IMG/VR virus record: IMGVR_UViG_3300021964_000052
Coordinates: 1,258 to 65,257 of that record
DNA length: 64,000 nt
Strand: one strand, 5' to 3'
DNA from: a virus
Lineage: Duplodnaviria > Caudoviricetes
Shown: positions 1 to 64,000 of the stretch, piece after piece
How positions within the stretch are numbered: the stretch's first letter is position 1
Layout: every line of letters starts with the position of its first letter
Program-made: the position numbers and the translations under genes
The notes under the pieces: model-generated
The model's database searches: none
Seen by the model: the letters and a program-made list of their open reading frames with translations, nothing else
Told to the model about the DNA's origin: nothing

Positions 1-346
1 TAAATCCTCTCCATCCATAGTTAAAATTCCAGTCAAACCAGAAGTCGTATCTGTTTACATATAGATCCCATGGTGAATAATTATATCTATATTTGAATAG
101 AAAGTTTCTATTATAAAAAGAATAGTACCATCTAAGATCTTGATCTAATGCAAACTGAGTAAAGTTCCATCTAAATTTGTTATCGTTATTAAACTTTCTA
201 TGTAATCCAAATTCACTATCAATCACATCTACATTAATACCTGAAGAGGTCACAAATGCTTTAGGAGTGTGATTAAGAGTAGCAACTTTAAAATAACCAC
301 AGCTAGTTAATAAAAATAGTACAAATAAAAATGTTATTCTTTTCAT
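1..346 (-). CDS. Putative lipoprotein, partial (runs off window start)
   Basis: Hand-translated: MKRITFLFVLFLLTSCGYFKVATLNH...WNFNYGWRGF; signal peptide with LTSC lipobox; CTATTTATA motif 14 nt upstream. Confidence 0.8.
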   Translation of the reverse strand, partial: MKRITFLFVLFLLTSCGYFKVATLNHTPKAFVTSSGINVDVIDSEFGLHRKFNNDNKFRWNFTQFALDQDLRWYYSFYNRNFLFKYRYNYSPWDLYVNRYDFWFDWNFNYGWRGF

Positions 347-359
347 ATAAATGGTTTAT

Positions 360-368
360 TATAAATAG
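360..368 (-). promoter_or_regulatory. Putative late promoter (CTATTTATA)
   Basis: Intergenic motif recurring just upstream of several starts. Confidence 0.5.
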
Positions 369-1151
369 TTACACTTTTATAGTAGTAGGGTAACTATTAT
401 AAATCGGTTCAGTATTAGGATTCTCTAACTGATATAGCTCATATATGTTTTGAAATAATTTAAAGTTTTTCTCTATATCATCAACCTGAAGTACTTTCCA
501 TCCTTTACCTTGCATTACTCCTTTCTGTTTGCTAGGTCCTCTCGATTTTGCTTTAAGCCATATAATCCCAGTTCTTTCTATTTCTACATCTCTACTTTCT
601 TTTAATGCTTTAGCATAAGAAGCTAATTGAAGATCGTATGATTTATGTATACTATTAGAAGTTTTAAGGTCTAATAACCATACCTCTCCGTTAATTTTAC
701 AAACAATATCTGCAGTACCAGCATACCTATACTTATCTGACCATACAAATTGTTCTGATGATATTAGTTCTGGTTTATATTCTTTCCAAAACTCTGCAAA
801 TTTTAATATCATCTCCCATACTATTTGAGAGTATTTAGCATTACCGTAATCATCCATCCAAGAGATTTCTTCTCCTTCTACTAACTTTTCAGCAGCTTCA
901 TGTACTTGAGTACCTTCTTTACCTGCTCGTCTCATAATGAGATCGGCGTTATGCCCAACGTCTTTGAGCCAAGACTCAAAAAACTTATTTTTGGGCATAT
1001 ACTGGAGTATGGTGGTTACGGACGGGTAGTATACTCCTTCGCCTCTCTTATAAACTCTCCTATCTAGAAAGTTAATTTGTTTTAACTCTGGATTGAAATC
1101 CAGTCTCTTTTTTTCATTCTGTTTAAGAATGTTCATTCCTTGTTTGATCAT
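369..1151 (-). CDS. PD-(D/E)XK exonuclease (Cas4/RecB-like)
   Basis: YPSVTTIL, GTQVH, YAGTADIV...LLDLKTS, QLASYA motifs. Confidence 0.85.
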   Translation of the reverse strand: MIKQGMNILKQNEKKRLDFNPELKQINFLDRRVYKRGEGVYYPSVTTILQYMPKNKFFESWLKDVGHNADLIMRRAGKEGTQVHEAAEKLVEGEEISWMDDYGNAKYSQIVWEMILKFAEFWKEYKPELISSEQFVWSDKYRYAGTADIVCKINGEVWLLDLKTSNSIHKSYDLQLASYAKALKESRDVEIERTGIIWLKAKSRGPSKQKGVMQGKGWKVLQVDDIEKNFKLFQNIYELYQLENPNTEPIYNSYPTTIKV

Positions 1152-2071
1152 AGATCTAATTTATGCACCATTAGACTAGAAAGGTCTAATTCATGTGCTG
1201 ATTGGATTAATTTTGTAAACGGTATAAAACCCATTTCGGAAGGATCTTTATCCGGTAACTCAATTAAAAAAACTCTCTTACCTTGATTTAAAAATTGTTC
1301 TGATATTTTTAACGCTTTACTTCTAGCGTCGGTGTCTAAAGCAATATAAATATCTTTTACATTACTTGTTATAATCTTTTTATATAATGAAGTAGAGATA
1401 CTCTTTCCCAGTATAGGTATAGCATTTCTACGTATAGCAATAGCATCAAACACTCCTTCACATAGTATTATAGGAGTATCCCAGTTAATTAAATTTTCAA
1501 AAAATATTACGTCTTTGGAAGTTTCGGGATTTTTGTATTTAAAATAGTTTCCATCATAGCTTCTCGCAACAAAAAAGTTGAGTTGATTGGATTCAGAATA
1601 ACTTGGGATAATAACTCTTCCTCCAAATTCTCCAGAAGTGCAATATCCAATCCTATATTTAATAAAATCATTATCGGTAAGTCCTCTTTCATATAAGTAT
1701 TTTCTTACTAAATTAGCTATAACTGAAGTTGTTGAAGCACTGTATAACGGTTGATACTCTTTAGGTAACTCTACTACTGATATTCCTTTGTAGTTTATTT
1801 GAGCTCCTTTAGGTAGGTATTTTAATATTTCGCTAGCTTGTTCTCTAGGAGTTTTCAACTGCCTAAGTAAAGATCTTATTGTTCTACCTTTTGTTTCACA
1901 CACCCAACACTCCCAGAAGTTCTTACCTTCTTCGGTTGTATGCATATTGATCTCTAGCTTAGGTTTACGGTGATTACAAAAAGGACAATGAAAAGCATAG
2001 TTATCTCTAGCTTTTTTATGGCTTTTGCCTAAAATATTTTCAATTGATCCTAAAAGGAAAGTATAGTCCAT
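1148..2071 (-). CDS. DNA primase (Zn finger + TOPRIM)
   Basis: CPFC...CWVC zinc finger, YLYERG, ILCEGVFDA, ALDTDA, KDPSE. Confidence 0.92.
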   Translation of the reverse strand: MDYTFLLGSIENILGKSHKKARDNYAFHCPFCNHRKPKLEINMHTTEEGKNFWECWVCETKGRTIRSLLRQLKTPREQASEILKYLPKGAQINYKGISVVELPKEYQPLYSASTTSVIANLVRKYLYERGLTDNDFIKYRIGYCTSGEFGGRVIIPSYSESNQLNFFVARSYDGNYFKYKNPETSKDVIFFENLINWDTPIILCEGVFDAIAIRRNAIPILGKSISTSLYKKIITSNVKDIYIALDTDARSKALKISEQFLNQGKRVFLIELPDKDPSEMGFIPFTKLIQSAHELDLSSLMVHKLDL

Positions 2072-2090
2072 AAACCAGTCCGTATCTTAA

Positions 2091-2125
2091 CTATAAGATA
2101 AGAACTTTAATTCAATTATGCAACT
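2091..2125 (-). promoter_or_regulatory. Putative early/host-sigma promoter for primase
   Basis: AGTTG-N20-TATCTTATAG, same spacing as 12 other copies. Confidence 0.7.
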
Positions 2126-2127
2126 AT

Positions 2128-2316
2128 CTAAGAGATTAATTCGCCGATGGCTTCTTTTACTACTGTTTCCAGAAGTGCTTTATTCTCTATATCCAGATAG
2201 TTATCTAACTTATTAGCTATAGTTTCTGCTAAATTAGTTATATCTTTATCAGATAAGTTTAGCTCAGCTCTATGAATAATTTTATTATTCTCTAATATGA
2301 TTTTTGATAACTTCAT
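2128..2316 (-). CDS. Small hypothetical protein with MKLSKIILE N-terminus
   Basis: ORF track; tightly packed; shared N-terminal motif. Confidence 0.75.
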   Translation of the reverse strand: MKLSKIILENNKIIHRAELNLSDKDITNLAETIANKLDNYLDIENKALLETVVKEAIGELIS

Positions 2317-2317
2317 A

Positions 2318-2590
2318 CTAATTGTTTTGTTTTATGATCCTTACTATTTCTCCTCTATCATCATCATCTACATGGAACACTTCATAGTCACCTAATTTAT
2401 GTCCATGATATTTATTACCAAAATCCAATAAATCTTGTTGAGTACCTCTTACATCTATTCTTCTATGCTCACTACCGGGAAACTTTAAATCAAAAGATAA
2501 ATTAGGAAATTTTTCTGCAAATTTATTTGCAAGATTAATTAGATAAACATCTTCCTTGTCTTCTGATAAAATAATGTTAGATAGCTTCAT
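2318..2590 (-). CDS. Small hypothetical protein with MKLSNIILSE N-terminus
   Basis: ORF track; shared N-terminal motif. Confidence 0.75.
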   Translation of the reverse strand: MKLSNIILSEDKEDVYLINLANKFAEKFPNLSFDLKFPGSEHRRIDVRGTQQDLLDFGNKYHGHKLGDYEVFHVDDDDRGEIVRIIKQNN

Positions 2591-2777
2591 TTCTTTTAAG
2601 TAGTTCTCTTATTATTAAATTCTTCTTTTTTCTAAAAGTATTAGTAGTATACATCTTTTTTAATTCTTCTGTAGATGTTCCAGAAGGAGTGTAGTGTTTC
2701 CATTTGTACTTATTAGTCATTCTACCTCTAGAATCTCTTTCGTATTCTTTAGTGCTTGGTTTTAATTTAGCTGGCAT
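2577..2777 (-). CDS. Small basic hypothetical protein
   Basis: ORF track; overlaps both neighbours in operon fashion. Confidence 0.7.
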   Translation of the reverse strand: MPAKLKPSTKEYERDSRGRMTNKYKWKHYTPSGTSTEELKKMYTTNTFRKKKNLIIRELLKRNEAI

Positions 2778-3093
2778 TACAAGTACAGTTTTTACAGTTA
2801 CATTCCATTTTTTTAATTACTTTTACTTTAAGATCACCTGTTCCTTTTATAAGCCGGTGATATGTTTGCTTTGGTATAAATAGTTCGGTTTCGGTAAGGT
2901 AGCGAGGAATATCGTTGTCCAATTGAAATTTCCAGTCTGTTTTATGGAGAGCTTGAACTATACGGTCTTCTTTGTCTCTATGCCATACTAATTCAAATGA
3001 AGAAGTTTCTTGCGAAAACTTTCTAACTACATAACCTTTTTTCTCTGTTTCAGAGTAAGGTCTACCAGTAACCTGAGAAATTTGATCCACCAC
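2767..3093 (-). CDS. Cupin-like small protein
   Basis: VWHRDKEDR...FIPKQTYHRLIKG pattern resembles a cupin barrel. Confidence 0.55.
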   Translation of the reverse strand: MVDQISQVTGRPYSETEKKGYVVRKFSQETSSFELVWHRDKEDRIVQALHKTDWKFQLDNDIPRYLTETELFIPKQTYHRLIKGTGDLKVKVIKKMECNCKNCTCNAS

Positions 3094-3850
3094 CTAATGA
3101 TTTCCAGTAACGGCCAATATTACATGACCAGTATCCTGCTTTTGTTTTATCTTTTTTCTGTGCACATTTATGACGTGCAGCAAATGATGCTCTTGCACCC
3201 TTCTTTTTAAATTTAACTGAAAGCCCAGTATCCCCAAATGAGACCTTTTTGACATTACCTGTCTTAGGGTTTTTAACATAAACGTAGAATTTTTTAGAAC
3301 CACCTCTTTTAGGTTTATTTAATTGAACCTTTTTACCCTTGTACTCCGCTTCGGGGATGTAGTCCACTGAGGCCTTCAGCATTTCGAATCCATTGTAATC
3401 GAAATTTTCGTTATTTATACTAACTGCTTTTCTGAATTTATTCATATTAATGTTACCGCCAATCGACTCTACTAATTCTTTTACTAGTTCAAAATCTATC
3501 ATTTCGTCTATTGATGCAGCTTCATCTATCTTATTCTCGTCTTCTATCATTTCATCGATTAAACATCCAATCTCAAATATAGCATTATACTTTGGTGACA
3601 CCATAGGTAAGTCTAAAGGTACTTTCATACCGTTATACTCTGCATATTCTCCTATATCAGTTGTTTCTAATAGTTCTTTATCTTCTTCGTTTAAATCTAT
3701 ATCTTCGTTTCTAAGGGCTTCTCTTGCTTCAGCAAATAAGTTAACAAAGGCATCGCTAGAATAACGGTAGACATGTTCGTGTAATGTTAGACCATTGTCT
3801 AAATGGTACTTTAAAGATGGATATCCAACTACTTCTTTAAGTTTAATCAT
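3062..3850 (-). CDS. Hypothetical protein, acidic N-half and basic C-terminal domain
   Basis: C-terminal KKFYVYVKNPKTGNVKKVSFGD...FAARHKC...AGYWSC. Confidence 0.8.
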   Translation of the reverse strand: MIKLKEVVGYPSLKYHLDNGLTLHEHVYRYSSDAFVNLFAEAREALRNEDIDLNEEDKELLETTDIGEYAEYNGMKVPLDLPMVSPKYNAIFEIGCLIDEMIEDENKIDEAASIDEMIDFELVKELVESIGGNINMNKFRKAVSINNENFDYNGFEMLKASVDYIPEAEYKGKKVQLNKPKRGGSKKFYVYVKNPKTGNVKKVSFGDTGLSVKFKKKGARASFAARHKCAQKKDKTKAGYWSCNIGRYWKSLGGGSNFSGYW

Positions 3851-3853
3851 AAT

Positions 3854-4273
3854 TTATTTATTATCGTTACGTTCTTGCCATTCTAAAGATACGGAATCTT
3901 TTTCAATCGGACCACCTTTTGCCCATGTTCTGCAGCTTCTAGCTGAATGACATTTGAAGTGATGCATCCAACAGTAACCTAGTCTACCGTCTTCATCAGA
4001 GGTAACTCCAGGCATACATTCATCCATTCTAGGTGAAATATCAAATGCTACACAATTACTACAATTAGAGGCTTTAGCTGCTTCTAAAGATGTATTCCAA
4101 TATTTAGCTATATCTTTCCAGTAACTACCAGGTTTATCTACATTCAATGGTCCATACTGTACATGAGTTGCTTTAATTGAAGCATCTCTATTCTTAGTAT
4201 TAAGCATTAAATCCTGTGTTGCTACAGGGCAAGATTTATTATTTTCTTTTAAGATTATATCTCTTAACTTCAT
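3854..4273 (-). CDS. Cys-rich putative metal-binding protein (MKLRDIILKE N-terminus)
   Basis: CSNCVAF...YCWMHHFKCHSARSCRTW. Confidence 0.7.
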   Translation of the reverse strand: MKLRDIILKENNKSCPVATQDLMLNTKNRDASIKATHVQYGPLNVDKPGSYWKDIAKYWNTSLEAAKASNCSNCVAFDISPRMDECMPGVTSDEDGRLGYCWMHHFKCHSARSCRTWAKGGPIEKDSVSLEWQERNDNK

Positions 4274-4731
4274 ATATTGAAATCTTTTCTATAAAATTTA
4301 GCGAGAATGTTATCATTAATGTATTCATTATGCTCTAACACCTCTTTTATAAATAGGTATTTGCATTCAAAATATGTTAATTGCTTCTTATTCGGTACAT
4401 AACAGAGTATTTCCCTAGTAAATTCACTCTGTTTACCTTCTTTGATTAATTTTAAGATATCTTTATGAGAACCGTAATAAGTCATCCAATCTGATTCTGT
4501 AATGACTTTTTGTTTAAGTGGAACTCTTCCTCCTATACCTTTTGCTCTTCTTTCTTCCCTTAAAGCTTCTAAGGCTCTTTTACCTAATCTTTTATTTCGT
4601 TCAAAATATAAAACCTTCTTTCCAATATACTTTTTACCAGAAGGTTGATGTATAGACATATAGATAAAACCATATGTATCTTTAGGCATATCCCCTATGC
4701 TCTTTATTTCTTTACCATTAAATTTCCACAT
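4270..4731 (-). CDS. GIY-YIG-like nuclease domain protein
   Basis: YGFIY...GKKYIGKK, YYGS, FTREIL, YINDNI. Confidence 0.65.
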   Translation of the reverse strand: MWKFNGKEIKSIGDMPKDTYGFIYMSIHQPSGKKYIGKKVLYFERNKRLGKRALEALREERRAKGIGGRVPLKQKVITESDWMTYYGSHKDILKLIKEGKQSEFTREILCYVPNKKQLTYFECKYLFIKEVLEHNEYINDNILAKFYRKDFNI

Positions 4732-5279
4732 TATCCTAAATAAAACCCTGAAATTTGTAACGTATATTTATCTTTCATACCTGCATTTGCTGATAGATGT
4801 AAAGGTTTAGATGACCATAAGTAACCCTCTCCTGCTTTCCAATTATCAGATGTTTTCCAAGCATTTAGATCATTTATGTCTTGATACTGTAGCATATGTC
4901 CTACTTTCCAATCTTCTAAATAAATGTTTGCTCTTACTTTTAATCTTTTATCATCAGGGAATCTTTTATTAATTTGAAAAAAAGTATCTCTATGCAGAGC
5001 GATAGTATTGCCAGGTGGCTGTAAAATAGATGATATAGTTATTACTTCCATGTTTAATTGTTTACCTAACCCGTCAAAATCAACTATAGAGTTATCATAC
5101 CACAATTGCTGTATGACAGTATTTTCTGAGGTGTAAGTCTCTCCTAAACCATATTCTTTATGAATATCAGTTAGCTCATGTACCTGATGAGATAGGCATG
5201 TTCCTTTATGAACAGAGTAATCTTGGTTTGGGGGTAAGAAATAATTTAAGTCGTAATCTATTTTTATTTTTCGTAACAT
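4731..5279 (-). CDS. 2OG-Fe(II)/cupin-type oxygenase
   Basis: PPGNTIALHRD...H(LSANAG)...YTLQISG HxD...H triad. Confidence 0.65.
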   Translation of the reverse strand: MLRKIKIDYDLNYFLPPNQDYSVHKGTCLSHQVHELTDIHKEYGLGETYTSENTVIQQLWYDNSIVDFDGLGKQLNMEVITISSILQPPGNTIALHRDTFFQINKRFPDDKRLKVRANIYLEDWKVGHMLQYQDINDLNAWKTSDNWKAGEGYLWSSKPLHLSANAGMKDKYTLQISGFYLG

Positions 5280-5284
5280 TTTAT

Positions 5285-5293
5285 TATAAATAG
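5285..5293 (-). promoter_or_regulatory. Putative late promoter (CTATTTATA)
   Basis: Occupies the short intergenic gap before 4731..5279. Confidence 0.5.
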
Positions 5294-6859
5294 TTATTTT
5301 TTAATATAATAATCTTCTAAAAGTACTCCATCTAATTTCGTGTTATTTAATATCGAGATAGCATCTTTATAAGTATTTAGAATAGGTTTACCTGCAATAT
5401 TAAAAGAAGTATTAAGTAACATACCAATGCCAGTTTTCTCTTCCACCATTGATAAAAGTTCGTATAGGAACGGATTTTGCTGAGAAGTAACTGTCTGTAT
5501 CCTTGCTGTTCCGTCTATATGAGTTATGGATTCTAAAGTTTCCCTATACTCCTCTTTTACTTTTGGGCAAAAAGACATATACCTAGATTCTCCATTAAAT
5601 TCGAAATACTTACTCACGTCTTTTAATCTTACAACAGGAGCGAAAGGCCTATAATATTCTCTATTCTTAACTTTTTTATTTAAAGTTTCTTTCATTCCTT
5701 TAATAACCGGGTAACATACAATACTTCTATTTCCTAGAGCTCTTGGACCTATTTCACATCTTCCTTTTACTATACCGATAATTTTACCAGAGACTATATC
5801 ATCCACAACCGTATTAATATTTACCTCTGCTTTATAAGTAGAAGCATATTCAGATAAAATATCTCTATCCCAGGCTTCAGGTCCTAAATAGGGACTACTA
5901 ACTGCTTGAGTTGGCTTAATATGAGATAGCATAAAACCTAATGATAAACCAGAATCGTTAGGATTAGGAGGAATAAATGTTTTTACTTTAGTATTAATGC
6001 TAGTATTATTTAAAATATTTAATGCACAACCTCCGGAAATAATAAAGTTATTATTTATTTGTTGAAATATAGTAGAAATATTTCGTTCAAAAATATTTTC
6101 AAATACATATTGAGATGTAGCTACTAAGTCTTTTTCTAACTCTCCTGATAGTATATCTGGTAGTTTAAGTTTGAGTTTCAATTCTTTGTAGTTATTGTCT
6201 CTATTCTCCTTATCCATGTGATGACCTAAATAAAACTCCTCTAAGGCCTCAACGTAATGTTCTTGCACTTTTCCGTAACCTGCTAGCCCCATTAACTTAC
6301 CAGCATAGATTAAGTAAGCATCACGCCATTCTTTAGCTTTTCGTATTGAGTTACAATAACGTCCAATTTCAGCATATTTTTCTCCTATATTATAATCAAA
6401 ATTTTTACCTATAGGTTCTATACCTTTAACTCTATCTGCTTTATAGAAATTATAACATCCGTCATTTCCTCCTCCGTCTACCGTGGCAATTATAGCAGTG
6501 TCCAATTCTGATTGATAGAACGCTCCAGCAGCATGTCCGTCTTGATGGTATACTTCTTTCAATTTATTAGCTTTAAAAAATTGAACTATTTTGTTTTTAT
6601 TTCCTAATTTGGTAGTTAGTGTTCTTGTATCATCTTGATTACAGATTAAATAATCAAACTTATCAGCTCTATATTTAAAATTAAAATATTTTAATATATT
6701 CTGTATTGCTTTTAGAGGAAGGTGGGTAGGGTAGTACCACAGTAAACCAGCATTCTTTATATTGGTAAATCTTTCTATCTCTACGACTTCGAGAACTATA
6801 CCATCTCTAGCTAAAGTAATAGATGCGTTATGACCACAGTATATAGATAAATCAAACAT
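5294..6859 (-). CDS. Carbamoyltransferase, NodU/CmcH family
   Basis: HNAS, ERF, HxxHAAxAF, DGGG, GKLMGLAGYG, GGCALN, GPRALGNRS, RPFAP, HIDGTARIQTV, LLNTSFN. Confidence 0.93.
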   Translation of the reverse strand: MFDLSIYCGHNASITLARDGIVLEVVEIERFTNIKNAGLLWYYPTHLPLKAIQNILKYFNFKYRADKFDYLICNQDDTRTLTTKLGNKNKIVQFFKANKLKEVYHQDGHAAGAFYQSELDTAIIATVDGGGNDGCYNFYKADRVKGIEPIGKNFDYNIGEKYAEIGRYCNSIRKAKEWRDAYLIYAGKLMGLAGYGKVQEHYVEALEEFYLGHHMDKENRDNNYKELKLKLKLPDILSGELEKDLVATSQYVFENIFERNISTIFQQINNNFIISGGCALNILNNTSINTKVKTFIPPNPNDSGLSLGFMLSHIKPTQAVSSPYLGPEAWDRDILSEYASTYKAEVNINTVVDDIVSGKIIGIVKGRCEIGPRALGNRSIVCYPVIKGMKETLNKKVKNREYYRPFAPVVRLKDVSKYFEFNGESRYMSFCPKVKEEYRETLESITHIDGTARIQTVTSQQNPFLYELLSMVEEKTGIGMLLNTSFNIAGKPILNTYKDAISILNNTKLDGVLLEDYYIKK

Positions 6860-7781
6860 AATTAACTTTTTGATTTTTTATATCTATATTAGCAAACCTT
6901 TCATATTCTTCTAGTGTTCTAATATTACCTACTCCGTATTTGCCTAAATCATCTCCCATAATTAACTTCTTTAATCTTTTCATAGCCACTCTATGGTGAT
7001 TATCAGCTATAGTTTTTTCATTATTATTAAAATGTTTTTTAGGTACTTGAGGATGAGCACGGTGCCACGCTACTATTTGACTAGGAGTATAAAAGTCATA
7101 TCCAAAAGTATAAGATCTAATTGCTAAAGCAAATTCTTCTCCAGTATAGTAATGCAAAGGATCTTGTTCTACTTCTTGTACCCATTTACCGGCTGTAAAT
7201 ATAAATCCTCCGTATATTAAGGTTATACCTTTAGGTTTAAATTCTATATCAATCTGATTATTATATCCTCCATAATCAGGCCAAAAATCCTTAGAAATAA
7301 ATTTTATTTTAGGTACCTGTAAAATAGATAAATTTTCTTTTTGTTTAAATTCTAAATCTTTATTTAATTTATCGTCTCTTGTATATGCAGGAGGTAAAAA
7401 GGAAAGCAGTGGTTTTTTAATACCCTTACCTAGTAAATTATTATAGTCTTTAATTATTATTTTATCCCAGTCTTGTATAAACCTTGTATGAGAATCTACC
7501 TGTAAGGAGTAAGTTTCATAATTATAGTTTAACTGTGCTAATTGTCTAGCCCAACACCCTCCTTTAGATTCTGTATAATGATACTTATCAACTGTAATAT
7601 TATACTTCTCTACTAAATCGTCTAGACACTTCTCTGATGTTCCTATCTTATCGTCATATTGTAAGCAAACAGAAAAATATAAATTACCTGGGTTATATGA
7701 TTTATTAATACAATCTAATATTGTATATTTAATTTCGTAATCAAGATAACTTGCTATTGATATGAAAATAGTTTGATTCAT
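6852..7781 (-). CDS. GT60-like (Skp1 hydroxyproline GlcNAc-transferase type) glycosyltransferase
   Basis: TIFISIASYLD, GGCWAR, LQVDSHTRF..WD, GGFIF, YTGEE...RSYTFGYD. Confidence 0.8.
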   Translation of the reverse strand: MNQTIFISIASYLDYEIKYTILDCINKSYNPGNLYFSVCLQYDDKIGTSEKCLDDLVEKYNITVDKYHYTESKGGCWARQLAQLNYNYETYSLQVDSHTRFIQDWDKIIIKDYNNLLGKGIKKPLLSFLPPAYTRDDKLNKDLEFKQKENLSILQVPKIKFISKDFWPDYGGYNNQIDIEFKPKGITLIYGGFIFTAGKWVQEVEQDPLHYYTGEEFALAIRSYTFGYDFYTPSQIVAWHRAHPQVPKKHFNNNEKTIADNHHRVAMKRLKKLIMGDDLGKYGVGNIRTLEEYERFANIDIKNQKVNYV

Positions 7782-10510
7782 CTTCTTAACTTTATTTCAA
7801 AATACTTTTCTAAATCTTCTAAACTTCTTTCATAACCTTCTTTAAATAATTCTTCGTTTAATAACTTACTTGAAGAGTCCTTAATTAAATATTCATTATT
7901 ATGTTCTCTGTAAGGGATATCAGAAGAAGTTTTAAAATTATAATTATGCCATATACAAGCTTCAGAGCATACTTTTAAATTCCATCCTTTTAAAAAACTA
8001 ATAAATGTTTGAAAATCTTCTTCACCGTTGAATCTAATATTATCTGGTATGTTTACCTCTTTTACCCAATCGCTGTTAGTAAATAAAAATCCTGCTGCTG
8101 CCCATTTAGTATCAAATGGTTTATTATCTTTCCATGAATCAAAGTTTTCCGCTACACATCTATTATCAGTTTCAGAATCTTTTACTAAAAACCTTTTAAC
8201 CTTTAGCGGTGCATTAAATGGTAAATTGAGATAATCTTCTCCTATATCAGGTACATCAAAATTATTAGGGTACGTAGTTAAAATAGCTTTCGGATCATCT
8301 AAAGATTTATATTGACTCAGTAATATAAGGTCCCAGTTTCTTTTAAATCTAGTATGAGAATCTACTTGTAAGAAATATTTCTCATCCTGTATTTCTTTTT
8401 TAATTTTATTTCTAGCTACAACAACACCTTTTGATTGTTCCTTAGGAGTGTATAATATAGTAAGGTCATTATATTTTAACTCTAAAACCTTATTTAATTG
8501 TTCTATAGTATCCTGTAGGTTAACGCACACTACCACTTTACTACTGTCTGAAATATTATTATAAAGGCTTTTTAATGTGTCTATAATTTGACTATCACAG
8601 TAACTTGCTATAGAAACAAATATTTTAGAGTTATCATATTCCCATGCATCTCTATACTCTCTTGCCCAATTAGCTATAAATCCTCTATCTACTTTAAAAC
8701 TAGTTTGATCTTCTTCTTTGAACTGTTCAGTATTCACTATAAAAGTTTTATCTTCTATATCGTTCATCAAACCTCTCATCCTATAAACATAGGAGGATAA
8801 AGTTGAAAGTTTATTACCGATAAATTTTATAGCTCTACTACAAATTAACTGTTCAATTATTGGTATCCAATTATTATTAAATTCTAAATGATTAAGTTTA
8901 GATTTTAAATCATTATAGAATATAACGTTATAATGCTCTTTTATTAATTTAAAAAACTTTTCATCTTGATGATCTGTGGCAATGTAGAGTGTGCCTTGTT
9001 TAGGTATTATATTTTGAATATTAATGAGAAGTTCTTCTGCGGTAATAAACAAGTCTTTGTACTGAAAATCATTTCTTCTTAGATGTAGCGAATAGTAATT
9101 CTTATCCCCTAGTAAATTTATAAAAGCCCATCCTATATCGAATATTTCATTTCTATACCTTACTGTTTTATTTATGAGTGTTTTTAAACTATCTTCATGT
9201 TTAGTAAAAAAAGTAGAATAAAAATTACCTAGTAGATTTCTATCAAAATATAAGTACCTATCATTTTCACTTATTAAATCTTTAATATTAAGTACCTCTC
9301 TCTTTTTTGTAAAACTGGTAGGTGGTTCTAAAGGTTCAAAATTATAAACACAATTATCAGTCTTTATATTTATTTCCTTACATTTACTTTTAATATTATC
9401 GAAACTATCAAAGATGTGTTCAATATCTCGAAACTCTTCGTATTTAATAATTTTAATTTGTTTATTACTAAAATCAAAAAAATCATTCAATCCACAGTAA
9501 TTTTCTAAAAGATAGTAAGAGCTATTTGGAGGTAAGACTAAAGTTCTATTTAATAAAAAAGCTATACATAAAGCTAATTCATACGACATTCTAATATTAT
9601 TAAACCCTCCAGGCCATTCTTTATAAAGTACGTATCCTTCTTCTCCGTTATAAAACTTGAAAATATTTCCATCATCAATACCTTTATAATATCTAAAATC
9701 AGTATTTTTTTGATCTATATTAGATAGAAGAAAAGTATCCAAAGTATTTCTAGCCTTTGATATATCTATTTTCTGCTCTAAGTCAAATGTATGATCTTGT
9801 TTAAAGAAGATTTGATTACCTTCTTTATCCTCAATTTTATTAGGGTAGTGAATAATACTGGGAAGAGTTCTACTATCATTGTGTTCCCATACGCTACATA
9901 TTCCTAACCTATCTAAAAATTTTATATCAATATTATTAGATTTAAAAGCATAATCTAAGCCAAACATTTCTGCTTCCCATTTTTTAGTATTAACTCTATA
10001 GTCTATACAAGCCTGTTTATAAGAATCAATAATTTTTTTAAGAGTAAAGAAATTTAAAGCAAAAGGATACATAATTCCTTTTTTACCGGTAGGATAATTA
10101 TCATTAGGCCTGTTAAAATCTTTCCATCTTTGACCAATTACTTCATTATTAGATAAATTAAAATCTACTGATTGCAAAAATATCATGTCAGGGTCCAAAA
10201 AAAGTATTTTATCTGTATCTATTAAATCTAAATTTTCACATAGCCAAGAAATAGATTCGTACTTATTAGGTATTCCGCCCCACCAGTCTTTATTTTTTAA
10301 TTCCCATTCTTTTGCCCAATCAGGTAGTTCTATAACTTTAGTATTTTTACTAAAATTAAAATCTATTTTTTCGTTTTTATGATTGATATCCTCTGAGAGA
10401 AGTATAGTAAGTTGACCTGTTTGGTTTACATTCTCAAAAGATCGTTCTAGATATTCAAGTTGCCATTTTTGGTAAAGGCACTTGCTTGTACTCACTACTA
10501 CATAGTCCAT
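7778..10510 (-). CDS. Three-domain glycosyltransferase: GT95/GT96-like + O-fucosyltransferase-like + GT60-like
   Basis: N: YQKWQ, GQLTILLS, PNK..SWL, LDPDMIF, WEAEMFG; middle: GGFNNIR, NRTLVLPP, HLRRNDF, LYIATD, EQLICS, STLS; C: IFVSIASY, LQVDSHTRF, AAGFLF, FNGEE. Confidence 0.8.
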   Translation of the reverse strand: MDYVVVSTSKCLYQKWQLEYLERSFENVNQTGQLTILLSEDINHKNEKIDFNFSKNTKVIELPDWAKEWELKNKDWWGGIPNKYESISWLCENLDLIDTDKILFLDPDMIFLQSVDFNLSNNEVIGQRWKDFNRPNDNYPTGKKGIMYPFALNFFTLKKIIDSYKQACIDYRVNTKKWEAEMFGLDYAFKSNNIDIKFLDRLGICSVWEHNDSRTLPSIIHYPNKIEDKEGNQIFFKQDHTFDLEQKIDISKARNTLDTFLLSNIDQKNTDFRYYKGIDDGNIFKFYNGEEGYVLYKEWPGGFNNIRMSYELALCIAFLLNRTLVLPPNSSYYLLENYCGLNDFFDFSNKQIKIIKYEEFRDIEHIFDSFDNIKSKCKEINIKTDNCVYNFEPLEPPTSFTKKREVLNIKDLISENDRYLYFDRNLLGNFYSTFFTKHEDSLKTLINKTVRYRNEIFDIGWAFINLLGDKNYYSLHLRRNDFQYKDLFITAEELLINIQNIIPKQGTLYIATDHQDEKFFKLIKEHYNVIFYNDLKSKLNHLEFNNNWIPIIEQLICSRAIKFIGNKLSTLSSYVYRMRGLMNDIEDKTFIVNTEQFKEEDQTSFKVDRGFIANWAREYRDAWEYDNSKIFVSIASYCDSQIIDTLKSLYNNISDSSKVVVCVNLQDTIEQLNKVLELKYNDLTILYTPKEQSKGVVVARNKIKKEIQDEKYFLQVDSHTRFKRNWDLILLSQYKSLDDPKAILTTYPNNFDVPDIGEDYLNLPFNAPLKVKRFLVKDSETDNRCVAENFDSWKDNKPFDTKWAAAGFLFTNSDWVKEVNIPDNIRFNGEEDFQTFISFLKGWNLKVCSEACIWHNYNFKTSSDIPYREHNNEYLIKDSSSKLLNEELFKEGYERSLEDLEKYFEIKLRR

Positions 10511-11757
10511 TATACACTAGTAAGTTTATAGTCATTAAGTTTGTAATGTACGTAAAAGTTACGGTACCAGTTACCTTTAAACTCTTCTTGTCTACCGTGT
10601 AAACAGGTAGCAGATTCATATAAAATAATATCTCCTATTTCAGCATATATTTTATGCCACTTCCCGCTATGGTCTTGAAAGTCAAGAGGCCAGTCATTTT
10701 TTGCTCCTTTAGTATCTTTACAGTCACAATTAAGATCTTTATCTACTATTATGATACTTGAAACATGATGTGTTTCTAACCTATCGGTATGATTGATAAG
10801 CGTAGCACCTTTATTATAGGATCTTATCCCATATAACATAGTTGGTGATAAAGATTCACCTGAGAACTCTTCATGTAGCGGTTTAAGCTGATTATGTATA
10901 ATTTCTCTTATAGAAGTAAGATTATCAAAACTCATAATCTCTGTTCTATTATCTCCAGGAGTTATTACATTATCTATACCTTCCCACTTTTCTTCTGCTT
11001 TGCTATTTTTTAAAAGACTGTAAGCATCCTTTATAATTTGCCATGTATCCTCCGGGCACTTGACTATCTTATATCCTTTTTTAGTTAGTCTAGGAAAATC
11101 ATCTACACCCGTAAAAGATTTACTATTTAAACTAACAACCTTACCTTTTCCTGTGGATTTACGTTTATCTAATTCTAATTTGAGGCGAGTATCTTCAGAA
11201 GGTTTCCATTCATTTTCTCTCCACCATGAAGTTATAATATATTTTTTACCTTCTGTAACAGGTGTGCCTTCGTGCATTGATTGGTGATTAACTTTTCCGT
11301 CAATCATATTATCCCATCTCAACGCTCTTCCAGTTTTAGGTTTAAATTTTATACCTAAATTAGTAAAATCCGTCTCTCCTCCTACCATATCTTCATTTAG
11401 ATAAATCATAAGGGTCTTAACTCTATTACCTGAAAAAAGGCAATGAGTTTTATAAGCCTCGGGGGAAAAATAATCTGTATGAGGTTTAAAATACTCTCCT
11501 GGTTGGTATAACTGGCCCTGTAGAGTTTCTCCTCTTTTAATATCTAACCCTACATACTTAGCTATTTTTTCTTTTAATGCTTTAACTTTATCATCCTCTT
11601 CTGATAGCTGAGAAGTACTAGAAGTCCTATAATCATTAATCTCAGAAAACTTATCATTAGCAGTAGTAACTGCAGATCTAGAATGTTTTTTATCTATTAA
11701 ACTAATAAAGTATTCACATTCTTCTTTTGTAAGAAAATTTTCAGCGTATTTAACCAT
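10510..11757 (-). CDS. Prolyl 4-hydroxylase with a second 2OG-Fe(II) oxygenase domain
   Basis: FLTKEEC, RTSST, LQGQLYQPGEYFKPHTDYF, RVKTLMIYLN...GGETDF, HEGTPVTEGKKY; second domain GIRSY..GATLINHTDR...HGR. Confidence 0.88.
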   Translation of the reverse strand: MVKYAENFLTKEECEYFISLIDKKHSRSAVTTANDKFSEINDYRTSSTSQLSEEDDKVKALKEKIAKYVGLDIKRGETLQGQLYQPGEYFKPHTDYFSPEAYKTHCLFSGNRVKTLMIYLNEDMVGGETDFTNLGIKFKPKTGRALRWDNMIDGKVNHQSMHEGTPVTEGKKYIITSWWRENEWKPSEDTRLKLELDKRKSTGKGKVVSLNSKSFTGVDDFPRLTKKGYKIVKCPEDTWQIIKDAYSLLKNSKAEEKWEGIDNVITPGDNRTEIMSFDNLTSIREIIHNQLKPLHEEFSGESLSPTMLYGIRSYNKGATLINHTDRLETHHVSSIIIVDKDLNCDCKDTKGAKNDWPLDFQDHSGKWHKIYAEIGDIILYESATCLHGRQEEFKGNWYRNFYVHYKLNDYKLTSV

Positions 11758-11770
11758 AACTTACTTTAGT

Positions 11771-11803
11771 ATAATATATGAAATTAATATTTAATTTCCA
11801 ACT
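11771..11803 (-). promoter_or_regulatory. Putative early/host-sigma promoter for the P4H-GT operon
   Basis: AGTTG-N20-TATATTAT fills the gap between the repeat protein and the P4H gene. Confidence 0.7.
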
Positions 11804-11804
11804 T

Positions 11805-13361
11805 TTACGGTTCCCCAGGTACACCAGGAGGTCCAGGAGGTCCAGGAGGTCCAGGAGGTCCAATACTAGGTGCTGGAGTCGGGGCAGGTGTTGGACTAGG
11901 TGTCGGAGCAGGTGTTGGACAATTTGCTGCAGGATTAACTGGTACAGCATCTGTTGTATTAATTCTATATTCAAATAACCTAGATTTAGAACCATCCGAT
12001 AAATAGAATAGATCACCGTCTCCATAATTTAAACCTATCCATAAACCTTCTACTGTGGTTACATTAGAACTATCGAACGTAGTTGCTCCATATATAAATG
12101 TAGTGTTGTTAGTATTACCTGAACAAGCATTACCAGCTGATGTACTATGAGCAAGTGATTGAGTTCCGCTTACTACTGGAGCTGGAGTAGGAGCAGGTGT
12201 TGGTGCCGGAGTAGGTGCTGGTGTTACTGGTGCTGGTGTAGGTGCCGGAGTTGGACTAGGTGTAGGACTAGGCGTTGGTGCCGGTGTAGGTGCTGGTGTT
12301 GGTGCAACAGGAGCAGGTGTCGGACTAGGAGTAGGTGCCGGAGTAGGAGCAGGTGTTGGACATGCTACTGCTGCTTGTTGTGGAGTTGCACCACTAGAAG
12401 CCTTTTTAAATTGTCTAGTATCAGTTCCATCAGATACCCAGAATATAGTATTTGTAGCGTATCCTCCTATTGTTATACTATCTATCGATGTAACACTAGA
12501 CCCAGCAAATGTTGTATCATCATAAATTATTGTACCGTAAGCTGTATTGTCATCTCCTCCGCTACATGCATCGTCAGCGTCACTAGTTGAGTAGTATAAA
12601 TCTTCATTACCTGTTACTATAGGAGCTGGAGTAGGAGCAGGTGTTGGTGCCGGAGTAGGAGCAGGTGTTACTGGTGCCGGAGTAGGAGCAGGTGTTGGTG
12701 CTGGAGTAGGAGCAGGTGTTGGTGCCGGAGTAGGTGCCGGAGTAGGTGCCGGAGTAGGTGCTGGAGTCGGGGCAACAGGTGCCGGAGTTGGAGCAGGTGT
12801 CGGGCTAGGTGTTGGTGCCGGAGTAGGAGCAGGTGTTGGAGCAGGTGTTGGACTAGGAGTAGGACAAGTAACTGATGAAGCTTGTGGTGTACCGTACTGA
12901 CTAGTTTTAGCAAATTCTCTACTATCTGTACCATCTGATACCCAGAATGTAGTACTGGCTGCATATCCTCCGGTTTTTATACTGTCTATATAAGTTACAT
13001 TAGCACTAGTAAATGCTGTTGCTCCTGCTATGTAAGTACTATATGCAAGTCCGTCGTCTCCTCCACTACAAGCATCATTTCCAGATGTAGTAGAATAGTA
13101 TAAAGATTGATTATTATTAACTATAGGGGCTGGAGTAGGAGCAGGTGTTGGAGCTGGTGTTGGAGCTGGTGTTGGAGCTATTGGTGCTGGTGTAGGTGCT
13201 GGAGTTGGAGCTCCTAAACCGTAAAATTCATCCATTGAATCAGGAGAGGTCAACCCGAAAGCTAATGATGCAGAAGTAAGATTTAGTTCAGCTTGAGTAC
13301 TATTTCCTAATTCATCATTAAGATCCTCGAATGATATAGGTCCTGACGACTGTATTGCCAT
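11805..13361 (-). CDS. Pro/Thr/Ala-rich (PTPA)n virion protein with three Cys-flanked domains and C-terminal GPP repeats
   Basis: N-terminal [19 protein letters not shown]...SMDEFYG module; four PTPA tracts; three AC...SDG...C domains; directly follows the tail fibre gene. Confidence 0.85.
11808..11861 (-). repeat. Collagen-like (GPP)4-GVP-GEP tract
   Basis: aggaggtcc x4 tandem on the plus strand. Confidence 0.9.
12178..12360 (-). repeat. 12-nt period coding repeat, PTPA tract 3
   Basis: ggagtaggtgcc-type degenerate tandem repeats. Confidence 0.9.
12621..12863 (-). repeat. 12-nt period coding repeat, PTPA tract 2 (longest)
   Basis: About 20 PTPA-like units. Confidence 0.9.
13125..13211 (-). 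repeat. 12-nt period coding repeat, PTPA tract 1
   Basis: ggagctggtgtt-type units. Confidence 0.9.
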
Positions 13362-13363
13362 AA

Positions 13364-16300
13364 CTAGTCTTTTAATTTATTCTCTAACTCTTCTACTTTA
13401 CTTGATAATTCTTTTACTGCTTCAATTAATACTGCTGTTAGTTTATCATATTTAACGCCTAAATACCCTCCGTGCATTTCTCCTACAACTTCAGGAAGTA
13501 CGTGTTTAACGTCTTGTGCTACAACTCCTATATCATGACCTTTAAATGTATGTACATTTTCATTTCCAGCTTTCCAATCGAAGTATACTCCTCTTAATTT
13601 ATGAATTTTTTCTAAAGGACTATTAATAATTTTAATATTTTCTTTTAATCTATTATCAGATGAAGCAAATGCTGTAATATTTCCTGTTGCTGTTATCGCA
13701 CCTCCTACCTCTAACTGTGCACCAGTTGTCGTAACTGGCATCTTAACATATTTAGAAGTAGCTGAGATTACCTGCATACCGCCGGCTGTTATCTCTGAAA
13801 ATTCTAACGCTGTACCAGCAGCAGCTGAAACCGTTACTGCGGAACATATTGGAGGTCTATAATCAACCGATAAAACGTTAAGTCCTCCTCCACCATTTGA
13901 AGCATAAGCTGAGATAACAATACTTTTTATAAAAGTTCTCACACTATAAGATGCTCCTAGCTGTAGAGTTACGCCGTTGAAGTTAATATCTAGATTTCCA
14001 GTATCTAGAGTTATAACTTCATCTCCTGATCCTGAGTTACCAAAATTATATAGTTTGGTTTGTATAGTAGAAATAGAACCTTGATAATTTTTACGTAGTT
14101 CTGCTCCTACAGTTATACCTACAGTATGAGATACAGATCCATTTCCGTAAGGATCGTAGGGGCTAAATTCTGATTCAATGTAATGTGAAGTTAATTGAGG
14201 ATTTATAGTAGCAGAAAAAGAAGCATTAACATTATCATAAGCAGATGTTACTGCTGATGATGAAGGAGGTGTAGTATCACTGTTATATAAAGGACCACTA
14301 AAGTTAAAAGTAACATATCCTGAAGTAGAGTTACTAAATCCAGTTCCGTTATTTGTATTACTGATAGTTCCTGTCATAGTTAAAGGAGCTCCAGTATTAG
14401 TTGCAGATAACGAAGTGTTTCTATTTATTCTAACTCTAGCATCACTACCAGAGTAAATTGTTATAGAGGGTGCATCTCCTGCGACTATTTCTATAGAGTC
14501 GTTACCGTCAGAACCAGTAGCAACTAATTCATTTCCTGTAACTGTAAATCCTGCTATAGTACCTCCAGATGCATTAATAGTTCCTTCAATATTAGCATCT
14601 GTCGCCAGTACTGAACCATCGGCAGCAACTGCGAATTTAGGATTTGCAGTATTCGGGACTGTTATTGTAGAACCTACGATAGAACCACTTACACTTAATG
14701 ATGAACCGTCAAACTCTACAAAGTTATTTGCAGTACCTGCTTTAAAACTTCCATCAGCAAACCATTTGTTGTTTGCATTGAGGTATAATCCGTCGTCTGA
14801 GCCACTTACATTAGATCCGAAATAAAAATTATTAGCATTTAATTTACCGGATAGATTAATATTACCTGAGAATGTACCGGCTGTTGCTGTTATATTCCCA
14901 GTTATGGTTGCACTAGTAGCAGTTAATGCTCCTGCTTTAGTAACCTGGAATTCTGCACTACCTTGTGTAGCATGACCAATCCACATATCTCCATCTGATG
15001 CAACTCTAAATATGTCATTTCCTGAACCTATACTTAAACTACCACCAGTAATAGAAGGAGCAGAAAAAGATCCTCCACTTAAGGTCATATTCTCAGCATT
15101 TATATTACCAGCAAAGTATCCTTCTGAAGCTGATATTATCCCGTCTACAATTAATTCTGATTCAGATGCATCCCAGGCTAAACCTCCAGTTGATCCACTT
15201 AAATAGAAATCTCCATTACTAGCCATGTAAGTTGCCCAGTGGGAGGCTGAATGGAATCCTAAATAATTACTTCCTATATATAGTCCAGGAGTAGAAGAAG
15301 GTATTGCAGCCTTTACAACACTACCTGAAACATTAGTAAATGTTCTATTATCTAAATTAGTAACATCAGTAGTTAAGTTATTAATATTACTTGTATTAGT
15401 AGAAGCACTTGCGGTAGCTTGATTTGCTGTGCTTTGTGCATCATTTATCGCATCGTAAGTGGCACCTGAGCTAATAACTATAGAACCGGCTATATCGGCA
15501 TTAGATGCTGTTAAGTTTCCTTCTGCATCTACATTAAAATTACTTCCGATAGCTATGGTACCCCCAGTAATTGCTCCTTTAAACGTCGCTCCACTGTTGT
15601 CTATTACAAACTCTGTACTATGTATTGAACCTGCTTTTGCAAAAGTTATACCGCTAGTGGTAAACCCGCTAGTATCTTTTGCAGAACCTGAGCTAAATAT
15701 GGCATCACTGTCGATATTCCATCCACCAATCGTACCGTCTGTAGCAGTAATAGTACCGTTAATAGTTGCATTAGTAGCTGTTAATGCTCCTGCTGGTGTA
15801 ACTCTAAAAGGTGCTGATGTAAATGTGGCATGCCCTAGAGAGATACCGTTGTTATTTGCTTTAAATATATTATTTGAAGTAGTTCCAATTTCAATAGTAG
15901 AACCAGAAATTAACCCTCTAAATGTAGCATCACCGTCGGAAGCTATTTTAAATTGTTTTGCTCCGATAAACCCTGCTCCTAATGTTATCTGTCCATCTGA
16001 AGAAGCAAATGTATCATCGGCAAGTTCTGTACCTCTATAAATGGCGTTTGAGTCGATTGTCCATCCTCCGACTGATCCTTTTGTTTTAACTAAAGTTTCA
16101 GGGGCGATATGAACTCTATCAACTATTATTTCGTTGGTACCTGCTCCGGTCCAATTTAGTATAATAGGAGAGGCATAAACAGCTGATTCGGTTGGTGTAT
16201 AGTAAAATAAGTATTCAGTAAATGAAGTACCTAAACCAATATCATCTAAATCTAATGCAGCTCCATTTGAAGCTGTTGCAAAGGATGAGATTTGTCTTGT

Positions 16301-19300
16301 ATCTTCTACAACACCGTCTTCAGAGCTTCCTGCCTCATTAGATATATGTGTTTTACCGGCTGGTAGCTCACTGTCTAATTCTTGCATTCTAAAATGGAAT
16401 CCGGAAGAAAGTGTAGTATCTGATTTTACTCTAAGAGAGATTAAATATCTTGCATCAGGGTTAACTTTAAAAGCTGGCCATCCGGCTCCTATGCTATTAT
16501 CTGTAGAGCTATATATTTTTAACTGAGTTTTAGCAGCATCTGCATAAGAAATATTTGATGTAGTAGAACTTCCATAAACAGCTTTAATGCCTCCTGGTCT
16601 ACCATCTAAACCTGCAACTGTAAGATCTGGGTTAAAGTTTACTGCTCCAGCTCCTAGTATGTCAGCTTGATTGATTGTATTATCTTCAGTTAAATCTGTT
16701 GCACCTACTCTTACTGTACCTTTAAAAAATGCATCACTTCCTGTTACAACAAAACTTGGAGAAAATATACTACCCTGTTTAAAGTCGATAAACATACCAT
16801 CATCAGAATAAATTTCTGATTCATCTGGTCCGTCATAGTTAGTGGATACTAGCGCATTCGCTGCTATAAGGTTGGTAACGATTGCTTCATTACCTATATA
16901 AGTTGTATTATTACTAGAATTTATTGCATCAATTGCAGCCATTGCTCCTAAACTACTACTTAAAGTAGCTACAGAAGCGCTAGACTCTGATTGTAATGAA
17001 CCGGTTGCTACATCTAAAGCTGCTTGTGCTGTTTCTTCAGCTGCTGCTTGGGCTTGAGAAGCAGATAATGAAGCCGTTAAGGCAGTTTGATCTATACTAC
17101 CTTCTAATATACTAGAAGAAGCATTTAAATTACTAGTAGCAGTATCGATAGCACTAGAACTTGCTTCTGCTGCTGAACCGCTAAGGTCTGTATGTGATGC
17201 TACATTACCTGCTGTTACTGTTATTGAACCTCTAATTGTTAGAGATTCCTCTGAGGCATCCCATTTTAATTGATCCCCTAATGAGAAGTCTCCTGTGTTG
17301 TCTAAATAGAAGCCGGTTGAACCACTGTAGTAGTCACCATCTCCTACATATACCTTATTAGATTGGATTTGAACTCCTCCTATATCACCGGCTGTAGCTC
17401 TGATTGTTCCTTTGACATCTAGGTTTCCTGCTGCACTATCCCACGCTAAGTAACCTCCTGTAGATCCGGTAAGGAAGAAATTACCGTTATTAGCCATGAA
17501 AGTTTTCCATTCATTATCTTTATAGAATCCTAAATTAGTAGAACCTAAATAAAGACCATCAGATGAAGATACAGGTACTTTAACCAATCTACCTCTATCG
17601 TTTGTAAATACTCTATCATCTAATAATTGAGTAGTACTAGCAAACGAGCCAGAGTTAGTAGCAATAGATGCAGAAGCATAATCTACTGATTCACTATAAG
17701 CATTACTTGCAGATACCGACCCTGTAGCTACTGCATTTACTCTTGCTTCTTCAGCAGCATTAGATCCTGAAGTAACTGCATCTGCTACGTTTGTAGTAGT
17801 AGCAGCATTACCTCCAATAACATTAATATCACCTGACACAGTTAATGTACTTCCATCCCAATAGATATATTGCGGTGATGCAACTCCTGTTCCTGTCCCT
17901 ACTCTAAATTTACCTTCTCCATTAACATATAAACCGGTGTTAGCAGTTTCTGTTATATTAGTAGCTGTTGTACCAATTCTTATCGAACCGCTGTCGAAAG
18001 AACTAGAGATAATCATGTTATCGGTTTTTAATCCGAAATCTTCTACTCTTATTTGAAGATTACCATCATCTGCGTTATCTAAAGTTAGGTAGTTATTTTG
18101 ACCGCCTACTTTAAATGCAGCGTTTGTATACCAGTAGTTATTATTATTAATATGAATACCATCGTTAGACCCTTGAACATCTCTACCAATAGATACTTTT
18201 TGTCCTGTTTCTATTCCTCCTTGTACAGTTGCTACATGAAGTATACCTGCTATTGAACCTGTTTGTGCAGTAATAGTTCCTCTAAAGAATCCATTTTCAG
18301 TATAAATACCAAATCCTGGTTCATCATCTCCATAAAGGTAAGGTGAAGCTAATCCGCTTAAATCACCTAATCTAGTCTTTAAAGATAGGTCGTAAACTCC
18401 TGATCCAGTTCTTTCTACTATATCTATAAACGGAGTATACAAATCATTTGGATTTGCATTGGCTAAAATATACCCAGAAGATACATCTTGTATGTTTGAT
18501 AAGAACCAAAAATCTATAGCTGAGTTAGTAGTATCGGTTGCTGCGCTTTGAGTTTGAAAAAAGTCTTGGTGTAGCTCGATAGGGAATGTATGTAGGTCTC
18601 CGTTTACAGTTGGAGTATCATTTACCTTAAATCTTACCCATTCGTCTGTTCCATCTATAAGAGCAACAATATAACTTTGTTTATCAAATAGTGATAAGAA
18701 GCTTCCTCTATCTGTTCCATTGATATCAGTATCGTAAACTTGCAGCGATGTAGAACCTGTTATGTTGGTAGTTATGTGAGTAGAGCCACTTAAGAATTTA
18801 TACTCACCGTTATCATCAGGAGTCCCGGTAACATTATATTGATAAGGGAATTTATCATTATAGTCAGTACCGGTTGCGAATTTACCAGTTGAGACAAATA
18901 CTTGACCTTCGTTATAAGGTTTAGCTTCGGAAACTAATCCAGCTAAAAATTCTCTATCTAAATCTATCTTTAACACATCATCCCCCGCATTATGAGGTGC
19001 TGGTTGTGTATCGCCAAAGTCTCTAATTACATTTAAAGAAGCTGAAGCGTCTGTACCAGAGCCGGAAATTCCAGTAATCTTCATTCTTTCATCTCCGATT
19101 TTAATTACATCTTGTATAATTAAAGATCCCGTACTATCGATAGTTATAGTACCGCTTTCACCTGTTCCTGCAGTTGGCATAGCTATATCAGAGCTAAGAA
19201 CTGAGATTGAGCTAGATATTGAAGACGGGCCTATTGAACCATATTCTCTTCCTACGTAAAGCTCTCCTGCTAGACCGTCTGGGTCTATAGCTGGATTACC

Positions 19301-21190
19301 AGATCCTGATATTGAACCTGTAATATATGATAAAGTAGGATCTTCGCTAAATCTTTTAGAACCAGTCACATAAAGGTATTCAACAGAAAAGCCAGTATCA
19401 TCTACTTTCTTAGCCATTAATATTTCTCCTCTAGCAAAACCACTTGCGTTAGCAACTGACATTGTAGTATCGGTAGCGGACATAGTTACTGAACCGGCTA
19501 ATACTACACTACCACTTCTTAAAGCTTGTAATGTAGTTCCATTTGATACCATTAATTGTCCACCGACAACGTTAACAGATTCTTTTTCAAATACTGTTGT
19601 TCTCAGCGTTCCTCTAACTCTTACATTTTCAAATTCAGCGGAACCATTACCTAGAGTATCTAATCTATATCCTTTTAATCCGCTTACAAAGTCAGAGGAT
19701 TCTATTCTTCCTGATGAATGTAGTACTAATCCTGTCTCACCTTCTGCATATTGTCCACCGAATCCAGAATTAGGAATAGATCTAATTTGAGTATTAGTAA
19801 CCTCCCATCCTGCTATTTTATTTCCTTGTTGTCCGAACATTGCAATGGAAGAAGATATATCTGTCCCTTGTCCGTCAAATATTTTTAATCCGTATAAGTC
19901 TCCTGCAGCATTAGATATTTCTCCTAGTCTAATTATTTCTGCTGAACCTGTATCGTAAATTTGTATGCGTTGAGTACTAGAATCTATGTCGATAAAATTC
20001 GTGTCTAACTTAAATACCTCTGTCTTAATATCAACACCATTGGTTGAATCAAACCTTACGTAGTTAGTATTATCTTTAGTTAGGTCCAGGGTAGGAACTG
20101 TGTTGTTCATACCTATAATAATACCTGCAGTAGAGTCCTGGTCAAATGTTGTTTTTGATCCCATACGGATAAAGTTATCCGTTGCACCACCCTGTATTAC
20201 TACTTTATTAGCTGAACCGATATCTATACGAGATATATCTCCGTACATTACAATATTACCTTCTCCAAGTGACATAGATGCTTGAGTAGAAGATAATTCT
20301 ATGTTTGTAGCGTCTAATTCAAATCCACTTGTAAGAATATTAACATTGGACCCGTCATACTTAATAAAGTTTGTTGAACCGTTACCGGCATAAAATCTAG
20401 GAGTGCCTGAGTTTTCCTGTAGCTGAATACCCTTAGAGGCAAAGGATGCACTGTGGATTGTTATACTACCGTCAGATGAGTCTATTATTAGATCATCTTT
20501 AAATATTCTAGATGAGTTAATTTCCCATCCTGCTATTTTACCTCCGGTAAATAATACAGCTGAACCAGTTATATCACCGCTTCCCTGTACTATAAAATTA
20601 TTAGAGTTAATAAATGTACCAGCATTTGTTGGTGAACCACTTATAAAGATACTAGAAGCAAATGCTCCTCCGGGTCTAGAAACTAAAACATCATCTTTAA
20701 TTTCAAATCCTCCTATAAGACCGGATGATGCTGTAATAGATCCTTCTAACCTTGCTCCGGAAGCAATAAGTTGTCCACTAGAAGATACGGCATATGTAGA
20801 ACCAAAATGTTGATAGAAAGGGTATCCCTTACTCTCATCTGGTTCTAAAGTAATATAGTATTCATCTGCTAAAAGTCTAGATGAAACTCCAACTGTTGAT
20901 CCAGGGGCTTTATTTTTATCGTATAAGGAAGAAGAACGAAAATCTATTACTAATGTACTTCCTGTAATTTGTCCATCTCCAAGAAAAATATCTGCTACAC
21001 TACCTCCATCAGTAAGGAAGTTACCGAATGCTTCGGAACCTACAGATATATCTTGTTCTTCACCATTAGCCTTATAAAGTACTAATATGTTATTGTTAAG
21101 TGAACTTGAGTAATAAAACGATCTAAAATTCGCATCTACCTCTTCATGAGTTAGAGGTTCACCTTTAATATCTCTAAACGTTAAAGCCAT
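13364..21190 (-). CDS. Long tail fibre (2608 aa) with C-terminal intramolecular chaperone (peptidase S74)
   Basis: SDNRLKENI...IGVVAQDV...[18 protein letters not shown]-terminus; Gly/Ser/Thr-rich beta repeats (G.IGGW.I); N-terminus paralogous to 21214..22827. Confidence 0.9.
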
Positions 21191-21213
21191 CTATTTTCTT
21201 TAAATTAAGTTAA

Positions 21214-22827
21214 CTAGGCTCCTGTATACATTATATAAGAAAGAGCAAAGTAAACTGGTATATTGTTAGCAGAACCTATAGTATGTGTATGACTACCATC
21301 TGCTGGTGTATTAGCATTTGTTGTTCCATTTCTATAATAAACCCAATCGTTGTCGTTATCTGAATCTCCACTACCTCTATAGTTAGTAGGTCCGACATAA
21401 TCAGCACCTGTTATAGTTCCTGAAGAACCTTGTCCTGGGTTAGAAGATTCTATGTAATATGAATCTTTATAAGTATGGGTATGTGCAGGTATCTGTCCAG
21501 CAGTTAAAGTATGTGCACCTGTAGTGCCTCCATGATCATGAGTATTACTACCTCCTGTACTTCCTGTCTGGTAAGTATTACCTGCTCCTATAATAAACCT
21601 ATCTGTAAGGTTTGGTGTACCACTAGTACCGTCACATAAATGCCAACCTGCAGGTATAGATGAATCATTACCTGACCACATTATTATTGCTCCAACAGGA
21701 ACAATTCCTGCTGATCTATATTTAACTTGATTAGATTCTAAGACTAAAACGTCATAACTAATTCCTGCTGTTCCTTGTCCTATATTTGATAATCCAACAG
21801 TTCCATCAACGTGTAATCCTCCTGAACCAGAAAGTGCAGAGTTAACATTTAATGAACCTGTAACTGTTGCGCTTCCCCCTATATTTAAATTTCCTGAACC
21901 GGTAATACTACCGCTTACAGTTAATGTATGATCAGCTATAAAATTATTATCTGATATAGCTACTGAACCATCTGCTCTGAAAGAAGCTACATTTATATGG
22001 TAAGCAGCATCATGACTTCCAGTTGCATATCCACTTAGTATACTAAAGGTATCTTGTGCATTCCCTATACTTCCTGTTTCTGTTTGAATTCCAACAACAA
22101 CGTGTCCGCCATTTGGTCCTTCTATAAATAAACCTCTAGAATTACCAGGTAAGTTTTGAGTTGTTACATTATTCTCTATTCTAGTATCAGAAGAGTTAAA
22201 ACTACCGATTAATGATCTGTAAGAATCAGATAAGATATTTCCTACTGCTATACTACCGCTAAAGTTATAATTACCTGCTGAGGTATCTGTAGTATTAAAT
22301 CCAATATCTCCATTACCTTTTAATCTTAATACTTCATCTGTATTGCTAGTTTTGAAAACTATATCTGAGTTATCGTTATCTATATTGTGTCTAATAATCA
22401 GATCGTCACTTCCTTCATCTATAAAGATAGAGGAGGAAATACTTGCACTAATAAGTCTTAATTCTGATTCGTTTAATATTACACTACCGTCATAAACATT
22501 AATTCTTTCTCCTGCATTTACAGTTGCAGTACCAATACCTAGGGCATTGAAAGAGCTATCAAAAATAAAATTTGATGAAGCTCCAAAGTTTCCTGAGTTA
22601 TTAAATTGGACTTGTTTATTAGCACCTGCAACGCCAGAAGTAGATCCTGAAGCATCTAAGGGTATTGATACAGATGAAGGTCCTTGAATAGAGCTCCCTG
22701 TATAATGTAATGTAAGTGTACTGTTGGTATTAGATAAAGATGCAGAATAAAAAAATGAACTTAAGTTTACGTCCATTTCATTGTAACTTAGTGCTGCTCC
22801 TTTATTTACTCTGAGTGTTATTGCCAT
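21214..22827 (-). CDS. Short tail fibre with tail-collar domain
   Basis: VPVGAIIMWSG...PAGWHLCDGTSGTPNLTDRFIIGAG; HxH metal motifs; P.YFALSYIM end. Confidence 0.85.
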   Translation of the reverse strand: MAITLRVNKGAALSYNEMDVNLSSFFYSASLSNTNSTLTLHYTGSSIQGPSSVSIPLDASGSTSGVAGANKQVQFNNSGNFGASSNFIFDSSFNALGIGTATVNAGERINVYDGSVILNESELRLISASISSSIFIDEGSDDLIIRHNIDNDNSDIVFKTSNTDEVLRLKGNGDIGFNTTDTSAGNYNFSGSIAVGNILSDSYRSLIGSFNSSDTRIENNVTTQNLPGNSRGLFIEGPNGGHVVVGIQTETGSIGNAQDTFSILSGYATGSHDAAYHINVASFRADGSVAISDNNFIADHTLTVSGSITGSGNLNIGGSATVTGSLNVNSALSGSGGLHVDGTVGLSNIGQGTAGISYDVLVLESNQVKYRSAGIVPVGAIIMWSGNDSSIPAGWHLCDGTSGTPNLTDRFIIGAGNTYQTGSTGGSNTHDHGGTTGAHTLTAGQIPAHTHTYKDSYYIESSNPGQGSSGTITGADYVGPTNYRGSGDSDNDNDWVYYRNGTTNANTPADGSHTHTIGSANNIPVYFALSYIMYTGA

Positions 22828-22829
22828 GG

Positions 22830-23873
22830 TTATATATCTAGTTTTACTACAATAGTTGTATCGTTATCAGGCGATTTAGGTACCGGTTGACCAAGCTTCG
22901 CTACTGCTATTAACTCATTAGTATCGTTATATAGCCCTACAGTTGTCATATAAGGCTTAAACATACTACCGGTTATTATATCTGCTAAAGATCCACTTGT
23001 ATCTTTTAATGCAGATGGATTTTGTGTAAAATTATATTCACTTTCTTTAACTCTACAATGGTAGTTATATGTATAAATAGGTTGAGAAGATTTCCAAGAC
23101 AGACTACCACTAAAGTAATTTCTGTAATAATCTCCTACTGCAGGGTTAGATATAATAACTAGTCCGTGAGAGTAAATAATATTTCCAACTACTCTTTGAG
23201 GGAGAGAAGAAGAAAGGATTAAATTTCCGTTTCCATCATCTATAAGGTCTGTGTCATATTGATCTGGTCCGCCAACTATAAACTCTTCTTCAAGTTCATT
23301 AACATAATCTCCTTCATTATCTATATAATCTCCGTCATCAAGTATATCGGTAGAGCCGTATAGAGTTTCTACTTCTTCAAAAAAGCTTTCAGAAACAAAG
23401 TTACCAGATGCATCAGATGCAGTAAATATATAATTAGATCCAGATCCTTCTATGTCTGGTGATATACGTACACTACCGGGTTTAATGTGTAATCCAAATA
23501 AATTTTGAGGAATAGAGATAACGGTAAATTCTGACTGTGCTCTTCTTTGATTTTCGGTATAAGAACTTTGAAGATAATTTTCAAAAACAGATCCAGTCAG
23601 CTCTTGAGAGCTAGTAGCTGGTAGACCGTTATGAAATCCTGAGTAATATAGATGGTGAATACTATTATAAACTAATCTAGAGTAGTGTTCGTAATTCGTT
23701 CCTAAAAGTCGAACATCACTGCCGCTAGGAAGAAAATCTCCAGACCCAGATATACCTACATATGTTTCAACACCATAGTCATCATGCTGACTTCCACTTA
23801 CTATAAAGCTTTTATGAGCAGTATAGGTGGTTATAAATGCATCTTGTTTGTTGAATTTTTTGTAAGCGCTCAT
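22830..23873 (-). CDS. Structural (baseplate/tail) protein
   Basis: C-terminal YMTTVGLYND..LIAVAKL..P..K shared with the next gene; structural context. Confidence 0.7.
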   Translation of the reverse strand: MSAYKKFNKQDAFITTYTAHKSFIVSGSQHDDYGVETYVGISGSGDFLPSGSDVRLLGTNYEHYSRLVYNSIHHLYYSGFHNGLPATSSQELTGSVFENYLQSSYTENQRRAQSEFTVISIPQNLFGLHIKPGSVRISPDIEGSGSNYIFTASDASGNFVSESFFEEVETLYGSTDILDDGDYIDNEGDYVNELEEEFIVGGPDQYDTDLIDDGNGNLILSSSLPQRVVGNIIYSHGLVIISNPAVGDYYRNYFSGSLSWKSSQPIYTYNYHCRVKESEYNFTQNPSALKDTSGSLADIITGSMFKPYMTTVGLYNDTNELIAVAKLGQPVPKSPDNDTTIVVKLDI

Positions 23874-23876
23874 TCA

Positions 23877-24893
23877 TTAATAGTCAAGTTTGATTCTAAC
23901 TAGAGCTTCTTTAGTAAAATCTTTTAATAATGGTGAAGATAATTTAGCTACTGCTAATAGATCATTATTTTCGTTATATAGTCCAACTGATGTGATATAG
24001 CTCTGCGGGTTATTAACCATTACATCATGTCTCAATTCTCCTGAGCCTGTAATATTAGAAGGGTTAGAAGAGTAATTAAATTCACTGTTTCTAACTCTAA
24101 CGAATACGTAATTAGAAGAAATAGTTTCTTCAGAATTTAGTTTAAAAGAACTCCCACTTATTATAAGATCAGAAAAGTTTATATTGTTTCTACCGTTTTC
24201 AAAAGACGATCCTGTATTGAAAGAAAACTGTGTTAATGTTTCTGCAAATGCAGTAGGGTTTAAAACTAATATACCTACGTCAGGTAAAAACTTTCCGTAT
24301 GAACCGAATGATGTACTGTATCCTGTACCTCCATCAAAAGAAGAACCGTTTGAACCGCTTATGATTTCATAAACTCTACCAGCATCGTTAAATGTTATAG
24401 AACTAACATCATTAGAATTATCAGTTAAATGTATATCGTTTGTACCGTCGTTTAAGGTTAAGTTTAAAGTTCCTGGTAGAATTTTTTCTTTATATCTAGC
24501 TCTATCTACTGATATTACAAAAATACCTTTAGTAGAAGGTGAACCTCCAAAGCTAAAATCACTATCTTCGTCTCCTAGTACTAGCGATCTATATTGACCG
24601 TAGATAGTAGAAGAAGGTGATTTACCTGCAACGTTACTATTATAATCTGTTGAACCTACACCTGTTGAGTTACCGTATGCTACAGAAAACTGTATAGCTG
24701 CAGAAGCAGAAGTTGCATTAGCGGATGGATCTTGATGATATAAATCTAAATAGTAGTCTCCTGATGTACCTGCAACTTGCGTTGATGATGTATGAAATGA
24801 AGTTAATTCATAAGTGTCAGTTGACCATACCGTTGATGATATTGAATCAGCACTTACTACTACGTCTTCGTTATCGAATCTTTTGAATGACAT
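23877..24893 (-). CDS. Structural (baseplate/tail) protein, paralog of 22830..23873
   Basis: YITSVGLYNE..LLAVAKL..P..K. Confidence 0.7.
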   Translation of the reverse strand: MSFKRFDNEDVVVSADSISSTVWSTDTYELTSFHTSSTQVAGTSGDYYLDLYHQDPSANATSASAAIQFSVAYGNSTGVGSTDYNSNVAGKSPSSTIYGQYRSLVLGDEDSDFSFGGSPSTKGIFVISVDRARYKEKILPGTLNLTLNDGTNDIHLTDNSNDVSSITFNDAGRVYEIISGSNGSSFDGGTGYSTSFGSYGKFLPDVGILVLNPTAFAETLTQFSFNTGSSFENGRNNINFSDLIISGSSFKLNSEETISSNYVFVRVRNSEFNYSSNPSNITGSGELRHDVMVNNPQSYITSVGLYNENNDLLAVAKLSSPLLKDFTKEALVRIKLDY

Positions 24894-24899
24894 ATCTTA

Positions 24900-25562
24900 T
24901 TAATTGTTTACTTTAGTTACTGTTACAGGAATAGTAATTCTAGCTCCTGAATCTCTACCTATTAATGTAATAGTGGTTTGTAGTTGAGATCTAGAAGAAC
25001 CGAATAATGTGTTAACTGTAGTAGCACTGAGGTTAATAGTTGTTCCGATTACTGTCTTAGATACATTAGTACCTAAAGTAGTTTGTGTATTTAATCTTTC
25101 TGCTTCTGCTGTTTGAATACCAACACCAGAAAACGATGACATAAGTCTTGCGTCTGCTATAGTTGCTGTATACCCACCTGATTCAAATGTTTGTGAAGCA
25201 CCTAGATAGTTTAAAGTTTGAGGAGTAATCGCAAGAGATGCTCCTTGTTTTAATGTTATAGAAGCATATCCTGCCTCTAATATAGGAAGTTTTGCTGTAC
25301 CTCTTGGCAGAGTAGCAAGCTTATATTTCATTACCTGAGTCTCATCAGGGAAAGCTTCCAGTAGTGGCATGTTTTCAATAGCTTCGCCATAGTAAGCAGA
25401 ACCTGAAGGATGAGTTGGATTATAAAGTGTATAATCTATTTCATCATCAGCTAAAGCAAATTGTGTAATTTTAAAAGAGCCATCTCCTCTTGCTAGAAGC
25501 TCTCTTCCTTTCTTTGTTAAAATTGCGTCGACTGTTACGACGGAGTTATTTAAGTATCCCAT
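24900..25562 (-). CDS. Structural (baseplate/fibre attachment) protein
   Basis: LTKKGRELLA...ITQFALADDEIDY motif; context. Confidence 0.65.
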   Translation of the reverse strand: MGYLNNSVVTVDAILTKKGRELLARGDGSFKITQFALADDEIDYTLYNPTHPSGSAYYGEAIENMPLLEAFPDETQVMKYKLATLPRGTAKLPILEAGYASITLKQGASLAITPQTLNYLGASQTFESGGYTATIADARLMSSFSGVGIQTAEAERLNTQTTLGTNVSKTVIGTTINLSATTVNTLFGSSRSQLQTTITLIGRDSGARITIPVTVTKVNN

Positions 25563-25581
25563 TTGTTCTTATGTTATATTA

Positions 25582-25589
25582 TATAAATA
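25582..25589 (-). promoter_or_regulatory. Putative late promoter (TATTTATA)
   Basis: Intergenic, about 20 nt upstream of the 24900..25562 start. Confidence 0.45.
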
Positions 25590-25604
25590 TATGAATTTAA
25601 TCTT

Positions 25605-26474
25605 TTATATACTACATTCAGTTATACTACCTGATATAAACCCTGTATTATCAACTGTTAGTACATTTCTATTATCTTTTACCCAAATTTTTCTATTGGT
25701 TAAAGGTATTACTCTATTTTCTTCTATTTGAAATATTCTACTTCCCGATACAGGGGTATCTGATATTCCGGTAAATAGGAATGTATTTAGATCTCTATCT
25801 GATAAAGATTGAGAGCAAATAAAATTATCATCTGAACCTGTTAGGTAAGAAGCTGCTTTAAAAGGTTTTCCTGCTATGGCTGGATCTATTCCACTAAAGT
25901 CTTCTGATGTAGTTTCGGTACCTCCGTATCTAGCATTCGTATGTCCTGTATGTGTGTAATTTGAATCGACTACATCTGCTAGGTCTGCTGAACCTGAAAT
26001 AATAGCATTATAATTTGTAGGTCTTACTGGTGCAATACCACTATCTGCAACAATAGTATTCCCTTCTAGTCTATCTACTTGGAATTTAAATTTAGATGTT
26101 CTGTTGATAGAAGCATTACTTATTAACGCATTATATTCGTTATTTCTAAATTGCTCAGGTAAATAAGGGTTAATTATTACAGCACTGTTAGTACTATCCG
26201 ATACTGTGTTAGCATTTATATCAATCGTATTAAAGTAGTAGTATGTGCTCTTTTTAGAGCCTGCCTCTACTATTAGATTACGAACATCACCGGTATCAAC
26301 AGGTATTTTTATTTCCTTTAATTCATTTAAAGACAAACTTATATCTTGACCATTACTAGATGTTCTACTAACAACTATAGCTTTAATCTTCTTTACTCCA
26401 TTTACAGTTCTTTGAAAGACTCTAATTTCTCCTGTTTGAGGCGCTATGTTTTTAAATTGTTCTAAATTAGGCAT
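25605..26474 (-). CDS. Hypothetical structural protein
   Basis: ORF track; structural module context. Confidence 0.65.
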   Translation of the reverse strand: MPNLEQFKNIAPQTGEIRVFQRTVNGVKKIKAIVVSRTSSNGQDISLSLNELKEIKIPVDTGDVRNLIVEAGSKKSTYYYFNTIDINANTVSDSTNSAVIINPYLPEQFRNNEYNALISNASINRTSKFKFQVDRLEGNTIVADSGIAPVRPTNYNAIISGSADLADVVDSNYTHTGHTNARYGGTETTSEDFSGIDPAIAGKPFKAASYLTGSDDNFICSQSLSDRDLNTFLFTGISDTPVSGSRIFQIEENRVIPLTNRKIWVKDNRNVLTVDNTGFISGSITECSI

Positions 26475-26483
26475 ATCTTATAA

Positions 26484-29400
26484 TTATTGTTGTCCTCCAT
26501 CAAATCCTGCTTGTTGAATTAACATTGTTCTTGTTATTCCTCCACCTGTAACTGATACAATTGCTGTTCTAGCTTGTATATGTACATTTCCATCTAGAGT
26601 AATTAAACTGCTGTCGTTATTAGATCCAGATGCTGTTCCGATACCTACCCAGTTTTCAGTACAAGATACAGACCAATTTACGTTTGAAGTTATAGTTAAT
26701 GTAAAGGTATCAAAAGTACCATCACTATTTGAATACGAGGTCGGTGAAATAAATAAGTACGCACTAGTATAGGAAACTGTATCTGTAGCAGCTGCGCCAG
26801 TATTGTTCGCTAAGTCTCTTAAAGTAACAGAAGCTGTTAGTGTACCTGAGTTAAGTCCGCTAATATCTACTCCTAGTATACTTTGAGAAGCATTGCTACC
26901 AATTAGTGCCTGACCTTGTACCTGTGTACCTCCCCCACTTGAATTAATTGTATAGTTAATTACACCACCCGTTGTATTAGAGGTTGTAGGTATGTTAGTT
27001 AATGCAAGTGTAGCATTTGTACCTGAAGTGGATATAACTACGCTATGTCCTGCAGGTGCAGTAGCGTCTTTGATGATTGTGTCAAATACATTCGTACCTG
27101 GGTTACCTGCTGTATCTTCTAAGGATGCGCTAACCTCTATAGCACCTTCACTAAGGCTACTCATATTAATGTTAATAGATTGAGTAGCAGCATTAGTAAT
27201 AGTACCTGTTTCTTCTACTTCTATACTACCGTCTGAAGCTGTTACATAATAAGTAGCATTTAGTTCACCGTCATATATGTAAGCAAGTGTGCTACCTACA
27301 GTACTAGCGTTGGTATAGGTTCTATTATATCCAATAACGTCTAAGGAATATCCTGTAGGAGCAGTTGTATCAAAAGCTCCACAATTAGATCCTGTTCCAA
27401 CTGTTCCTTGATGTATTCCTGAACCTGAGATTTGTATTACTATATTAGATCCGTTTACCACTCTCCATTGAGCATTACCGTCTAAAGTGTTAATACCGTT
27501 TACATCAGTATATATTATATCACCAACAGCGGGTATAGAACCTGCTCCATCGTGGTAAAATGTTTGATAAACAGGTGTAATACCGCAAGCTAATTCGTCT
27601 GTAGATGTTGCTGTATTAGACATTTGAAAAGCTGTAAAGCTAACATTAGATTCTGATACAAATGTTATATCGAACTGTAATGGTGGTTGATTAACTTTCT
27701 TAAATATATTAGCTATATTTAATTCTCCTGAACTAACAGTTAAGTTACTTCCGCTTAGCTCTCCGTCATATTTAGGTCTATCGTTGCTAACTATTCTAAA
27801 TAATGATCCAGACTTGGTAGCTATAGATTCTGAATATGCTGTTGAATATGTTTTAGATCTATCACTAAAGATACCTCCTTCAGATCCAGTCGCTGAGCTT
27901 ATTTTTATTTCAGCTTCATAACCTTGATCTGGTCTAGTACCTGTAACTGTAGGGGTCTTAGCTTTTGATCTGTTTAAAAAATTAGGTTTAATTATTATAC
28001 CTGTATCGATAGATGATCTAGCAGGTGTAAAGTCTTTTATCATTTTAAATAAGACATTATCAAAAAACTTTATTAATCTAATAAAATCATTTAATTGGTA
28101 CTTATTTATACTACCTAAAATTTCATTTGCCTTTCTCTGTAAAGATTCATACTTAGTAGAGTTAAACTCTCTAGGATCTCCTAAATAGTCTCCTATATTA
28201 AAATCAGAAGATAAGGTGCTAGTAATATATTCGTTTATAGCATCGGAAGGTGAAAAACCTATCTCTATCCTATGTATATCTTCTGTATATGTTGTTTCAG
28301 GTTTCTTAATTGAAGCAAATTGTGATAGAGTACTACCGCTAATTATGCTACCTGAGTTTTCTATTCTTATTTTATCTAATGAGCTAGTAACATTTTTTTC
28401 ATATCCAACAAACTTTTCTCCTTCTATATCTCCTCCTCCGTAAAGTTTTATATCTAATATATCAGCCGGTATACCAAAACAGTTAATCAATGCTCTCATT
28501 CCTCTTTCTGTACCTTTAGATTTAAGTAGTAGAGGTAAATTATGATAAATACGTTTATATATTTCTCCTGTATAATTAGTTATAGCCACAGGTTGTGAAC
28601 CTTGTACAGCATCTGTTACAGTTACATAGTTATTGATTATTTCTCCTTGACTTCCACTTTGGTATCCTTCTCCGGTAAATAATTTAAATATTTCACTTAA
28701 AGAGTTTTCAGAATTATATAACCTTACTCCAAAGTTTTTAAGTACTTCTTCTACTAAGTCTTTAGATATTCCTACGTTAAGTCTATTATCATTATCGTAT
28801 TTATCAGTTACAGCTTTAGTGTAAATGTATATATTATCAAAATGCTGTCCTAGCATATGTGCGAACAGAAGAGCAGAATCATTATTAGAATCCTCTCTAA
28901 TAAAAGAAGGAATAGCATTAGATAAAGCACTATAGTTAGTAGAATCAAATGCGGAGGCACTTGCTAATTGATTGTTATACCATGATTGAGCTATATTATT
29001 AGAGCTAACATAATTAGTATGAGGTTTAGACGTCGTACTTTTAGGCCAAGAGAAGCTTCCGCTTTCATAAAATAGTTGTTTCTCGTAATGATCAAAGTTA
29101 TTTACTACTCCTCTTATTAATGATTCATAATAATCTCTACTTCCTGATATACCTGTTAGGTTATATGAGCTATCGTTAATTAAAGATAAGCTATTTTCAT
29201 AACTGTTTATTAGATCTAGCTTATATTTAAAGTTTCTTAATCTTTCTTCAGCAGAAGAGAATTGTATAAATGAATCATAAGAAGAATAATCTATACTTAA
29301 CTGTGCTCCTTTATCGTTAAATAAGGAATATGCTTCATAATAGCTGCTAGAAATAGGGTAACTAAATAGCTCATCGTAATTTAGATATTTCGACGGGATA

Positions 29401-30152
29401 GAGTAGTTAGGATCTGATTCTATATTAAAGTTAGCTTCTCTTAATTTAGGGTATACTACTGGCTCTTCTTCTGTTTCTGAATCTATTTCGTAAAATATAG
29501 AATCTGATACTTTATCTACAACAAAGAAGGTATCTTTAACTGTATGAATTTGAGGAAGAGGTTCATATAATTTTATAGCTAAGGCTAAATTACCTTCATA
29601 CTCTATTACATCTACATTTAATCCTATATATAAATCGTTTTTAAGAAAATTTAATCTAAATTCAGAAAAGAAGTTTTCATCTTCTAAATTAGATTTTATT
29701 AAATCTGCTTTATTAACTAATTCTTCATCTTCTAAAGCAGTAGAAATAGCAAGTATTTCTGTTCTATCAGATGATATCTCCTCTATAAAAAACTGAACTC
29801 CTTCACTAGTATCTGAGAATAAATCTCTTAGGAAGTGGTATAGAAGCTTAACGTCAGTATTTCCGAAGCCATATAAATCAGCATCTTGTATCGGGTTGAT
29901 ATATAGATTGGATGTACTAGAGTCACCTGGTTCAGGAGAGTCTAAGACTTTTTCTGAGTTATATTCATAGTCAGAGAATAGAAGTGCGTTACCGGGAGAG
30001 TAGAAATGTAACTCTACATTATCATTCTCAGTATCAAACAAAGAATTTACCTCATAGCTATCTATAAGCTCCTTGTCTTTATCAGAGAATTTTTCAAACT
30101 CCGGTAAGGAATTTGGATTTCTATCTATAATTATATTCTTAACTTCTGCCAT
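26484..30152 (-). CDS. Baseplate wedge-like protein with C-terminal Ig-like/BACON-like domains
   Basis: LLKSKGTERGMRALINCFGIP; D.TAP repeats; ITSNVNWSVSCTENWV...RTAIVSV BACON-like end. Confidence 0.7.
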   Translation of the reverse strand: MAEVKNIIIDRNPNSLPEFEKFSDKDKELIDSYEVNSLFDTENDNVELHFYSPGNALLFSDYEYNSEKVLDSPEPGDSSTSNLYINPIQDADLYGFGNTDVKLLYHFLRDLFSDTSEGVQFFIEEISSDRTEILAISTALEDEELVNKADLIKSNLEDENFFSEFRLNFLKNDLYIGLNVDVIEYEGNLALAIKLYEPLPQIHTVKDTFFVVDKVSDSIFYEIDSETEEEPVVYPKLREANFNIESDPNYSIPSKYLNYDELFSYPISSSYYEAYSLFNDKGAQLSIDYSSYDSFIQFSSAEERLRNFKYKLDLINSYENSLSLINDSSYNLTGISGSRDYYESLIRGVVNNFDHYEKQLFYESGSFSWPKSTTSKPHTNYVSSNNIAQSWYNNQLASASAFDSTNYSALSNAIPSFIREDSNNDSALLFAHMLGQHFDNIYIYTKAVTDKYDNDNRLNVGISKDLVEEVLKNFGVRLYNSENSLSEIFKLFTGEGYQSGSQGEIINNYVTVTDAVQGSQPVAITNYTGEIYKRIYHNLPLLLKSKGTERGMRALINCFGIPADILDIKLYGGGDIEGEKFVGYEKNVTSSLDKIRIENSGSIISGSTLSQFASIKKPETTYTEDIHRIEIGFSPSDAINEYITSTLSSDFNIGDYLGDPREFNSTKYESLQRKANEILGSINKYQLNDFIRLIKFFDNVLFKMIKDFTPARSSIDTGIIIKPNFLNRSKAKTPTVTGTRPDQGYEAEIKISSATGSEGGIFSDRSKTYSTAYSESIATKSGSLFRIVSNDRPKYDGELSGSNLTVSSGELNIANIFKKVNQPPLQFDITFVSESNVSFTAFQMSNTATSTDELACGITPVYQTFYHDGAGSIPAVGDIIYTDVNGINTLDGNAQWRVVNGSNIVIQISGSGIHQGTVGTGSNCGAFDTTAPTGYSLDVIGYNRTYTNASTVGSTLAYIYDGELNATYYVTASDGSIEVEETGTITNAATQSININMSSLSEGAIEVSASLEDTAGNPGTNVFDTIIKDATAPAGHSVVISTSGTNATLALTNIPTTSNTTGGVINYTINSSGGGTQVQGQALIGSNASQSILGVDISGLNSGTLTASVTLRDLANNTGAAATDTVSYTSAYLFISPTSYSNSDGTFDTFTLTITSNVNWSVSCTENWVGIGTASGSNNDSSLITLDGNVHIQARTAIVSVTGGGITRTMLIQQAGFDGGQQ

Positions 30153-30160
30153 GCTTTATA

Positions 30161-31015
30161 TTAATAGCTTTTTAAAGGAATTAATTTAAACCTTAAAGCT
30201 TTATTTTTATCTTTTGCTAACGATCTTTTACCTAGTCCTGTATCACTACCTACAAAAACTTCAACTCTCTGCTTTAAAGGTGATTCATTAAACCCTGTTG
30301 CAATTGTTTCAAGTTCTAAATCTTTAAATTTAGATCTAGCTCTCTTTAATAAGTCTATCATTTTATTAGTATCTCTCTTATCATCTAATCTTTTCTTCTT
30401 TCTTTTATTTCTAGCTCTTGTACTAAGTTGAATAATGTCAGTCATTATTTCGCTATTATCGACAGATATAAACTGTACAACGCTATTGATCTGTTGACGT
30501 AGTTTGGCATCTGCTTCAGCTTTTTTAGATACTGCTTCTGCTTTAGCTGATTCTTCTTTGACGGTATCTTGAGATATTTGCTGTGTTTGTAAAGATGCTA
30601 TTGTTGCGTTAGCAGCTTGCAATTGAGATTCTAAAGAAGAAATCAGGGTTGCATTTTCGAAATCTAATTCTCCTCCACCAGCTGCTTCAGTTTCTAGCTT
30701 TAGTATGGTACTATTAGCTGTGAGGAGTTGCTGTCTTAAAGAACTTATCTCTTCTAAAAGAGGTTGAATATCCTCAGTTTCTCTTTCTAGATTATAAACT
30801 TCTAAACTTCTTCTAACTATATATTCATGAGAGTTTCTTTCTCCATTTACTGGCATAGTAAAGTATAGTGCTTCATAAAGTCTAAAAAGCTCCTCTACTG
30901 TATCTGTGTCTATCACAGGTTCTGGCTGTGTAAACGTAGTAAAGTTTCTTTTAATAACTTTATAAAACTCGTCTTTATTAAAAACGGTTTTTTTAATTTC
31001 TACTTTCTTATCCAT
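30161..31015 (-). CDS. Coiled-coil hypothetical protein
   Basis: ORF track; heptad-rich centre. Confidence 0.7.
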   Translation of the reverse strand: MDKKVEIKKTVFNKDEFYKVIKRNFTTFTQPEPVIDTDTVEELFRLYEALYFTMPVNGERNSHEYIVRRSLEVYNLERETEDIQPLLEEISSLRQQLLTANSTILKLETEAAGGGELDFENATLISSLESQLQAANATIASLQTQQISQDTVKEESAKAEAVSKKAEADAKLRQQINSVVQFISVDNSEIMTDIIQLSTRARNKRKKKRLDDKRDTNKMIDLLKRARSKFKDLELETIATGFNESPLKQRVEVFVGSDTGLGKRSLAKDKNKALRFKLIPLKSY

Positions 31016-32117
31016 TTCGTACTACTTTGAATACCTGGTTATTATCTATAACGTTTGTATTCCCGTCAATTGTAGTTTTAATTAATAGTCTATAATATCT
31101 TTCTGGCTGTAATCCATCCATATATACGTCAAAGTAATTAGATGTACTATCAGCACTAATTTTAGTAAATGTTGTATCGTAATCTACAATCATTTCTTCT
31201 GTATTTTCATCTCGTATACCCCAGTAAGAAGAGGTTGGCAGTAAATAGTTTGTCGTATAAACTGAAGAGGTAGTAAATGTTCTTGTAGGGTATTTCGGTC
31301 TAACATGAACTCTAAATCTATTTTTACCTTCATCAGTATACCTATCCTTAGCGTTTCTAATAGTAATAACTGCTTCTGGATCTGTAACTGTATTTAATGA
31401 ACCGGTAGAGTAACTAAAATCATCCCATTTTAACTCTAAATAAGGAGGGTATGTTGTATTAGTATCTGAGCTATAAAATTTCAGCCTTATAGAAGAAGTT
31501 AGATTATTTTCTATAGTATCATCCAGCTTCACTACAAAACCATTATTATCTAATGATTCACTATAATGTAGCTTGATAGTGTTTGTAACGTCTAAATTTA
31601 AATCGTGATTCGATGTTTTAGTGTGAGACTGTGATGCTTCTAGGTTATAGTCAACTGAAGCAGTATACCATGCTGTACCTCCTTTTGCTGCATCTAAGAA
31701 AGAAGCGGTAACGTAAGTATCGTATGACCCTGTGTTCCATATTTGAGAAACACCTGCTTGAGTATAGTTCCAGCTACATCCTGATTTATTAATTGGTAGA
31801 TCTCCAAACTTACCTATTCCTTCATCCCAACTTTGTGAGATTGGATATCCGTAAATAGTATAATGTTTTGGAAGCTCATTAGCATAAGCAAGAAACATTT
31901 TTAAGCTAGCTGAGAAATCAGTACCGGTTCCTGCTTTATTATTTAATGTATCTTGTATTTCGTCACTACTGAATTGTATCAATGCACGAGAAGTTTGTCC
32001 TGCAGTTGATGTAAAATATCCAGCAACTTCTAATATTTCATCTCTACCTAAATTGGCTACCTCTTTTTCAGTGTAGATGAAAGTATCTTTTTCGGGAAAA
32101 ATTCTATATATTGCCAT
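31008..32117 (-). CDS. Structural protein (DNRLRE-like beta domain)
   Basis: KDTFIY, SRALIQF, WDEG.G, LDVT, NNGF, FYSSDT..YPPYLELKW. Confidence 0.6.
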   Translation of the reverse strand: MAIYRIFPEKDTFIYTEKEVANLGRDEILEVAGYFTSTAGQTSRALIQFSSDEIQDTLNNKAGTGTDFSASLKMFLAYANELPKHYTIYGYPISQSWDEGIGKFGDLPINKSGCSWNYTQAGVSQIWNTGSYDTYVTASFLDAAKGGTAWYTASVDYNLEASQSHTKTSNHDLNLDVTNTIKLHYSESLDNNGFVVKLDDTIENNLTSSIRLKFYSSDTNTTYPPYLELKWDDFSYSTGSLNTVTDPEAVITIRNAKDRYTDEGKNRFRVHVRPKYPTRTFTTSSVYTTNYLLPTSSYWGIRDENTEEMIVDYDTTFTKISADSTSNYFDVYMDGLQPERYYRLLIKTTIDGNTNVIDNNQVFKVVRNG

Positions 32118-32118
32118 C

Positions 32119-33930
32119 TTATAATGTTGTTACTCGTCCTTGAATATCTTGATCTAAAAACTTAACTTCAAATACCATAGGGTCATAAGAAGGGTATACT
32201 ATATTTCCTTTCGTAGCTCCTTTTATGTCGTATGCGTAATGAGAATAATTACCTCCTACCTTATTAGTAATCTCTAAATTTTGTACAGTCTGTACTCCTT
32301 TTACTCTATCTAACGTTGTAGATATTTGAGCAAGATTTATAGGCTCGTTTATAGCCCAATTAGATATATTAAAGACTTCTTTTAATTTATTGGTACAGTT
32401 CAATAGTACATCTCTACCGTTATAGTTTGGTCTAGTTAAAATATCAAACTTAATACCTATATTAACTACAAATGCATCTTTTATAGTTACTGCATCTGTT
32501 AAGATCATATACTGTGATAAGTATTTTCTTAAATTTTCCTTTAAGTTAGAGGTTGCTAAAGTAAGATTTTTATTTACATCATATGCTAAAACATACATTG
32601 ATAGAGCTAATGGATTAGAGTCTAATATAGAATCAGATTTATTATTATTAGAAACTAATTGATCTTGAGTTACATGTGCCTTAGCTATAGTACCGAAAGT
32701 TGAAGGTAAACTTAACGCTCTAACAGCATAATCCTGGAGTGTTACTGATCTTCCTTGCTCGTTAAATGCTCTAAAAGTATTTTCTCTTATCTCTTCTACA
32801 GTGTCTCCGTCTCTACCTCCTGTAGCTGCTCTAGGATTATTAAACGATAATGTACCTTGATAGGTAGTGTCTGAAGCAGTAGAGGTAATTGATGTTTGAG
32901 TTTGTATAGTATTAGCAGGTACATTTGCTTCGATTCCTCCTCCTACTAAGTACCTAATAGTTAAAGTTGTACTAGACGGTGCTAAACCATATGATCTTGA
33001 ATATAAAAAGTTAGAAGGATCATATGCATAGTCTGTTCTAGTAATACCTTGATTTGTACCGGCTCCTACGTTTAAAGGGTCGGGTAAGAAAGTTGAATCG
33101 TCATTACCTGATATACCGGCTCCAAATTGTATAGAAAGTTGACCTTGAGAGTTAAACCTAGTAACGAACCTTCTAGGTACTCTCTGTAGAGAGGCTAAAT
33201 AGGGTACTACATTAGCATCTGATTCTGAGTTAGAAGTTTCTACTACTATAGTATCTTGTCCTAAAAACGGTACTTCGTACCAAGTGTTGTTACTACTATC
33301 AGTTATATCTAATACTCCTATGATATTTTCATCTTCAATAGTAATTGTATTAAATTTTTCTGCTGTTGTATATGTTTGAGTAGATGTTTTTATCTCTCCT
33401 GAAAAAGCTTTTACTGTTTTCTTTAAAAGGAACTCAGCAGGATTACCGTTTGATAGAGAATTAATAGTTATCTCTGTAGGATCATAAGAGCTAGAGTATG
33501 CAAAATCTATTTTTTTATCTACGATAAAATTAACATTACCGGAAGATAATTGAGCATTAGCATTAATAGTAAGTGCCTGTTCAAAGTTTGGTTCGTAGTT
33601 AGAACCGGATGCTGCTACTCTTTGAGTAACCTCTATGTCTACTTCTGATACTGTTGTAGTTTTAGGTCTATATCCTAGCATATAAGCCATGTTATATAGG
33701 TTGCCTGGGTTTTTAGCGTACTGCAAGAACGTTTCTTGTAGCTGTGTGTCTTGGTAAAATGATAATATATCACCTACATAAGCGGCCATCTCAATAAACA
33801 TTACCCCTGGGGATGTTGGTGAGAAGTCGTTGTATGTATCAGGAAAGTAGTTTTTTGCAAACTCTGTTAATTGAGTTTTAAAATCACCGAAATCCCTGTT
33901 GATATATTTTATCTCTCTTTCTTCTGCCAT
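32119..33930 (-). CDS. Baseplate wedge subunit (T4 gp6 / baseplate J-like)
   Basis: RDF..FK, DFS..SPG..FIE.AAYVGD.LSFY, LGY.P, GG.DGDTVEEIR, R.VT.QDY. Confidence 0.88.
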   Translation of the reverse strand: MAEEREIKYINRDFGDFKTQLTEFAKNYFPDTYNDFSPTSPGVMFIEMAAYVGDILSFYQDTQLQETFLQYAKNPGNLYNMAYMLGYRPKTTTVSEVDIEVTQRVAASGSNYEPNFEQALTINANAQLSSGNVNFIVDKKIDFAYSSSYDPTEITINSLSNGNPAEFLLKKTVKAFSGEIKTSTQTYTTAEKFNTITIEDENIIGVLDITDSSNNTWYEVPFLGQDTIVVETSNSESDANVVPYLASLQRVPRRFVTRFNSQGQLSIQFGAGISGNDDSTFLPDPLNVGAGTNQGITRTDYAYDPSNFLYSRSYGLAPSSTTLTIRYLVGGGIEANVPANTIQTQTSITSTASDTTYQGTLSFNNPRAATGGRDGDTVEEIRENTFRAFNEQGRSVTLQDYAVRALSLPSTFGTIAKAHVTQDQLVSNNNKSDSILDSNPLALSMYVLAYDVNKNLTLATSNLKENLRKYLSQYMILTDAVTIKDAFVVNIGIKFDILTRPNYNGRDVLLNCTNKLKEVFNISNWAINEPINLAQISTTLDRVKGVQTVQNLEITNKVGGNYSHYAYDIKGATKGNIVYPSYDPMVFEVKFLDQDIQGRVTTL

Positions 33931-34340
33931 TACTGTTGAAAGTTAATAATTAGTTCGTCTTCTATATTAGTTTCTGATACTGCATATTTAAGTGCTAACG
34001 TTACTGTGTTATTATCTGTATCAGATCCGATTTTTAAATCTGTTAAAATAACTTGAGGAAAATATAAATATAATCCTTCTTTTATTATGCTCTCTAATCT
34101 ATCTTGTGTATCAGAATTAATTTGTTCAAAAACTACAAATCGTAACTCAGAACCAAAAGCTGGGTCGAAATACTTCTCTCCTTTACCTGTTAAAAAGTAA
34201 TTAATCATATTAGCTTTTAAAGCTTCTTTAGTTTCATAAGTAGAGTTAAAAACTGCTTTACCTGTAAAAGGTAAGTTAACTCCTATAGCCTTTCTAGGCT
34301 GTAGATCTAAAGGATTAATTTTTTTAACTTCGAATGCCAT
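33930..34340 (-). CDS. Baseplate wedge protein, gp25/GPW-like
   Basis: NYFLT.KGE..F.P.FGS.L...FE. Confidence 0.85.
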   Translation of the reverse strand: MAFEVKKINPLDLQPRKAIGVNLPFTGKAVFNSTYETKEALKANMINYFLTGKGEKYFDPAFGSELRFVVFEQINSDTQDRLESIIKEGLYLYFPQVILTDLKIGSDTDNNTVTLALKYAVSETNIEDELIINFQQ

Positions 34341-34341
34341 A

Positions 34342-34773
34342 TTATAATGCTCCTACTTTCTTTTTATCTAATTCATTAGATTTTTTTAGAACTGCACCTG
34401 CTTTTTTAACAAAGCTTAATTGAGATATATCAATACCTGGTGCTGGTCCTGTCATCCCCATTTGGTTAGCCATAGAGCTAGCAAAATTAGGTCTTGATAC
34501 CATGTCGGACGATGCGTTAACTACATTTCTGTATTCCTCGTTAGTCATGTTTTCTTTTGTCATCTTTAACATTTCATCTAAAGATGATTTACCTGTTTTA
34601 ATATCAGGTGTTGTTTGCTTAACTATAGGTTTCTTTTTCTCTATAGGTTTTGATTCACTAATGCTAGGAGCACTAGCTGTCTTAACAGCTTCTGTAAGGA
34701 TGTCTTGTAACTCCTCCTTAACTGCTGCTCTTACTTCTTCTCGTATGATTTTACGTAATTGATCGAGTTTCAT
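34342..34773 (-). CDS. Hypothetical protein (MKLDQLRKIIREE N-terminus)
   Basis: ORF track; CTATTTATA immediately upstream. Confidence 0.75.
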   Translation of the reverse strand: MKLDQLRKIIREEVRAAVKEELQDILTEAVKTASAPSISESKPIEKKKPIVKQTTPDIKTGKSSLDEMLKMTKENMTNEEYRNVVNASSDMVSRPNFASSMANQMGMTGPAPGIDISQLSFVKKAGAVLKKSNELDKKKVGAL

Positions 34774-34776
34774 ATA

Positions 34777-34785
34777 TATAAATAG
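34777..34785 (-). promoter_or_regulatory. Putative late promoter (CTATTTATA)
   Basis: Intergenic motif. Confidence 0.5.
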
Positions 34786-34790
34786 TTAGG

Positions 34791-35600
34791 TTATGGAAGT
34801 TGATTTTCAATTCTAAATTTTATTTCATCTATTAGTACTTTTGTTGAGGAGCTAAAAGAGGATTCCCCTTTCAGTACTATAACTCCTGTTATATCTTTAA
34901 CTGCAGCATATCTTTTTGGTGCAGGTAGGTTAGGTTGTTTATCTTCTAATATTACTATAACGTAATTATTACCGCTTTTTGATCTGTATACCGTGTCTCC
35001 TTCTTCTATTACAGGTGGTTGTTCACCTATCAATTTTAAGAATTTATTTCTTTGTTCTGGAGGTAATTTATTAACGCAACCTTCTAAACTAACATCAATA
35101 GAATTTAGCTTTTGTTTTACTGGTTGAATAAAAACGGTAGCATTTTGAGTCAATTCTTTAATTGCCGATTGATCTTTCTCTAGCATATCTACAAATTGAC
35201 AGGATAATGAAAGCAGTTGAGCAAACTTATTAGTTACTTTGACCGGTAATGAAAATATAACTCCTCCAGTTGGTGGTGGAACACCTACAGTAGTTAATAT
35301 AGCTAGTTGCTCTAATACGGTAACCGTAACCTTTGCAGATTTGATAGGAGGATCTAAACTTTCAGCAGTTTGCTTTATAGGTTCTATCTTGTTTTCAAAA
35401 TTCTCTATAACTTGTACAAGATTATCTCTTATGGCTAATATCTTTTCTAACTCTTCTACCGGTGGGCAGACGTCTCCGCTTAACTGTTCTGTAATTTTAT
35501 TTACTTGCTCCATTACTTTACCTATAACAAAAGCTCTTGCTTTTCCTACTTGCTGGGCAATCCATGCGGATAATTGAGATGCTGGTATACTACAGGGCAT
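34791..35600 (-). CDS. Hypothetical structural protein
   Basis: ORF track; lies between spike-like and wedge genes. Confidence 0.7.
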   Translation of the reverse strand: MPCSIPASQLSAWIAQQVGKARAFVIGKVMEQVNKITEQLSGDVCPPVEELEKILAIRDNLVQVIENFENKIEPIKQTAESLDPPIKSAKVTVTVLEQLAILTTVGVPPPTGGVIFSLPVKVTNKFAQLLSLSCQFVDMLEKDQSAIKELTQNATVFIQPVKQKLNSIDVSLEGCVNKLPPEQRNKFLKLIGEQPPVIEEGDTVYRSKSGNNYVIVILEDKQPNLPAPKRYAAVKDITGVIVLKGESSFSSSTKVLIDEIKFRIENQLP

Positions 35601-36772
35601 TATTCAGTAAATACTTTTTTAGATTTTAAATTAGATATACCTCCAGGGTTTAACTGAGATTTAAGGTTATCTTTTATTTGCTTGAGAGCTGAAGAACCTA
35701 CGTCGATAAGTCCTGGTAGGGGATCTCCTTTAATAGTTTTAGCTTTAGACATACCGGTTGTTATTTCTATTAATACATCTAATACATCAGAGAGGTAAGT
35801 TTCCATTCTATGCCCTAATACTACAGGTTGTTTAACTTTAGAACCTGCTACTCTAGCGCCAACTCCTAGAAATATGGCTTCTCCGTCTAAACATATGTAC
35901 TTGTGAGCGTCAAAATTTAAAGTGTTAGCGTTCAACCCTACTGATTCAGCAGCTGATATAAGAGCACTTTCGTTTTTAGCATTAAAAAATAATCTTCCTC
36001 CATTAATTATAACCTGACTGCCTTTATAGTCTTGGGCTGTTGCTGGTTTTTTATCGTAAGTAACTCTTTTAAAGTTAGCCTGAACTAGTTTAGAAGAGTG
36101 ATCTGAAAGTAAGTATATTGAAGATGCATCCTCGTTTACATCTTCGACTATAGGTGTAAAGCTATTATCTATTAACTTCTGACCGTTACTTATAAGTGTA
36201 AGGGGCTTTCCTTGATTAGAATCATCTGTAAATGTATTGCTCTGTGCTTTATATCCACCCATTCTAATGGACTGTCCTTGTCTACCGTCTAATATAATGT
36301 CACCGGGGAAAGGTTGAAGTGGATTAATATCAACTCCTTCTTCTATATCTTCTCCTAATTCCAAGGTATCTCCTACAGGGTAACCGCTATGGTTTGGATG
36401 ATTCCACATAGATACTATAGTAGTGTAGTAGGTTCTAGAGTTATTAGCTGAGCTACGTATTGACGGTGCTGGCGCTTTTAATAGTAGTACTATTTCGTTA
36501 ACTAGGGGAAGAGTTCTAAATGTAGAGGTTAAAGGGTAAGCTTCTTTAAGAGCCTCTATACCTTTATCTGAATCATCAGTATTGTCAGAAAGCTTAGAAT
36601 ATTTTATTACACCGACTGCTTCTGAACTACCGTACTTAACGTACTCTGGATCTGTATTATCCAGTATTACTTTTTTAACTCTAGCAGGTATAAAAGACCT
36701 TAAGTCGGTATTGGTAGTATCACTACTGCCCCTAGCTAAAGGTTGAGTATTTAAATTGTAGTTTGCAGGCAT
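35600..36772 (-). CDS. Baseplate hub/spike protein (gp5-like)
   Basis: N-terminal OB-like region with PLVNEIV; GD.I.DGR.GQSIR; C-terminal beta repeats and PVVLG. Confidence 0.65.
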   Translation of the reverse strand: MPANYNLNTQPLARGSSDTTNTDLRSFIPARVKKVILDNTDPEYVKYGSSEAVGVIKYSKLSDNTDDSDKGIEALKEAYPLTSTFRTLPLVNEIVLLLKAPAPSIRSSANNSRTYYTTIVSMWNHPNHSGYPVGDTLELGEDIEEGVDINPLQPFPGDIILDGRQGQSIRMGGYKAQSNTFTDDSNQGKPLTLISNGQKLIDNSFTPIVEDVNEDASSIYLLSDHSSKLVQANFKRVTYDKKPATAQDYKGSQVIINGGRLFFNAKNESALISAAESVGLNANTLNFDAHKYICLDGEAIFLGVGARVAGSKVKQPVVLGHRMETYLSDVLDVLIEITTGMSKAKTIKGDPLPGLIDVGSSALKQIKDNLKSQLNPGGISNLKSKKVFTE

Positions 36773-37137
36773 TACTCTTGTTCTTCTTCTGGTTTTTCTA
36801 TCTCTTCTATTTGATTTTCTATTGCTTCTTGCTCATCTAGTAAGTCTTGAAGATCAGAAAAGTCGAATTCACCTGATTCACCTTTAGCGGCCGCTGTTTC
36901 TATACGTTGTATTACCGTCGCTAATTTAATCAAATGTTCATCATTCTTTACTCCTATCTCCATATACTCCTTAATCATAGGTACAATAAGAGTGGCATCT
37001 CCTATATTCTCTATAAGAGGTTTTAACTCTCCAATCAATGCTTTTACTTGACCTTTCGTTTCTTTTGAATTGTCATATATCTCGCCAAATAGATCAGATA
37101 GAGTTTTACCTTTGAATATTTCTTTGTCTAAACTCAT
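36772..37137 (-). CDS. Hypothetical helical protein
   Basis: ORF track; CTATTTATA upstream. Confidence 0.75.
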   Translation of the reverse strand: MSLDKEIFKGKTLSDLFGEIYDNSKETKGQVKALIGELKPLIENIGDATLIVPMIKEYMEIGVKNDEHLIKLATVIQRIETAAAKGESGEFDFSDLQDLLDEQEAIENQIEEIEKPEEEQE

Positions 37138-37149
37138 ATCTATTTTATT

Positions 37150-37158
37150 TATAAATAG
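37150..37158 (-). promoter_or_regulatory. Putative late promoter at the head of the tail module
   Basis: CTATTTATA in the gap after the sigma-like gene. Confidence 0.55.
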
Positions 37159-37160
37159 AT

Positions 37161-37865
37161 TTAAGGTAAGTTATTCTTAATAAATCCTTTTTCGTATAAA
37201 GTATTATAGTCTTTATAGAACTCTTGCTTTAATACGTTTACTACTTTAGTTAAATGAGGAGTTTCACAGTCAGTCATTTCTCTAATGTAGATATAAAGAG
37301 CTTTCTTTTTAAATATTTCTAAATCGTGTCTGGTTTTAAATACTGTTAAAACAGCGTCAGCTATCTTTTTTTCGCTTTCTTTTATAAAGATATCGTCTAA
37401 CTTGAGATACATATCTTCTATGAATAGATCTAGAAACTGGCTTAATGTAATACCTACCTCATTATCTAGAGAGAAGTTATTTTTAAAGCTCTGAGGAGCT
37501 TCGTCCATTGAACCTATTTGTTTAAGTTTTTTATAATTTTTATTATTATAGTTAATCAACCACCTTTTAACTATAGTACCGTAGTAAGAATATGCTTTAG
37601 CTCCATTAGTAGGATCAAATTTATCCATTTTTTCCTCATATAACATTGACACTATTTCATGTTTTAAATCTTCAATCTTGTCAACATCGGTATAGTAGAA
37701 CTTAAAAGTATGTATAATATTCTCTGCTAGCTTATAGAAAGGGTAGTAAATATGTTCAGTAAAGATGTGGTTTCTGTAGTCCTTGTCGTCTGAAAGGTTA
37801 TATTTTACTATGTATTCTTCTGTTTCTTTTGTAAAGTAGTTAGCTTTACTCTTCTTTCTTGCCAT
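37161..37865 (-). CDS. Phage sigma factor, gp55-like (late transcription)
   Basis: NYF..., KLAENII..FKF..., KFDPTNGAKAYSYYGTIVKR sigma region-2-like pattern. Confidence 0.7.
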   Translation of the reverse strand: MARKKSKANYFTKETEEYIVKYNLSDDKDYRNHIFTEHIYYPFYKLAENIIHTFKFYYTDVDKIEDLKHEIVSMLYEEKMDKFDPTNGAKAYSYYGTIVKRWLINYNNKNYKKLKQIGSMDEAPQSFKNNFSLDNEVGITLSQFLDLFIEDMYLKLDDIFIKESEKKIADAVLTVFKTRHDLEIFKKKALYIYIREMTDCETPHLTKVVNVLKQEFYKDYNTLYEKGFIKNNLP

Positions 37866-38160
37866 AATTTTCGGGGAGCATATATCGATTTAAGTCTTTT
37901 TGTATAGTTTTAATCTCTTTAAAGAAAAAACCGACCTCGTCATCTGATTGAAAGACCCCTCGTTCATCAAGCTTATTGAGTTTTTTGTTAGATTCTTTTA
38001 TTATATTTGAAATATTTTGAAGATATTTAGTTTGATCTATAGTTACATCTTCATATTTTTCTACTTTTATCATAAGGTTTCTTACAATATAGGCTAAAAA
38101 AAGTATAATGGCAACTAATATTCCGGAAATTATGTAGAAGTATGTGGGATTAATGTCCAT
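37846..38160 (-). CDS. Single-pass membrane protein
   Basis: N-terminal hydrophobic helix; F.SDDEVGFFF. Confidence 0.75.
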   Translation of the reverse strand: MDINPTYFYIISGILVAIILFLAYIVRNLMIKVEKYEDVTIDQTKYLQNISNIIKESNKKLNKLDERGVFQSDDEVGFFFKEIKTIQKDLNRYMLPENYGKKEE

Positions 38161-38892
38161 TTATAGGTTTTTTAACATATTAGATAGTCCTTGCGATGAT
38201 TTTACGCTTCGTCCTGTAGAAGAAGTAGTTTTTGGACGTTTAGGCTTAGTAGATCCTCCGTTTCTTTTCCACATATCGTACTCTGCTTTAGAAGCTAAGA
38301 AGTCGGCTACATGTAAAATAGAAATAATAGAGGTTTTCTGTCTAGAACTTTCAACGTTACTGAAGAAATACGCTTCATTAGCTTTATCAAACACTCCATC
38401 GTGGCATCTTATAGCTAAAAACTCGTTTTTTGATACTTTAACTCCAAATTTCTGAAGTATAAACAAGGATCTATCTGGAATTAACATAAAATCTAGATCA
38501 GGATTGTAGGTGTACATCTCTGAAAGCTTATCTTGTCTCCATTTATCCGTTTGAGGTATATAGTTTGGAGATTCTCCGTCACCAATCTTACCTAAATCAT
38601 GGAAAAGAGCTGAGAATACAAGTTCCTCTTGTGTGTAGTCTATAGTTCCACCCATTTCTTCGTAAAGTTTATGCTGTTTCACGGCATATTTAACGACTCT
38701 ATTAACGTGATCTACATATCCTCCTGCAAAAGCATTGTGATACCATGTCTTTCCACTAGCAGGTGCCATAACATACGTTTCCTCCATGTGTTTTAACATA
38801 GACATCACTGAGTCTTTACGGTCGGTAATGTAATGCTCTATAATATTTAGGTGTTTATTATAGTTTTCTTGTATTTTTTCAGCATTTAGCAT
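38161..38892 (-). CDS. HD-domain phosphohydrolase (YhaM-like)
   Basis: APAS...HNAF.GG...H, ALFHDLGK, HDG, LHVAD. Confidence 0.85.
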   Translation of the reverse strand: MLNAEKIQENYNKHLNIIEHYITDRKDSVMSMLKHMEETYVMAPASGKTWYHNAFAGGYVDHVNRVVKYAVKQHKLYEEMGGTIDYTQEELVFSALFHDLGKIGDGESPNYIPQTDKWRQDKLSEMYTYNPDLDFMLIPDRSLFILQKFGVKVSKNEFLAIRCHDGVFDKANEAYFFSNVESSRQKTSIISILHVADFLASKAEYDMWKRNGGSTKPKRPKTTSSTGRSVKSSQGLSNMLKNL

Positions 38893-38893
38893 A

Positions 38894-39067
38894 TTAGTCT
38901 TGAGTTTCAGTGTTAAGTAGTGATACGATTTCAGAGTTTATCTCTTTTATCTTATCTAATTCCTTGTATGAGTTATCTCTCTCGTTTCTTCCTATATGGA
39001 AGTTTAGGCCTCTTAGGGAAGAGTCTATTTTTTCTAGCTTCGCTAATATTAAATCTTTATTTCTCAT
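38894..39067 (-). CDS. Small hypothetical protein (57 aa, not in ORF track)
   Basis: Hand-translated MRNKDLILAKLEKIDSSLRGLNFHIGRNERD...TETQD; abuts the next start. Confidence 0.7.
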   Translation of the reverse strand: MRNKDLILAKLEKIDSSLRGLNFHIGRNERDNSYKELDKIKEINSEIVSLLNTETQD

Positions 39068-39154
39068 ATATATCTATATACTTATATATTAATTATTATT
39101 ATTTTTTAATTTATATTATATCTTATTAAAATATATTATATTATATAATAATAT
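39068..39154. other. Almost pure A/T non-coding tract
   Basis: About 87 nt with only three C and no G on the plus strand. Confidence 0.8.
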
Positions 39155-39189
39155 CTATAAGATAATAAAAATTTACCGGACAAGCAACT
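39155..39189 (-). promoter_or_regulatory. Putative early/host-sigma promoter
   Basis: AGTTG-N20-TATCTTATAG. Confidence 0.7.
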
Positions 39190-39706
39190 ATTTTACTATA
39201 AAGTTTAGTAAATAGTCCTTAACTATGTAGTTTTCACCGGCATCCCATAGTATTTCTACATTAACATTGATAGTATCCCCTACCATCTGAGGAGTTATAG
39301 GGCCAATTAAGCGTTTTCCATATAATTTAGGTGAATCTTTACCGTGTAAGTAGATTCTACCCGGTTGAACTATATAGACATCTTCATATTCTAGCTCTAA
39401 AACGGTTTCACTACTAAAATAAGCTTCAACCACCGGTGTCTCATTATACCACCAATACGGATCTGTCGGATCGGCCTCTACTTCTGCATAAAACCTCGGG
39501 TAATACTGCTGCGTGAAGTCTAATTCTACGTGATAATACCCATTTGCATCTTTCGGATATGGAACTTTAAACGATGCTTCACAATCTCCATTAGAGCAAA
39601 CAGAAGGTTTATCGGGTTGAGAGCAGGCGTATGTAAGAATTATTAAAAAGCCTACGGCCGCCGCGCGAAACGCGCGAAGTTGCCACGAAAATTTTTTACT
39701 TATCAT
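39188..39706 (-). CDS. Putative lipoprotein
   Basis: Signal peptide ending LTYAC; Ig-like mature region. Confidence 0.7.
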   Translation of the reverse strand: MISKKFSWQLRAFRAAAVGFLIILTYACSQPDKPSVCSNGDCEASFKVPYPKDANGYYHVELDFTQQYYPRFYAEVEADPTDPYWWYNETPVVEAYFSSETVLELEYEDVYIVQPGRIYLHGKDSPKLYGKRLIGPITPQMVGDTINVNVEILWDAGENYIVKDYLLNFIVK

Positions 39707-40190
39707 CTTTACCAGTATAACGTTCTCCTAATCTTTCGATTACAGCTTTCGCTTCATCTACAGTCATCCTAAAGAACTCTCTTTTATTATTAACTCTAAA
39801 GGACTCACAGTACCTATGAACTTCTTGTTCTAATTCGATACCATTGTAACAGCCAAAAGCCCAAGCTACCTCGAAGTCTTGTGCGACTCCGGTAGAGGCA
39901 TTTATCTGCTTTACTCTCTTAGATGGAGCATTCTTAGTATAACCTATCTTAACCATTCCAGGTATAGTGGGGTTGGTAAGTACATATACATATTGTTTAG
40001 ACGTATCTGGTGTATAAGTGAGTCTATTTGAACGTGCTGTATAGTAAGTAACGTCTTCCCAACCATCTTCTGCGGTATATCTCTCTGATGTACTGGGAGT
40101 AATAGTGAAGTATTTAACAGGAGAGTCTGTGAAGTCCTCAGTGGCTTTGATTAAACCTTCAGCTTTTTCTTTAGATATTCTTTGTATCAT
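39696..40190 (-). CDS. GIY-YIG / T5orf172-domain protein
   Basis: YVYVLTN...VKIGYT...R..QIN..TGV...LE..VH...REFF. Confidence 0.85.
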   Translation of the reverse strand: MIQRISKEKAEGLIKATEDFTDSPVKYFTITPSTSERYTAEDGWEDVTYYTARSNRLTYTPDTSKQYVYVLTNPTIPGMVKIGYTKNAPSKRVKQINASTGVAQDFEVAWAFGCYNGIELEQEVHRYCESFRVNNKREFFRMTVDEAKAVIERLGERYTGKDDK

Positions 40191-40211
40191 ATATATAACC
40201 TTTATTTATAC

Positions 40212-40245
40212 CTTAATATATGAATATTCTATCAAATATCCAACT
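40212..40245 (-). promoter_or_regulatory. Putative early/host-sigma promoter
   Basis: AGTTG-N20-TATATTAAG. Confidence 0.75.
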
Positions 40246-40666
40246 TATACGGTAGGTTTTCCAATAAAAGTTCTTGATATTCCTTTATAGTAGCACATTT
40301 TTCATAGTATTCTATGCTTTCAAAGTAATATTTTAATGATTCTAAAGAGATAAATACACGGTCACTAGCAAAAGATTCACCGATCTTATACATATCTCCT
40401 AGTTTATCGAGTTTTATTCTAGTGAGATACTTAAATAAATTACTATAGTATTTGTATTTGATAGTACTTTTAACTTGTTTATACTGTTCTGGATATCTTT
40501 TAGTATACATCATATCCATTATATCGTAGTTTTCTAATCCTTTTAATACCATTCCCATTAGTACATAAGGATTATTCAAAGTACCTTCTACCCCGTTTTC
40601 CTTATAAACTTGCTCATCCCCTTGTTCGAAGATTGAGAATAAAGTATTTGGATCCATCTTTTGCAT
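40232..40666 (-). CDS. Hypothetical protein
   Basis: ORF track; C-terminal YFE.IE.YEKCA.IK (UVR-like) motif. Confidence 0.75.
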   Translation of the reverse strand: MQKMDPNTLFSIFEQGDEQVYKENGVEGTLNNPYVLMGMVLKGLENYDIMDMMYTKRYPEQYKQVKSTIKYKYYSNLFKYLTRIKLDKLGDMYKIGESFASDRVFISLESLKYYFESIEYYEKCATIKEYQELLLENLPYKLDI

Positions 40667-40788
40667 ATATCATAAATAGTTCGTATATTATAGTATATGA
40701 CAGAAACACCTATATACGAAAAAATTTGCTAAAAATTTCCCCGGTATTATTAGGTTTTTAAGTAAAAAGTTCATATATTAATTATAAT

Positions 40789-40947
40789 ATGAGAGCTGAA
40801 GATATATTATATGAAGCAGAGAAGCTAGGACAGAGAGAGAAAGTATTACAAAGGGTAAGTGAATTGCGCACTAGAGTACCCAGTATTAGTACTAATGAGG
40901 CATATGATATAGTGTGGAGTACCATAAAAGAAGAGTTAAAGACATAA
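40789..40947 (+). CDS. Small hypothetical protein (52 aa), plus strand
   Basis: Hand-translated MRAEDILYEAEKLGQREKVLQRVSELR...EELKT; promoter-like TTAG-N20-TATATTAA directly upstream. Confidence 0.65.
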   Translation: MRAEDILYEAEKLGQREKVLQRVSELRTRVPSISTNEAYDIVWSTIKEELKT

Positions 40948-41016
40948 AAAGAGAGCCTATAAGGCCATTTACATATAAAAACGTTCATTGACATATTAAG
41001 ATCTATTAAACGCTTC

Positions 41017-41127
41017 ATGGATGAAGGTCATTTCTATTATAAAGATAAAAAGATAGAATATGCATGGGTTGTTGGTATAATAATATATTTTTTCCTTTCA
41101 ATATACATATATACTAACATACTATAA
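41017..41127 (+). CDS. Possible small membrane peptide (36 aa), plus strand
   Basis: MDEGHFYYKDKKIEYAWVVGIIIYFFLSIYIYTNIL. Confidence 0.4.
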   Translation: MDEGHFYYKDKKIEYAWVVGIIIYFFLSIYIYTNIL

Positions 41128-41337
41128 TATATCTATATATATTTATATATAACCTATATCATGAAATCTAGCAGATTTATGCAAACTAGTATGGCAAAAT
41201 CACGCAGGCTACCAACCCGTTAGGGAACTATACTGTCAGTGTTATATCACCGTTATAGCACCATACAGGCAATCGGCCGGCCGGCTTAAAGAGTTTCCGG
41301 AAGGAGATTCAAGACAAACTAATTTCTACTTTAACAA

Positions 41338-41538
41338 CTATATCTTTAACTTACTCGGTATGAGGAAGGATAGAGCAAGTAGGAGGGTAGAAACTACAAT
41401 ACTATATAGGGGGTAGGTGAGTAATAACCATAGAGTATATACCAGCACCTCTACTATATGTACTACTATAAAACCCACAAGGCCTATGACTACAATAGAG
41501 GCCATTATATATAATATATCTTTCTTATTAAGCTTCAT
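41338..41538 (-). CDS. Small membrane protein
   Basis: Two hydrophobic stretches. Confidence 0.6.
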   Translation of the reverse strand: MKLNKKDILYIMASIVVIGLVGFIVVHIVEVLVYTLWLLLTYPLYSIVVSTLLLALSFLIPSKLKI

Positions 41539-41725
41539 ATGTAGATATTATATTGTTATACTGAGATACATTAGTCAATCTATGCTCTTCTTTTAACACT
41601 CCGGCCTTATAATGCCACTCTATACATTGCAATTGGTGTAGGAAGGACATCTTATTTATAACCTTTGAAGGTATAAACTCTGTCATTTGTACGTTTAAAT
41701 CGTTAACTAAGTCTATTGTATTCAT
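41528..41725 (-). CDS. Small hypothetical protein
   Basis: ORF track; first gene after a promoter. Confidence 0.7.
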   Translation of the reverse strand: MNTIDLVNDLNVQMTEFIPSKVINKMSFLHQLQCIEWHYKAGVLKEEHRLTNVSQYNNIISTYEA

Positions 41726-41747
41726 ATCTATAACCGTTTTAATTTAC

Positions 41748-41781
41748 CTTAATATAAGAAGAATATCTCGAATAAGCAACT
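41748..41781 (-). promoter_or_regulatory. Putative early promoter
   Basis: AGTTG-N20-TATATTAAG. Confidence 0.8.
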
Positions 41782-42079
41782 ATTTCACTGGTTATTTTTG
41801 TTTATATAGAGAGTTTTTTGGAAGGGGGACACACACGACTGATGTTCCTTATACATCCTCCACACACCATCCTATCATCATTCTACACAACCTATATAAT
41901 TATATAAGTATATCAATATAGCTTTATATGAATATATAAACACTCGATATTATTAATAGGCTTCAATAGTATTAAGGGTTAGTCTCCTATGGATCTATAT
42001 ATGTAAGCTCTTCTCTACGGTATTATCTATTCAATTTAGTATCTATGTGTAGCCTCAGCCGTACACTACCTCTCAGACA

Positions 42080-42259
42080 TTATTCCATATAATCGGCAGT
42101 ACTACGTAACCCGCTATAGTGGCATAAATTCTTAGGTTGAATAGGGATGGACGGATGAACGTTAGTGAAATCCGCGCGTGACAACTTCGTTGGAGAGAGA
42201 TCAACCCCCCACCCCCTCAATTCTTTCTTGTACTTATTCAATCTTTGTTTATAATTCAT
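42080..42259 (-). CDS. Small hypothetical protein (59 aa, not in ORF track)
   Basis: Hand-translated MNYKQRLNKYKKELRGWG...LCHYSGLRSTADYME; preceded by AAGGTTATG start context. Confidence 0.65.
   Translation of the reverse strand: MNYKQRLNKYKKELRGWGVDLSPTKLSRADFTNVHPSIPIQPKNLCHYSGLRSTADYME
42168..42218. repeat. GC-rich hairpin element, copy A
   Basis: AAATCCGCGCGTGA-CAAC-TTC-GTTG-GAGAGAGA...C-tract. Confidence 0.7.
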
Positions 42260-42286
42260 AACCTTATTTAAAATATTTTATATCTT

Positions 42287-42484
42287 TTAGCCTATAAGCT
42301 GGATTACTCCATATACTATAGAAAATAATACTGTCATAGCTAGTGATGCTGCTATTACTTTCATAGTCTCTGCTTCTTTCTTAGGACTTCTTCCTTGATT
42401 AGATCTATACTGTCGAGGCTTTACTTCACCCCATTCCTTTGTTCTACCTTGTAGAATATTAACTCTTTTACCTTTATTTTTCAT
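42287..42484 (-). CDS. Small protein with C-terminal TM helix
   Basis: RQYRSNQGRSP followed by a hydrophobic helix. Confidence 0.7.
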   Translation of the reverse strand: MKNKGKRVNILQGRTKEWGEVKPRQYRSNQGRSPKKEAETMKVIAASLAMTVLFSIVYGVIQLIG

Positions 42485-42496
42485 ATAACTATATTT

Positions 42497-42556
42497 AAAT
42501 TCGCGCGTGGCGCCTTCGGCGGACGAGAGAGAAACGCCCCCTCGCCCTCCTCGCCA
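42497..42556. repeat. GC-rich hairpin element, copy B (intergenic)
   Basis: AAATTCGCGCGTGG-CGCC-TTC-GGCG-GACGAGAGAGA...C-tract. Confidence 0.7.
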
Positions 42557-42559
42557 TCA

Positions 42560-43069
42560 CTAGAATAATTCTAATTGAACTGCTTGATTATCTTTTCTTT
42601 CAATCTTATAAGCATCCATAACCTTTCTAGTAGGTTCGAATCTATTATTATCCCAATCCAATAACTCTCCATCCTTAACAGTCAAAGCATGCTTGGCAAC
42701 CATCACCATAAATGATCCTTTAGGATGAGATTCCATAAAGCTTTTTAACGTTTTCTTTCTCCAAATCTCTTCTCCTTTAAGCTTATATCTATTTTTGATA
42801 TCAGTTTTACCAAGCTTTGTAATACTAAACTCCTTATTATCAATCTTAAGTCCTTTTCTTTCTGCCTTAGCAAACTTATTAGACATAGTTTGAGAGTTAG
42901 TACCTTTCTTAAATTTTCTACCTAACTCATCTTTACAATACTGATGAGCAGATCTATAACTGATTCCTGTAGCAGAAGCAAGACTTCTTACAACACAATC
43001 ATTACGTTCCGATTTAGCTAGTTCACAATCTGTAGCTGAATAATTTGAATTTACGTTTAAATATCCCAT
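42560..43069 (-). CDS. Hypothetical protein (NDCVVR...HA..V.DG..D, possible Cys-His catalytic pair)
   Basis: ORF track; first gene after a promoter module. Confidence 0.75.
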   Translation of the reverse strand: MGYLNVNSNYSATDCELAKSERNDCVVRSLASATGISYRSAHQYCKDELGRKFKKGTNSQTMSNKFAKAERKGLKIDNKEFSITKLGKTDIKNRYKLKGEEIWRKKTLKSFMESHPKGSFMVMVAKHALTVKDGELLDWDNNRFEPTRKVMDAYKIERKDNQAVQLELF

Positions 43070-43132
43070 AACCTTTATTTTTAATTTTTTAATTATACCT
43101 TAATATATGAATAATATTCCAGAAAAGCAACT
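43070..43132 (-). promoter_or_regulatory. Early promoter + leader module
   Basis: AGTTG-N20-TATATTAAGGTATAATTAAAAAA...AATAAAGGTT-ATG. Confidence 0.85.
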
Positions 43133-43137
43133 ATTTG

Positions 43138-44031
43138 TTATACTCTTTCCCAAGTTAATCCATTGTAGTTAGTAACGAAAGAATCAAGTATATTTTGAAC
43201 TCTTACCTTAGTTAACTTTCTATCATAGATAGTATCTACATAAGCATCAGTATCATTATCCCATCTTCTACCTTTAGTTTTAACTTCTAAGTCAGCAGAC
43301 TTACCTGAATATGACATTCTAGTAATCTTAGCTTCAACGATATTACTTACTCCAAAATCAAATCTTTCTTGAATATAAGCAGTTTTATCATCTAATATCT
43401 TGATACCAGCTTTAAGATCATCGATAATAATATCATTTCTAAAAGCTTTTCTTTGTTCCTGAATATCTCTAATCTCATTATTAACTTTATTAACAGCCTC
43501 CTGAGTCTTGCTGGTAATCTCATTATGATCTTCCCATACTTTATTCATCTCAGCAAGAATATCATCTTTATGATCTTGAATTATCATAGCATACTCACCG
43601 GATAATCTAAGTCTCTCATTATTAAAATCTGAGAAGTAATCAGAAGTAGAGTAGGTACTAATACCCATATCAGTAAATTGAGCTTCTTTAGTATCATTAT
43701 CCCATCTACTATACTCTTGAACTTTAATAGTAGCTACTTCTTTAGTTCTAAAAAACTTCTTAGTAACATAGTCGTCTTTCTCTTCTGACCATACTTCTTT
43801 TTCATACTCATCACCTCTAGCAGTAATCTCCATAGATGTTCCATAAGTAGCTTGAAATCTCATATCTTCTAAGCTAGTTTCAATAGAAGAGAAGTACGAT
43901 TTAAGAACTTCATTTAAAGCTTTAGACTTATTATCACTAGCTTCGTGATTCTTATTTCTTAATTTTTCTAATTTAGCTTCTAGTTTAGACTCTTTAGCTG
44001 CAAGAGTTTCGAAAATTGATTTATTGTTCAT
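43138..44031 (-). CDS. Coiled-coil hypothetical protein
   Basis: ORF track. Confidence 0.8.
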   Translation of the reverse strand: MNNKSIFETLAAKESKLEAKLEKLRNKNHEASDNKSKALNEVLKSYFSSIETSLEDMRFQATYGTSMEITARGDEYEKEVWSEEKDDYVTKKFFRTKEVATIKVQEYSRWDNDTKEAQFTDMGISTYSTSDYFSDFNNERLRLSGEYAMIIQDHKDDILAEMNKVWEDHNEITSKTQEAVNKVNNEIRDIQEQRKAFRNDIIIDDLKAGIKILDDKTAYIQERFDFGVSNIVEAKITRMSYSGKSADLEVKTKGRRWDNDTDAYVDTIYDRKLTKVRVQNILDSFVTNYNGLTWERV

Positions 44032-44093
44032 AACCTTTATTTTATCTTTTTAATTATACTTAAATATAAGAAGAAGATCTCAGACTAGCAACT
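44032..44093 (-). promoter_or_regulatory. Early promoter + leader module
   Basis: AGTTG-N20-TATATTTAAGTATAATTAAAAAGATAAAATAAAGGTT-ATG. Confidence 0.85.
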
Positions 44094-44122
44094 ATTTCCA
44101 TGTTTATTTTTGGAAAAAGTTA

Positions 44123-44350
44123 CTAAAAGGGGAGAGGTATATCTTTTTCACCTTTAGGTATATACTGAGTATTATCCAGTTTTCTATAATTCATAGAAGC
44201 AAAAGGCTGTTCACCTATCTCTTCTATATTAACCGAATCAGTACTTTTAACATTTTCCATAGCTAGTTTAACTTTAGCAGCTTCTTTCTTAGCCATATAA
44301 TCATTTTCAGCATATACATAAGTATCTACTTTTACAACATATCGTTTCAT
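44123..44350 (-). CDS. Small hypothetical protein
   Basis: ORF track; AATAAAGGTTATG start. Confidence 0.75.
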   Translation of the reverse strand: MKRYVVKVDTYVYAENDYMAKKEAAKVKLAMENVKSTDSVNIEEIGEQPFASMNYRKLDNTQYIPKGEKDIPLPF

Positions 44351-44355
44351 AACCT

Positions 44356-44451
44356 TTATTTTAAATTAGTATTATATTCTTTATTGTATTCTTCTACTGT
44401 AACCCATTTATCTATTTCGTTACACCATACCATTCCATCTATAATTTTCAT
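44356..44451 (-). CDS. 31-aa peptide (not in ORF track)
   Basis: MKIIDGMVWCNEIDKWVTVEEYNKEYNTNLK; directly after promoter and AAGGTTATG. Confidence 0.65.
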   Translation of the reverse strand: MKIIDGMVWCNEIDKWVTVEEYNKEYNTNLK

Positions 44452-44470
44452 AACCTTAATTTTAATATAC

Positions 44471-44504
44471 CTAAATATATGAATAATATCTCGGACTAGC
44501 AACT
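44471..44504 (-). promoter_or_regulatory. Putative early promoter
   Basis: AGTTG-N20-TATATTTAG. Confidence 0.8.
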
Positions 44505-44732
44505 TTAATCACATAAAGTTTCATACTTTTTTTCGTATGTTAAATACAATTCTAAGTATAAAGTTTTACAGGTATCAGTTAAGTAAGAGTTCTGATGCTT
44601 GTTTAAGAAGTAATTTAAAAAAGACTTATTATACCTTTTAGCAGCTCTAAGCTGTGGAATATTCTTACAGCTCTCGATAATTTTAATTCCTTTGTTATAA
44701 GCTTCGGTAATGACTGGTTCTCTATTTTTCAT
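44505..44732 (-). CDS. Small hypothetical protein
   Basis: ORF track. Confidence 0.7.
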   Translation of the reverse strand: MKNREPVITEAYNKGIKIIESCKNIPQLRAAKRYNKSFLNYFLNKHQNSYLTDTCKTLYLELYLTYEKKYETLCD

Positions 44733-44922
44733 ATTTCTGTTTATAATGTTTATAAAATTTACTTCCTACTCCTAGTGCCACTATTTCACACCCTTCCGGA
44801 AGTTTAGTTCCTCTTTTAGTAATTAAATTATCAGGGCATCTAATATCTTTGAACTCTTTAACCCAAACTTTAGAACCTGATTTCTTTCTATATGCTACTG
44901 CTATTGGTGTATATTCTCTCAT
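44722..44922 (-). CDS. Small hypothetical protein
   Basis: ORF track. Confidence 0.7.
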   Translation of the reverse strand: MREYTPIAVAYRKKSGSKVWVKEFKDIRCPDNLITKRGTKLPEGCEIVALGVGSKFYKHYKQKYEK

Positions 44923-44926
44923 ATTA

Positions 44927-45049
44927 CTATTCGGTTACAATCTTAACAAATAGATAAACAAATAAACATCCCAACAACAATAAAGGAATCATACATCCTA
45001 TAATACCTGGTGTTATTTTTTCTTCTTCTATCTGTGATTTAGTTTTCAT
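44927..45049 (-). CDS. 40-aa membrane peptide (not in ORF track)
   Basis: MKTKSQIEEEKITPGIIGCMIPLLLLGCLFVYLFVKIVTE. Confidence 0.55.
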   Translation of the reverse strand: MKTKSQIEEEKITPGIIGCMIPLLLLGCLFVYLFVKIVTE

Positions 45050-45072
45050 ATTACTTTTTAATAAATTTCAAA

Positions 45073-45234
45073 CTATAAGTTATATAAAAATACTGTTAAT
45101 GAAATTGGCCATAAAAAGATATGGAAAAACCTTTCTTTAAAAGTCCATTGCATGTTATAAGGATATTCAAGTTCATTAGTACTAAACCACTCTAACCATC
45201 CGGTCCAACAAAGTCCTATTATGATATACCACAT
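45073..45234 (-). CDS. 53-aa membrane protein (not in ORF track)
   Basis: MWYIIIGLCWTGWLEWFST...ERFFHIFLWPISLTVFLYNL. Confidence 0.6.
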   Translation of the reverse strand: MWYIIIGLCWTGWLEWFSTNELEYPYNMQWTFKERFFHIFLWPISLTVFLYNL

Positions 45235-45635
45235 AACTTTTCTACTTCTTTAATATGTTTACATCTTTTATGAGCTATATAACCCCAACAGTCACAACTC
45301 AACTTACCATGTTTATTCTTTTTAACTGTATAAGTTTTATCCGAACTAGCACTCTCAAAAGTCCATTTTTCCGGTTCAACAAATAACTCTTCAAATGGTT
45401 TCTTTTCTACTATGATATCCTCATAAGTAGTTTCAGGATGAACTTCCATCCAAGTAGGGGTATGAATCTTTTTCCCATCCTTGATCATAAAACCTCCTTT
45501 GCCAATATTAGAGTAAGGTACTTTATAAAAAAATCTCTGTACCTGTAAGTAAGAAGGAGGATTAGGAATACTTAACGCTCCTTCCGAGTACATTAAAACT
45601 TTTTTCTTACCGTTATAAACTTCCCAAAGTGCCAT
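45219..45635 (-). CDS. SWIM zinc-finger protein
   Basis: Y.V.....SCDCWGY....CKHI. Confidence 0.8.
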   Translation of the reverse strand: MALWEVYNGKKKVLMYSEGALSIPNPPSYLQVQRFFYKVPYSNIGKGGFMIKDGKKIHTPTWMEVHPETTYEDIIVEKKPFEELFVEPEKWTFESASSDKTYTVKKNKHGKLSCDCWGYIAHKRCKHIKEVEKLCGIS

Positions 45636-45651
45636 AAATTAATTTTTAAAG

Positions 45652-45725
45652 TAGTCCCTGTAGGAGTCGAACCTACAACCTCCTGATTCGTAGTCAGGTG
45701 CTCTATCCAATTGAGCTAAGAGACT
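45652..45725 (-). tRNA. tRNA-Arg(ACG), CCA not encoded
   Basis: AGTCTCT/AGGGACT acceptor, GCTC D-stem, CCTGA-CT-ACG-AA-TCAGG, GTAGG-TTCGACT-CCTAC. Confidence 0.95.
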
Positions 45726-45957
45726 ATAAATTTGTATAAGTTACTACTACTGTTCCTAAATTATCAGAAGGAACATAGTAATCAAAATCATTTTCTGAAC
45801 ATATATCAATAACTATATTTCTCATAGCTTTACTATTTCCAGTAATGACTTCTATATCAAAAGAACCTAAGGCTGAAGCTGAAAGTAAAGTCTCTTCTAC
45901 TTCTTCTTTTGCCATTATATGTGATAACCCATGTAAATCTAAGCTATACATAACCAA
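45724..45957 (-). CDS. Stand-alone Smr-like domain protein
   Basis: LDLHGL...IEVITGNS..M...N.G..VV. Confidence 0.65.
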   Translation of the reverse strand: MVMYSLDLHGLSHIMAKEEVEETLLSASALGSFDIEVITGNSKAMRNIVIDICSENDFDYYVPSDNLGTVVVTYTNL

Positions 45958-46322
45958 TTCTTTTCTTCGTTATTAGCAGCAACCTCATATGGATGGTTAT
46001 CATATCTATACCCCATCTGATAATATCTAGCCATCCATGTAGGAGACTGCAAGTAGTGCTGATATTCGTGAACGATTATTTCAGCTAAATGTTGTTCGTT
46101 TTCTACTTTAGGATAGTAAACTACTATAGAGTTAGTAATCCTATCGTATTCTGCATCAGGCATCTGCTCTCCTTCCATTCCTTCTTCTCCAGATAATCTA
46201 GCATAAATAGATCTTTCGAATTCTAAATATGGAGAACATTCCTTAAATTTACTCAAGCCGTACTTATCTATACAGTTATCTAAATACTTTTGAGCTAATA
46301 CTTTTATCTCTTCTAACTGCAT
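45939..46322 (-). CDS. HExxH metallopeptidase-like protein
   Basis: IVHEYQHYLQ...HPYEVAA. Confidence 0.7.
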   Translation of the reverse strand: MQLEEIKVLAQKYLDNCIDKYGLSKFKECSPYLEFERSIYARLSGEEGMEGEQMPDAEYDRITNSIVVYYPKVENEQHLAEIIVHEYQHYLQSPTWMARYYQMGYRYDNHPYEVAANNEEKNWLCIA

Positions 46323-46323
46323 A

Positions 46324-46539
46324 TTATCTAATTAAACCTTGAATATCGTTAATCCCCATCGTTTTTCTAACCTTATCGTCACCATAAGCTATCATAGTAA
46401 TACCTCCAGTTTCGATAATATACTTATCCATACCTTCATACCTAATTAACTTAGCTAATGATTCTTTTACCTTACCAGAAGGAGTTAATCCTTCCATGTA
46501 GAAAACGTCGTTTACTTTTAAATCTTTAATCTTTGTCAT
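46324..46539 (-). CDS. Small hypothetical protein
   Basis: ORF track; first gene after a promoter module. Confidence 0.75.
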   Translation of the reverse strand: MTKIKDLKVNDVFYMEGLTPSGKVKESLAKLIRYEGMDKYIIETGGITMIAYGDDKVRKTMGINDIQGLIR

Positions 46540-46602
46540 AACCTTTATTTTTATCTTTTTAATTATACCTTAATATAAGAAGAATATCTCGGGGAGGCAA
46601 CT
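46540..46602 (-). promoter_or_regulatory. Early promoter + leader module
   Basis: AGTTG-N20-TATATTAAGGTATAATTAAAAAGATAAAAATAAAGGTT-ATG. Confidence 0.85.
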
Positions 46603-46941
46603 TTAACTTGATAAAAGATGTAATGTCCAAGCTATTATTCCATTAAGCTGTAAAAGAACTAAGTTCCATTGTTTTCTTACTGCTGTCTGTACCATAACAC
46701 ATATAAATCCGCAAATATATAAAGGAGGAGAGATAGTCCATTGTGCTGCTACCAGAAAACCAGCTCCCATATAACCTATTCTAGAAGATAATCTTTCGAT
46801 AGGAGTTAATCTTCTTTCTCTCACCATTAATCTCATAATACCCCTATACCATCTATACTCACATTTACGGCAAGTCTTTTTATACTTTGATTTATAAAAC
46901 CAATCTGGTCGCTTTTCCTTACATACGTTACACTTTCTCAT
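46603..46941 (-). CDS. CxxC..CxxC finger fused to a small membrane domain
   Basis: CNVC...CRKC then hydrophobic helices. Confidence 0.65.
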   Translation of the reverse strand: MRKCNVCKEKRPDWFYKSKYKKTCRKCEYRWYRGIMRLMVRERRLTPIERLSSRIGYMGAGFLVAAQWTISPPLYICGFICVMVQTAVRKQWNLVLLQLNGIIAWTLHLLSS

Positions 46942-46942
46942 C

Positions 46943-47293
46943 TTACTTCCAGAACATTTGTATTGCTAATAATGCAAAGCAAAGTACTAAACTAATAAAA
47001 GTTTTAATATTAATACCTTCTTTAAAAAATATACCTACAAATATAGCATAAACTGCTATACCAATAGCAAAACCTATAAATCTAGCAGGCCATAATAGCC
47101 CGTTAAAAGACTCAACAGTATTCTTAGTAGCCCAAAGGTAAAAAAAAGAAATAAATAATCCACCCGAGGCTACTAAAAGTTCATTTTTTCTAAATGATTC
47201 CCAAAGGAACTGACCGTTTAATTGAAACCAAACGAGTACATGTCCTATTATAAAAAAGAATACACCTAAAAGAAGTTGTTCGGTTTTAGACAT
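46943..47293 (-). CDS. Four-helix membrane protein (DMT/SMR-like)
   Basis: Four hydrophobic segments, F.KE.I loop. Confidence 0.65.
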   Translation of the reverse strand: MSKTEQLLLGVFFFIIGHVLVWFQLNGQFLWESFRKNELLVASGGLFISFFYLWATKNTVESFNGLLWPARFIGFAIGIAVYAIFVGIFFKEGINIKTFISLVLCFALLAIQMFWK

Positions 47294-47478
47294 TAAAATA
47301 AAATTAATTTCTCATCACTATTGATAGCTGAAAATCTTCTAGTTATTAATTTACCTACTGGTCTTTTAGAAACTTTTTCATAAGTATAACCATCTACGAT
47401 TATATGTTGCCCATCTAATACAGTATCAGCAATTCTAGCATTTATTTTTGTAGTATGGACGTAGTATGTATTTTTCAT
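47293..47478 (-). CDS. Small hypothetical protein
   Basis: ORF track. Confidence 0.65.
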   Translation of the reverse strand: MKNTYYVHTTKINARIADTVLDGQHIIVDGYTYEKVSKRPVGKLITRRFSAINSDEKLILF

Positions 47479-47494
47479 ATTTTAATTTTTAATT

Positions 47495-47731
47495 TTATCT
47501 TCTAACTTTATTTAAATTTGATCCCCATCCTATCCTTCTATCCATAGATGAGATAGTTTTAGCGGTTTCAGGATCTTTTATTACTTCTGTTTCTGCATAA
47601 GTAGTCTTTCCGGAAATAATATTTCTAACATACCATCTAGAAGTACTAGAACAATTAACACAAGTCTTAGTACCTGGGAGAGCCTTAACTCTTAATGGGT
47701 TAATTTTCTCCTGACATTTAATACAAATCAT
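47495..47731 (-). CDS. TraR/DksA-type C4 zinc-finger protein
   Basis: CIKCQEKINPLRVKALPGTKTCVNC; start moved to ATG at 47731 because the upstream ORF ends at 47718. Confidence 0.75.
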   Translation of the reverse strand: MICIKCQEKINPLRVKALPGTKTCVNCSSTSRWYVRNIISGKTTYAETEVIKDPETAKTISSMDRRIGWGSNLNKVRR

Positions 47732-47888
47732 GATCACATCCTTTTTTATGTTGAAACCATCCTCCACATTTACACTTTATATAGTGAACTGTAGCTAATA
47801 CCATCGGTGAGCCGGCCATGGCAGTCCAAATGTTTGGATGCCAATGGTCGCCACAAATACCTAATACATGTTTAATAACTTCTATCAT
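47718..47888 (-). CDS. 56-aa His/Cys-rich protein (not in ORF track)
   Basis: MIEVIKHVLGICGDHWHPNIWT...CKCGGWFQHKKGCDHDLY; ATGA-coupled to 47885..48712. Confidence 0.65.
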   Translation of the reverse strand: MIEVIKHVLGICGDHWHPNIWTAMAGSPMVLATVHYIKCKCGGWFQHKKGCDHDLY

Positions 47889-48712
47889 ACTAATGCTGTT
47901 GCTAATTTAAATAATTCTTTATTAACTTTAAGATCTTTTTCAAACGATTTAATCTTTCTAACTTTTCTAACTTTAGCTCCAGTCAAAGCAGCATGAAAGT
48001 CTCCTTGAGTAATCTTCTCTTGTATTACGTTAAATACTCTCCATAAATCATCTCCTTTATCAGCCTCTCTTTTAGGTTCTAGGATATCATCGATAGTTTC
48101 CTCATCATAATCTAAAGTATCAACTCCAGCTCTAATTAACATAGCATCTAAAGCCATCTTTCTTTTTTCATCTTCAGTTAAAATTCTATTTTTCATATCG
48201 TTCATAACCTCAACTCTTTTAGGAAGATCATTAACTGCCTGCTTTACAACGTTTCTAAGCTCTTCAAACGAATAACCTTTGTGCTTAATTTTAAAGTCAC
48301 TAAACTGCTCATCAGCAACTACTAATCCATTAGAACAAACTAATCTAAAAATACCAACGCTAAATTTAAACGCTTGCATACCGTCATGAGAGTTAGTCAA
48401 TAAAATTCTAGGATAAGCATCATCACCGTCCTTAGAGGTAATCTTGATATCTGGATTCTGAAAAGCAACCATATGCTTACTAAAGATAGTACCTTCAGCT
48501 TTTCTAGATTTTCTTTGAGCTGCCTCTACTGGAAACCAGTTAAGTTTAGCTAAATCGTCAATGATAGTTTCTGTATTAACGAATAAATACTTATTAGTAA
48601 CGTCAGGATTAGTAGGAGCTTTAGCGAATACTAAAGGAGCCTGAGTGTTAATTTGATCCTTTGTAAGGTAAGAATCTAAACCATTTTGGAAATTCATAAG
48701 AATGTCTGCCAT
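47885..48712 (-). CDS. DUF932/DUF945 family protein
   Basis: KH.V.F, LTNSHDG..AF.F..G.FRLVCSNGL, LWRVFN.IQE. Confidence 0.85.
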   Translation of the reverse strand: MADILMNFQNGLDSYLTKDQINTQAPLVFAKAPTNPDVTNKYLFVNTETIIDDLAKLNWFPVEAAQRKSRKAEGTIFSKHMVAFQNPDIKITSKDGDDAYPRILLTNSHDGMQAFKFSVGIFRLVCSNGLVVADEQFSDFKIKHKGYSFEELRNVVKQAVNDLPKRVEVMNDMKNRILTEDEKRKMALDAMLIRAGVDTLDYDEETIDDILEPKREADKGDDLWRVFNVIQEKITQGDFHAALTGAKVRKVRKIKSFEKDLKVNKELFKLATALV

Positions 48713-48740
48713 AACCTTTATTTTTTTTAAATTATTTATA

Positions 48741-48776
48741 CTATAAATATAAGAATAATAGTTCAGTTACGCAACT
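48741..48776 (-). promoter_or_regulatory. Putative early promoter
   Basis: AGTTG-N20-TATATTTATAG, followed by AATAAAGGTTATG. Confidence 0.8.
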
Positions 48777-48782
48777 ATTTTA

Positions 48783-48983
48783 CTATATATTTTCATACTC
48801 AATATCATCTATAAACCTAACTATCAAAAACCATTCATTATGTCTCAATACATGATCACAGTGTAGATAATCTCTCCAAGCTTTTAAACCTACCATGTTA
48901 CCATTAACTTGTTCTACTTTAATTTTTCTAACAAGTTGATACATGATGCCGTTAAATTCTATTATTTGAGTGTTCATTACCAA
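48783..48983 (-). CDS. Small hypothetical protein
   Basis: ORF track. Confidence 0.7.
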   Translation of the reverse strand: MVMNTQIIEFNGIMYQLVRKIKVEQVNGNMVGLKAWRDYLHCDHVLRHNEWFLIVRFIDDIEYENI

Positions 48984-49270
48984 ACTTTAACTGCTTCTAA
49001 TAGCTTCCATGTATCTATTGCTTCATCAGACATATTTAATTCATGATAATGATCCAAACAGCTAGTTAAAGATACTTCCCATTGAGAAAAAGGAAGAGAT
49101 ATTTCAAAAACTCTATCAAAATCTTCAAAAGTAATTTCAAATAATACAGCAGACTTATGTCCTCCTATCATTGCTTTTTCTATTCCGGAAACTATTTGAT
49201 TAGTTACCTTAGTAGACTTATTCTTGAAAAGTTGTTCAAACTCTTTTGTACTGTTAAAATGTAGCTTCAT
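48977..49270 (-). CDS. Hypothetical protein
   Basis: ORF track. Confidence 0.75.
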   Translation of the reverse strand: MKLHFNSTKEFEQLFKNKSTKVTNQIVSGIEKAMIGGHKSAVLFEITFEDFDRVFEISLPFSQWEVSLTSCLDHYHELNMSDEAIDTWKLLEAVKVW

Positions 49271-49271
49271 A

Positions 49272-49598
49272 CTATTCTCTGCTTTGTGACTGTTCCATCA
49301 TAGTTTCATAGTAAGGACTATTAACCATTTTTTCATTAAACGTTTTGTATACTGCCTTATTAGTCCCATACATATACAAAGGACCGTCATACTCATAAGT
49401 AATAAAAGGAATATTTTCTAAGTCAGTTTGACCTTGCTTAGGTTGATACTCAGGTTTAGAATATCTTCTTTTACTATCAAATGATCTAAACTCTCTAGAA
49501 GTTACTCTATACCATTTACCTTTGATTTCGACTTCCAATACTGCCTCAGTAGGAAAATCGTATACTAATTTTTCTAAATGTCCTTTTTTTTCTGCCAT
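49272..49598 (-). CDS. Hypothetical protein
   Basis: ORF track; AATAAAGGTTATG start. Confidence 0.75.
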   Translation of the reverse strand: MAEKKGHLEKLVYDFPTEAVLEVEIKGKWYRVTSREFRSFDSKRRYSKPEYQPKQGQTDLENIPFITYEYDGPLYMYGTNKAVYKTFNEKMVNSPYYETMMEQSQSRE

Positions 49599-49613
49599 AA
49601 CCTTTATTTCTAG

Positions 49614-49753
49614 TATCGGGGGAGGGACTCGAACCCTCGACCTCTTTGACCCTTTTGCTTTTTACGATCGATTATTACAAGTAATACTTTACGTTTAAGA
49701 ATTACTACGCTCCAGGTTAAGTCAAAACGAGCTACCTACTGCTCTACCCCGTT
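49614..49753 (-). ncRNA. tRNA-like RNA (140 nt) with a 70-nt insert in place of the anticodon loop
   Basis: AACGGGG/CCCCGAT acceptor, GAGC-AGTAGGTA-GCTC D arm, TTTTGAC/GTCAAAG stem, AGGTC, GAGGG-TTCGAGT-CCCTC T arm. Confidence 0.8.
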
Positions 49754-49760
49754 ATATTAT

Positions 49761-49794
49761 CTAAATATAAGAAAATACTATCAAATATCCAACT
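49761..49794 (-). promoter_or_regulatory. Promoter immediately upstream of the tRNA-like RNA
   Basis: AGTTG-N20-TATATTTAG. Confidence 0.75.
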
Positions 49795-50374
49795 GATACC
49801 CATTGAATGTTTTAATGTATTCAGTTAATTTTACTCTGTTTCCATCTTCAAACATTGTACCATTTCTAACCCATTTCTTTACGCTTCCTGGTCCTACTAG
49901 ATGAGCTGCAGCTAATAATCCAGACTCAGTAACTAATATTCCGTTTACTAACTGTCTATCATATTTTTTTATTTGTCTTTTAAGAACTTTCTTATTAGCT
50001 TTAAGAAGTTTGACTATAGCTTCTTCTTGAATGTCTGGAGAGTTTAAGAATTCGGCTCTACTTATATTGTAACCTAATCCTTTAAGAGTACTACTACCAA
50101 ACTGGTACTTTCCCATATACCCATATTGATTTACTACGTCATATCTATTACTTGATTCTCTATGTCCTAAATCATTTAAAAAACTATCTAGGTTAGGAAT
50201 CTCATCTATCATAACTGCTTCTATTTCTATTGGAATAGTAACTACCTCTTTAGCTTCTATTTCAGATATCTTTTCTATATTATGGTAAGCCATATAGCCG
50301 AACGATGCAAGCATAAAACTAAATAAAACAAATGCAAAGCCCAGAACGAATTCTATGTTTTCTAATTTTTTCAT
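49781..50374 (-). CDS. Lysozyme/transglycosylase-like protein with N-terminal TM anchor
   Basis: HRESSNRYDVVN.YGYMGKYQFG, F...P..QE, LAAAHL.G.G. Confidence 0.75.
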   Translation of the reverse strand: MKKLENIEFVLGFAFVLFSFMLASFGYMAYHNIEKISEIEAKEVVTIPIEIEAVMIDEIPNLDSFLNDLGHRESSNRYDVVNQYGYMGKYQFGSSTLKGLGYNISRAEFLNSPDIQEEAIVKLLKANKKVLKRQIKKYDRQLVNGILVTESGLLAAAHLVGPGSVKKWVRNGTMFEDGNRVKLTEYIKTFNGYQLDI

Positions 50375-50388
50375 ATTTAAGTTTTTGA

Positions 50389-50541
50389 TTAAAATAAATC
50401 TAAGAATGATGTGTTGATATTCTTATCTTTTAGTTTCTCATTTCTCTCATGAGTTTTAACTAATTTATCCGCTACTTGTCTTTCGAGCGGCTTTCTTTTT
50501 TTCCAAGTGGAAAATTTACCTTTAGGTTGTTTTTTAGACAT
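50389..50541 (-). CDS. 50-aa basic protein (not in ORF track)
   Basis: MSKKQPKGKFSTWKKRKPLERQVADKL...SFLDLF. Confidence 0.6.
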   Translation of the reverse strand: MSKKQPKGKFSTWKKRKPLERQVADKLVKTHERNEKLKDKNINTSFLDLF

Positions 50542-50547
50542 ATATAA

Positions 50548-50682
50548 TTATATAGTTCTATACCTTCTCTTTTTGTTAAGCTGTACCCTAGTAGCATTAC
50601 CAAGAAACTTCTTTAACTGAACTCTATTATTAAAGTTATCTCTTTCAGAGTTTAGTTGAGTATTACCGTTTTGTTGTTCCAT
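50548..50682 (-). CDS. 44-aa basic protein (not in ORF track)
   Basis: MEQQNGNTQLNSERDNFNNRV...KKRRYRTI; CTATTTATA upstream. Confidence 0.6.
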   Translation of the reverse strand: MEQQNGNTQLNSERDNFNNRVQLKKFLGNATRVQLNKKRRYRTI

Positions 50683-50702
50683 GTTTAAGTTAATAATTAG
50701 CT

Positions 50703-50711
50703 TATAAATAG
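50703..50711 (-). promoter_or_regulatory. Putative late promoter (CTATTTATA)
   Basis: Intergenic motif. Confidence 0.5.
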
Positions 50712-51344
50712 TTATAAATGTGATATAAATTCATCTCCAGGATTAGAATCTTCTTCGTATAATCCTAGTTCTTTTAAATGTTCAATATGATGTTCATCTA
50801 AGTCCCAATCAGGCTCATCATCTTTTGTTCTCACGTAATCTTCCATTGCCTCTGCACGTTTCTCATCTATAGGAGAAGCTGCATAAAGAAAGGAATGATT
50901 GTAGCAGAGAAACTCTAAATTTTCTAAGTGCCAATTTTTTTTATTGCCGTCTTTAAAGTTAAGTATAACCGGTATCTTCTGGTCAGTCACTCTTCTTTCA
51001 GCAAATCCACACTTAGCACAAACTTCAACTAACTTACCTTCACTCAGTAATCTAGCTTTTATCTTTCTAGGATCAAAATGCTCAATAGGAACCCTTCCTT
51101 CTAATAAATCTAAAAGAGGTATTTCTTTATTACCTGAAACAGCAAATTTAGGAATTCCTTCACCTGCTTGATTCATATGAACTTCTAATAAAGTAACTCC
51201 ATCATCATTCTTATACATTTTAGCGTACTTCTTATAGTGGTTATAAGAGACATGTAAGTACCTTGCAGCTGCTAAGTTTGAACGAGTTACTTTTTGAGCT
51301 CGAAGAATATCTTCTTTAGTTAATATTTTAGAGGGTCTTGCCAT
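50712..51344 (-). CDS. HTH + degenerate HNH-like domain protein
   Basis: AAARYLHVSY HTH; CAKC...LNFKDGNKKN..LENL.FLC.NH. Confidence 0.7.
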   Translation of the reverse strand: MARPSKILTKEDILRAQKVTRSNLAAARYLHVSYNHYKKYAKMYKNDDGVTLLEVHMNQAGEGIPKFAVSGNKEIPLLDLLEGRVPIEHFDPRKIKARLLSEGKLVEVCAKCGFAERRVTDQKIPVILNFKDGNKKNWHLENLEFLCYNHSFLYAASPIDEKRAEAMEDYVRTKDDEPDWDLDEHHIEHLKELGLYEEDSNPGDEFISHL

Positions 51345-51736
51345 TAGTAATCTATACCTTCTATACCTTCCATTTCTTTATTAGGATCAAACATATCTTG
51401 TTCAGATTCCTTAAAATCTTCACTAAGAACCTTACTTACCTCTTCCTTAACTGATTGAGAAATAGCTGCTTCATCCTTATCTAAATCTAACATTTCAATA
51501 TGAACTGACTTACCTGTTAATTCAGCTTCCTTCTTTTTAATAGAAATGTATTGATCTTGTTCCATAATTATAATATCATTATAAGTATGATCACCTGTAC
51601 CTTCAACAGTAGTTACTCCTACTTTAGGTTTAACAGTAGAACAGTTAACACATACGTGGTAACCTAATTCCTTTCTTAATACGGGTAAAACGTCCTCTAG
51701 ACATGAAGGACAATTAGTCATCTGTAGTTTTTGCAT
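51344..51736 (-). CDS. TraR/DksA-like C4 zinc-finger protein with acidic tail
   Basis: CPSC..DVLPVLR.ELGY..CVNCS. Confidence 0.6.
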   Translation of the reverse strand: MQKLQMTNCPSCLEDVLPVLRKELGYHVCVNCSTVKPKVGVTTVEGTGDHTYNDIIIMEQDQYISIKKKEAELTGKSVHIEMLDLDKDEAAISQSVKEEVSKVLSEDFKESEQDMFDPNKEMEGIEGIDY

Positions 51737-51764
51737 ATAATATAACCTTTTTAATTAAACAATA

Positions 51765-51799
51765 CATAAAGATACGAATAAAAGTTCGGGGAGGCAACT
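51765..51799 (-). promoter_or_regulatory. Putative early promoter
   Basis: AGTTG-N20-TATCTTTATG. Confidence 0.75.
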
Positions 51800-51800
51800 T

Positions 51801-52205
51801 TTAACTATTAAATTTAGTAATTACTTTCCATACATCATTAGATGATTTAAAAGGTACTATCTTCTCTTTTTTATTCATTTTAATAGTAATAGTACCGTCC
51901 CATTCCTTATCAGGGTGAAGTTGATATAGGTACATCTGTATTAAATCTAATTGTTCCTTATTAAAGCAAAGTTTAAATAGATTTTCTATAATATTAAAGA
52001 ATTTATCTTCGTATGCCGTAACGTCAATTCCTATTTCGCTTTGAAGGAAATCTCTTCTATCATCTATTTCCTTTAGAGCATCTATTACTTTTATAAAAAT
52101 CATTCTATCCATAGATTTTCTATCTAATCCTTTAGTCGCAATTCTATAAGAGATAGGATGAATTGCGAATAAAGTCTTTCTAAGTACTTTAATTGGGTTT
52201 TTCAT
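51801..52205 (-). CDS. Hypothetical protein
   Basis: ORF track. Confidence 0.75.
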   Translation of the reverse strand: MKNPIKVLRKTLFAIHPISYRIATKGLDRKSMDRMIFIKVIDALKEIDDRRDFLQSEIGIDVTAYEDKFFNIIENLFKLCFNKEQLDLIQMYLYQLHPDKEWDGTITIKMNKKEKIVPFKSSNDVWKVITKFNS

Positions 52206-52225
52206 TTGCTCTAACCTAGAGTAAA

Positions 52226-52594
52226 TTATTCGATATCGTCGCTGGGTTCAGAATTAGGATTCTGTTTTGAAAGAGCTTTTCGTATAATCCTATCAAAATA
52301 TTCTATATAGATAAAAAATCCAATTATAGTTTTGTCTTTAAGATTTCTGTCTCTTTCTACCTTTAATTCATATTCACTTAATCCAGATTCTAATCTAGAT
52401 TCTAATTCGATTGCGATATCGTTTTGTTCAGTAGAAGAAATTGATCCAAATTTTGTGGGTATAAACTGTACCTTAACACCTTTTTTCTGTGGATCCTCGT
52501 TTGTGTCTATTTTAAGTAAAAAAGTATGTCCAGCAAAGTTTATTTTTGCTGCTTCTGATATTACTTGTTTTACTATTTCTTTAAGTTTGTCCAT
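52226..52594 (-). CDS. Hypothetical protein (MDKLKEIVKQVISE N-terminus)
   Basis: ORF track; both promoter motifs upstream. Confidence 0.75.
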   Translation of the reverse strand: MDKLKEIVKQVISEAAKINFAGHTFLLKIDTNEDPQKKGVKVQFIPTKFGSISSTEQNDIAIELESRLESGLSEYELKVERDRNLKDKTIIGFFIYIEYFDRIIRKALSKQNPNSEPSDDIE

Positions 52595-52597
52595 AAT

Positions 52598-52637
52598 TTA
52601 AATATACGAAATAATATTGTAGTATACAAATAAATAG
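52598..52637 (-). promoter_or_regulatory. Stacked early-type and late-type promoter motifs
   Basis: CTATTTAT immediately followed by TTG-N20-TATATTTAA. Confidence 0.5.
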
Positions 52638-52811
52638 CTACCCAAATAACATTTGTTTACTATTAGAAGAACCTTCACTAATAATCTTATGATCTACAAT
52701 ATGTCTGTTCCTACACCATTGCTCAATTGACCATTCAATTCTATCAGTTGTAAGTTCTACTTCTTCTTTAATTCCGTTTGCGTGAGTAAACTCTATAATG
52801 TATTTTTTCAT
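52638..52811 (-). CDS. 57-aa hypothetical protein (not in ORF track)
   Basis: MKKYIIEFTHANGIKEEVELTTDRIEWSIEQW...KQMLFG; ATGA-coupled. Confidence 0.7.
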   Translation of the reverse strand: MKKYIIEFTHANGIKEEVELTTDRIEWSIEQWCRNRHIVDHKIISEGSSNSKQMLFG

Positions 52812-53971
52812 AGTTTAAGTAAATCGTTAGTATATGACTTTAATTTTTTTATATTAATAAATAGATTTCCTAATTTGAATTCTCCTACTTCACCATTGTT
52901 ATCTAGAATTTGTGATAATTGCTGAATAATATTATAGTCTTCCTTAGTAAAAGTTTTTGATTTAATTCTAATAAAAATATCTACCTGTTTAAATGTATTA
53001 AACTTATCCTTTAAAGGTACAATTGTATTAGGTTGTTCTTTATTAATATAGTTTTCTAATATTTCGTCTGGAGTATCTGTTAAGTTAATATTATCTGCCC
53101 ATGGTTCTAAAGCTTCTAAAAGTTCAGGAGTGCATTCATCTATCCATAAACCTATATTGTACTTATTAGGTATTATAGGTTTCATAAGAGAGTCGTGTAA
53201 TACAAAATGTCCCCATTTACGAATAAAGTTACGTCCGTTCTTAGTAGTAGTCTGTATCCATTCTTGGCTGTTTTTGCCAGCAGCTCCTCCTGAATGTTTA
53301 TTAAATCTAGATCCTCTAGAAGTAAAGTGGTATACTAATGCATCCCATGGTTGGATGAATTTATACCCATTAAGTTGGAATCGATTAAACAAGTCCGAGT
53401 CTTCTTTAGATTGAGGAGCAAATAATTCATCATGTCCTCCTACAGCTAAAAAATCTTCTTTATACATACACCATGGAGCAAAAATACCTTCAGTAGTCTT
53501 ATCCTCTTTTAATTTATCGCTTCCTTCATACCAAGCATCAATATTAAATTCATCTACTTCTATACCGTAGTTACGAAGAATCTTTTCTGGTCCATCAGGA
53601 TGTAATGGTGGTTCAACTCTAGTTCCGGAAACTACTTTACCTCTTTCTAAATGCTTAAGAATATTTTTATCGTAATCTCTACATACAACCATATCGGAAT
53701 GGAAAGCACAAATTATATCTGTACGTGCCATTTCTATTCCTCTATCAAACATACCAACGATTCCTATCCTATCTGGTCCTGGGTTATGAAAAGTAATAAG
53801 ATCCAAATCATCTTGAGCATCAATCCAATCTTGAGTACCGTCTGTTGAGGCATCATTAAGAACTAATATTTCATGCTTAGTTTCTAAATCTCTAATGGAT
53901 TTATAAGCTAGTTGTAAAAACTCTAGATTATTTCTAGAGGGTATAACAAATGTAATTTTATTTAAATTCAT
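52808..53971 (-). CDS. GT2 glycosyltransferase
   Basis: TFVIPSRN, NDASTDGT, HSDM, VGGHD.LF...EDSD..R. Confidence 0.9.
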   Translation of the reverse strand: MNLNKITFVIPSRNNLEFLQLAYKSIRDLETKHEILVLNDASTDGTQDWIDAQDDLDLITFHNPGPDRIGIVGMFDRGIEMARTDIICAFHSDMVVCRDYDKNILKHLERGKVVSGTRVEPPLHPDGPEKILRNYGIEVDEFNIDAWYEGSDKLKEDKTTEGIFAPWCMYKEDFLAVGGHDELFAPQSKEDSDLFNRFQLNGYKFIQPWDALVYHFTSRGSRFNKHSGGAAGKNSQEWIQTTTKNGRNFIRKWGHFVLHDSLMKPIIPNKYNIGLWIDECTPELLEALEPWADNINLTDTPDEILENYINKEQPNTIVPLKDKFNTFKQVDIFIRIKSKTFTKEDYNIIQQLSQILDNNGEVGEFKLGNLFINIKKLKSYTNDLLKL

Positions 53972-54797
53972 TTTCTATATAATCTTGAATATTAATAGTT
54001 GCTTTCCATCCTAATACTTCTTCAGCAGTAGTATCTGTGTTAAGAGTATTTCTAGCTTCACCAGGTCTAGCCGGTACGTATTTAAAGTCTACTCCTATCA
54101 TTCTAATTAATTCATTTATAGAATAGTTCTCTCCTCTTCCTAACTCAAACTCATACCCCCAAGCTTTTTGCTCACCTATTTTATAGAGTGCAGAAACTAT
54201 ATCATCTATATGAGTAAAGTCTCTTCTTTGATTACCATCTCCTGTAACTAAAAGAGTTTTATTATCTCTAAAAGCTTTTAACCAAATACCGATAACAGTA
54301 CAGTACCCTCCTACTTCTAATTGATAGGGACCATAAACGTTATAGAATCTAGCAATAGAGGCTTTTAAACCGTAATGCTTTTGATAAAGTTCTACAATAT
54401 CCTCTCCTACATCCTTAGAAAAAGTATAAGGGTTTTTAAATCTACCACTATGTTTAGAAGACGATCCTGCGTAAACTATAGGTACGTTATTTTTTGCACA
54501 CCAATCAATTAAATTTAAACTTCCGTTCGCGTTTGTAGTAAAGTAATCAATTGGATTTTTAAATGAAGGTTGAATCCTAGCAATAGCAGCCATATGAAAT
54601 ACTAGATTTGGTTCTAACCAGGAATAGTCTTTTATGTTTCTAATATCATAATTAAGGTATTCACATCCTTCAATATGATTCTCTTTTAATCCAGTATGGT
54701 AGTTATCTATACTAACTACTTGATGACCTTCTCTAAGAAGTCTAATAATTAGATTTGTTCCTACAAATCCTGCTCCTCCTGTAACAATTATTTTCAT
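53958..54797 (-). CDS. NAD-dependent sugar epimerase/dehydratase (extended SDR)
   Basis: TGGAGFVG, YTFSK, RFYNVYGP, GDG.Q.RDF.HIDD. Confidence 0.92.
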   Translation of the reverse strand: MKIIVTGGAGFVGTNLIIRLLREGHQVVSIDNYHTGLKENHIEGCEYLNYDIRNIKDYSWLEPNLVFHMAAIARIQPSFKNPIDYFTTNANGSLNLIDWCAKNNVPIVYAGSSSKHSGRFKNPYTFSKDVGEDIVELYQKHYGLKASIARFYNVYGPYQLEVGGYCTVIGIWLKAFRDNKTLLVTGDGNQRRDFTHIDDIVSALYKIGEQKAWGYEFELGRGENYSINELIRMIGVDFKYVPARPGEARNTLNTDTTAEEVLGWKATINIQDYIENEFK

Positions 54798-55468
54798 TTT
54801 AATCTTCTGATTTTAGTTTTTTCAAACGTTGTATCGTAGTAGAGAATAGCGTTGCCATATAGCTCTTTCATACGTTTTACTTCTTCAAGATAGTAAATTT
54901 CTTGCAGAAAGTCAACTTTATTTAACTCTAATCCTGCATAAGTATAAGGTTCGAAATGTAATGAAGGATGTTTGTTCTCTAAACATTTCTGTTTGTACTT
55001 TTCAAAATTAGTTAAATCAAATACCTCTAGGTATAATTCTGATGTCATAAAGAATAGCTCACTACGGTAAGGTAAACTTTTATTGTCGTTGAAAATACCT
55101 TCATTATCAAAGCACCACTGTCTAGGAATTCCTCCAACTTTACAATTAGAATTTTTAAAATCTTCAAACATATCTTTCATAAGAGATGGTTGTTCAAATA
55201 TCATATCTGCATGATAATGTAAAACAAAAGGTTGAGTAATTAAATCCCTTCCAGCTGATGCTAGATATAAGGCACCCATGTGCTTGCCTGGGTTGTTATC
55301 CAGCCAATATATTGAAAGGTTAGTCTCTTCTTTTATTTGCTTTATCCTTTCTTTATTTTCATTATTAGTTATGTAATGAAATTTATAAGGTAGCTCTACA
55401 TCTTTGAATATATGATACTGAGTGATTAACTCTTCTACGTCGTAACAGGTAACTATAACATCTAACAT
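54794..55468 (-). CDS. Putative GT-A fold glycosyltransferase
   Basis: NPGKHMGA, HYHADM; cluster context. Confidence 0.45.
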   Translation of the reverse strand: MLDVIVTCYDVEELITQYHIFKDVELPYKFHYITNNENKERIKQIKEETNLSIYWLDNNPGKHMGALYLASAGRDLITQPFVLHYHADMIFEQPSLMKDMFEDFKNSNCKVGGIPRQWCFDNEGIFNDNKSLPYRSELFFMTSELYLEVFDLTNFEKYKQKCLENKHPSLHFEPYTYAGLELNKVDFLQEIYYLEEVKRMKELYGNAILYYDTTFEKTKIRRLK

Positions 55469-56184
55469 TACTTACCTCTTTCTAATTCGTTTATGTAAGG
55501 ACTAATAGCATAAGTATCAGCTAACCATCCTATATTTTCTGCTCCATTTAGTTTAGTCTGTTTATACCCATTTAAGTTCACACATATATTAGCCCAAAGT
55601 AAATTCCCGCTTGCACCATCGTAAGGATCTGCTAACCATTCAAAACCTTTCATTTCTCTAAAAGTTTTAGCTTTCATAGCCATAAAACTTGCTCTTAAAT
55701 TTTTACAATATCCCGGTTCGGTAAAAAACTCTTTATTAACTGCAACTTCTTTCCAAGTATACTTGCTCCCAAAAGGGAAAGGTTCATCAGTATTGTTAGG
55801 AGTTATAATAGCATCAGGATCTAAATAAAAAGATGGATTACTTCCATTTCCCATTAGCTTATATCCTGAGTTTAATTTATCTATCACTATAGGTAAAAAG
55901 TTCCAATCTAAAACTTCAATGTCGTCATGAGTAAAAAAACATATAGTATCGTCATCAGGGTCTAAATCGAAAAACCCGTCTGTATATCCTTTCCATTCTA
56001 TCCCTACATTTTCATATTCAGCATAGTCAAAATTGTCTTTAATAAATTGAGGAGGTGCTTTTTTACATACAAAGTATACCTTTATATCTATTTCAGGATT
56101 ACTCTTAATTAATTCTAGCAACCCTTCCTGGTATGATTTAGGATTATAATGCCAGCCAAGTATAATAAACTGAATCTTTAACAT
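55468..56184 (-). CDS. Putative GT-A fold glycosyltransferase
   Basis: YENVGIEW.GY, FFTHDD; cluster context. Confidence 0.5.
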   Translation of the reverse strand: MLKIQFIILGWHYNPKSYQEGLLELIKSNPEIDIKVYFVCKKAPPQFIKDNFDYAEYENVGIEWKGYTDGFFDLDPDDDTICFFTHDDIEVLDWNFLPIVIDKLNSGYKLMGNGSNPSFYLDPDAIITPNNTDEPFPFGSKYTWKEVAVNKEFFTEPGYCKNLRASFMAMKAKTFREMKGFEWLADPYDGASGNLLWANICVNLNGYKQTKLNGAENIGWLADTYAISPYINELERGK

Positions 56185-56861
56185 AAATCAGAAAAAGTTT
56201 TATAGTTTAAAATATGTCCTTGATCCAACAAAGCATTCAAAACTGATCTAAAGTATTGATAGTTTTGCTCATCCCAATTATTTTGATTATACTTACCGGC
56301 TATATGAGATTGAAAATATAAATTATTTCCATCTATACTTAATGTAGAAGCATTATGAATAGGATTTTCTCCTTTAAACACCCTTATTGAATTTAACTTT
56401 ATATTATCGTTCAAGTTACCGTGAATAGCTACATAATCAAAGTATTCAGTTACAGCATCAAAAGCACCTTGAGAAGCAACCCAGCCAGGCATTCTCCATC
56501 CCTTAGGTCTATGGTTAACTTTATCCCACTCTTCTAAACTTTGCTCTATCCTATCTTTAGCTGATTTATAATCTAGCTCAATGAATTCACATTCTCGGCA
56601 GCTAGGAGAAGGATTTACTCTGTCATGAAAATGACCATGAGCTGCTAACTCAACCCAATCAAACTGCTTCCAGTAATCTATCCAACTCTTATTTTCAGAT
56701 AAAGAAAATTTACGATGATAATTAGAAGGTATAAACTGTACAAACTTACATCCGAATTCCTGATTTAGTTTTATCAAGTAATCAGTACATTTGTCTTCTT
56801 TTACTCCCCATCCTATTTCAGGATGAGTATCGTCGATTGGAATAACTACATCTAAATTCAT
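56178..56861 (-). CDS. Polysaccharide deacetylase-like protein
   Basis: IDDTHP, ELAAHG..H, EF, GWRMPGW, SH. Confidence 0.75.
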   Translation of the reverse strand: MNLDVVIPIDDTHPEIGWGVKEDKCTDYLIKLNQEFGCKFVQFIPSNYHRKFSLSENKSWIDYWKQFDWVELAAHGHFHDRVNPSPSCRECEFIELDYKSAKDRIEQSLEEWDKVNHRPKGWRMPGWVASQGAFDAVTEYFDYVAIHGNLNDNIKLNSIRVFKGENPIHNASTLSIDGNNLYFQSHIAGKYNQNNWDEQNYQYFRSVLNALLDQGHILNYKTFSDLC

Positions 56862-57811
56862 AGAGTATTAAAAAAATCTGTTAAGTACTTATTTACTGCT
56901 TCTTCACTATGATATTTTTTATAATTTAATTGAGCTTTTTCACTGCATTCATTATAAAAGTCTTTATCCTCTTTTAACATATTAACTAATTCTATAGCTG
57001 TTTCTAAATCGTTCATTCCAACACAAAGATCAGGATGAATATTTTGTTGAGTATCTAATTCACCATAACCAATACATGGTATACCTAAAAATCCACAATT
57101 CATAGCAAACGTACCTGCTGCAATAGTTGGCATTAAATGTATAGCATATTTAAATTCAGCTAGTTTATATACCCAGTCTTTCCATTCCATATAAGGTAAG
57201 TGTTTAACTAGTACTTCTTCATTAGGCTGTCTCCTTCCCATAGAAGGTGCCCATATAGGAATACCAAAATGTCTAGCTGCTACAAAACTATCAAATCCTC
57301 CATACCATCTTGTAAAATTACCTCCAATAATAACTTTATCTTGCTTTTCAATATTTAATGCTTCTTCAACTAAATCTGTAATCATTAAGGAAGTTATATC
57401 ACTTACTGGTATTTTAGAGTTTATTCCTTTAAAGTATTTTATATCTGTTTTGTTTTCGGTAAGTATACCATCTACCTTAGATAGTAAGTTATAATGCCAT
57501 ACTTGCTGCTCTACAGTCATATCTTGAAATATCCAACTAGGACCTTCTTGCATAAACATTACTTTTTTAGCTTTTTTTCTAGCTTCACTAACTATATCTA
57601 TTCCTTCTAATCTATCTCTATCTATACCTGTCTTAGGTATCAATAATACAGCTATATCGTATATTTTATCTATAGAATTAATAGAAAATAAGTTATAATG
57701 ATCAGCTTGTAGAGTACACATTTGAGCAAACTCTACTCTCATATTAGTATGAGTTCTAGGAACCTTACCATTAAACCCCATTTGAGAAAAAAATACGATT
57801 GACTTATCCAT
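56858..57811 (-). CDS. Putative GT-B fold glycosyltransferase
   Basis: GTFAMNC..LGIPCIG C-terminal GT-B pattern. Confidence 0.6.
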   Translation of the reverse strand: MDKSIVFFSQMGFNGKVPRTHTNMRVEFAQMCTLQADHYNLFSINSIDKIYDIAVLLIPKTGIDRDRLEGIDIVSEARKKAKKVMFMQEGPSWIFQDMTVEQQVWHYNLLSKVDGILTENKTDIKYFKGINSKIPVSDITSLMITDLVEEALNIEKQDKVIIGGNFTRWYGGFDSFVAARHFGIPIWAPSMGRRQPNEEVLVKHLPYMEWKDWVYKLAEFKYAIHLMPTIAAGTFAMNCGFLGIPCIGYGELDTQQNIHPDLCVGMNDLETAIELVNMLKEDKDFYNECSEKAQLNYKKYHSEEAVNKYLTDFFNTL

Positions 57812-58472
57812 GTAAAAAATTATTTAGTTTATCTAAATTCATTCTAGTATCTTTAGGTACATAAGTTGGAGCTGTAATTAATTTACCTTCTGGGTTTAAA
57901 TCTTTTAAGTTTTTATCTCCTGTACCTACATTATAAACTCCACAGGCATCATTCATTACTAACTCTATAATTAGGTTTGCTATCTTTGATACCTTATCAC
58001 CAGATGTTCTTACATCCCAAACCTCAGCATGATTAAACTCTTCTGGTTTGTGGAGCTCTCTACAGATAAGATAATCATTATTATTTAACTGTATATACTC
58101 ATCTGCAAGTAACTTAGTATAGGCATACCAAGTATTATCTGGGAGTGGTAGATCATCCTCTGAAGGAGGAACTAAGTTATTAGCGTAAACATACTCAGTT
58201 GAGATATGTACTAGCTTTTTATTTTTTGCGTTACAAAAATCACTGAGCATTGCAGCAAACTTATAATTTACATTCCAGTGAGGTTGCTTATTTTTTGAAT
58301 AAGAATCAGTATGAGCAATACAGTTAATAATAATATTGTAGTCGTAAGCTAAAGTTATTAGTTCTTTATAATTTTCTATATCTAGGTTACCTAACTTTCT
58401 AGAAGCTATAGTCCATCCTGTTTGATTACTTAGTTCTCTTCCAAGAATGCCATCACCTAGAATAAGTACCAT
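57804..58472 (-). CDS. RmlD-like sugar-nucleotide reductase
   Basis: LGDGILG, INCIA.T, HISTEYVY, YAYTK. Confidence 0.8.
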   Translation of the reverse strand: MVLILGDGILGRELSNQTGWTIASRKLGNLDIENYKELITLAYDYNIIINCIAHTDSYSKNKQPHWNVNYKFAAMLSDFCNAKNKKLVHISTEYVYANNLVPPSEDDLPLPDNTWYAYTKLLADEYIQLNNNDYLICRELHKPEEFNHAEVWDVRTSGDKVSKIANLIIELVMNDACGVYNVGTGDKNLKDLNPEGKLITAPTYVPKDTRMNLDKLNNFLHG

Positions 58473-59614
58473 TACTTATTAAAAAATACTTTTATTAATC
58501 CACATACATGGTCTACATCTTCAATAGTCATACCATGATGAGCTCCTAGTAGGAAACCGTTCTTCATAATAATATCTGAGTTTTTAAACTCTTGAAGGTA
58601 CTCTCTATAAACTGGATGTCTTGTAACGTTACCGGCAAACGTAACTCTTGTCTGAACATTATTATCTTCTAAGAAAGAAAGTAATTCAAATCTTTTTTCT
58701 GTTTGTAGTGGAATTGCTAACCAATTAGGTTTGATACTATCATCTGGTAGGATTAAATCTCCTACTCCATCTAATAGCTCTAAATATCTTTCAAAGTTCT
58801 CTCTTCTAATATTAGAAAACTTCTTAAATCTCTCTAACTGAACTAATCCAAATGCAGCGTTCATCTCACAAGCCTTCATATGATAACCTAATACTGAGTA
58901 TAAGAATTTATGATCGTACGCTATTCCGTCTACTGAATGATTAAATCTGTCATCCATAATTTCCGAGTCGTCTCCTAATCTACCCCAATCTCTATATTGA
59001 AGACATTTAGTAACGTGTTTTTCATCGTTATACATAACCATTCCTCCAACACCTCCTGCGGTAATAACGTGTGAAGCATAGAAACTAGTAGTAGCTACAT
59101 CTGTAACTGGAGTTTTAGTAATAGTATCAGCAGAATCTTCTATTAAGAATATATCTCCTCTACCTTTTTCTTCTAAATAAAGCTTAAGTTTATCCCAGTC
59201 TGGTTTATTACCTATTAAGTTAGGAAGCATAATAGCTTTAACATCATCAGTAACAGCTTCTACTACTTGATCTATTTCAGCCTGATAAGTTGTCAACCCA
59301 ACATCTACAAATACGGGTTCAAATCCTAATTGAATTATAGGAGCAAGTGTAGTAGCAAAAGTACAAGCAGGAGTAATAATTTTAGAACCTTTAGGTAAAT
59401 CTAAAGCTGCTATTGCTAATAAACAGGCTGATGAGCCAGAGTTAACAAATACTCCGTGTTTCTTTCCAAATCTCTTTGCTATTTCTTTTTCGAATTCAAC
59501 ACTTTTAGGACCTTGTCCTCCAAGCCATCCACTTCGGAGTGCTTCTTCTACAGCTTTAATTTCCTCTTCGCCATAGGATTCAAATTTGTAAGGTGCGTAC
59601 CAAATTTTCTTCAT
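58472..59614 (-). CDS. DegT-family PLP enzyme, probable 4-keto-6-deoxyhexose 3-dehydratase (ColD/DdhC-like)
   Basis: FVNSGSSA, EDSAD, SFYASHVIT (His at the usual Lys position), RDWGR. Confidence 0.85.
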   Translation of the reverse strand: MKKIWYAPYKFESYGEEEIKAVEEALRSGWLGGQGPKSVEFEKEIAKRFGKKHGVFVNSGSSACLLAIAALDLPKGSKIITPACTFATTLAPIIQLGFEPVFVDVGLTTYQAEIDQVVEAVTDDVKAIMLPNLIGNKPDWDKLKLYLEEKGRGDIFLIEDSADTITKTPVTDVATTSFYASHVITAGGVGGMVMYNDEKHVTKCLQYRDWGRLGDDSEIMDDRFNHSVDGIAYDHKFLYSVLGYHMKACEMNAAFGLVQLERFKKFSNIRRENFERYLELLDGVGDLILPDDSIKPNWLAIPLQTEKRFELLSFLEDNNVQTRVTFAGNVTRHPVYREYLQEFKNSDIIMKNGFLLGAHHGMTIEDVDHVCGLIKVFFNK

Positions 59615-59616
59615 AA

Positions 59617-59997
59617 CTATAAATTATTTTGTTTAATTATTTCTTTTAATTGCTTACTTGTAAGTGTACCGACTTTATCTTTAACATTAAAAAATATTTC
59701 ATCTTCTGAAAAGTCAAACCTAGTAACAGTATATAAGTCTCTTTCTATTACAATGCTGCTTTTCTTAGAAGCTTTTAAAGTATCTTCAATAAACTGTTTA
59801 AATTGGTTTACTGATAGTTTTAATACTCCATAGGATTCCATAAATACTCCATCTAAGTAAAACCCATCAGAGTTTCCGTTTTTAAAGTAAATAGAAGTAA
59901 TGTCTTCTTTTGTAGAAATGCTAAGTCCCTCTACTCTATATGATTGAGTATAACATATAGTTGAAAATAGGAAAAAAAGTACAGTTATTTTTTTCAT
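59617..59997 (-). CDS. Secreted hypothetical protein
   Basis: MKKITVLFFLFSTICYTQ signal peptide (Gln at +1, Bacteroidota style). Confidence 0.7.
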   Translation of the reverse strand: MKKITVLFFLFSTICYTQSYRVEGLSISTKEDITSIYFKNGNSDGFYLDGVFMESYGVLKLSVNQFKQFIEDTLKASKKSSIVIERDLYTVTRFDFSEDEIFFNVKDKVGTLTSKQLKEIIKQNNL

Positions 59998-60623
59998 GTT
60001 AATGTTTCGTAATATTTATTTTGTTGTTCTTGACGTTTTATATCTTTTGGATGGTATAAAGCTAATCCTTCCTCTTGAGGTAGAGCAGCGTATGTTTTAA
60101 ATCCTTCTAATTTTTCATGTACTTTATTTACCCATTTTATTTCAGGTTTATTTTTCCATACTCTCCATTGGTAGTCAGGCCAATTAACCCAACCTTTTTC
60201 ATTTACATTCCATCTCCATTTTTTAATATGCTCATCTGTTAATCCTTCTACTGTATTAACTCTAGGGACTAAATAAACTTCATTATTAGGATTACATTCT
60301 AATATAACAGGTAGATTAATAAGTAAAGATTCATTAGGTATTTCATCTGCATCTATTTGGAATATATAATCTCCATTACAATATTCTGTAAGTTTATTCT
60401 TCCAATTAGCAAAATGATTATTAAAATCTAATCCTCTCCAAAACTGAATATTAGGATATTTATTTTGTTTAGTAAGCCAACTAGCTATTTCTTCATTTCC
60501 ATTTTTTTGGTCATAAAGTATTACTACTTCATCTTGTTGTCTTTTATTTTTTCTAAGGAAGTTAACTAATTTTTGAATTTCTATAAATTCATTACAAACA
60601 GTAACGGCATAACTTATTTTCAT
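59994..60623 (-). CDS. GT2 glycosyltransferase
   Basis: ISYAVTVCNE, FA..KN, IFQIDADE, W...VHE. Confidence 0.88.
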   Translation of the reverse strand: MKISYAVTVCNEFIEIQKLVNFLRKNKRQQDEVVILYDQKNGNEEIASWLTKQNKYPNIQFWRGLDFNNHFANWKNKLTEYCNGDYIFQIDADEIPNESLLINLPVILECNPNNEVYLVPRVNTVEGLTDEHIKKWRWNVNEKGWVNWPDYQWRVWKNKPEIKWVNKVHEKLEGFKTYAALPQEEGLALYHPKDIKRQEQQNKYYETLT

Positions 60624-61081
60624 ATTGCAAAGAATCCTATATTTTCTAAAGCATCCATAAAATCTTTTTGCTTAAAGTATTTAATATTTTTCATATCCAT
60701 TTTATGAGTTTGATCAGCTGGGAACTGTTTAACTTTTCTATCCTCTTCAGTAATAGGAATTGATTTTACAGCTGCCCACTGCCATTTTTCTTTACTACTA
60801 CCGTCTAAAAATACCATACCTTTTTCTGGTAATGTTATTGTAGCGGGAGCCCAAACTCTTTTATCTTTATCTGTATGTAAAAGGTCTTTATATAACTCTG
60901 GTGATGTTTCTAATAAATCTGTTACTGCTTTAGAGCCTTCTGTCATTAAAGTAGAAGTTGTAAATCCGCTTCCAAAACATAGCCAAGTTTTTATCTCTTG
61001 ACCTTCTTGAGTAAATGTTTGCTCATAACAAGCATTACTTCCAAATGGACCTTCTACTAATTGGTCTTGATTATTATCCAT
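60620..61081 (-). CDS. Hypothetical protein
   Basis: ORF track. Confidence 0.75.
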   Translation of the reverse strand: MDNNQDQLVEGPFGSNACYEQTFTQEGQEIKTWLCFGSGFTTSTLMTEGSKAVTDLLETSPELYKDLLHTDKDKRVWAPATITLPEKGMVFLDGSSKEKWQWAAVKSIPITEEDRKVKQFPADQTHKMDMKNIKYFKQKDFMDALENIGFFAI

Positions 61082-61083
61082 AA

Positions 61084-62373
61084 CTATAATTTTTCTAATT
61101 TAGGTAATTTTAAATTTGGTATATTAAGCTGTACCTGTTTAGGTAACTCAGGAATATGAGTATCAATTAACTTTCCTAATAACTTAGTCATACTATCAAA
61201 GGAAAAGTTTTTAATATTCTGACTTCCTTGTTTCTTTGCTCTAACTAATAAATCTTTATAATTCTTATGTACTACTTTTAATCCTTGATGAGCATCATTT
61301 TCGTTAGCTGTAAACCATTTTGATTCTTCTAGTAACATATCTTTCATAACAGCACTGGGATGAAGCTTTTCTAATTTTCCACCAACCATTAAACAAAGTT
61401 CTCTATCTAAAAAATCTGTATGCCCAGACCATGCTGAGGCTATAATAGGTTTTTTAATTAATGAAAACTCTAATAACGGTCTACCAAATCCTTCACCTCT
61501 TGTTAAGCTAATCATAGATTTAACTTTAGGATGATTATATAGCATATTAATTTCAGCATCATCCATTTCACCGTGTATTAAATATATGTTAGGTAGTGTA
61601 CCTTTTACTAACTTTCTAATGCTTTCTATCTTTTTAAGTATAGCTTCTCTATCTAATATGGAACTATTAGCAGTTTGAGTTTTTAATATTAAAGCAGGTC
61701 TTTTACCTTTAGGTTTATTTTTAAATGTTTCTAAAAACACTCTTATCATTAACCCTACATTTTTTCTATCTTGACCATAATCTCCTTGGAGCCAATGACC
61801 TACAAATAGAAAACAAAATGATTCTTTAATATAAGAAAGGTCTAAAGTATTATCTTTTTGAGATATAATTTTATACTTAGATAAATCTGCTCCTTCAAAT
61901 AAAACCTCTACTGGTTTTTCTAACTTAATTTGTTTCTGTACCTGTCCTGTCTGTTTATTCTCTACTCTAAAAGCAGTAGTCTCAAATACTTTTTTGGAAT
62001 GTTCTGAAGAAGTTAGTATTAGGTTCATTCTATTACAACCTTCTATCCAAGAAGAATGACACATAGTAGTTTCTATTCCGGCTGTAACGCCAATATTAAA
62101 CTTACCTACCGGTTGAAATTCGTTTGGGACTGTAACCTGTATCCATATATCTGGTTTACTATTAAGGTTAGGTATTACTCTACTCTTTAGGTCATGTTCA
62201 TTATGATCTTCTAAATAACCAAATCTAGTATTACCCCATCTTTGAGATAATATTTTTATATCCCATTCACTATCTTTTAACTGTATAAGACTCTTAACAA
62301 AGTCTCTAGCTCTAGCTCCGTAACCACTATACGTATCAATAGGACAACTTACTATACATGTATTTTTACTCAT
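61084..62373 (-). CDS. GT4 glycosyltransferase
   Basis: SGYG..AR, RKN, RGEGFGRPLLE...PII.S.WSG..DF. Confidence 0.9.
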   Translation of the reverse strand: MSKNTCIVSCPIDTYSGYGARARDFVKSLIQLKDSEWDIKILSQRWGNTRFGYLEDHNEHDLKSRVIPNLNSKPDIWIQVTVPNEFQPVGKFNIGVTAGIETTMCHSSWIEGCNRMNLILTSSEHSKKVFETTAFRVENKQTGQVQKQIKLEKPVEVLFEGADLSKYKIISQKDNTLDLSYIKESFCFLFVGHWLQGDYGQDRKNVGLMIRVFLETFKNKPKGKRPALILKTQTANSSILDREAILKKIESIRKLVKGTLPNIYLIHGEMDDAEINMLYNHPKVKSMISLTRGEGFGRPLLEFSLIKKPIIASAWSGHTDFLDRELCLMVGGKLEKLHPSAVMKDMLLEESKWFTANENDAHQGLKVVHKNYKDLLVRAKKQGSQNIKNFSFDSMTKLLGKLIDTHIPELPKQVQLNIPNLKLPKLEKL

Positions 62374-62375
62374 AA

Positions 62376-63821
62376 CTAATAAATATATTTATGTTTAACA
62401 TACTTAAGTTCAGGTTTTTCTATTTTAATAATATCAAATTTAGAACGAGGTTTGAAAGTTTTAAGAGTAGTATCAATTCCGTCAATGATATTATTACACA
62501 TACTAGAAGCTGACATACCAGACTCCTCAGACGTAACCCATTCTCTTCCTTTTAGTCCTTTTTCTTTTCTTTCTTCAGAAGGCATATTGTAAACTTTCTC
62601 TATAGCCTTAGCTATATCTCTAAAATCAGATCTATCATCAAAAATATAAGGAGTAGGAACTGAACCTACTAATGATATATTTGAAGGAAATAAAGGGACT
62701 GCCCATTCACCACACTCTTTATAAGTACCCTGGTGATTAGAAGGAAAGTCAGCATCAAAATTTATCCACTCACTCTTCTCATTTACAAATCTCATCTGAT
62801 CTTGCATACCTCCAGTAACTGTAGCAGATATCATAGTACCAGCCATCATCGATTCAGTAAGAGCTAATCCCCAACCTTCATTAGAAGAAGGAAGAACTGT
62901 TAAATCAGCAAGATTATATAACCAGTTCATTTGACTTGTACTTAATTTATCTTTAGAGAAAAAGATATTAACATATTCTGGATCACATAAAGCTTCTTTA
63001 GTAGCAATTAAATCTGTTCCGTTTTGATCTATAGGATTAGTATGAAATATTAATGCACATTTCTTAGCTGCATCCTTACCTATCTTATCACAGAATATTC
63101 TAAAGGCTAACATTAAGTCACTTGGAGACTTTCTTCTAATATTTCTAGAGTTAAAAAATACTACGTACTCTATCTTTTTACCGTTAAAAATATTTTCTTT
63201 AAACTTACTAAACCCTTCATACTGCTCATGCTCTTTAGTAATAGGAAAGAATTGCTCTTTGTTGATACCGTGGGGTACGTATTTAATTACTTTATTTTTA
63301 GCTTTCTCTCCTAATACTAACTTATTAATATTAACAGTTTGCTTAGATATCCCCATAAGTAAATCACAAGAGTCATAAAAATCTCTATTGTATAAAGGAG
63401 CTGGATAATCGTCCCATATATTTAAATAACATATAGGTATATGATTCCTGATTTCTCTTTCAATATCAAATAACCAAGTCCAATATCTTGGGTCAGTAAA
63501 TATAAAAATAGCATCTGGTTTCTCTTTTTTAATAAGATTTCTAATAATAGTAGTAGTACCGTATCCATTGTTAGGTATAACCTTAACATTAGAGTCTTCT
63601 ATACCAGCTTTTTTATTTATATCAGCTGAAAGATCTAATGCCTTACCAGCATCTGGATGTTTAATTGCAGCACCAAGTTGTACCCAATTATAACGGTGAG
63701 CAGTTCCTATAACTATTTCTCTAGCCATAGTAGCTATACCAGAATGCATTCTAATATCGTCACAGAGAAGTAGGATTTTTTTTCTATCCTCTCTTTTTAA
63801 ATAACCATTTTTGTTTTCCAT
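62376..63821 (-). CDS. GT4 glycosyltransferase
   Basis: SGIA, VPHGI, RNIRRK, LYN.AD...PS..EGWGL..TESM.AG. Confidence 0.9.
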   Translation of the reverse strand: MENKNGYLKREDRKKILLLCDDIRMHSGIATMAREIVIGTAHRYNWVQLGAAIKHPDAGKALDLSADINKKAGIEDSNVKVIPNNGYGTTTIIRNLIKKEKPDAIFIFTDPRYWTWLFDIEREIRNHIPICYLNIWDDYPAPLYNRDFYDSCDLLMGISKQTVNINKLVLGEKAKNKVIKYVPHGINKEQFFPITKEHEQYEGFSKFKENIFNGKKIEYVVFFNSRNIRRKSPSDLMLAFRIFCDKIGKDAAKKCALIFHTNPIDQNGTDLIATKEALCDPEYVNIFFSKDKLSTSQMNWLYNLADLTVLPSSNEGWGLALTESMMAGTMISATVTGGMQDQMRFVNEKSEWINFDADFPSNHQGTYKECGEWAVPLFPSNISLVGSVPTPYIFDDRSDFRDIAKAIEKVYNMPSEERKEKGLKGREWVTSEESGMSASSMCNNIIDGIDTTLKTFKPRSKFDIIKIEKPELKYVKHKYIY

Positions 63822-64000
63822 TACGACTTTAATTTAATTGAATTTTGTTTATGGATCTTATCCTTAAAGGTCTTATCAGTAAGATATAAAAAAATTGCAC
63901 GATCTGCAAGCTTTTTAAAAGAAAAGTTATCTTGAAGGCAAGCCATTTTAAACTCGTCGAAAAGTGGTTGTGTAATTTTAACCGAAGTTAATTTTTCATT
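63821..64000 (-). CDS. Small ribbon-helix-helix-like protein, partial (start outside window)
   Basis: Hand-translated ...KLTSVKITQPLFDEFKMACLQDNFSFKKLADRAIFLYL... Confidence 0.6.
   Translation of the reverse strand, partial: NEKLTSVKITQPLFDEFKMACLQDNFSFKKLADRAIFLYLTDKTFKDKIHKQNSIKLKS

Follow-up and report, generated by a model that had tools for sequence, protein, structure and literature searches.

An RNA gene of 140 nt is located on the minus strand at positions 49614 to 49753 of the window, which is the whole stretch of 64,000 nt of viral DNA that was analyzed. It consists of an initiator-tRNA-like body with a 7-bp anticodon stem, and the anticodon loop is replaced by an insert of 70 nt (49651-49720) between both strands of this stem. 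The first-pass annotation had described a tRNA-shaped RNA with a structured 70-nt insert at this site, and this description was confirmed by homologue conservation and covariation. The parts of the gene and its immediate surroundings are as follows.

49614..49753, minus strand: whole tRNA-shaped RNA gene; covariance model R1, 146.1 bits, E = 7.7e-35 (a self-inclusive score, as the R1 alignment includes the window sequence itself)
49747..49753, minus strand: acceptor 5' strand AACGGGG; partner strand at 49615-49621
49729..49744, minus strand: D arm GAGC-AGUAGGUA-GCUC with A11:U24, G15, and G18G19
49721..49727, minus strand: extended 7-bp anticodon stem, 5' strand UUUUGAC, pairing with GUCAAAG at 49644-49650
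49717..49720, minus strand: A/U bulge UUAA confined to the 5' strand, canonical positions 34-37
49714..49716, minus strand: helix P2, 5' strand CCU, pairing with AGG at 49651-49653 and closing the insert
49680..49706, minus strand: optional hairpin AGUAAU-U-CUU-AAACGUA-AAG-U-AUUACU, found in class B but not in class A inserts
49654..49677, minus strand: conserved insert core UAAUAAU-CGAUCG-UAAAAAGC-AAA, recognized by pairwise identity across homologues
49622..49643, minus strand: variable loop AGGUC and T arm GAGGG-UUCGAGU-CCCUC, with covariation in the T stem
49764..49793, minus strand: promoter-like 30-mer GTTGGATATTTGATAG...TATATT with a TTTG box and a TAnnTTT-like box
49272..49598, minus strand: downstream ORF of 108 aa without a Pfam family; its ATG at 49598 is 15 nt past the RNA

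The acceptor stem AACGGGG/CCCCGAT contains the pair A1:U72 and a mismatch of A2 with A71, with the discriminator A at 49614, and the A-A mismatch at 2:71 noticed earlier was thus seen again in the minus-strand reading. The RNA carries U8 and A9, and G26 is positioned between the D arm and the 7-bp stem. The 3' strand of P2 is contiguous with the 3' strand of the anticodon stem. A DNA contig from another sample (X4 record 16) matched positions 49550-49930 with 0 differences, and identical sequence on DNA contigs from other samples indicates that the insert is present in the DNA. Two RNA-library contigs, X19 and X20, span only 50138-50400 and 49404-49604, respectively, both outside the element.

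The promoter-like 30-mer, whose boxes would correspond to the Bacteroidota promoter consensus, ends about 10 nt before the first base of the RNA. It exists in two copies in the window, the second at 40215-40244 upstream of another ORF, and had 0 matches in 100 shuffles. A sigma-70 scan gave a weak match at 49764-49793, and such matches were no more common than in shuffles. The placement of the RNA just after a promoter and 15 nt before a start codon, as claimed before, agreed with these positions, and the RNA and the 108-aa ORF probably share one transcript. Homologues of this ORF (cluster c33) follow the element at loci L027, L035, and L060, and Flavobacterium phage immuto possesses a homologue without the element.

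Pattern scans identified 80 distinct relatives of classes A and B plus four of class C on about 130 viral or metagenome contigs, and the source contigs were related to immuto. A body-based scan of viral contigs yielded 33 loci; insert-based scans yielded 103 stretches of metagenome sequence and 54 viral loci, but many of these viral loci were chance matches within coding DNA rich in GC. The 123 full copies from the scans were reduced to the 80 distinct sequences, and the four class C copies were kept separate. Seventeen of the 80 were found without the insert motif, while the other 63 came from insert-motif scans and have this motif fixed by construction. A viral scan with a class C pattern matched the four known class C loci only. 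In 185,579 prokaryote species genomes, the insert-based pattern had 0 matches and the body pattern 28, with 0 family members among them. A blastn search with the window region and one class B member against GenBank phages gave T-arm matches only and no homologue. Model R1 had 0 matches in the cultured relative immuto, and the element is therefore dispensable for that lineage. Records G004 to G007 contained one copy each, in three of the four as the only match of the model at E <= 0.01. The family is previously undescribed, is absent from database listings, and is widespread in uncultured marine and estuarine relatives of immuto. The homologues keep the insert; a normal 7-nt loop in its place would have pointed to a pseudogene or an assembly artefact.

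In the alignment of the 80 homologues, 93.5% of the cells were paired, compared to 82.2% in shuffles (0 of 500 shuffles reached the value) and 33-51% in slid-alignment controls. Double changes appeared in 24 pairs. The acceptor stem, the 7-bp anticodon stem, and the insert-closing helix P2 thus have covariation support. In the acceptor stem, pairs 3-7 covary, with 33-41 double-changed cells for each of the pairs 3-6. Its top is irregular in 79 of the 80 sequences: pair 1:72 is unpaired in 41 and pair 2:71 in 42 of them, and both are Watson-Crick pairs in one sequence only. The 7-bp anticodon stem was paired in 100% of the cells, with five of its seven pairs changed on both sides, and the T stem likewise in 100%, with three of five pairs changed on both sides. 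P2 was also 100% paired, with UA in 42 and CG in 38 sequences at column 41-111, and CG in 53, AU in 10, GC in 8, UA in 8, and UG in 1 at column 42-110. The stem of the D arm was 100% paired and its loop invariant or nearly so, A11:U24 was found in 76 of the 80, and the same D arm occurs in bacterial initiator tRNA-fMet genes. U8, A14, G15, G18G19, A21, and the T-loop UUCGA are invariant or nearly so across the family.

Judged by the 17 motif-independent sequences, the mean pairwise identity was 0.889 for the insert core, 0.860 for the T arm, and 0.534 for the acceptor stem. The insert core and the T arm are thus similar in their degree of conservation. Within the core, the pairings P3 and P4 did not show covariation in the 80 sequences because the core barely varies. 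Of the inner pairings proposed before, CCU/AGG was supported as the covarying P2, but the inner GC/GC pairing was weaker than claimed and had no covariation support. The minimum-free-energy fold (143 nt) kept the acceptor, D, anticodon, and T stems, with a z-score of -0.63 that was not unusual, and the insert folded alone was not unusually stable either (z = +0.60). Cloverleaf stems were kept in the minimum-free-energy folds of eight of eight members. The element is more than a chance structure because of its conservation in homologues, whereas by thermodynamic z-scores it does not stand out.

The inserts are about 40-74 nt long, resulting in whole RNAs of 112-144 nt, and three versions were distinguished. 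Class A contains a short insert, class B the short insert plus a hairpin, and class C a different insert with two hairpins. The class B hairpin is present in 61 of the 80 sequences and cleanly absent in 19; in the 61, its basal pair 49-81 is GC in 24, AU in 22, and GU in 10, and the inner 3 bp are 100% paired. The tRNA body and the gene contexts are shared by all three classes; the insert versions are exchangeable modules on one body. The module leaves the 7-bp stem via an A/U bulge of 4-6 nt and the covarying closing helix. A search for antisense targets in the window transcripts gave 46 9-mers (36.5 expected) and 19 10-mers (9.3 expected, shuffle maximum 24), which was not above chance, and 12-mer complements to host RNA in three Bacteroidota genomes were scattered and at chance level.

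Default ARAGORN made no call on the element of the window, which was not matched by Rfam at the gathering threshold either. At E up to 10, the Infernal check against Rfam suggested before matched the window copy over its 18-nt T arm only, with no match to the generic tRNA model RF00005 at E <= 10. The expectation of no match to a known Rfam family thus held for the window copy but not for the short-insert relative L032, which reached 33.7 bits with RF00005 (gathering 29). ARAGORN with introns allowed (aragorn -i) reported a tRNA with a 65-nt "intron," but its anticodon was arbitrary. The YrlA/Y RNA-like family RF02553 gave a partial match of 25.2 bits (gathering 69) at the tRNA-Met/element boundary of L010 only. 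YrlA and Y RNA, with a tRNA-like module that is closed at its acceptor end, have the opposite topology: the termini of YrlA form the Ro-binding stem and those of the element the acceptor stem.

Evaluation of a possible role in translation needs to consider both the body and the former anticodon region. The four tRNA stems are present and covary, together with the conserved core nucleotides, and the combination of a 7-nt loop, U33, a defined anticodon, and purine 37 is absent. In canonical numbering, position 33 is a paired C and no constant triplet exists. The bulge is TTAA in 67, TAAA in five, ATTAA in four, ATAA in three, and TTATAA in one of the 80 sequences, and its last two A residues and the next C are invariant. 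The RNA is probably not a decoding tRNA, since it lacks a fixed anticodon and a 7-nt loop. Its anticodon stem is CUUUG/CAAAG-like, unlike that of initiators with three G:C pairs at 29-31:39-41, and a conserved CAU as in initiators is absent. The body is derived from initiator tRNA-fMet, yet by these features the RNA is not an initiator tRNA itself. The window reads well in code 11, with 67 ORFs over 92% of its length that end with TAA in 42, TAG in 13, and TGA in 12 cases; the genome uses the standard code without recoding.

These data agree best with the reading that the gene encodes a stable tRNA mimic that does not decode, or a natural tRNA scaffold that would display a conserved RNA module, and this reading is given an even chance of being correct. 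The interpretation in the first-pass annotation was partly supported: among the readings offered there, the tRNA-mimic non-coding RNA, with anticodon nucleases, synthetases, or ribosome sensors as putative targets, fits best with the conserved body and core and the variable bulge. Such an RNA would be transcribed from its own promoter, as in the window, or within tRNA islands or operons. The tRNA-like body may lead to excision by the host RNase P and 3' processing enzymes and to a long life, while the frayed, initiator-like acceptor end would keep the RNA out of elongation. The working part would be the conserved module in place of the anticodon loop; it would bind a partner, with a tRNA-handling protein of host or phage as the likeliest candidate, so that the RNA would serve as a tRNA-scaffolded ligand or decoy instead of as an adaptor. 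This working part of the model is inferred, because neither a partner nor a conserved neighbouring gene nor an above-chance antisense target was found. It is conceivable, if unlikely, that the scaffold functions in RNA-based counter-defence, as a decoy whose module traps or blocks a tRNA-directed immune nuclease or toxin, in which case the module versions would record an arms race. In a bolder variant, copies may associate through their palindromic loops to give dimers or chains with tRNA bodies at the tips.

Phage-encoded tRNAs are known to counteract defences that cleave tRNAs. An anti-defence decoy in a narrower sense, which soaks up or blocks a tRNA-targeting immune nuclease or a tRNA-modifying toxin, would have the tRNA body for binding and a replaced anticodon loop that is not productively cut. 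The restriction to phage and metagenome contigs, with absence from the species genomes, the single copy kept even where the model finds no other tRNA, and the intact body without a cleavable 7-nt anticodon loop are consistent with this possibility, and a fast exchange of modules while the body stays constant would be in keeping with an arms race. It is nevertheless rather unlikely: no defence system or nuclease was linked to the element, no host anticodon-stem match appeared beyond four chance-like matches in three Bacteroidota genomes, none of them a known host, and a core of such high identity is not needed for decoy action alone. Alternatively, the element may be a real tRNA gene with a new kind of short intron that some host or phage activity would excise, leaving a loop RCUUAAU/C with the anticodon UUA in most members, similar to the Lak introns. 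ARAGORN accepts an intron-bearing tRNA, 67 of the 80 sequences have UUA at 34-36 and A at 37, and the insert begins near the canonical 37/38 intron site. Moreover, three initiator-like viral tRNAs (L333, L334, L343) contain inserts of 16-36 nt beside an intact CAU; a pathway for insert removal may therefore exist and could act here. Conserved introns in phage tRNAs have also been reported (PMC6784885, PMC13037316). Against this explanation, the triplet varies (UUA, UAA, AUA) in a bulge of 4-6 nt, position 33 would be C, the body has initiator features, and the identity of the insert core exceeds that of the exonic stems. A tRNA reading ochre codons would read through 42 of the 67 stops in a genome without recoding. 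None of the splice models led to a canonical loop of 7 nt in which the anticodon is constant. The arrangement is not a bulge-helix-bulge, as had been stated: introns of this type have two 3-nt bulges on opposite strands with a 4-bp helix between them, while the anticodon stem of the element is flanked by a single bulge, located in the 5' strand. With 42-74 nt the inserts are too short for group I introns, and no Rfam intron family was matched at E <= 10. The core of a group I ribozyme (P3-P8) usually comprises more than 200 nt. RtcB, EndA/tRNA_int_endo (PF01974), and RNA ligase were found in none of the five element-bearing records, each of which is 40-73% complete; PF01974 was present in only the four archaea among 14 control genomes. 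The unusual intron-containing tRNA considered earlier is thus disfavoured, and this reading is improbable.

A cis-acting function, as an RNase P or RNase Z cleavage mark or a protective 5' end of an mRNA with the insert as filler, might explain the position of the element between the promoter-like box and the ORF in the window and the ORF starts often located 8-21 nt downstream at other loci. The neighbours on both sides, however, differ across at least five contexts, an ordinary tRNA would do as punctuation, and a filler would not hold an identity of 0.889, which makes this function quite improbable. The related idea of a tRNA-like 5' leader may fit the transcript layout of the window, but many relatives directly follow another tRNA or ORF, and the conservation of the insert would stay unexplained. 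Self-association, in which the palindromic loop hexamers CGAUCG, UACGUA (in some class B hairpins), and AUGCAU or GUGCAC (class C) kiss to form dimers or assemblies tipped with tRNA bodies, has to be regarded as very improbable. A covarying stem of 3-4 bp in class C shows G-AUGCAU-A at three loci or A-GUGCAC-A at one, a two-sided change that keeps self-complementarity, and UACGUA is present in 27 of 61 class B hairpin loops. The counts of 6-nt palindromes, however, were not above those of shuffles (P = 0.19-0.43 in 10 of 10 representatives), the predicted accessibility of the hexamer ranged from 0.00 to 0.98 between members, and the invariant CGAUCG cannot be tested by covariation, leaving a single compensatory event. 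A miniature tmRNA-like rescue RNA would use a GCA or GCG after the closing helix to start a very short frame to UAA or UAG, and frames after GCR indeed give A, AK, AEK, AKLNFNVKGNL, and similar peptides, each followed by a stop. Stops are expected at this frequency in A/U-rich sequence, neither the length of the frame nor its register relative to the conserved UAA is constant, and the 144-nt forms are out of register. In agreement with the earlier statement, G3-U70 was found in 0 of the 80 sequences. The tmRNA mode of ARAGORN (aragorn -m) gave no match, and the Rfam tmRNA model matched the 18-nt T arm alone with 13.8 bits (gathering 47). A tmRNA was therefore rejected on the basis of the missing G3-U70, the full D arm and anticodon stem, and the tag frame that is not conserved; the miniature version is effectively refuted, and extremely unlikely, because this alanine identity pair is missing. 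The failure of default tRNA finders might suggest a decaying tRNA pseudogene broken by insertion, but 80 distinct copies keep the stems by compensatory changes as well as the insert core, with a single copy per genome fragment. This explanation is refuted by the covariation and has a negligible probability.

The closest precedents appear, by analogy, to be the Lak tRNA introns and T4 RNA C. According to reports on tRNA genes in Lak megaphages and jumbo phages, these contain "enigmatic" conserved introns with a mechanism and purpose given as unknown (PMC6784885, PMC13037316). As described there, the Lak genes resemble the element in being carried by Bacteroidota phages, in short tRNA inserts that do not match group I introns or, in any obvious way, bulge-helix-bulge introns, and in inserts conserved between genomes, but they are assigned normal anticodons (for example, Tyr GTA and Thr TGT) and read as true tRNAs. 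The element has the conserved insert and the phage setting without the normal anticodon; at its anticodon position, both sequence and length are variable, and its body is initiator-like. RNA C (species 1, 139 nt) and RNA D (species 2, 119 nt) of T4 are small stable RNAs in a tRNA cluster, located after a tRNA, and their function is given as still unknown (PMC3014915, PMC9697503). RNA C has the same size as the element, a T arm CCGGG-UUCGAAU-CCCGG, and paired ends; its minimum-free-energy fold, however, contains two long hairpins instead of a canonical D arm and anticodon stem. No sequence similarity of RNAs C and D to the element was noticed, and the host phyla differ. A similar placement beside tRNAs was found at nine element loci: tRNA-Gln(UUG) precedes the element by 1-10 nt at eight, and tRNA-Met at one. 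tmRNA, which also occurs in some large phages, likewise joins a tRNA-like acceptor and T arm to a non-tRNA domain, but the element has a D arm and an anticodon stem and no G3-U70, pseudoknots, or conserved tag frame. Archaeal and eukaryal bulge-helix-bulge introns and bacterial group I introns interrupt tRNAs at or near the anticodon loop as well, and a group I intron is known in a cyanobacterial initiator tRNA. Engineered "tRNA scaffold" RNAs reportedly carry a recombinant RNA on the anticodon stem so that it is stably expressed. They have the same architecture, an intact tRNA body that provides processing and stability plus a grafted structured RNA; these are man-made, and the phage RNA would be a natural counterpart.

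Interrupted phage tRNA genes have been called "enigmatic" since 2019 and RNAs C and D of T4 were discovered decades ago, with no function or mechanism known for either. The family offers a clean and well-populated test case, with 80 distinct class A and B sequences, covarying helices, and three modules on one body. Its anticodon position is demonstrably free of decoding constraint, and at least some "intron-bearing phage tRNAs" are probably better read as tRNA-derived non-coding RNAs. A new RNA family would be ready for databases and a defined RNA of 112-144 nt for experiments. If the reading as a decoy or scaffolded ligand is true, a class of RNA would be added to the conflict between phages and hosts, here abundant marine Flavobacteriia.

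No conserved neighbouring protein gene was found across the element loci. QueC-like, QueD-like, QueE-like, and FolE-like ORFs flank the element at 9-13 loci, the last three being putative names based on sequence motifs. A functional link to queuosine genes was considered and dropped, because the region after queC in immuto is simply a tRNA island. Of these names, only QueC was confirmed, by tblastn.

The tRNA-shaped RNA gene of the window (the element) belongs to a real, conserved and phage-specific family of tRNA-derived RNAs, which has no family of its own in Rfam. The window represents most of a 65-kb IMG/VR virus record with a completeness estimate of 40%. Overlap filtering left 67 ORFs of 70 aa or longer, every one on the minus strand, which together cover 92% of the window under code 11. 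Pfam matches comprised baseplate and tail-fibre proteins, glycosyltransferases, DUF932, a DksA-type zinc finger, and SegE and T5orf172 nucleases, with no RNA repair or splicing enzyme among them. Among cultured phages, Flavobacterium phage immuto and Tenacibaculum phage PTm1 are the closest relatives. The first-pass annotation had described the element accurately, as to its coordinates, the cloverleaf, the 7-bp stem and the 70-nt insert replacing the anticodon loop:

49614–49753, minus strand: tRNA-shaped RNA gene, a 140-nt cloverleaf
Within the element, minus strand: acceptor stem AACGGGG/CCCCGAT with an A2xA71 mismatch and discriminator A; U8 A9 after its 5' strand
Within the element, minus strand: D arm GAGC-AGUAGGUA-GCUC
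Within the element: extended stem UUUUGAC/GUCAAAG of 7 bp, versus the 5-bp anticodon stem expected
Within the element: variable loop AGGUC
Within the element: T arm GAGGG-UUCGAGU-CCCUC
49764–49793, minus strand: promoter-like 30-nt box GTTGGATATTTGATAG-N-AT-N-TTC-N-TATATT, preceding the RNA gene
40215–40244, minus strand: second copy of the box in identical frame, preceding the ORF that starts at 40190 (T5orf172-domain protein)
45651–45725, minus strand: tRNA-Arg(ACG), called by default ARAGORN and Rfam, 4 kb downstream of the element; the window has no other canonical tRNA

The promoter-like box occurred twice in the window and never in shuffles. The insert enclosed by the 7-bp stem comprises a bulge (UUAA), a helix of 3 bp (CCU/AGG), a hairpin and an A-rich part with CGAUCG. 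The corresponding CGATCG (49665–49670) is the sole copy in the 64-kb window, where base composition predicts 4.9; GCGC (16 versus 43.9 expected) and ACGT (107 versus 188.7) are likewise scarce.

At its default settings ARAGORN missed the element, as did Rfam at gathering thresholds. When introns were allowed (aragorn -i), the element was called as a tRNA whose anticodon was arbitrary and whose “intron” measured 65 nt, and Rfam at E ≤ 10 matched the T arm alone. The folding energy was unremarkable for the whole RNA (z = −0.63) and for the insert (z = +0.60), so that the evidence for the reality of the element comes from the comparison with its relatives. An identical stretch (49550–49930, 0 differences) was present in DNA contigs from other samples (record 16 of run X4). 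In run X13, one DNA contig connects position 49509 to 50016, omitting 506 nt including the element; with a shorter side of 27 letters at the 85% likeness used, it may, weakly, represent a related phage variant without the element.

A search for the body pattern, a D arm and a T arm separated by a gap of 65 to 95 nt, yielded 33 viral loci, of which about 26 are clear relatives. The insert-core pattern gave 54 viral loci, roughly half of which were chance matches in GC-rich coding DNA, and the insert pattern plus T arm gave 103 metagenome stretches. Combined, the scans recovered 123 full copies, representing 80 distinct sequences. Three insert types share the same tRNA body: class A (112 to 114 nt), class B (140 to 144 nt, which is class A plus a hairpin and includes the window copy) and class C (137 nt, differing in its interior), which was limited to four loci even when viral contigs were scanned with a class C pattern. 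Four larger records carry exactly one copy each, which in three of them is the sole match at E ≤ 0.01 to R1, the covariance model that includes the window sequence. R1 did not match the complete immuto genome, and no homologue was found in GenBank phages. Among 185,579 prokaryote species, one genome each, the insert pattern had no match and the body pattern 28, none of them a family member; most were ordinary initiator tRNA genes with a masked stretch or a further T arm beside them. Two loci in metagenome-assembled genomes, L075:4762–4879 (Armatimonadetes) and L079:2354–2472 (Akkermansiaceae), have an initiator-like D arm and a T arm about 90 nt apart, unlike a second tRNA, and may be insert-bearing tRNA-like genes of bacteria or prophages.

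In the alignment of the 80 distinct class A and B copies, standard pairs filled 93.5% of 2968 cells versus 82.2% in shuffles (0 of 500 reached the observed value) and 33 to 51% with the partners slid. The 7-bp anticodon stem and P2, the helix closing the insert, were paired in every sequence. Five of the seven stem pairs had changed on both sides; one P2 pair was UA in 42 and CG in 38 copies, another CG in 53, AU in 10, GC in 8, UA in 8 and UG in 1. The basal pair of the class B hairpin was GC (24), AU (22) or GU (10). Acceptor pairs 3 to 7 covaried strongly, while 1:72 was unpaired in 41 and 2:71 in 42 of the 80 copies, both being Watson-Crick in only one; fraying of the acceptor end characterizes the family. 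The inner pairings P3 and P4 were uninformative because the insert core hardly varies. The insert is not peculiar to the window copy: all 80 distinct copies keep it, and among 17 sequences recovered without the insert motif the mean pairwise identity of its 3' core was 0.889, which is unlike a spacer or a decaying insertion. The other regions of these sequences gave 0.951 (D arm), 0.860 (variable loop and T arm), 0.659 (P2) and 0.534 (acceptor stem).

The resemblance of the arms to initiator tRNA, already pointed out in the first-pass annotation, extends to the family: D arm, variable loop and T arm are those of bacterial tRNA-fMet, compared with Bacteroidota genes from the body-pattern matches, and A11:U24 is retained in 76 of 80 copies. 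Neither the CAU anticodon nor the three G:C pairs of an initiator's anticodon stem have been retained. With the canonical numbering anchored on both sides, at G26 and at the AGGUC variable loop, R32 and C33 are within the extended stem and the bulge occupies positions 34 to 37. It reads UUAA in 67 copies, UAAA in 5, AUUAA in 4, AUAA in 3 and UUAUAA in 1, so neither triplet nor length is fixed. The element is probably no decoding tRNA. An ochre-reading tRNA is implausible because 42 of the 67 window ORFs end in TAA (13 in TAG, 12 in TGA) without sign of recoding.

Of the three interpretations offered by the first-pass annotation, the tRNA mimic has the best support, with a function that we infer, and the intron-containing tRNA is disfavoured, since the bulge is not fixed and no splice model fits. 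A non-decoding mimic, a natural scaffold displaying a module, has about an even chance of being correct; it is based on the tRNA fold under selection, the frayed acceptor end, the unconstrained anticodon, the phage-only distribution and the modular, strongly conserved domain at the anticodon end. The tRNA body would provide processing by RNases P and Z as well as stability, the RNA would be kept out of decoding, and the conserved module may engage a partner. A decoy for tRNA-directed host defence, which lies partly within the mimic reading, is unlikely. A new kind of intron is decidedly unlikely, because triplet and bulge length vary and none of the excision models produced a loop of 7 nt with U33. 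The five element-bearing records, which are 40 to 73% complete, contained no RtcB, splicing endonuclease or RNA ligase family.

Other judgments of the first-pass annotation were borne out. The inserts of 42 to 74 nt are smaller than a group I core, and a bulge-helix-bulge motif is absent because the anticodon stem adjoins one bulge only, on the 5' strand. The G3-U70 pair of tmRNA occurred in none of the 80 copies, ARAGORN -m was negative and the short frames after GCA/GCG varied in length and register, making a tmRNA-like RNA exceedingly improbable; a pseudogene is next to impossible. Self-association through palindromic loops might be suggested by the class C hairpin loop (G-AUGCAU-A in three loci, A-GUGCAC-A in one), but insert palindromes were no commoner than in shuffles (P = 0.19 to 0.43), and this explanation is highly improbable. 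A purely cis role is very unlikely. When the ORFs in the 4 kb flanking each side of 32 loci were clustered, at least five distinct neighbourhoods emerged and no protein gene was always adjacent.

The element follows tRNA-Gln(UUG) by 1 to 10 nt in eight loci and tRNA-Met(CAU) in one. In several relatives an upstream ORF ends 5 to 17 nt before the element, leaving no space for an own promoter, so these copies must be excised from longer transcripts. A QueC-like gene, with a product 68% identical to immuto QueC, ends 6 to 673 nt upstream in 13 loci. Because the DNA after queC in immuto is a tRNA island, this adjacency was read as indicating such an island and not a link to 7-deazaguanine chemistry. 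Immuto-like contigs (L011, L014, L019, L045 and others) have an apparent 7-deazaguanine gene set around the island, with QueC confirmed by tblastn and further ORFs whose motifs suggest QueD, QueE, FolE, a TGT/DpdA-like protein and thioredoxin. An 86-nt immuto feature annotated as tRNA-Cys (L206:6176–6261; immuto record 20246–20331) was not called by ARAGORN; it has an acceptor stem, a T arm and an odd middle and may be another tRNA-like RNA of this island.

In the literature outside subscription journals and supplements, no description of the family or mechanism for such inserts was found. Directly after its tRNA-Arg, phage T4 encodes the 139-nt RNA C, which has a T arm and whose termini pair, and the 119-nt RNA D; two papers still call their roles unknown (PMC3014915, PMC9697503). 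For Lak megaphages of Prevotella, Devoto et al. 2019 described tRNA introns that they called “enigmatic” and “highly conserved”, stating that none had previously been reported in phages (PMC6784885), and a jumbo-phage survey of 2026 made the observation again (PMC13037316). Five viral initiator-like or Met tRNA genes (L333:8125–8220, L347:9101–9196, L334:8438–8526, L343:803–900 and L345:6523–6630), unrelated in sequence to the element family, carry inserts of about 16 to 36 nt in or beside the anticodon loop with CAU intact (CTCAT, 23 nt, then AA in L333). They look like true interrupted tRNAs, which makes interrupted phage tRNA genes a broader phenomenon; the element family appears as a distinctive non-decoding branch. 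Several interrupted tRNA-like genes, one with its insert in the D loop, are located on the viral contigs L332 (762–902, 2915–3027, 7219–7342, 1531–1614) and L024 (1778–1924, 2090–2206). A GGGAGTAATT motif in an initiator-like body is common to L332/L341 and L024, and the L024 array contains 28 tRNA genes.
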